A DNA stretch of 28,985 bases, from positions 1 to 28,985 of the IMG/VR virus record IMGVR_UViG_3300008120_000428; one strand, 5' to 3'. Positions 1 through 28,985 of the stretch are shown one piece after another (position 1 is the stretch's first letter; the number at the start of each line of letters is the position of its first letter). Under the pieces are notes generated by a model. The model saw nothing but the letters and a program-made list of their open reading frames with translations. It did no database searches and had not been told where the DNA came from. A program made the translations under genes and the position numbers. This DNA is from a virus. Taxonomy: Duplodnaviria; Caudoviricetes.

Positions 1-1
1 G

Positions 2-517
2 GGCAAATACAAACCAAAAAGCGATCGCTATATTCCCAGTGATGAAGAAATCGAAAGAATTTGGGAAAGCATCACTAATCCCAGTTGGCGCTGGATATTT
101 GGAATTTTGGCTACCTATGGCCTGCGACCCCATGAATTATTTCATCTTGATCTTTCTAAACTCCCAGTCATCAAGATTTCCGAGGATACCAAATCAGGGG
201 CGCGGTTGGTTTATCCCGTGCCGGCCCATTGGCTCGAAAAATTTGACCTTGCCAATGGCAACTTTCCCAACTTTGATCTAGAGGGGGAACTATCCAACAC
301 CTCTCTAGGCAATAAAATTTCCGTGGGATTCAAGCAAAGGAATCTCGGCGTGGTTCCTTACAGTCTCCGCGATGCTTACGCCGTTCGGTGCGCCGTCTTG
401 GGGATAGATTCCAGCATTGCCGCTAAGTGGATGGGTCACTCAATTGATATTCATGTCAAGCATTATCAGAAATATATTGATGAGATCGCGATGCACAGAA
501 TTTGGTCTAAGCTGTGA
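2..517 (+). CDS. int: Tyrosine recombinase/phage integrase, C-terminal catalytic domain (5' truncated by the window edge)
   Basis: Frame is open from position 2 (GKYKPKSDRYIPSDEEIERIW...). Catalytic motifs: TYGLRPHE (R), TKSG (K), PYSLRDAYA (R), WMGHS (H), KHYQKY (Y). Confidence 0.93.
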   Translation, partial: GKYKPKSDRYIPSDEEIERIWESITNPSWRWIFGILATYGLRPHELFHLDLSKLPVIKISEDTKSGARLVYPVPAHWLEKFDLANGNFPNFDLEGELSNTSLGNKISVGFKQRNLGVVPYSLRDAYAVRCAVLGIDSSIAAKWMGHSIDIHVKHYQKYIDEIAMHRIWSKL

Positions 518-537
518 CATGATAGCAGTCTCTACCG

Positions 538-551
538 TTCCATCGATGGAA
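538..551. promoter_or_regulatory. Perfect 14-bp palindrome TTCCATCGATGGAA (second copy 1474-1487); candidate operator
   Basis: Read directly and identical in both repeat copies; function is inferred. Confidence 0.4.
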
Positions 552-575
552 GTGGACAATTCGGATAGTGGCATA
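552..575 (+). promoter_or_regulatory. Repeated quasi-palindromic motif, copy 1 (GTGGACA-N8-AGTGGCATA)
   Basis: Related copies at 1067, 1489 and 2023, each upstream of a small + strand gene. Confidence 0.6.
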
Positions 576-617
576 GTCTGACTCCTATGATATGGGAATA
601 GGTGATTAGATTAAAGC

Positions 618-1091
618 ATGAAAACGGGATTAAGACTACTACAAAAAAACCCACAAAAACTAAAAAACATTGCAGCCATGATTATCGAAACTAGATTAAA
701 TGATTTGTTTGATGGAATTAATGAAAGAGAAATTATCGATTTTTGTCAAAACTTTTATTTAGGTAAGTGGTGCTTTGAAAAAAAATGCTACCGCATACGC
801 GGTATTATTAAAGATCAGGAAAATTATTTTATTGTTGACATTTATAACGACTTTGAGGTTAAGATTGATGGTTATTTACTGTATCAAACGCAAGAACCAA
901 ATATGCTCGAAGCTTGGGTTCAGATCAGTTCAATAGACAAAAAAGCAGAGGTTATTATCGAAGATGATAATTATCCAGATAAATTACGAAAAGACTTAAC
1001 TAGCCTGATTCCTAAAATCACAGAAATAATAAATGTGATTTTAGAATTTATTAAAAAATTTATAACTGTGACACTTGAGATAGTGGCATAA
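618..1091 (+). CDS. Hypothetical protein (157 aa), AT-rich accessory gene
   Basis: ORF track. The ATG ends the conserved repeat, and the stop codon lies inside motif copy 2. Confidence 0.7.
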   Translation: MKTGLRLLQKNPQKLKNIAAMIIETRLNDLFDGINEREIIDFCQNFYLGKWCFEKKCYRIRGIIKDQENYFIVDIYNDFEVKIDGYLLYQTQEPNMLEAWVQISSIDKKAEVIIEDDNYPDKLRKDLTSLIPKITEIINVILEFIKKFITVTLEIVA

Positions 1092-1100
1092 TCTAACCCC
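1067..1100 (+). promoter_or_regulatory. Repeated motif, copy 2 (TGTGACA-CTTGAGAT-AGTGGCATA-ATCTAACCCC)
   Basis: TGACACTTGAGATAGTGGCATAATCTAACCCC is identical at 1069-1100 and 1491-1522. Confidence 0.75.
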
Positions 1101-1148
1101 CACGATTTAGTTATTATCTATCATTAACAAATAAACAGAAGTAAAAAT

Positions 1149-1337
1149 ATGCTACAAAATATAGCCCATTATCGATTAAGTTTTCTAAAAATGTCCGAAT
1201 TAAGAAAATTAGCGTTTGAATATGGACTTCCAAAACAACGATGGAATCGAACAATCTTAATTGCTGAACTTAGTAAAGTTATCGACTGGACGACACTGCC
1301 AAAACCTAAAACAACAGTTGACTGGTTTAAATTTTAG
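1149..1337 (+). CDS. Small protein with Rho-termination-factor N-terminal (helix-extension-helix)-like domain
   Basis: LSFLKMSELRKLAFEYGLPKQRWNRTILIAEL fits the L..L...ELR.LA...GL.......K..LI..L pattern. Confidence 0.6.
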   Translation: MLQNIAHYRLSFLKMSELRKLAFEYGLPKQRWNRTILIAELSKVIDWTTLPKPKTTVDWFKF

Positions 1338-1351
1338 TTTTCAGTAGAATT

Positions 1352-1453
1352 ATTGCCGCTAAGTGGATGGGTCACTCAATTGATATTCATGTGGAGCATT
1401 ACCAGAAATATATTGATGCGATTGCCATGCACCGAATCTGGTCTAAGCTGTGA
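1352..1453 (+). pseudogene. Orphan duplicate of the last 33 integrase codons (IAAKWMGHSIDIHVEHYQKYIDAIAMHRIWSKL*)
   Basis: Six synonymous and two non-synonymous differences from 416-517; no upstream integrase sequence. Confidence 0.9.
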
Positions 1454-1488
1454 CATGATAGCAGTCTCTACCGTTCCATCGATGGAAG

Positions 1489-1522
1489 TATGACACTTGA
1501 GATAGTGGCATAATCTAACCCC
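1489..1522 (+). promoter_or_regulatory. Repeated motif, copy 3
   Basis: TATGACA-CTTGAGAT-AGTGGCATA-ATCTAACCCC, read directly. Confidence 0.75.
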
Positions 1523-1575
1523 TGCGATATAAAAATAGGTGATTAGATTAAAGCATGGACAAATAGGAGATTAAA

Positions 1576-2037
1576 GTGAACACGCTAGAAACCAAATTAA
1601 ACAAATTAAACGCTCAGCTACGAGTCACTCGTGGCAGTCGTGCTAGAGCTAAATTAGTGATTAAAATATTAGCAGTAGAAGCCGCCATTGAACAGCTTCA
1701 AAAAAATGTGATCGTAGCCTTTAAAAAACTACCCAAAACTCGCACTCTTACCCTTGAAACTCCTAAACGAGCTTGGAAAGCGTGGATCGCTAAAATATCT
1801 AGCGAAAGAGATCTTAAATATGGTGGCTACAAAAAACAATTTATCGAGCCTGTAAGTCGGAAATTTGAAGGTAAAAAAGGAGAGGTGTCAGCAACTTTTG
1901 AAATCCCCATTGATTTAAATTCAATTTATCAAGATAGCGATGGGGATTACTGGGTATTTGAAAATATCAAAGGAGAAATTCAGTGTATTTCTTATCAAGA
2001 AGTATGTTATCGTTTCTCTCATCGTGCCAGTGCTTAA
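1576..2037 (+). CDS. Hypothetical protein (153 aa) with basic N-terminal helical region
   Basis: GTG start with AGGAG at 1565-1569; the stop codon lies inside motif copy 4. Confidence 0.8.
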   Translation: MNTLETKLNKLNAQLRVTRGSRARAKLVIKILAVEAAIEQLQKNVIVAFKKLPKTRTLTLETPKRAWKAWIAKISSERDLKYGGYKKQFIEPVSRKFEGKKGEVSATFEIPIDLNSIYQDSDGDYWVFENIKGEIQCISYQEVCYRFSHRASA

Positions 2038-2047
2038 AAGTGGCACA
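2023..2047 (+). promoter_or_regulatory. Repeated motif, copy 4 (CGTGCCA-N9-AGTGGCACA; GTGCCA/TGGCAC inverted arms)
   Basis: Read directly; the spacer is one base longer than in the other copies. Confidence 0.55.
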
Positions 2048-2087
2048 GTCAAACAACCACATTGACACACACAAGAGAACAAATCAA

Positions 2088-2570
2088 GTGAATTACCCTA
2101 GATACCCTTTTACTTATTGGTACAAAAAGATTGATACTGACGAGATATTGGAAGCTTCTAGTCTCGCTGAAGTTCCAGAAGATGAAACCATTTTATTTAC
2201 TAACGTTTATCAGATTCATCGATTTTTACAGCATATCGGATGCGCTGGTATATCTGGGCATGATAATAACAAATTCATGCAATCTCCTGATCGCATTTTT
2301 ATTCTAGAAATTTTGCCACTAGCAATTGAGAAATATGGGCAAATTTACCCTATTGTTTATCGGGGAGTTAGCGGTAATTTGCCAGATAGCAAGCATCGCT
2401 ATTTATTTGGAAGTCTCGATAGAGAAGTAGCTGAATATTATGGAGAAGTCCGCGAGTACCACAGTGTAAAAGGGTTGCACTTTAGAAGCACTGTCAAATC
2501 AGTAAAGACGGGAGATTATGACGATGGTGACAGTGAGGTAATTTTTCTGCCAAATAAGGAATCAAAATGA
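2088..2570 (+). CDS. Putative R-S-E type ADP-ribosyltransferase (probable GTG start at 2088; ORF open from 1983)
   Basis: Ordered motifs IVYRGV, LFGSLDREVAEYYG and DSEVIFLP match the ART strand pattern. Confidence 0.5.
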   Translation: MNYPRYPFTYWYKKIDTDEILEASSLAEVPEDETILFTNVYQIHRFLQHIGCAGISGHDNNKFMQSPDRIFILEILPLAIEKYGQIYPIVYRGVSGNLPDSKHRYLFGSLDREVAEYYGEVREYHSVKGLHFRSTVKSVKTGDYDDGDSEVIFLPNKESK

Positions 2571-2893
2571 TTACATCTCGCCAAGCCCACATTTATCGGG
2601 TGTGGGCTGATCATTACGGGCTGCTTCCGCTTCCCCTTACCGAAAAGCACCGGCTTTATCGGTATAAGGCTAATAAAAAATTAGCCGAAAAGTTAGGCGT
2701 GCAACAAGAACACATTCGCCGCGCCGTTTATAAAGTTTATCGGTGTTTGGAAGCGGGAGAATTGCTCCCCCCAGAGGGAAAACATTGTCCTAAGTGCCAC
2801 AGTAAAAATCTTCATCAATTACCCGATACTAAGGCAGGAAATCAGCAATTTTATTGTCAAGACTGCCATCACAGGTTTGTCTGGTTTGAATAA
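2567..2893 (+). CDS. HTH plus C4 zinc-ribbon protein, probable transcription regulator
   Basis: KKLAEKLGVQQEHIRRAVYKV (HTH-like); CPKC...CQDC; ATGA overlap with the upstream gene. Confidence 0.7.
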   Translation: MITSRQAHIYRVWADHYGLLPLPLTEKHRLYRYKANKKLAEKLGVQQEHIRRAVYKVYRCLEAGELLPPEGKHCPKCHSKNLHQLPDTKAGNQQFYCQDCHHRFVWFE

Positions 2894-2915
2894 TTTGATA
2901 TGACAGGAGTAAAAA

Positions 2916-3134
2916 ATGCAATCTGAAAAAAATAATTTGGATGTAACGAAAGTTTTTTGGGTTGACAATACGTGGCTGACTTGTGAAATGTTATCAATAT
3001 CAGGCAACCCGCCTCACGTTTTGATTGTTGAGACAGAGCTTAACCCTGAGTGTAATTGGAATAAAAGTTCTTTTTATGGTCCTTACTTGGGCGATTACAT
3101 TGATTTTTTAATAAAACCAAATAATTTGATATAA
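2916..3134 (+). CDS. Hypothetical protein (72 aa)
   Basis: ORF track; AGGAG RBS upstream. Confidence 0.65.
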   Translation: MQSEKNNLDVTKVFWVDNTWLTCEMLSISGNPPHVLIVETELNPECNWNKSSFYGPYLGDYIDFLIKPNNLI

Positions 3135-3156
3135 TAAACCTGAGTTTACAGGTTGC

Positions 3157-3192
3157 AAGCTTTGCGTATCTCGGAGCGCAAAGCTTATTTTT
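3157..3192. terminator. Hairpin terminator between convergent genes
   Basis: AAGCTTTGCG (3157-3166) pairs with CGCAAAGCTT (3177-3186), followed by ATTTTT. Confidence 0.65.
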
Positions 3193-3310
3193 GATAAAAC
3201 TTAGTAATTCTCTCTAAATCTTCAATAGCCTCATCTAACCCTTGAGCAGGTAAATATTTAATCAAGAGCAACAACTTAACTAACTTTTCTTTTATTTTTT
3301 CTTTATTCAT
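3185..3310 (-). CDS. Small 41-aa protein missing from the ORF track (MNKEKIKEKLVKLLLLIKYLPAQGLDEAIEDLERITKFYQK)
   Basis: ATG at 3310 with GGGAG 8 nt upstream; TAA at 3185-3187 abuts the terminator. Confidence 0.6.
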   Translation of the reverse strand: MNKEKIKEKLVKLLLLIKYLPAQGLDEAIEDLERITKFYQK

Positions 3311-3380
3311 AAAAAAAACTCCCAGAATTGCTTCTGAGAATTAGGGGGTCTAAGGAATATAACTATAATATCACAAAATA

Positions 3381-5831
3381 ATGACCGCAGAAATTTTAAT
3401 CAGTGCCGCTATTAGCCTAGCCTTAACTGGTGTTTCGGCACTTTTGCAACCAAGTCGGAACGAAAAAGTACAACAGGGAAAAATAGATAATTTTACCGAG
3501 CCACGGGGTAGCTACGGTGACATTATTTCCGACGTTTGGGGATTGGGGAGAGTATCAGGGATTTTAATCTTTGGTACTTTTCCCCCAGAGGAAGTCGTCA
3601 GCGTCGAAACTGAAAGTCAAGGAAAAGGGCCGCGCAACTCCACCACTACCGAAACCTACACTTATTTTGGCAATTTTGCTTTTTTACTTTGCACTAAATC
3701 CACGGAAGTCAAGGAAATTCGCTTTAATTCCAAGCTAGTTTATAAGGATGGAGCCACTGATCCGATTATCAGTTCTAAGGGCGGCTCAATCCGAGTTTAC
3801 AATGGCAGCGACAATCAAACCGTAGATTCGCTTTTATCTGCTGAATTAGGCGATGCTGCCCTCGCTTACCGTGGCCGATCCTATATCGTTGGGGAAGGAA
3901 TTCCCCTAGAAGAATTTGGCAACTCCTATCCCCAGTGTTCCGCAATCGTCCGCAATGGTAGCCCTAAGCTATCTGAGGTAATCTCCGATATTTGCCTACA
4001 ATCAAGCGATTTAGTATCTGATGATATTGAGGTATCTGAATTAAATAACATCGACGTTCGCGGTTTTCAAACCAATTCTGAAGGAACTATCGCCGAAAAA
4101 CTGCAAGCCTTGCAGAAAATCCACTTTTTCGACTTAATCGACACTGGGGCGAAATTGCGATTCCAGACGCAATTTCGCCCTACTGCCAGTGCCTCTATTC
4201 CAGTGGGATTAATGGGAGCGCATGAAGAAAACAGCGAACGACCCCGACCGTGGCGAGAAAGCCGGCCAGACTTAACCCAGTTACCCTCACGGGTTGAGAT
4301 CAAGTTTTTAGACATCGATCGCAACCTAGAACCAAATGTTTCTCAATCCGTAATTTTTCCAGGGGCGGATCATACCCGCGTAGAAAGTATTGATTTTACC
4401 GGCGCTCTAAGCACTTCAGAAGCCAAAACAATAGCCGATCGCACCCTTTGGAGAATCTGGACAAGCGCACGAACTCAGGATTTTTCCTTACCCCCCAGAT
4501 ATGTCAACTTAGAAGCCGGGGACGTGATCGAGGTGGAATTGTACGGTAGCGAATCTCAACAATTGCAGATAGAATCTCTTTCCTACGGTGCTAACCATCT
4601 TCTACAGGCAAAAACCAAAGCCTACAATCCCCTAATCTACGGATGGTCCGAAACCAACAGCGCCCCCGACGACCCCGATTACTCCTCCCTTTCCCCCCTC
4701 CCCCCTACCCCCCCCAGAGATACCTCGCTCCCGATTGTTTCCCCCACAACTCTAAGAGTGCTAGATATTCCCCTCGCCTACCCCACCGATACCCCTGGGA
4801 TTTATGCCTTTGCCGATGGCGATGCTAATTGGAGAAATGCAACGCTTTATGTGTCGCTTGATTTAGGCGTGACCTACGAATTTGCCGGCACTTTTATCAC
4901 TCGCTCTACCTTTGGAACCGCTCAAACTATTTTCAACGGTACATCCGTAGATATCCGCGTCCCCTTCCACGCTTCCCTTGCCTCACTTTCTACGGCTTTA
5001 TTCCTGGAAGGGAAAAACCGCGCCTTGCTTGGCTCAGAAATTTTAGATTTTCAGAATGCCACTTTAACCGGCAATCAGGGAAGTGACAGAATTTACCAGC
5101 TAACCGCTCCTTTTACCCGTGGCACTCCCCAAGCCCACGCCGCTAACGAAAATTTTTATCTCCTCTCCGGGTACAAATTAAATCTCCCCGCCCAACGATC
5201 AGACATCGGAAAAACCTTCTACTTTAAAGCCCTATCCCCTGGCCAGACTCTAGCCGATGTTGCTCCAGTGACTTTACTTTTTCAGGGAAAAGCTTTTCAG
5301 GTGGCGATTAACGATTTCTCGCCTCGACAAGGGGCGATCGGAGCTACCGTGACAATCACGGGACTGGGATTTACCGGAGCCACGGCGGTCAGCTTTAATA
5401 ATGTCCCCGCTCAATTTACCGTGGTCAGCGATACTACCCTCACCGCAGTAGTAGCCATCGGAACCACTACGGGAAAAATCAGAGTCACAGCCCCGTTAGG
5501 AGTCGGGGTCAGTGCCGTTGACTTTACAATTGTTAACGATGCGTCGCTGCTATCAATTCAAGATGAGGGGAATTTAGTAGGTGCAAGACCGACCCTCAAC
5601 TTTATCGGTCCAAATGTTGCTGCCACTGATAACTTTGAGAGCGATCGAGTCGATATTACAATTAATCCCCCAACAATTCAGGATGAGGGGGTGGTAATTG
5701 CAGCTCGGCCTACCCTAAACTTTATCGGGACAAATGTTACGGCTGTTGATAATCCAGGGAGCGATCGAGTAGATGTTACTATAACTGGATTAACCAAAGA
5801 TGATTGGCGATTATTTTATTTTTGGGGATAA
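3381..5831 (+). CDS. Tail-tip/host-specificity protein (GTA g15-like, putative phage tail family) with C-terminal IPT/TIG domain and two 40-aa repeats
   Basis: SYGDIISDVWG, YTYFGNFAFLLC, IRVYNGSDNQTVDSLL, AYRGRSYIV, LEEFGNSYP, LPSRVEIKFLD, LEAGDVI, LDIPL, GKNRALLGSEILDF. IPT motif: INDFSPRQGAIGATVTITGLGF. Confidence 0.85.
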   Translation: MTAEILISAAISLALTGVSALLQPSRNEKVQQGKIDNFTEPRGSYGDIISDVWGLGRVSGILIFGTFPPEEVVSVETESQGKGPRNSTTTETYTYFGNFAFLLCTKSTEVKEIRFNSKLVYKDGATDPIISSKGGSIRVYNGSDNQTVDSLLSAELGDAALAYRGRSYIVGEGIPLEEFGNSYPQCSAIVRNGSPKLSEVISDICLQSSDLVSDDIEVSELNNIDVRGFQTNSEGTIAEKLQALQKIHFFDLIDTGAKLRFQTQFRPTASASIPVGLMGAHEENSERPRPWRESRPDLTQLPSRVEIKFLDIDRNLEPNVSQSVIFPGADHTRVESIDFTGALSTSEAKTIADRTLWRIWTSARTQDFSLPPRYVNLEAGDVIEVELYGSESQQLQIESLSYGANHLLQAKTKAYNPLIYGWSETNSAPDDPDYSSLSPLPPTPPRDTSLPIVSPTTLRVLDIPLAYPTDTPGIYAFADGDANWRNATLYVSLDLGVTYEFAGTFITRSTFGTAQTIFNGTSVDIRVPFHASLASLSTALFLEGKNRALLGSEILDFQNATLTGNQGSDRIYQLTAPFTRGTPQAHAANENFYLLSGYKLNLPAQRSDIGKTFYFKALSPGQTLADVAPVTLLFQGKAFQVAINDFSPRQGAIGATVTITGLGFTGATAVSFNNVPAQFTVVSDTTLTAVVAIGTTTGKIRVTAPLGVGVSAVDFTIVNDASLLSIQDEGNLVGARPTLNFIGPNVAATDNFESDRVDITINPPTIQDEGVVIAARPTLNFIGTNVTAVDNPGSDRVDVTITGLTKDDWRLFYFWG
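5554..5783 (+). repeat. Two tandem 120-bp-period coding repeats (IQDEG...ARPTLNFIG.NV...DN...DRVD.TI)
   Basis: CAATTCA(A/G)GATGAGGGG at 5554 and 5674; GCGATCGAGT at 5641 and 5761. Confidence 0.9.
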
Positions 5832-5834
5832 ATT

Positions 5835-6149
5835 ATGCAATTAGCACGAATATTAGGAATAGCAACTCTAAGCACTTCTTTAACCACTCAATACACCGTC
5901 CCCATTGGAGCAACTACCCGCATCACCAGAATAAGCATAGCAGCTGGATCGACTGCTAACGGTGTCACAATTCAGATTAAAGATAGTAGCTTAAATATTA
6001 CCAAAAATCTTTGGAACGGTCGCAGTTTAGCCGCTAATACTACAGCCGAAATCTTTGATTTAATCTTAGAAGCAGGCGATCAAATTTTAGCCAAAACACA
6101 AACAGCCACCGATTTTGATATAATTATTATGGGAATTGAGGATGTTTAA
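5835..6149 (+). CDS. Small beta-rich tail-associated protein (104 aa)
   Basis: Starts 3 nt after the tip gene; YTVP...LILEAGDQI pattern resembles small phage tail proteins. Confidence 0.65.
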   Translation: MQLARILGIATLSTSLTTQYTVPIGATTRITRISIAAGSTANGVTIQIKDSSLNITKNLWNGRSLAANTTAEIFDLILEAGDQILAKTQTATDFDIIIMGIEDV

Positions 6150-6334
6150 TGTTTTTCCGTGAATCAAATCCCAGAAGATTTCGCCCCAATTTTGGAATTT
6201 ATGGACTTGAAGAAGATTTGGTTTTTAATCAATCGGTGAATTATTGTTTAGGCATTTTGCCCACCAGACCGATAAAAATTGTCATTCTTCTTAATCAATC
6301 TGTAATTTATTGCCAGCAAAATATTATTAGATAG
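6149..6334 (+). CDS. 61-aa protein with duplicated NQ...YC motif, homologous to the linker of 7415-8977
   Basis: TAATG coupling; 6227-6331 aligns to the reverse complement of 8036-8140 (about 73% nt identity by hand). Confidence 0.65.
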   Translation: MFFRESNPRRFRPNFGIYGLEEDLVFNQSVNYCLGILPTRPIKIVILLNQSVIYCQQNIIR

Positions 6335-6344
6335 TTAAGAACTT

Positions 6345-7280
6345 TTAGGGATCTAAGTTAATTATTTGCATAACAATTCCCGAAGAGCCACTCATAGTAA
6401 TATTTTCGGTAATAATTGGCATCATCAATCTTCCGCCGCCATTTACGGTTGCTACGATCAAATAAAATTCGTTTCCTGTTGTTTTGCCAGCCACTTGTGT
6501 CAGGCTATTTACAGGCAAATTTTGAGAAGTATAAAGTAGAAAAGGACGCGCTTTTCCTAAAGGATAATTAGTGCCATAATCTGTAACACCGTTATCCAAA
6601 AAAATAACGTCGGAAGCGTTAGCCCCTGGAGTAACAGTGGCGCAATTTATTGAAGTTTTAACGGTAACACCTTGTTCCCCGCCCCAATCAGCAGTGATTG
6701 TCTTGATTCGTTTTTGCCTCTTAAAAGTTGCGGGATTATTTTGATCGCAATATCCACTGACATAATCTAAAGGATAAAAGTTGGTATTTCCATAAGTAGC
6801 AATGCTTGCGGGATCGTCGCAATAACCAAAATATTGAAATACGTAGCTGTTGCTATTGTCAGTAATAGCAAAAGTAGCAATCCCTTTATTGTCACCGATG
6901 GCATAAAAATAGTTTGGGGGAAGACTTTGTCCACCAACACCAATACTACCGCGATCGTTAGTTAAAGCATAAGTTTGTGCCGTGTGGGAAAGGAAATTGG
7001 CAAAACTAGGATAGGAAGAGTTTAGAATAACTAACCGGCTTGTTGGCGTTATTTGCGCGCCAGTTACCGCCCCAAAAGATAGTAAATCAGTGTCAACCGC
7101 AGGAAATCGCAAATTTATAAAATAATTAGGATTATCCCAAAAAGCCCTGTGAGTTGAAGTAATTCCAATTCCATCTAAAAATAAGAAAAAATTAGTAGTA
7201 TCATAAACAACTCCTTCCTCTAAAGCCGTGCGATACCCGTAAGTAGTAAATCCGTATCTTGAGTTAATAACTGAAGGCAT
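6345..7280 (-). CDS. Hypothetical protein (311 aa), probably tail/receptor-binding associated
   Basis: ORF track; T/N/G/Y-rich composition; sits in the tail cluster. Confidence 0.65.
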   Translation of the reverse strand: MPSVINSRYGFTTYGYRTALEEGVVYDTTNFFLFLDGIGITSTHRAFWDNPNYFINLRFPAVDTDLLSFGAVTGAQITPTSRLVILNSSYPSFANFLSHTAQTYALTNDRGSIGVGGQSLPPNYFYAIGDNKGIATFAITDNSNSYVFQYFGYCDDPASIATYGNTNFYPLDYVSGYCDQNNPATFKRQKRIKTITADWGGEQGVTVKTSINCATVTPGANASDVIFLDNGVTDYGTNYPLGKARPFLLYTSQNLPVNSLTQVAGKTTGNEFYLIVATVNGGGRLMMPIITENITMSGSSGIVMQIINLDP

Positions 7281-7283
7281 AAT

Positions 7284-7390
7284 TTATTTAGTAATCTTTT
7301 GTGGCCAGTATATCGTAAAACCAGAGCAGTAAATTAAAAATTGACAAAACTCAGGCAAGGATTGTTATAAAGTAATCTTCAAATCTTCTA
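7284..7390 (-). pseudogene. Degenerate third copy of the NQ...YC motif gene (...QFLIYCSG-FTIYWPQKITK*)
   Basis: 7306-7344 joins two pieces matching 8055-8068 and 8115-8138 (internal deletion); in-frame stop upstream. Confidence 0.6.
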
Positions 7391-7414
7391 TAAACGAGAT
7401 AATAAAGATATAGA

Positions 7415-8977
7415 TCAAAAAGGAGCTGTAGGTAATGTAATTTCACGCGCTACACCTTTAGTAATACGGTATTCGTCAATATAGGCGCGTAACGGCACAT
7501 TTCCGTCGCCAAATCTTATTGCAGTAGCATTAGTAGCAAAAGTAAGATTAGGCTCTGTAACAGGCGTACCACTAACTCCATTAAGGAATACCCTAAAAGT
7601 AGAGCCGTTTCTCGTTACCGCGAAATAACTCCACTGATTAAGTGGAATAGCTGAAGGAGACGAAGCTATAATAGCGCTAGGGGTTGTAAGAGCAAAAACA
7701 CCACTTTGACGAAAATTGATAAAAAGAAGATTGTCAGTAGTCCGGAAAAGATCGGGGAATCCACTAGGTATTGTTAGTAAATATACCCACCCTTCGATAG
7801 TAAAATCTTCACTACCAAATGCAAAATCAAGGCTGGAACTAGAGTAAACCACGCCGCTATTAATTAAAATACTGCTCCCACCAAATTTACTTTGATCTGT
7901 GCTAATTTTGACATTTCCAGTGGTCGTAATAGACTTGGGATTAGAACTACTATCGATAATATTGGTACTATTATTATCGCCATTTCCCGATAATAATAGC
8001 ACTATTTCGGGGTCGGGTGGCGGGGGGTCTGCGGGACGAATAATATTTTGTAAGCAGTATATCGTAAATTGATTAGGAAGATTAACAATTTTTATTGGTC
8101 TGTTTGGCAATACGCCAGAGCAGTAAGTTAAAAATTGATTAGGAAGATTGATTTCGTTATTAGAATCAGAAATAATTGTTGTTTTACCTATTGAAAAAAT
8201 CCGAAAAATGCCGCCTTCGTAATCAGCAACTCTTTCTAGTCTTGGTTCGTACAAAGCCTCACCAATTAATTCCAGTTGAGTGCCTGGAAAAGCATTTTTA
8301 AGAAAATCCAACACAGAAGCAGGATTAAATCGCACCTTAAATATTTCGACAATAATGGGATTTAATTTGTTAGCCATATTTAGCCCGTTAAATCTAACCC
8401 ACACTTCGGTATTTAACCCCGTGTAACCAGTAATTCTATTAATAGGAGGAGCAGTATAATAAACAGTAACTAAACTTCCATCAACAATTTGACTATTTTC
8501 TGGAATAAACACTTCTCCCGTTTTAAGATTTACTCGATAATCTTGATTAAAAATTAACCCACTTGGATTTACAATCGTTAAATTCCCAACATTTGGGCGA
8601 TTCAAAGAAAAAGAATACCCTTTGTAAGCTGTGTGGATTTCGTTAGAAACAGTTGCTTCTAACAGTTTTAAACTGGTTCCAAACATTGCTTGAGTGAGAT
8701 TTTCAAGGTCAACGTTTTCTAACCTAGCTGTTACCGTCAAAGATTGCCCTGGATGAAATACAGCGTCTCTTCGATTTTTTCCTGTTATTGACTCATTGTG
8801 TTGCACCGTTTGAACCGTTGGGGCAATACTAAAGCCTTCTTCCGGGACGTTGCCTACAAATTTAGCTTTATCTTCTGCCAGTTTAGTTATAGAATTAATT
8901 GGAGCAAAAAATAATTTTCCTTGCCCTAAAAGATAGTTTGTTTCTTGTCCAGAAAACACTTGTTGAATTGCTGTCAT
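7415..8977 (-). CDS. Second tail-tube paralog fused via a Pro-rich linker to a LamG/ConA-like lectin domain
   Basis: The first ~262 aa align end to end with 24074-24862 (GQETNYLLGQGKLFF...NAFPGTQLELIGEALYEP). C-terminus has KFGGSS, DFTIEGWVY, QWSYFAVTR, FLNGV, YIDEYRITKGVAR. Confidence 0.88.
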   Translation of the reverse strand: MTAIQQVFSGQETNYLLGQGKLFFAPINSITKLAEDKAKFVGNVPEEGFSIAPTVQTVQHNESITGKNRRDAVFHPGQSLTVTARLENVDLENLTQAMFGTSLKLLEATVSNEIHTAYKGYSFSLNRPNVGNLTIVNPSGLIFNQDYRVNLKTGEVFIPENSQIVDGSLVTVYYTAPPINRITGYTGLNTEVWVRFNGLNMANKLNPIIVEIFKVRFNPASVLDFLKNAFPGTQLELIGEALYEPRLERVADYEGGIFRIFSIGKTTIISDSNNEINLPNQFLTYCSGVLPNRPIKIVNLPNQFTIYCLQNIIRPADPPPPDPEIVLLLSGNGDNNSTNIIDSSSNPKSITTTGNVKISTDQSKFGGSSILINSGVVYSSSSLDFAFGSEDFTIEGWVYLLTIPSGFPDLFRTTDNLLFINFRQSGVFALTTPSAIIASSPSAIPLNQWSYFAVTRNGSTFRVFLNGVSGTPVTEPNLTFATNATAIRFGDGNVPLRAYIDEYRITKGVAREITLPTAPF

Positions 8978-9006
8978 ATTAAATACTTTTATTTTTAATT
9001 ATAAAC

Positions 9007-10005
9007 TTATAAACTAACCAAAGGCACACCCGAAAGATTAAAAATCACCCTTCCTGTTGCTTCTTCAAAAGCATCAAACCTAAAAGCGATTGCGTCTTCT
9101 CCAAATCTAACTAAAACTTCCCCCTCATTTTGCCAATTAAAATACTTAAAGCTAACAGCTTTTCCGCGACAAACGCGAAACAAACTGATTAAATATTCTA
9201 ATTCAGATTTTAACAGGCCTCGCTGTCCAATTTCCCAACTTCCCCGGTTTGTTGACCACTCGCTGATTCTCGTTTCATGCCCTGAAACTAATTTTTCGAT
9301 CCGAGTAGCAAACTCGTTGCCCCCAATTGAATCGTAATCGTACCCTAGATCAATTCGATGATTTAAAAATTCAGGAACTGAATCAAAAGCTAAAGGAATA
9401 GTAGGCAAAAGTTTGATCTCGGTTAAACTCAATCCCTCCCAATTAAAAAGCTTTCTTCCAGTACCCGGCTCACAAGCCTGAAACCGAAGATTAATCTTAT
9501 CAGACTCAAATCTAACCGGCACATCAAACTCCCCTGATACTCGAATCGTACCCGTTGGCACTGTAGCAAAAGTAATCACCCCAGTATTGTAATCTAACGA
9601 CCAGCCTTGACTAACCGCCACCTCATTAACAAAGACCGAAACCGCCCCATTAACAATCTTTAACAACGGTCGTTTAACACTACTCCCCACCACAGAATAC
9701 TCTTTAAACAATTGCGCTTGTTTATTGGCATTAAGCGTGATTACCGTATTAAAAGTATAATCCGACCAATCCTTGAATCTAAACCCTTCATAAGCCCCTT
9801 TTCTAGCGGCATGGAACGCTAAAAAATATTCTAACTCCTGATTTAAACAACCCTTTTGCCCAATATTAAATTTAAGCAAAGGATAAACCCAATTTACTGA
9901 TCGAGTTTCCGTACCAGAAAAAGTCTCCACAATTGCCGTGCTAGTGGTAATCGTGGCAGTTGTGCCGTAGGTAATTCCTAAATCTAATCTCTCTTCAACA
10001 AACAT
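9007..10005 (-). CDS. DUF2460 (TIGR02217; GTA g12/distal-tail-like) protein with tandemly duplicated domain; probable ATG at 10005
   Basis: FHAARKGAYEGFRFKDWSD, GEFDVPVRFESD; second copy LFRVCRGKAVSFKYFNW...VRFGED. Confidence 0.85.
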   Translation of the reverse strand: MFVEERLDLGITYGTTATITTSTAIVETFSGTETRSVNWVYPLLKFNIGQKGCLNQELEYFLAFHAARKGAYEGFRFKDWSDYTFNTVITLNANKQAQLFKEYSVVGSSVKRPLLKIVNGAVSVFVNEVAVSQGWSLDYNTGVITFATVPTGTIRVSGEFDVPVRFESDKINLRFQACEPGTGRKLFNWEGLSLTEIKLLPTIPLAFDSVPEFLNHRIDLGYDYDSIGGNEFATRIEKLVSGHETRISEWSTNRGSWEIGQRGLLKSELEYLISLFRVCRGKAVSFKYFNWQNEGEVLVRFGEDAIAFRFDAFEEATGRVIFNLSGVPLVSL

Positions 10006-10080
10006 AAAACTGTTATAATAAAAGAGTTTTATAGCGTTGCGGCTACGAAACACCTAACTTTGGTCTATTTGTTCTGTTTG

Positions 10081-10112
10081 AAAAACTCTTTTACTTGGTT
10101 AAGAGAGTTTTT
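10081..10112. terminator. Hairpin terminator downstream of the NlpC/P60 gene
   Basis: AAAAACTCT...AGAGTTTTT inverted repeat with A/T tails on both sides. Confidence 0.55.
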
Positions 10113-10114
10113 TG

Positions 10115-10528
10115 CTATTCAACCCCTGGAAACCGAAAAGCCGCTTTAATTAAAGTTTGCCAATGATCATCTAAGCAGTGTTCCACACACTTTTTAGCCA
10201 TTCGGTGAGTGTGAATTAAAGTAAAATCCTCTCCCTTACAAGCCAAAATACCGCAATGCCGCCAGTCCTTGTCAGCAAACATTAAAATGTCCCCTGGTAA
10301 AGGATTTTCTATTGGTTGGCCGCACTGTTTAACAAATTCCTCAAACATCTCCACCCCTTCCGATCGCCGTCCATAACCGCTAATCTCAAACTGAGTTAAA
10401 TTTAATTCCCTCGCCACAATCAAAATCGTGCCAACACAGTCCACCCCCACCCCTTTAATCCGGCCTTGGTGAAGATAAGGAGTTCCAATAATTGATCGAG
10501 CGCTTGCTATTATTTCCTCACGAATCAT
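10115..10528 (-). CDS. Phage NlpC/P60 cell-wall peptidase / tail assembly protein (GTA g14-like)
   Basis: ARSIIGTPYLHQGR, GVDCVG (Cys), PGDILMF, RHCGIL (His), LIHTH. Confidence 0.92.
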   Translation of the reverse strand: MIREEIIASARSIIGTPYLHQGRIKGVGVDCVGTILIVARELNLTQFEISGYGRRSEGVEMFEEFVKQCGQPIENPLPGDILMFADKDWRHCGILACKGEDFTLIHTHRMAKKCVEHCLDDHWQTLIKAAFRFPGVE

Positions 10529-11394
10529 CCTTGATCCTCCATCGAGATATAAGCGTCTAATCCTGGGATTTTGTCTTCCCCCCCAAAATTTATCTGATTA
10601 TTGAAAGAGCGACAAGCGTTTAAAGTCTTCTGGCAACTAGGTCGCGCCCTAAAATTGTGACCCTGATCGGGGGTTACAGGCAGAGGTTCTGTCAGGAAAA
10701 AAGTATTTCCTAACTGTTTTATAATCCCCACCGTTAGCCCTTGATTAGGACCACTTAGCCAAATCAGGTTTCCCCCAGTAAACCTATCGCTATCACCTCC
10801 CCAACTGGTAAAAAAGCTTAATTCCGTTCGGCCATCGGTAACGGTCAAATTAGTCGCAAAACTATCCACGTTGACCGCGCACTTGGAATAGCCTTGATTT
10901 ACCCCAAAACTATAACGGCAATTGGGAGAAGTTGCCCGAGGAATTTTGGCATCAAGAAAGCGACTTAAACCCATTACCTCAGCCGTAAACTGTCCATCAG
11001 AATAACTAACCTTGCCCATAACTCGCACTGGCAAAAGTAGAAATTTAGGAGAATTACCACTTAAAGTCGTGGGCAAATCAAGATAGTTAATTAAAAAAAC
11101 TTGGATTTTTGCGTAATCCAAAAATCCAAGTCTTACATCCGTCAAACTAATTCCATTATCGCTAATTAATCCCGTTAATTCGACATTGTTCGACTGAAAA
11201 GACAAATCAGACGCGATCGCAGTTGGGGACAAACCATGAAGCGATTTATAGGTCACTCCATCAATGACCAAATCCTGATCCAATTCCGTCAACCCGAACA
11301 CTTCCCCGTCTCGGCGCTCAATCTTAGCGCACCGGATCACCGTGCGCGTTTCCGCCGTCAGCGCGGCTAAAAAAGCAGAGTTTAAATTTTTCAT
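10525..11394 (-). CDS. DUF2163/BR0599 tail hub protein (TIGR02218; GTA g13-like)
   Basis: IERRDGEVFGLTELDQDL, CRYSFG...C, FTGGNLIWLSGPNQG, CQKTLNACRSFNNQINFGG. Confidence 0.9.
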   Translation of the reverse strand: MKNLNSAFLAALTAETRTVIRCAKIERRDGEVFGLTELDQDLVIDGVTYKSLHGLSPTAIASDLSFQSNNVELTGLISDNGISLTDVRLGFLDYAKIQVFLINYLDLPTTLSGNSPKFLLLPVRVMGKVSYSDGQFTAEVMGLSRFLDAKIPRATSPNCRYSFGVNQGYSKCAVNVDSFATNLTVTDGRTELSFFTSWGGDSDRFTGGNLIWLSGPNQGLTVGIIKQLGNTFFLTEPLPVTPDQGHNFRARPSCQKTLNACRSFNNQINFGGEDKIPGLDAYISMEDQG

Positions 11395-11395
11395 C

Positions 11396-11631
11396 TGGCT
11401 TAAGCCCGGCTTAAATTCACATCAGCAAACTTGCTAAAACTTGATAAACTATGTATAAAAGATCAATTGCCGAAAGCCTTATCAAATCAGCGTAATCACG
11501 GAGAGGGTGGGATTTGAACCCACGTTAGGTGTGACCCTAAAGCAGATTTCGAGTCTAAATTTTTTTTTGAAAAGCTTATCTATCAAGGGTTTTAGCTTTT
11601 AAAAAATCAATTGGCTTAATTTTGGCTCACA
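11396..11631. other. attP-like site: tRNA-derived core flanked by paired arm-type repeats
   Basis: TGGCTTAAG (11396) and CGGCTTAAA (11407) on one side, TGGCTTAAT (11612) and TGGCTCACA (11623) on the other, each pair 11 bp apart. AAACT(T/A) repeats at 11427, 11437 and 11446. GAAA(G/A)(C/G)CTTATC at about 11472 and 11569. Confidence 0.75.
11499..11556 (-). tRNA. 3' half only of tRNA-Ser(CGA); att core, not a complete gene
   Basis: The minus strand reads AGA-CTCGAAA-TCTGC, long variable arm TTAGGG-TCAC-ACCTAA, T-arm GTGGG-TTCAAAT-CCCAC, then CCTCTCC-G. D-arm and 5' acceptor strand are absent. Confidence 0.88.
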
Positions 11632-14600
11632 CTCTAGATAAATATTCGGCAATTGTCCGCCCAATTTGTCGCTCGGAAGCGTTAAAGGCCGACGGGTTCG
11701 GAGCAGTCACATTGACCGTGACCGATCGATCGCCCCCATAATTTGATACTTGTGTAGTTTGCCCAAAATTATTAGGCAAGCGGCCAGCAGTAGGCATTCC
11801 ATAATTTAATCCAGCTAACAAACTTTCATTAATTCCGATTGTACCCCCATCAGCAAAATTACCAATTTTAGCTAAAGGATTTTTGCCTAATTGAGCCTTT
11901 AATCTTTGATATCTTTGAGCCTCTCCGGTGCGAAGACCAAGAATTTCTTCCCCTGGGGTAAATACCGCTAACACTCCCTGCGGTCCTTCTTTTCTTAAAG
12001 CATCTTGAATTCCCTTAAAAGGATTGCCCTGAGCGTTGCCGAAGGGCAAATTCGCAACTTTTGCGGATTTGACCGTATCCCCTTCCGCAAAATTAGGAAT
12101 TGTCCCCCCATCGGCAAAACCAGGAATCGGCAATTTTAACAGTCGGAATAGTCCCCCGATCGCCATCCGTGCCGCAATTTGAGCTAAGGATTTTAGAATT
12201 GATTGGGCCATATCGAGAAAAGCATCCCCGATTGACTTGGTTCCAGTCAGGGTATCTTCTAGAAAAGTGGCAAAAGCACCAGAGGCAGTGTCTCTGATTG
12301 TTTCCCCTAAATCTTTAAATTGCTGATCAATCTGTTCTAGATTTAATTCCAGCAAAATGCCCGCGTTTCTAATTAATTCGTCTCTTGTTTGTTCATCAGC
12401 CGGATCGGTGTAGCGTTGTCGAATAGCCTCTATTTCCTGCTCGTAGCGCAACAATTCTGCCCTAAAAGCTAATTCCTCTCGCATAGCCGCCGCTTCAAAG
12501 GGTTGGCCAGACCTTTCCAATCTTGTCGCCCGCGCTTCTGTTATTCGGCTTTCCATATCGAACAATTCTTGCTGCCGTTGCCAGCGTTGATTGTTGTAAT
12601 TATTTTCGATTCCTATCTCCCTTAACCGCGCCTGTTCTTTGGCTAAGTTAATTCTCAACTCTTGGTCAGCAAGATTGGGGTATTGCTTTTTAATTTCGAG
12701 AATTTCTTGTTCTAATTGTTTCTGGGATTGCAATAATTCCAGTTCGTTGATTTTGCCTAAATTACTCAAACTTTGAGCGATCGCTAACCGTTGGCTAATT
12801 AATTCAATTTCCTGAGTTAAGGATTTTGATTGGAATTGATACTCGATTTCTCTTTCTCTTAATCGTGCCTGTTCTTTAGCCAAAGCTAATCGTTTATCTC
12901 TATCCTCACCCTCAAAATCTTGGGCGATTTGTAATAAATCTAATTCTAATTGTTGCCGAGATTGCAATAAGGCGATCGCTCGTTCCTGCTCAAGATTATT
13001 TTGCTCTTGAGCGATCGACAATTCCGTGCTAATTCTTTCTAGATCAGATTGAATAGTTCTCAGTTTAGCTTGCGCTCTAACAAAGTTTTCAGCGTCAATT
13101 TGTCCCTCTTTTAACTGCCCCCTTAACTGCTGAATTTCGCTCAACATCCCTGAATAAGTGGCTTTATCCTGTTCAAGCCGCCCGATTAATCCCATTAGAA
13201 AACTAGCACTTTCTTTATCCACTTGATTAGTCGAAGTGCTTAGAATTTCTAAAATTGGCTTCATTTGCCCTAAGAGATTATTTAAGCCTTGAATGTTATC
13301 AGTGAGCCCTCTTTCTTGCTCAAATAATTGATTATCCAAGTCACGGAATTGATTTTCTACCCCGCGCAATTCGGTTTCTAATTGTGCGCTTTGAGTTTGG
13401 GGACTATACTGCGATCGAATGTCTTGCAGACTATTTTGAGCATCAATTACTGATTGGGTACTTTGTCGGATTGAATCGCCCATTTGTCGCAAGATGTCCT
13501 GTTGAGTTTGTTGTAACTCAATAAGAAACCCTTCAATCTCTTGACGAACACCAGCATCGCCTAAATTAACTTGATTTTCCTTGATTTGAATCAACCGATT
13601 AGTTAATCCTTCAGCAGCGGCATTATTAACGGTAGGAACTGGAGGATTGGGGACATCGGGTTGATTAGCACTAGCGACCTGACTCGCTTGCTGAAATTCC
13701 CGATAATACTGCATAACTATTCCGACATCTTGAACCGTGCCGCGAGCCATTTGATTATTTCTAACATTACCTGGCCCTGCTTTGTAAGCTGATAAGGCTA
13801 ACTCAATATTCCCCCCAAATCGCTCAAGCATTCTAGCAAGATATTTCGCTCCGCCAATTAAATTTTCAGCTACTTTATCAGGATTTACCCCTAATTCTCT
13901 AGCTGTACTACGCTTTAATTGCGCTATTCCCACCGCGCCAGCGGAACTCGTTAAAATCTGTCCAGGGCTTTTTTCTTGCCTAAAACCCGATTCCTTTCTA
14001 ACCAGAGCGGCAAATAATAATGGATCAATCCCAGCTTGTCTAGCGGCGCTTTCAATCAAAGAAGCAAAAGGAACATTCGGCATCCCTCGGCGCGGAGTAT
14101 TCCCTGGATTATTAATTTGCCCCGTTGATTTTCCATCAAGATCAACATAAAGTGATTTTGCTCCCGATTGAACTACCCAATTAGCTAACTTGGCAATTTG
14201 AGCGGGATCGGTGAAAACAAGACACCCCGCACTTCCTCTTTGTAAATCTTCTAAGTGAAAACCAATTTCTGATCTTCCCGTGGAAAAATTTGGTTCAACT
14301 CCGATCCATGCAGGGCCAACAGTTCCTAGTGGAATTTGACTGGGATTATAATTTGCCAACTGTCCAGAATTAAACTGTTCAAGATAACGAGAAGCATGAT
14401 TACGATTAATAGACCAACTGCCATCGGGAAGTGGAGTTTCACTGCCACGAATATTAGTTTTATCCGTGCCAATTGTGGACTGGGTTGAAGGACGACCAGT
14501 AACGCCTCCGATCACCGTATCTACTACTTTTCCGTCTTTGACAAGATCAAACTGAAGAATTTCTAATCCTTCTGGTGTTTTTTTTCCAGATCGCCTTACA

Positions 14601-17600
14601 AGAATATTTGATCCTCTTTGCAGATTTTGCGGCATTTGTTGCCGAGTATTCCCTGGAATATTCACCCCCCCGCGTTGAATAGTTCCTAAATTGGCAACTG
14701 AATCAAGGTGTAAAAATTGTAATTTTTCCCCAGTGGGTAAGGTCAGTTCTACCGTGTTACCGTTGCCTCTAGTGAAAAAGCTTCGGGCTGAAGATGCCGC
14801 GCCTCGAAATTCTAGAGGGGTTCCTTTGGGGAATCCAAAATCAAAAGCGTAATGCTCTCTAGAAGCACCCGGAACGGGAGGCCGGCGAATACCGTAGCCG
14901 CTAGTAATTTTGTTAAGTTGCTCGCTTAAAGGTTTGCCATCTACATAAACCTGTGAGAAAAACTCTCTTAAGCGAGCTTCGCTCATAATATTTCCCTTCG
15001 CATCCCGTCCACGAATATCAAGATGAGATCCTGACCCTATGCCTGTATCGCCTATTTTTCCTAAACTGAATCGCCCCGACGCTGACGGCTGACCACCACC
15101 CGACGGCTGACTACCTAACAAGCCCTGACGGAATAACTCTAAAGCTTCCGTGGCTCCCCCCAAATTGCGAGTGAAATTCTCTAGCTCAACCTGTAAGCCG
15201 CGCCGCTCCCCAACAAAGTTAATCCTCGCTGACCGTTGCCCTAACAACTGCTCGACAATTCCCGAAGCCCGGTCAAAAATCCCTTGAATTTGTCCAACCA
15301 GTCCATTAACAAAGGTATTAGACCCCGGCACTAAGGCACGCTGTAATCTGTTCTTAATATCGGTGTATTTCAACCTGTTGAGAATTCGATCGACCTCAAC
15401 AATCGCTTCATCAATTCGTTGGGTAAGGTTAAAGAAGAATTCCTCAACCGAATTATTCAGGTCTGTGATTCCCGATCGCGTGCTGGAAATTGACTGCTCT
15501 AAATTTTCCTCAGCTTGTCCTAATTCGTCTTGTAGCCTTAATTGTTCCTTGAGAGTATTAAGGACAGCCGTTTCCTGTTGGGAGCGGTTCTCTGCAATTA
15601 AGCGGTCAATGGTGGCCGTGTTTTCAAGATTAACCCCCATATCCTCTGCCTGTTGCCGAAGTTCCGTTAGCACGTCAGCAAAGTCAGGTTTAGTTAAAAT
15701 TTCGTTCACCGCTCCCAACTGGTCACGCAGAAAAACTATCCTTGCCTCTAAGGTATTTTGTTCAATTTCCTCAAGCCCTAAGTCCCGAACTTGACTCCCT
15801 ACTCCCGCCGCCCTTGCCCGACGGATAAACTGGACTCTGGCATTGGTTGCGTTGCGTTGTAGAGTCTCGTTGAAATACGCCGCCTGTTCGTTAAGATTTC
15901 GTAGAGCCAAAGTCAGCGCGTTGACGCTTTTTTGCAAATTTGACATTAAATCGTCAAACGCAGTCGAGGTCTTATCAATATCTTTTAATCTATGCTCTAA
16001 TTGCGCTCTAAGTGCTTTTTCTGCCTCTTCTGTAATTCCCCGTCTCGCTACTAATTCATCTAAGGTTTTTAGCTGTTTTTCAATTCTAGCCTTGCTGTTT
16101 TGCAAGGCTGTTTCAAAATTAGCTGTAACATCAAGCCTTTTATCTCTTTCTTCTATAAGTTTTTGCTGTTCTTTAATTGCCGCTTCATAGCGTTTTTTAT
16201 CCCCCGCAGGGATGTTAAATTGTCTAGATCGAGCTTTAGCTAGTTCTTTGTCAAGCTCACGAATTTCTTTAATAGTTTTTTCAACATTAAATTGTTCCAT
16301 AAGATTACTATCTACCTGAGATAGCAACCCTCCTACATTTTCCTGAAAATTAGCAAACTCTTGCTGTCCTAGAGTTGTTAACATAGGTTCAAAACCTAAA
16401 GCTTTATCAATGTTGTTTAAAGACTGCCTAGCACCCTCTAAATTAAAACCAGTATCCCATCCTAAAATATTCCAGTTTCGAGAGGTTACGATTTCTTCTT
16501 CGGTTTTAGGTAACTCTTTAGGTATAGTTTGAGTTGCTTTGCCCACATTGTCTAAAGCTTCTTTTAATCGATTAGCTTCCTTAGTTGCTTCTTCAATATC
16601 TTTTTTCAACTCAGGGAACGCATTATTAGAAAGAACATAAATCGCCGCTCCCACAGCATCAAAAGCGAGAGTAAGTAAAGCAAATTGCCCTAAGAATATT
16701 AACAGTTCTTTGTAAATAAGTTTAAAAGCTGCCACCGCTATTCTAGCCAATACAGATAGAACAGCTTGTACAGATTTCAAACCTCCTAAAAATTTTGCTA
16801 ACTCTATAGATATTTTAGCAAAATCAATAAATAAAGCCGCCGAGAAAATACCGAGGTAACGAACGACAATCGGAATAATTTCGCTGATTTTTTCAATTGC
16901 CGCCGCAAAAAAGTTAAAGAAGGTTTTTGCGGGAGCTATCCACCCCTCAAAACTTCTTTGTAGATTAACGATCGCATTTTGGAACCGAGTTAAAGCTTGA
17001 GCCGTTGTCTCGGTTCCCCCCGCAATTTTGGCATTTTCCGCCTCATAAAGAGCCGCAACTTTGGGGAACACATCCTCAGCCATTAACAAGCCGTCGCCCA
17101 TCATTTCACTTAATTGCGCTGGATTAACCCCCATCGATCGAGCTACTGTAGATTCAAAAGCCAAACCTGGGATCTCGCCCAGCTGGCCACGCACTTCCTC
17201 GGCGGACAATTTTCGCTTTGAGATCGCCTGGTTAATTGCCGCAAACATCCGCCCCTGTTCTTCATTAGATAAGCCGCGACGAGCGGCCGTTTCTTGAAAA
17301 ACACTAAATATTCGATCCGCTTGTTTTCCTTGCAATACAGTGTATTTTGTTACTGCCAAAAAGCCTGTATAAGCCTCCTCAGCCGTTTTTAATTCAACCC
17401 CTAATCTTTGCGCTTCCTCTCGCACAAAAGCTAATCCTTTAGCTCCGGCTTCGGCACTTCCAGTCACCGAAGTTAACGCTAATCGCATTGACTCTAATTC
17501 CAAAACAGCGCCAAAAGAAGCATCACCTAACGCAGTAATTTGACCGACTAAAAGCTCAAAAATATTATTTAAGGCAACCCCCGCCGCTAGTCCTAAAATT

Positions 17601-20197
17601 AAATCTTTCAATTCCGCAAAAATCGGGAAATCTTGTTCAATTTGGGCAACAAAATCATTAAAGCCCTGTTGAGCATTACCAATAAAAGCAGAAAAACTAT
17701 TATCAACTGCGGTTAACGCTTGATCAATAGGTGTATTGATCGCTGATTGTATTGCTTGAACTCCAAGATTAAATCCTTCTACAACTTTCTGACCAATTTC
17801 CTCAAAAACCCTTGACGGTGACTGAATACCTAAACGTTTTTCAGCTTCTTTAATCACCTGTTCGCTTAAAGTTTCGGCAGCGATGCCCGCTTCCCCTATT
17901 TTACTTTCAATCCCTTGAACAAACCCATCGCCTACGCTTTCCCCCATTTCTAACGCACGATCCGCTTCACGCGCAAGATTTGTTAACCCCGTTTTAGTGC
18001 GTTTATTGCCAATAGTTTGCCGTTGTATTTTCTCAACAGCTTTTCTTTCTTTTTCTAATTGTTTAGCTAAATCACTATCAGGTTCAATCTCTTGAATCAA
18101 ATCATCGTAAATCAGCTTAAGGGTTTCCGTAGCACCGACAATAGTTTCCCCAACCTCAAAAGCTAAATCTTTATTGCCATCAGCAATAGCTTCTTTAAAC
18201 TCTTTAACTTGTTCTTTAATTTCGCTAAAAGATTGTTGAGTAACTTTTAGCTGGTCTTCTCGGTTTAATCCTTTAAACTTTTTATACTGCTGAGAAGATT
18301 GGATGTGGTTTAAAGTGTGCTGCTTGTTAGATGTTTTTAAAGAATCTAAATAAGCAACATATTTAGCATAAAGACTATTATTTATTAATTCTTTAGGTTC
18401 TTGTTTTTTAGGTTGGTTGCCTGGCTTTTTAGACCCAAACATATCACCTATAAGCTTAGCGATCAATCTACCAGCCTTAACTAACCAGCCAAGAATAGGA
18501 ATATTTTCTAAGCTATCCCAAAAACTTCCTATTGCTTCTTTAACCTCTTCTTCGCCTTCACCTAAACCCTGAACAAATCCAGCCACTGACTGTTGAGCCA
18601 TTCTTCTAAATTTTTTAGACGGTGACTGAATTTCTAAATCGTTTTTAGCTTTTTCAATAACTGAATCAACTAATTCCTCAGTAACATCAATTGCGTCAGG
18701 TTTATTGCCCTGTACTCCTTGAACAAAACCTTCTATAGTGTCTTTCCCAAGTTTGTCAAAAGCACTGCCAGATTTTTTACCTAAACCGAATAACTTGCCA
18801 AGTAGCTTTTTAATTGAAGCAATCATGCTTTCGCTTGCATTCTTGCCAGACTCCTCAAGCTTTACTTGTTCAGCTTCAAAAGCTACGGCAAAACCTTTAT
18901 CTCTGACAAATATCGAATCATAACCCTTTTTCTGTAAAAGCTTAGTTTTATCTCTGTGATACTGTTGATATTTTTCCCCTGTGGGATCCTCTTGAGAAAA
19001 AGGATCAATCAATTCGCCTCTTTTTTGTGCGTGTTTAATGAAGTTTTGATAGCCTTTTTCGGTAACGATAAAAGGATTTTTGACATTCAATCTTGCCTTT
19101 AATACCTCTGGACGACGATGCTCCGAAGCGTAGCTTTCAGCTTCGCCAAGTTTATCAGTCAAGTAAAATCCCTTGCCATAAATGGCATCTTGAACTCGAT
19201 CCACGTCAATCCCTTGCTGTCGAATTGATTTGGCTCCTGCTTTACTTGTTCCGTGATAGAAATCCATATTAAGGATTTCTTGTATTTTCTTATTAATAGC
19301 CGATTTGGCAGAATCAAGGGATTTTTCAATCCCAATCTCAAACCCTTCCCCAGAACTTTCACCTAACTTCTCAAATTCCTTAGACGGCGAAGCAATACCT
19401 AATCTTTTTTTCGCTCCCTCAATCGCTGATTCTGCTAACTCTTTTCCGCTATTTCTTACCTTATTTAACTTTTCTTCAATCCCTTTAATAAACCCTTCGC
19501 TGGTTTCCGTGCCAACCAGGTGCATTAAACCAGTTTTAGCCGATCCTGCTTTTTTAGGCTGTCCTTTTAAAACTTCGTTTTGAATGCTAGTTAAATATCT
19601 TTGATTTGCCTGAATTGATTTAGTGCCACTAAGATCAGACGGGACAGCTTCCAGTAAATCCTTGTAAACTTTTCGGGTTGACTCTACTAACGCTAAAACG
19701 TTTTCACCAATTTCTAAAACAAGCTGACTATCCCCTTCTTTAATTGCTTTTCTAAATTCTTTGATTTGTTTGACGACATCAGCTTTATAACTTCCAATCG
19801 CTTCTTTTCGCTCAGGAATCGTTAGATTTTTGTAATCAGGAATAATGCCCTTAACTGTTTCTTCTGCCTGTTTTTGAGCATCTTGAACCAATTGATCAAG
19901 GTAAACAATGTATTGATCAATTAAAGTTACTGGATTGTCAGTCAACCCTGCTGTTTTCTTGGCAAAGTCATAGGTTTTAGTGCGAATATTATCAAAAAAG
20001 CCTAAGAAACCATTACCAATGCCCACCTGATTGTTTAGGCGCGATCGCGAAAGGATCGTATTTATCCAAAGTTTGATTAATCGTTCCCGCAACCCTTCCA
20101 GTAACAGGAACCTTAACCCCACGGGCAAACACATCAGTCCCGGCCCGACTAGCCAAAAAGGGAGCCACTTGATCCCTGACCGTGCCATCGAGAACAC
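11627..20197 (-). CDS. Tape-measure protein, main (C-terminal) part: SPS repeats, ART, tape-measure domain, permuted M23, L,D-transpeptidase-like, SLT and coiled coils
   Basis: LALTSVTGSAEAGAKGLAFVREEAQRLG and AEEVRGQLGE (tape measure); RKESGF/GAVGIAQL/ALSAYKAGPG (SLT); FADGG C-terminal motifs. The first ~58 codons are probably not real (see the frameshift finding). Confidence 0.9.
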   Translation of the reverse strand: MFSMARSGIKWLPFWLVGPGLMCLPVGLRFLLLEGLRERLIKLWINTILSRSRLNNQVGIGNGFLGFFDNIRTKTYDFAKKTAGLTDNPVTLIDQYIVYLDQLVQDAQKQAEETVKGIIPDYKNLTIPERKEAIGSYKADVVKQIKEFRKAIKEGDSQLVLEIGENVLALVESTRKVYKDLLEAVPSDLSGTKSIQANQRYLTSIQNEVLKGQPKKAGSAKTGLMHLVGTETSEGFIKGIEEKLNKVRNSGKELAESAIEGAKKRLGIASPSKEFEKLGESSGEGFEIGIEKSLDSAKSAINKKIQEILNMDFYHGTSKAGAKSIRQQGIDVDRVQDAIYGKGFYLTDKLGEAESYASEHRRPEVLKARLNVKNPFIVTEKGYQNFIKHAQKRGELIDPFSQEDPTGEKYQQYHRDKTKLLQKKGYDSIFVRDKGFAVAFEAEQVKLEESGKNASESMIASIKKLLGKLFGLGKKSGSAFDKLGKDTIEGFVQGVQGNKPDAIDVTEELVDSVIEKAKNDLEIQSPSKKFRRMAQQSVAGFVQGLGEGEEEVKEAIGSFWDSLENIPILGWLVKAGRLIAKLIGDMFGSKKPGNQPKKQEPKELINNSLYAKYVAYLDSLKTSNKQHTLNHIQSSQQYKKFKGLNREDQLKVTQQSFSEIKEQVKEFKEAIADGNKDLAFEVGETIVGATETLKLIYDDLIQEIEPDSDLAKQLEKERKAVEKIQRQTIGNKRTKTGLTNLAREADRALEMGESVGDGFVQGIESKIGEAGIAAETLSEQVIKEAEKRLGIQSPSRVFEEIGQKVVEGFNLGVQAIQSAINTPIDQALTAVDNSFSAFIGNAQQGFNDFVAQIEQDFPIFAELKDLILGLAAGVALNNIFELLVGQITALGDASFGAVLELESMRLALTSVTGSAEAGAKGLAFVREEAQRLGVELKTAEEAYTGFLAVTKYTVLQGKQADRIFSVFQETAARRGLSNEEQGRMFAAINQAISKRKLSAEEVRGQLGEIPGLAFESTVARSMGVNPAQLSEMMGDGLLMAEDVFPKVAALYEAENAKIAGGTETTAQALTRFQNAIVNLQRSFEGWIAPAKTFFNFFAAAIEKISEIIPIVVRYLGIFSAALFIDFAKISIELAKFLGGLKSVQAVLSVLARIAVAAFKLIYKELLIFLGQFALLTLAFDAVGAAIYVLSNNAFPELKKDIEEATKEANRLKEALDNVGKATQTIPKELPKTEEEIVTSRNWNILGWDTGFNLEGARQSLNNIDKALGFEPMLTTLGQQEFANFQENVGGLLSQVDSNLMEQFNVEKTIKEIRELDKELAKARSRQFNIPAGDKKRYEAAIKEQQKLIEERDKRLDVTANFETALQNSKARIEKQLKTLDELVARRGITEEAEKALRAQLEHRLKDIDKTSTAFDDLMSNLQKSVNALTLALRNLNEQAAYFNETLQRNATNARVQFIRRARAAGVGSQVRDLGLEEIEQNTLEARIVFLRDQLGAVNEILTKPDFADVLTELRQQAEDMGVNLENTATIDRLIAENRSQQETAVLNTLKEQLRLQDELGQAEENLEQSISSTRSGITDLNNSVEEFFFNLTQRIDEAIVEVDRILNRLKYTDIKNRLQRALVPGSNTFVNGLVGQIQGIFDRASGIVEQLLGQRSARINFVGERRGLQVELENFTRNLGGATEALELFRQGLLGSQPSGGGQPSASGRFSLGKIGDTGIGSGSHLDIRGRDAKGNIMSEARLREFFSQVYVDGKPLSEQLNKITSGYGIRRPPVPGASREHYAFDFGFPKGTPLEFRGAASSARSFFTRGNGNTVELTLPTGEKLQFLHLDSVANLGTIQRGGVNIPGNTRQQMPQNLQRGSNILVRRSGKKTPEGLEILQFDLVKDGKVVDTVIGGVTGRPSTQSTIGTDKTNIRGSETPLPDGSWSINRNHASRYLEQFNSGQLANYNPSQIPLGTVGPAWIGVEPNFSTGRSEIGFHLEDLQRGSAGCLVFTDPAQIAKLANWVVQSGAKSLYVDLDGKSTGQINNPGNTPRRGMPNVPFASLIESAARQAGIDPLLFAALVRKESGFRQEKSPGQILTSSAGAVGIAQLKRSTARELGVNPDKVAENLIGGAKYLARMLERFGGNIELALSAYKAGPGNVRNNQMARGTVQDVGIVMQYYREFQQASQVASANQPDVPNPPVPTVNNAAAEGLTNRLIQIKENQVNLGDAGVRQEIEGFLIELQQTQQDILRQMGDSIRQSTQSVIDAQNSLQDIRSQYSPQTQSAQLETELRGVENQFRDLDNQLFEQERGLTDNIQGLNNLLGQMKPILEILSTSTNQVDKESASFLMGLIGRLEQDKATYSGMLSEIQQLRGQLKEGQIDAENFVRAQAKLRTIQSDLERISTELSIAQEQNNLEQERAIALLQSRQQLELDLLQIAQDFEGEDRDKRLALAKEQARLREREIEYQFQSKSLTQEIELISQRLAIAQSLSNLGKINELELLQSQKQLEQEILEIKKQYPNLADQELRINLAKEQARLREIGIENNYNNQRWQRQQELFDMESRITEARATRLERSGQPFEAAAMREELAFRAELLRYEQEIEAIRQRYTDPADEQTRDELIRNAGILLELNLEQIDQQFKDLGETIRDTASGAFATFLEDTLTGTKSIGDAFLDMAQSILKSLAQIAARMAIGGLFRLLKLPIPGFADGGTIPNFAEGDTVKSAKVANLPFGNAQGNPFKGIQDALRKEGPQGVLAVFTPGEEILGLRTGEAQRYQRLKAQLGKNPLAKIGNFADGGTIGINESLLAGLNYGMPTAGRLPNNFGQTTQVSNYGGDRSVTVNVTAPNPSAFNASERQIGRTIAEYLSRV

Positions 20198-23100
20198 CTT
20201 GCTTGATTACCTGATCCGCAATAAAATTTCTGACCTCAGCCGGCAACCCCGGCGCAATCATCCCCGCTACTCCCCGTCCGCTTGCCTTAGCAGTATCCTG
20301 AATCGCTCCCATGCCCAACCCAGTAAATCGATCGCCCAAATATTCCCCTAGCAGACCCTCCCCACCCAAAGCCTGACCAACGCCCGTTAACGCTTCCCGA
20401 ACTGGCATTAACGCGGTCTTGGTTTGGGCATCTAAGAAAGATAGTCCCATGTTCCCCAAAAATCCTTGGGCTGCCACAGATTTCCCCACGGCGTGCAAGG
20501 GAGCGGATAAAATCTTGTTTGCTGCCGATGGTAAATGGGGAATAGCCAAATCAATATTAGGATCAGCTACTGTTTTGATAGTGCGATTAATCCCGTCGCC
20601 GATCGCCGTTTCTAACCACGATGGCATCAAAGCACCAATCAATTCATTGGCTCCCGTGGCTTCCATCACATCATTAATGCCTCGGCCAACCACCGACCCC
20701 GTGACATACCCGACGGCGGTTTTCCGAAGCGTATTAGGTAAAAACTTTCTATTATTGCCAAATTGCTGCCAGAATTCAGCCGTAGCCGGGGACATTCCTT
20801 GTTGCTGAAGCGATCGGAAATTAGAAACATCTTGGAATCCCGTTTCCGCAATCAAGCGCCCGGCCATCCCTCCTAGATATCCCCCAACTGGATCCCCGGT
20901 TAAGCCGCGCCCCAGCATTGCCCCCGGAATAGTCCCCAACAGACCGGCTAAAGTCCGATTAATCTCTTTGCCTAAATTAGTCCGAAGCTTTTCCCAAAAA
21001 AGGATTAATCGTCTTTGAGTTTTGTTGACAAATCCCTGATTTAACTGTTCAACGTCAACCCAGAAACCAGGCTCAATTTCTATCTCGGTTTGAGCCTTTT
21101 CAGCATCTAAAACCCTAGCTAAGGATTCCCTTAGCGTTTTTTGGTAAGTATCAAGTTGTCCCGCCAGCGGGGCAAGTCCTCCTCCTCTAGGAAGATCGGC
21201 TTGAGTATCCACATTGTTGCCGGCACTAGGAGGAAGTTCCACAGGTCCCACACGAACAACGTCAGGACTGCGATCGGGAGGCTGATTTCCGCTTCCGTCA
21301 GGTCTTCCCGGAGTATCCTGCTTAATCGGAACTTGATTAGGTTCATTTGGTTTTGTCTCTTTTTCTATTTCTTTATTAAGACTAGCAGCAGATTTTTGAA
21401 TTTTATTTAAAACTTTTCTTGCATTAATAAACTGAAAACTATAAGCATCTAATTCTTCAGAAAAAACCTTAGCTGTTTCTTCGGCAGACAATTTGCGTCC
21501 TAAAGTTTTTTCTATTGATTCAACGCTGCCTTGAGCTTGATACTCTAGCAAAGGAATTGCTTTTTGATTAAGATTTCCTTGCGTAGCCTGACTATTTAAC
21601 TCTTCTGTGTTTATTAATTTTTTAACGTATTTTTGAACACCGTGCCGAATTTCGTGGATTAAAGTCTCGACAACATCAGCATCAATTTCTCCCTTTGCAA
21701 GTTTATCAGCAATTTTTTTAGAAAGATAAATTTTATTATTCCTTATTTCAGCATTTACGCCTTCTTTTTGAATAATTTCATTAGATAACTGCGGCAATTT
21801 ATCAGGAGTTACCCCCGATAACTCACCCACTTGTTGAGCAATTTCTTGATAATTAACTTGCGCTACATTTTTAGTATCTTTAAATTTTAAATATTGTTCT
21901 GGAAATGCTAACGCTAAAGATGCTTGTAATTGATTGTAAGCAATAATTAGATCGTCTAATCCTTCTAAATTAAATTCAGAAATTATATTTTTAGCTAAAG
22001 CAATCTCCTCTAAAACAGTATCCGCTAATACATTTTTAGCTTTTTTGGGCAAAGAACTAGCAAGTTGTTTAGAGTTTAATAAAGTTTTAATATGATTGTT
22101 AAAAGTTGACTGCAAAGCAGTAGGAGTAACCATCTCAGGAAGATTTTTTAAAACGTCTGGATGAAAAAGATACTCTTTAAAATAGTGATTATCTAAATTA
22201 GCAATTTGACCAATATTTTCTAAATTTTGATTTTTATTTTTGCTTTGCGCCAAAAACTGTAACAATAAAGATTTTCTAACTTTATCGTTTTTTCCTAAAA
22301 AACCTTGATAATTTTTTTGATCAAAGCCGATTCCAATATCAGGAGTACCTGTGCCAATTCCTTTAACATCAGTAATTCCTGTCTTTTCTAAAATCGCGAT
22401 CGCTTCTTCAACAATTGTGCCACCTAAAGATTCCCCAATTAACTGGATTTTAGCGGTTGGGTCTTGTTTTTTTGCAGCAATAACTTTAGACGCTAATTTA
22501 ACTGCGTCTGGATTGTAACCGCGAATAAGATAATTTTGTAAATATTTATTATATTGCTCTAGCAAAAAATTATAAATATCTTCTGGTTTGCTACTAGGAT
22601 CAGAATTTGGATTGTTAACAGGAATAACATTAACGTTGTCTCTCCCAAAAAAATTCTTAATATTTTTTGCCGTGTTAACACTGCCACGGCCAGCGTTACC
22701 TCCAGCGCCTCCTACAGCAAAAACGTTAATCTTATTGGGATCAACTTTAACTGTTTCAGCTTTAGCCATTTCTTGAGCTTGTTTTACAGACTCGTTTTCA
22801 AGTCGTTCCTTGCGCCTAGCTTTTATCGTATTTTTAATTGCTTGCACTGGATCAGTGACAGAGGTTCCCGCAAATTTTCCAGCTTTAGCGAACGTAAACC
22901 CCGTTTTTTTTCCAAAACTTTGCTCAAATCCTTTAGCAATTTGCGCCCCAAATTGAAATAAAATTCCAGCGCCAAGAATCTGCAAGGGATTTCCTAACCC
23001 ACCCCCAATCTTAATTTTTTTAATCTCAGACCCTAAAGCTTTAGCCAACTCCTGAGAATCTGTCTTACTCTGTTTTTCCCTGCTTAATCCCCCCTTAGTC

Positions 23101-23378
23101 TCGACAATCACCGATCGAGCAGACAACTGGACAAATCTAGTTTCTAGCCTGACATTTTTAAGTTCTAGTCGATCAGGAAATCCGAAATTATTGCGGGTTT
23201 GAGAGCGACTTCTCAACCCTTCTACCATCCGATCTAAAGCCGTTAACTGTAATCGCTGGTCATCGCGAATTACTCGGAAAATAGTTAACTGCTTATCGGC
23301 TTCTCTATCTACCGTTTCCCGCAACTTCTCAACCGAATTAACAATCGCCTGAAATCCTGAATAATCCCGAACTGCCAT
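20013..23378 (-). CDS. Tape-measure locus, N-terminal part with alpha/beta-hydrolase (GESLG) and zincin (HEIRH) domains
   Basis: Starts 5 nt after the GT chaperone stop, the canonical tape-measure position. GESLG at 22422-22436; HEIRH at 21642-21656. Confidence 0.8.
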   Translation of the reverse strand: MAVRDYSGFQAIVNSVEKLRETVDREADKQLTIFRVIRDDQRLQLTALDRMVEGLRSRSQTRNNFGFPDRLELKNVRLETRFVQLSARSVIVETKGGLSREKQSKTDSQELAKALGSEIKKIKIGGGLGNPLQILGAGILFQFGAQIAKGFEQSFGKKTGFTFAKAGKFAGTSVTDPVQAIKNTIKARRKERLENESVKQAQEMAKAETVKVDPNKINVFAVGGAGGNAGRGSVNTAKNIKNFFGRDNVNVIPVNNPNSDPSSKPEDIYNFLLEQYNKYLQNYLIRGYNPDAVKLASKVIAAKKQDPTAKIQLIGESLGGTIVEEAIAILEKTGITDVKGIGTGTPDIGIGFDQKNYQGFLGKNDKVRKSLLLQFLAQSKNKNQNLENIGQIANLDNHYFKEYLFHPDVLKNLPEMVTPTALQSTFNNHIKTLLNSKQLASSLPKKAKNVLADTVLEEIALAKNIISEFNLEGLDDLIIAYNQLQASLALAFPEQYLKFKDTKNVAQVNYQEIAQQVGELSGVTPDKLPQLSNEIIQKEGVNAEIRNNKIYLSKKIADKLAKGEIDADVVETLIHEIRHGVQKYVKKLINTEELNSQATQGNLNQKAIPLLEYQAQGSVESIEKTLGRKLSAEETAKVFSEELDAYSFQFINARKVLNKIQKSAASLNKEIEKETKPNEPNQVPIKQDTPGRPDGSGNQPPDRSPDVVRVGPVELPPSAGNNVDTQADLPRGGGLAPLAGQLDTYQKTLRESLARVLDAEKAQTEIEIEPGFWVDVEQLNQGFVNKTQRRLILFWEKLRTNLGKEINRTLAGLLGTIPGAMLGRGLTGDPVGGYLGGMAGRLIAETGFQDVSNFRSLQQQGMSPATAEFWQQFGNNRKFLPNTLRKTAVGYVTGSVVGRGINDVMEATGANELIGALMPSWLETAIGDGINRTIKTVADPNIDLAIPHLPSAANKILSAPLHAVGKSVAAQGFLGNMGLSFLDAQTKTALMPVREALTGVGQALGGEGLLGEYLGDRFTGLGMGAIQDTAKASGRGVAGMIAPGLPAEVRNFIADQVIKQGVLDGTVRDQVAPFLASRAGTDVFARGVKVPVTGRVAGTINQTLDKYDPFAIAPKQSGGHW

Positions 23379-23383
23379 GACTA

Positions 23384-23668
23384 TTACCCCAACTCTTTCA
23401 ATCTTTTATCGATCGCTTCCTTATTGCCTTGCGCGGCGATAGCTGATTCCAAGAGGTTAAGTTTCCTTTCCTCTTTCTCAATCTCTACCGCCGCCTCAGC
23501 AAATAATTTAATCTGTCCGTAGGTGTATTCCTGAATTTCCTGCCAGGAGTGGCCAAATCGAATTAGCCTAGCGACTCGGATTCCCCAGTCGTCACCTCCG
23601 GAGTCTCCCCGTTGGGTTCTGCTGCTGGCCCTGGGTTGATTTTCTTGCCTATCCGGGAGAAAAAATCC
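23384..23668 (-). CDS. gpT-like extension of the tail assembly chaperone, reached by -1 frameshift
   Basis: The -1 frame opens right after a TAA at G-GAT-TTT-TTC (23659-23668) and reads ...DDWGIRVARLIRFGHSWQEIQEYTYGQIKLF...KELG* to 23384. Confidence 0.8.
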   Translation of the reverse strand, partial: GFFLPDRQENQPRASSRTQRGDSGGDDWGIRVARLIRFGHSWQEIQEYTYGQIKLFAEAAVEIEKEERKLNLLESAIAAQGNKEAIDKRLKELG

Positions 23669-24003
23669 TTATTCTGATCAATCACCTCGGATAACAAGGC
23701 AAAAACCTCATCATAAGTTAGCTCATCAATCTCTTCAGATTCCTTGCCAGAAACAAGGCTCAAAAGCTTAACAATATCGACTAAAACCGAGTAATCTTCC
23801 TCGCTTTTTTCGAGTAAAAAACTAACGATTGATCCGGTTGTTACATCTTCGCCTCCGAGAATAAATTGAACATATTTCTGAATAATTTCTAAGGCAGTGT
23901 TAAACTGCTTAAACTTAAACGGCTTAAGAACTAAGTCCCCGATGGAAGTATCGAAACTCCGATCAGGAATTAAAACAGAGAGTTGATTTTTTTTGGCAGC
24001 CAT
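23563..24003 (-). CDS. Tail assembly chaperone (gpG-like); probable ATG at 24003
   Basis: Lies between tail tube and tape measure; NKDFF slippery motif. The upstream part of the tracked ORF is a terminator. Confidence 0.82.
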   Translation of the reverse strand: MAAKKNQLSVLIPDRSFDTSIGDLVLKPFKFKQFNTALEIIQKYVQFILGGEDVTTGSIVSFLLEKSEEDYSVLVDIVKLLSLVSGKESEEIDELTYDEVFALLSEVIDQNKDFFSRIGKKINPGPAAEPNGETPEVTTGESESLG

Positions 24004-24010
24004 AAATAAT

Positions 24011-24037
24011 AAAAAAAAAGGACGGTTTTGCCGTCCT
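24011..24037 (-). terminator. Intrinsic terminator after the tail tube gene
   Basis: AGGACGG-CAAAA-CCGTCCT followed by T8 on the minus strand. Confidence 0.85.
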
Positions 24038-24073
24038 CGCAATCGCTAGAGTTCAACAAAAAACCAACTTCAA

Positions 24074-24862
24074 TTATACCGTAAAAATTCGATACATCCC
24101 CCCTTCATAACCAGCTACCGTTTCCAACGCTGGCTCATACAGGGCTTCGCCCGTTAGTTCCAATTGAGTCCCCGGGAAAGCATTTTTAATAAAATCTAGC
24201 GCACTTGCTGGATTAAAGCTAACCTTAAACACTTCAGCAACTATCGGAGTCAACTTGTCGGCCATATTTAAGCCATTAAATCGAACCCAAAGTTCGCTGT
24301 TTAAAGCCGTGTAACCACTAATTCGATTAATAGCACCAGCAATATAACTACATTGAACCTCTGTAGCATCAGCAATAGCGCTATTTTTAGGGATAAAAAC
24401 CTCTCCTGTTTTTAAGTTGACATTGTAATCAGTTCCTGCGACAGCAGTGGGGGTTATGCTCGTAAAGCTAGTAAGATTTGGTCTATTTAGAAAGAAACTA
24501 TATCCTCTATGAGCCGTATGCGCTTCGTTAGTAACAGTTCCTTGGGCAATAGTAGCACTTGTTCCGAATATTGCTTGAGCTAAATTCTCGACATCGACAT
24601 TCTCCATACGGACTGTTACTTGCAAAGACTGGCCTGGATATAATACAATATCTTTCCTGTTTTTGCCAGTTTGTGACTCCATGTGTTCAACTTTTTGCAC
24701 TGTTGGAGTAAGGACAAAACCGTCTTCGGGAACATTTCCAACAAAACGGGCTTTGTCCATTGGGCGCTTAGTTGTCGGATTAATTAAATCAAAAAAAACC
24801 TTTCCTTGTCCCAAAAGATACTTTGTTTCCTGTCCTGGAAAAATTTGTTGTGGTGCTACCAT
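24074..24862 (-). CDS. Major tail (tube) protein
   Basis: Position, AGGAGG RBS and downstream terminator; YLLGQGKVFF...FVGNV...VEHMESQTG...VRFNGLN pattern. Confidence 0.88.
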   Translation of the reverse strand: MVAPQQIFPGQETKYLLGQGKVFFDLINPTTKRPMDKARFVGNVPEDGFVLTPTVQKVEHMESQTGKNRKDIVLYPGQSLQVTVRMENVDVENLAQAIFGTSATIAQGTVTNEAHTAHRGYSFFLNRPNLTSFTSITPTAVAGTDYNVNLKTGEVFIPKNSAIADATEVQCSYIAGAINRISGYTALNSELWVRFNGLNMADKLTPIVAEVFKVSFNPASALDFIKNAFPGTQLELTGEALYEPALETVAGYEGGMYRIFTV

Positions 24863-24892
24863 ATTAAGCCTCCTATTTTTTTAAATTTTAAC

Positions 24893-25345
24893 CTAAAAAT
24901 CATCCTCGCTGCTATGGCTATCTATCACAAAAGGTGATTTACCGTTAACACTGCGATCATGATTAATTAAGTCAATCAATTTGTCCAGTTTTTGCTGATG
25001 TTTCGTGACCCGTACCGAAACACGGCGCACGTCTTCCTTAGCTGTCCCCGCCGTTTTATCAATTTGTTCTCTAAGTTCGTTTAGACTAAACTTAATAAGC
25101 TCAAAATCTTTGCTTAATAACTCAATTTTATTTTGATTATCTTTTTTAATATCCTCAACGCTGTTTTGCAAGCGAATTAAAAAAATAATCCCTCCCAGCA
25201 AAAACACCCAATTATTCTCTAAAAATTTACCAATCTTAAAACTATCTTCTGCCTGCGTAGTGACTAAATGCCCCTGTTGTCCACTAGGCGCATGATACAC
25301 AGGAGGAGTCACCGTTAACCCTGTAGCAAGCAAAAAACTAATCAT
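24893..25345 (-). CDS. Membrane protein with one TM segment plus coiled coil (possibly holin-like)
   Basis: NNWVFLLGGIIFLIRL hydrophobic segment followed by a heptad-rich region. Confidence 0.5.
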   Translation of the reverse strand: MISFLLATGLTVTPPVYHAPSGQQGHLVTTQAEDSFKIGKFLENNWVFLLGGIIFLIRLQNSVEDIKKDNQNKIELLSKDFELIKFSLNELREQIDKTAGTAKEDVRRVSVRVTKHQQKLDKLIDLINHDRSVNGKSPFVIDSHSSEDDF

Positions 25346-25764
25346 TCTAAAAAATCCCGATATTCAATTTTTACTTTAACCTTAATTTTAAGCGTTTTTT
25401 TGCCCTTTGTTTCCACAAATTTCTCTGTATTTGTTATCCTAGCTTTTCCCAAGTCAATCTCAAAAGTATCTATGGCTTTTTCCAAATCTTTTAAAATTTT
25501 GCTGGAAACCAACAGCAAAGCATCCTCGGCATTTTGTTGAATAGCGCAAATTTCTACAATTAACGTTTTTTCGTAAGGATAATTATTTTGGGAAATATCC
25601 TCAATAGTATCTCTGAAAACTAGCGCAGATTCTCCATACTCGAAGTCTGTGTCTTGCCAGTAAACAACATTATTGCCAATATTAGTTAAATGACCATTAG
25701 CAAAGGTAATAGCTTTTAAAGCATCTTGCAAATCTTCTAATATTTTTAATCTTTTGCTAATCAT
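25342..25764 (-). CDS. Tail terminator/completion protein
   Basis: Position; SKRLKILEDLQDALKAITFANGHLTNIG N-terminus; ATGA overlaps. Confidence 0.7.
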   Translation of the reverse strand: MISKRLKILEDLQDALKAITFANGHLTNIGNNVVYWQDTDFEYGESALVFRDTIEDISQNNYPYEKTLIVEICAIQQNAEDALLLVSSKILKDLEKAIDTFEIDLGKARITNTEKFVETKGKKTLKIKVKVKIEYRDFLE

Positions 25765-26036
25765 TCTTTTAAATCTAATTCAGTAAACTTACCATCATCA
25801 ATCGGACGAATCCCCACCACCTCATACATTTCATCAGCAATAATCAGCATCGACCCGTGATTTAAATTAGCAATATCTTCAGATTTTGCCGTAGCAATCA
25901 ATGACCGACCCTCTACCCCAATATCCATTCGTGAATGGAACTCATCAAACAAAACAAAAAAAGAGTTATTGCCGCCATTAACCACAGCAATAACCCCAAA
26001 ATCTTCCAGAAACGCGTCAAGATTTTCGTTAAACAT
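25761..26036 (-). CDS. Head-tail joining protein (gpFII-like); probable ATG at 26036
   Basis: MFNENLDAFLEDFG...YEVVGIRPIDDGKFTELDLKE; TGATG coupling. Confidence 0.75.
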   Translation of the reverse strand: MFNENLDAFLEDFGVIAVVNGGNNSFFVLFDEFHSRMDIGVEGRSLIATAKSEDIANLNHGSMLIIADEMYEVVGIRPIDDGKFTELDLKE

Positions 26037-26272
26037 CAGCCATGCCAAACTAAAGACGACGAGCTTTTTTCCTCTTCATCCTCAGCATCATCTTCGTCTT
26101 CCTCGTCTTCCTCAATAGGGACAACTTCGGCATCAACAACTTTAGGCACAACCACAATATTCGGTTCATGAAAAGCTCCGTATTCAGACGCTAATTCGAC
26201 TACATCTCCCTCAAAATAGCAAACATTTTCATGCTCGATTGTACGTTCGGGTTTAACTTTATACAGTGGCAT
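26036..26272 (-). CDS. Small capsid-associated protein with acidic C-terminal tail; probable ATG at 26272
   Basis: MPLYKVK...YFEGDVVEL; EEDEEDEDDAEDEEEK. Confidence 0.65.
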   Translation of the reverse strand: MPLYKVKPERTIEHENVCYFEGDVVELASEYGAFHEPNIVVVPKVVDAEVVPIEEDEEDEDDAEDEEEKSSSSLVWHG

Positions 26273-26435
26273 TTTTAGGCTCCTTAACTTTAGGTATTTC
26301 CTCAATCATGTGTTTAACCCCCTCGTACTGCTCAGGGGTTAACTCAATCTCATTTCCTCCTTCATAACATAATCTAGAGTTGCCTTGTAGCACCTCTGGA
26401 AAAAATCCGGCTCGAACTCGATATTTAGTAGTCAT
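26259..26435 (-). CDS. Small capsid-associated protein; probable ATG at 26435
   Basis: MTTKYRVR...YEGGNEIELTPEQ, similar in pattern to the next gene; directly follows the capsid gene. Confidence 0.65.
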   Translation of the reverse strand: MTTKYRVRAGFFPEVLQGNSRLCYEGGNEIELTPEQYEGVKHMIEEIPKVKEPKNATV

Positions 26436-26452
26436 AGTATTTAATGAAACCA

Positions 26453-28294
26453 TTAAAGAGAAGTAATCATGTCAGTAATTACAGCAAACGCTTCGGGATT
26501 CCCAATATTTACGTCCACTGATTGCATACACCGCACCTGTATGCTACCTGCTGCGAAAGCAGTATCCGCAAAGGGATTAGCAAGAACTTCAAACACTCCC
26601 CACTCTCCGATGATTAATTCAGGCCAATTTCCTAGAATTAAAGCACTTAAATTTGTCCCCGTGCCTTTTGTCAAATCAGCAGGAACCTGATTGGTCATAT
26701 AAAAAGGGAATCCGCACAGAATGTTCCCGGGTTCTTTTAAAAGAAAGTTACCTTCCGTTCCTCCAGTTTGGACAGGGGTGGTCATTAGTTTTGCTAAAAC
26801 GTGGGGATTGGTCAGCCAAGCGGTTCCCCCTAACATAGCATTTTCAATATGGATCTCTTTCATCAAACCAACAATGCTTGACCAACTTGGGTTGCCGCCG
26901 TTTGTCCCCAAAGAAATCGAACCAATTCCACTGGTATTAAGAATCCCTCTTGGTTGATTATTTAATCCAGTTCCCGAAAGAGCCGCTTTGTCGATCGCTA
27001 AAGCCATCCTCTTAGCAAAATTATTTCTGATTCGCATCTCAATATCAATCGAGGATTGCATCATCATACTGCGAGTAAACACAGATAATGCCCCCACCGT
27101 TTTCATCCGTAAAGGAATTTGTTTAAAAGTTCCTTCCGATTGTGTCAAGTTATTTCCCTCGCCTATCCAGTAAGCAGTTTCGGATGTTGCTTGTCCTGGG
27201 ATGTCCACATTTCCCACTAGCCCGGATAGCATAGTTGCACCCAACTGCATAACCATTGCTCGGTTTTCTAGCAGTTCAATAAAGTTTTGTTCCAATAAAT
27301 TTGTCTCGACGGTATATCCACCAGTGGCTGGACTTCCTACTGCATAAGTTGCACGTTTTTGTATCTTTTCAGGCCGAACGCGTAAATCTCTCATTGGCAT
27401 AAAAAAGCCATTAGTCGCTCGCCCAAGTTTTCTAGCAATTTCTCCTGAGCATTCAAGCTCAAACTTAGCTTTTTCAATCATGTCAGGGCTTTGAAAAGCC
27501 ACAGCATTAATTGCATTCACCAAACTATAAGATCGCTGGTCTTTGTCAGATAAGCCCAACGTAGTATCGATCGCCTGTGCCACTGGTCTTTGTTCTGGTC
27601 GCATCTTATCCAAAAAAGTTCGCCTAGCTGTATTTAAATCCGTGCCATCGCTTACCAAAGATCGGGCTAAATCGCGCATTCCAAAATTTTCGCCCATAGC
27701 CAAAATTTCCTTAGTTCGCTCTAATTCCTCATTACGCGCATCTAATACGCTTTTTTCCATTTTTTCCATAATCAAACCTCTTTTTTCCTCTATTTTACTA
27801 TCTGTTAAAGATCGTCCGATGCCCACCGTCGGATCTGCTGGTACACTTACCAAACTAATCTCGTAGGGAGTCCATCGTTTCCCTAGAAAACAATAACCAT
27901 CCTCTCCATCATCACGGCTCATTTCCTCGTATTCTTCCACAGAATACAAAAAAGAAGCATTAGTGATAATCCCGTCGCTGACATCTTGTCGATGCTCTTG
28001 AATACTTGACTTTTTACTCCATCTCGCTTGACAATAAGCTTTTTTATCCGTTACCCAGACCCGTTCAATTTTCCCTAAAACAATATCTCGATCATGATTC
28101 CAAAGCAAATTCATCCCGGCTAATCTTTCCAGATTAATCGCCCCTTCCTCATGGGATAAAATTTCTTTAAAATAATACATATCTACAGGATACTCGCTAG
28201 ACCAGCTAAAACTAAAAGTTTCGCCGTCTTCTTCCTGCCGCTCAAACTTTACATCTCTAAAATGTTTAATGCCAGTTTCTGGTTTATTTTGCAT
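26453..28294 (-). CDS. HK97-type prohead protease fused to major capsid protein; probable ATG at 28294
   Basis: Protease motifs LLWNHD, NASFLY, EISLVSVPAD. Capsid motifs GGYTV, AYWIGEG, AIDKAALSGTG.NNQPRGILN, GNWPELIIGEWG. AGGAGG RBS. Confidence 0.93.
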   Translation of the reverse strand: MQNKPETGIKHFRDVKFERQEEDGETFSFSWSSEYPVDMYYFKEILSHEEGAINLERLAGMNLLWNHDRDIVLGKIERVWVTDKKAYCQARWSKKSSIQEHRQDVSDGIITNASFLYSVEEYEEMSRDDGEDGYCFLGKRWTPYEISLVSVPADPTVGIGRSLTDSKIEEKRGLIMEKMEKSVLDARNEELERTKEILAMGENFGMRDLARSLVSDGTDLNTARRTFLDKMRPEQRPVAQAIDTTLGLSDKDQRSYSLVNAINAVAFQSPDMIEKAKFELECSGEIARKLGRATNGFFMPMRDLRVRPEKIQKRATYAVGSPATGGYTVETNLLEQNFIELLENRAMVMQLGATMLSGLVGNVDIPGQATSETAYWIGEGNNLTQSEGTFKQIPLRMKTVGALSVFTRSMMMQSSIDIEMRIRNNFAKRMALAIDKAALSGTGLNNQPRGILNTSGIGSISLGTNGGNPSWSSIVGLMKEIHIENAMLGGTAWLTNPHVLAKLMTTPVQTGGTEGNFLLKEPGNILCGFPFYMTNQVPADLTKGTGTNLSALILGNWPELIIGEWGVFEVLANPFADTAFAAGSIQVRCMQSVDVNIGNPEAFAVITDMITSL

Positions 28295-28313
28295 AAGCCC
28301 TCCTACTAATTTT

Positions 28314-28323
28314 ATTTTACACA
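28314..28323 (-). promoter_or_regulatory. Candidate extended -10 promoter (TGTGTAAAAT) for the capsid gene
   Basis: Sits just after a terminator and about 9 nt before the AGGAGG RBS. Confidence 0.4.
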
Positions 28324-28352
28324 AAAAAAAGAGGAAACCCTCTCAGGCTTCC
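28323..28352 (-). terminator. Intrinsic terminator between portal and protease-capsid genes
   Basis: GGAAGCCT-GAG-AGGGTTTCC-TC-T8 on the minus strand; a second GC hairpin at about 28421-28452. Confidence 0.6.
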
Positions 28353-28490
28353 ACCATGACCATTTCTTCCTCGTTGGCAGTGAAAAATTTATTTATTAAT
28401 AAGGTGATCTAGACTTTTTAAACCCCCCGCCAGAAAACGCAGGGGATTTTTTAATCGTTCTACTACTAAAATTAATATATCACAAAATTT

Positions 28491-28985
28491 CTAATCTGAG
28501 CGAAGTCGAAGATTTGACTTGTACTTTAAACTGCGAAACTGTTTCTCGGTCATTATCACTGGTTCCACAGACTGACTGCCAGTATCCACAAGATCAATTT
28601 GATAAGTTGCCAATAAATCCAATTCTCGCCGGCGCGTCTTGACAATATCCTCAAAATCTTTACCCGATTCCGCCGCAATTTCCGTTAAAGTTTTAAACCC
28701 GGCTTTAACCGCTTCAATATTGGCATTGACTTCTTTTAACGGGTCAACCCAAGGCCAACCGCGAGAGGTAAACTTAGGCTTGCAGTAATGGGCGCGATTT
28801 TGGAAGTAATCATCAATTTTTACCCGACCCGACAACACCGCCACATCAAGCCATTCTCGATAAAAAGGCAATAAAAAGCAATTAATAAACCAATTTTGTA
28901 AAACCTGATAACAGTCCCTTTCTTGCAGCAAAGCCGTTCGGGCGCTTGAATAAGAAGTGCTACTAAAATCACCAGTAAAAGCCTC
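28491..28985 (-). CDS. Lambda-family portal protein, C-terminal part (5' truncated)
   Basis: Frame is open to the window end: TGDFSSTSYSSARTALLQE...RGWPWVDPLKEVNA...GFKTLTEIAAESGKD. Confidence 0.92.
   Translation of the reverse strand, partial: EAFTGDFSSTSYSSARTALLQERDCYQVLQNWFINCFLLPFYREWLDVAVLSGRVKIDDYFQNRAHYCKPKFTSRGWPWVDPLKEVNANIEAVKAGFKTLTEIAAESGKDFEDIVKTRRRELDLLATYQIDLVDTGSQSVEPVIMTEKQFRSLKYKSNLRLRSD

Follow-up and report, generated by a model that had tools for sequence, protein, structure and literature searches.

A tRNA-Ser(CGA) attachment site lying between tail genes, kilobases away from its integrase, in tailed phages of cyanobacteria

The anticodon loop of a tRNA gene is the expected crossover point of tyrosine integrases that target tRNAs. 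In the mycobacteriophage Giles the integrase gene (gene 29) is located in the late-expressed left part of the genome, between the tail chaperone gene (17) and the endolysin gene (31), and in phage P2 the integrase is under split-operon control, a situation akin to the parting of genes across an att site. The integrase of Giles resides among late genes (PMC5705681), while in the Cluster J mycobacteriophage Omega (PMC3706429) and Rhodococcus phage Jace (PMC13313380) attP lies beside int and is furnished with paired arm sites. Integration parts the genes of Tn916 from their promoter and so silences them, with a terminator providing insulation (PMC11658703). Phages BPs, Halo and Weirdo19ES have integration-dependent immunity with attP inside the repressor gene (PMC7194413, PMC5559632). 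In unicellular cyanobacteria lysogeny appears to be rare (PMC6157547), and in a bloom study of Lake Erie 0 of 15,461 viral units were integrated in Microcystis genomes (PMC12542629).

Here we describe an attachment site in a linear virus record of 28,985 nt, the whole of which is referred to as the window (Table 1). On its minus strand the window encodes portal, capsid, tube, chaperone, tape-measure (TMP), DUF2163, NlpC and DUF2460 proteins. Between the TMP stop at 11627 and the DUF2163 start at 11394 there is a gap of 232 nt (11395-11626), and a preliminary description of this DNA had proposed that the gap holds the 3′ half of tRNA-Ser(CGA), beginning at the anticodon stem. This is borne out, as the segment starts within the anticodon stem, continues to the acceptor end and matches the full tRNA of prophage locus L005 at 59/59 nt. 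The preliminary description had also considered that a matching host tRNA-Ser(CGA) might be lacking; the core is found at 100% identity in 15 of 89 Microcystaceae genomes and at 98% in 2 further ones. No whole tRNA was detected in the window by ARAGORN, and a search of cultured phages and plasmids with the core gave generic tRNA matches only. The same attP form is present in G001, G002, L052 and L053 (93-97% identity), and in G001/L052 the anticodon loop is exactly where identity to the host sets in. Rfam matches in the gap (a plastid 3′UTR model and tmRNA, both under the gathering score) were rejected, as they reflect the T-arm of the tRNA.

Table 1. Features of the attachment site and neighboring genes in the window, and copies of the repeated element in the Pannus prophage
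Feature	Position	Strand	Remarks
Tyrosine integrase, 3′ half	2..517	+	phrog_1, E 5e-11; 92% to the full 353-aa G001 integrase
Megatron-like tail-tip gene	3381..5831	+	PF13550, PF23666; NF048004 under cut-off; co-oriented with int
DUF2460 distal tail protein	9007..10053	-	profile matches
NlpC/P60-type tail peptidase	10115..10528	-	under NCBIfam cut-off
DUF2163 baseplate hub gene	10525..11394	-	PF09931, PF09356, TIGR02218; first gene behind attL in lysogen (L051)
Long-arm pair of arm-type sites	11396..11414	-	+139 and +150 from loop; ends 1 nt ahead of DUF2163 ATG
AAACT repeats, three	11427, 11437, 11446 (11427..11450)	+	spaced 10 and 9 nt; candidate directionality-factor sites
attP common core	11498..11556	-	59-nt 3′ part of tRNA-Ser(CGA), identical to host tRNA
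Anticodon loop, 7 nt	11547..11553	-	likely strand-exchange overlap
Imperfect inverted repeat, 7-nt spacer	11570..11593	.	by eye; candidate site for a DNA-bending protein
Short-arm pair of arm-type sites	11612..11630	-	-77 and -66 from loop; outer site overlaps TMP stop codon
Tape-measure gene (TMP)	11627..23378	-	becomes attR end of prophage; two frames here
TGTCCGAAWTTAC copies	G005:C18:30254, 37493, 53279, 55422, 56003, 60499	sense	repeated element

The core is flanked by pairs of YGGCTYA repeats (11396/11407 and 11612/11623), 11 bp apart in each pair, and as 8-mers such pairs occur in only two places in the 28,985 nt, both of them flanking the core. Arms were searched for blindly, by seeking two 11-bp-spaced pairs, with 60 dinucleotide shuffles as the control. 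In the window, G001 and G002 the search returned TTAAGCCA at -77/-66 and +139/+150 from the loop, in the prophage of G003 it returned TTAGGGAA at -78/-67 and +139/+150, and in the prophage of Pannus brasiliensis TTAGGCAA at -78/-67 and +141/+152; shuffles equalling the arm pairs numbered 0/60 in each of the five cases. The offsets are thus kept across three diverged lineages despite three different motifs. The flanking pairs and the roughly 10-bp-spaced AAACT repeats of the preliminary description are both present in the sequence. By their position the paired repeats would be arm-type sites, presumably bound by the integrase. The excisionase (Xis) sites of phage lambda are the background for regarding the AAACT repeats, which are kept in the G001/G002 types, as candidate sites of a directionality factor. 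An imperfect inverted repeat is located 24-26 nt ahead of the loop in all three lineages. The attP takes up the whole interval between the TMP stop codon and the DUF2163 start codon, and at the level of sequence the identification of the 232-nt gap as the attP of a tyrosine integrase is confirmed. A second partial copy of the tRNA (G044:C1:3790031-3790072) and an arm-like motif beyond attR in G003 (L006:10059-10120) were also noticed and suggest other relics at this tRNA.

The attP is ordinary for its family in core and arms and unusual in its position. Like those of Omega and Jace, its core is the 3′ part of a tRNA from the anticodon loop onward, with direct-repeat arm pairs on both sides; however, in these two phages attP lies about 100 bp from int or right beside it, whereas in the window and its relatives the site lies between tail genes and int is inside the prophage. 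The distance from the int stop to the core is 11.0 kb in the window, approximately 8.7 kb in G001, 8.0 kb in G002, 7.8 kb in G003 and 7.4 kb in Pannus, so that in none of the five records is attP adjacent to int. For the window, where the 3′ part of int ends at 517, the figure is that from the anticodon loop and agrees with the approximately 11 kb originally reported. The preliminary description had left room for another attP beside the integrase; near int, neither a further tRNA piece nor an arm pair was found in G001-G003. Integration of Giles should likewise cut a late region, but its integration cassette sits in the late region as a unit, while the att site of the window lies in the tail region without int. 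Tn916 is similar in that integration parts co-directional genes across att, and its insulating terminator near the end resembles a hairpin of the Pannus prophage; it is, however, a conjugative element for which the coupling was shown by experiment, whereas in the window such coupling would be putative and Pannus has a likely internal promoter. In BPs, Halo and Weirdo19ES, too, the position of attP changes expression after integration. Yet in these phages the repressor gene is interrupted by attP, next to an arm-less integrase, while the attP of the window is intergenic and has arm pairs. Moreover, the attP of the window is far from both repressor and int, with the repressor-like genes beyond int, and the layout of BPs-type immunity is therefore absent. 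A search of largely open-access articles returned no description of an attP this far from int within tail genes or of this phage group. The nearest precedents are Tn916 and Giles.

Integrated relatives reveal both ends of the element. The G003 prophage, in a Microcystis-like host, measures 39,015 nt from loop to loop. At its attL a full tRNA-Ser(CGA) (2079-2167) is followed by four small genes and DUF2163-NlpC-DUF2460, and then by megatron and int on the other strand; at its attR the TMP stop (41041) is followed by the 3′ copy of the tRNA (41124-41182). Outside these ends are the host genes for UbiA prenyltransferase, rhodanese and HrcA. A contig of Pannus brasiliensis CCIBt3594 (G005:C18) is laid out alike over 39,980 nt, and behind its attL are genes for an M23 lysin and a holin-like protein; in these two complete prophages the integrase is 7.4-7.8 kb inside the element. 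Metagenome contig L051 agrees with the window at 11,029/11,029 nt and has a full tRNA in place of the TMP, as expected of attL; its 67 nt of host DNA beyond the core could, taken alone, reflect a choice made in assembly, and L051 is therefore supporting rather than decisive. Co-directional genes flank att on both sides and are separated by integration. The proposal that integration cuts between TMP and the distal tail genes thus holds in full for G003 and Pannus and for the attL side in L051, and where the preliminary description had allowed for prophages integrated elsewhere with the gap intact, the integrated relatives are cut in the gap. The DUF2163 profile matched 2/89 genomes of the family (Pannus and one weak match) and 8/401 of the order. 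No tRNA piece was found ahead of DUF2163 in the distant G114, G121, G126, G214, G261 and G415.

Several smaller features were seen in these relatives. In G003 a DdrB-like gene (PF12747; L005:2327-2704) lies behind attL on the opposite strand, and G001 and G002 have a homologue among their early genes. G002 (24896-25309) has neither the 5′ portion of int nor the repressor-like genes, yet its attP is kept at 97%; it is possibly a lytic deletion variant, or there is an assembly gap. The first 11 nt of G001 (1-11) equal its last 11 nt, just ahead of the small terminase gene and with attP intact, as expected by eye for a cos-ended genome. In L045 (G246:C10, 1279-1803) a truncated, distant DUF2163 gene points head-on at a complete tRNA-Ser(CGA); this is likely what remains of a decayed element that lies at this tRNA in reverse orientation.

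The 17 genomes that match the core (15 at 100% and 2 at 98%) belong to one genus. The gene beside their tRNA-Ser(CGA) is 89-92% identical to the UbiA flank protein of G003 in 4/4 empty-site genomes checked, and since this flank protein clusters with Microcystis-named proteins, the host of the window phage is likely to be Microcystis. Short contigs matching the window at 11908-11942, 14759-14793 and 10022-10053 were seen flanked by CRISPR-like repeats (runs X6, X17 and X19), and the repeat beside the first two of these occurs in CRISPR-like arrays in G045 and G058 (2/4 genomes of the genus). Such arrays in the genus fit the assignment of the host to Microcystis.

The integrases match Pfam PF00589 weakly or not at all, and their catalytic residues R224, K246, R305, H328 and Y337 are invariant in 18/18 alignment rows. 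Integrase matches at E≤1e-20 numbered 0 in 17/17 genomes of the likely host genus, in a search run without a positive control, and a class-wide integrase search, which matched 257/401 genomes, was too broad. A T-arm scan of 80 viral integrase loci located a tRNA piece at most 1 kb from int in 21 and 7.8-8.7 kb away in 3; as the scan missed the tRNA-Thr sites of L085 and L091, 21/80 is an undercount and not a base rate. In the window, direct repeats surround the small genes behind int (518-1557), with self-matches at 416-620 and 1464-1557 and shared upstream motifs.

How the site came to lie among tail genes can be approached by comparison with relatives in which it does not. In a midpoint-rooted tree of 22 integrases, the three integrases with a displaced att and that of L083 form a clade (100/98) without resolution inside it. 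In L083 the int stop is directly followed by a tRNA-Ser(CGA) attP, the arms of which are at -78/-67 and +139/+150. The cyanobacterial relatives G832, G833, G834 and G835 share the integrase family and arm geometry with the window, and G832-G834 also the order of int, megatron and a convergent DUF2460 block, but in G832-G835 attP is directly behind the int stop. Thus G832 and G833, with the gene order of the window, carry a tRNA-Thr attP between int and megatron, and G834 has arm pairs in the same place. At the other position, TMP abuts DUF2163 without att in 8/11 viral DUF2163 loci, which are 8/8 of the sister-clade loci, and in G833 TMP runs straight into a holin-like gene, 9 nt apart. Because related integrases keep attP right behind int and TMP abuts DUF2163 in the sister clade, it is likely that an att cassette of approximately 230 nt was transferred from a place just after the int stop to one just after the TMP stop, for which two nested inversions would account. 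The abutment in 8/8 sister loci suggests that TMP and DUF2163 may ancestrally have been co-transcribed. No exact arm-site remnant occurs between int and megatron in 4/4 displaced records, and no intermediate of the relocation was seen. In the sister clade (L009-L016) attP was not located, and an integrase fragment was present in 1/4 records searched.

According to the preliminary description the tail region was one operon, and this has to be abandoned: the megatron tail-tip gene is on the strand opposite to the other tail genes in all relatives examined, so that it needs separate transcription in either state of the phage. In G003 and Pannus it was observed directly behind the int stop (L005:6520-9759; L017:14157-16331). 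In Pannus a 13-mer, TGTCCGAAWTTAC, has six copies in the 5.2-Mb genome, all of them in the prophage and on the sense strand. Five of the six lie 40-61 nt ahead of the head-tail joining, capsid, tube, megatron and lysin genes, the copy ahead of the lysin gene being in the long arm just inside attL. G832 has seven copies of an element of its own, one of them 21 nt ahead of DUF2163, and G833 has five. Judged by their positions, these elements are likely late promoters. As a side observation, in Pannus and in G832 alike one copy of the respective element falls within the protease-capsid gene, and the phage-specific elements likely point to a multi-promoter late system with a putative activator. 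A de novo motif search, which recovered the Pannus element in the same test, found no repeated upstream element above the shuffles in the window, G001, G002 or G003. One sigma-70-like site was found in the region, in the short arm, against 0.5 expected, which is chance level.

Taken as a whole, the account that we moderately favor is that the phage integrates through this attP into tRNA-Ser(CGA) of a likely Microcystis host, which cuts TMP from the distal tail genes, and that the cut is tolerated through a late promoter of the distal unit's own. The integrase, made in the middle of the prophage, would bind the arm pairs and exchange strands at the anticodon loop, and the tRNA would be restored with the 3′ copy of the phage. 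Late genes would be read from several promoters, as the repeated elements suggest for Pannus, G832 and G833; the cut would be tolerated because the distal tail unit probably has its own late promoter, and the split of the tail genes would represent a rearrangement and not a strict switch. In the window lineage this promoter is postulated by analogy with relatives whose integrases are 55-57% identical, and on that footing it is somewhat probable.

Three other explanations bear on this account. The tRNA piece in the tail region could be an artefact of assembly across a 59-nt repeat common to phage and host. In 3/4 DNA runs the assembly graphs lead off into host sequence at 11498 and 11556, in keeping with the limits of the core; the unitigs of these runs stop at the core, and among the pieces listed none bridges it. 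Unitig depths are unable to tell free phage from lysogen or to rank genes. The window contig also has a private deletion of 128 nt (window:20013-20197), which splits TMP into frames of 1121 and 2856 aa. This 1121-aa form is on one contig only and P0043 (99.75% identical) reads through, so that the deletion is likely an error of assembly or an isolated mutant; the att site is unaffected by it. As the attP form recurs in four further records, single contigs of G003 and the named Pannus genome carry both junctions together with the adjoining host genes, and the arm geometry is kept across lineages, the artefact is largely refuted, and we regard it as exceedingly improbable. More serious is an excision gate of the Tn916 kind, in which DUF2163-NlpC-DUF2460 of the window lineage would be read only through the re-formed attP and complete tails would be made after excision only. 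It agrees with the long arms of the window, G001, G002 and G003, which have no late element, with the lack of a stable hairpin in the short (z -0.08) and long (z 0.09) arm of the window, with the exact fit of attP between stop and start codon and with the close junctions of TMP in the sister loci and G833. It also has the precedent of Tn916 (PMC11658703), and an RNA-library contig (X17 record 19; 1/4 runs) spans the TMP end, short arm and core, although this contig cannot give the strand or exclude carry-over of DNA. On the other side are the late element inside attL in Pannus and that ahead of DUF2163 in G832, the G003 hairpin with a T-run after TMP (z -2.07, 9/200 shuffles) together with the oppositely directed gene behind attL, and megatron, which needs a second late unit anyway. 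An excision gate is, on balance, rather unlikely.

The remaining explanation is that the tRNA promoter of the host reads through into DUF2163 and NlpC in the lysogen, so that tail-tip proteins would be made in the prophage state, as the preliminary description had ventured. In L051 DUF2163 begins 103 nt behind the tRNA end on the same strand, with no stable hairpin between, and contigs of the RNA-library runs X15 and X16 (one study; relatives at 90-95%) extend from within the core across the long arm as far as NlpC. These contigs, however, may hold DNA and cannot give strand, level, a single transcript or an origin from attP as opposed to attL. In Pannus the tRNA is followed after 10 nt by a hairpin of 17 pairs (z -5.18, 0/200 shuffles), which would block read-through into the lysin gene, and because of this hairpin and the opposing gene in G003 read-through is not a kept trait; we consider it improbable, if less so than an artefact. 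In Pannus the likely late-promoter element inside attL and the hairpin speak against a strict excision gate as well as against read-through from the tRNA.

The locus shows that the attP of a phage can come to lie among tail genes, apart from its integrase, here in phages of two cyanobacterial genera, and the resulting prophages end in TMP on one side and start with the hub gene on the other. Prophage end-calling beside int, or the expectation of an unbroken tail module, would likely mis-trim such elements. Two Microcystaceae prophages now have both ends mapped. With the Pannus prophage in a named strain, induction, excision and late transcription are directly testable, and relatives with attP in either place offer a natural comparison for asking if the position of att couples excision to virion assembly. 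Were the excision gate to prove true, it would constitute a morphogenesis lock, a Tn916-style split operon applied to virion assembly, under which a prophage induced in place would build heads and tubes and no working tail until excised.

Some further features of the tail genes deserve mention. The closest cultured DUF2163 protein is 31% identical. A membrane gene of 48-62 aa (L052:1027-1170), holin-like by inference, lies between att and DUF2163 in G001, G002, G003 and Pannus and is missing in the window (11395) and L051. The TMPs of the phage group have 2,500-4,200 aa with variable inserts, and that of the window carries an ART-PolyVal ADP-ribosyltransferase-like domain and an SLT transglycosylase domain (window:11627-20197, aa 311-446 and 2047-2153 of the ORF).
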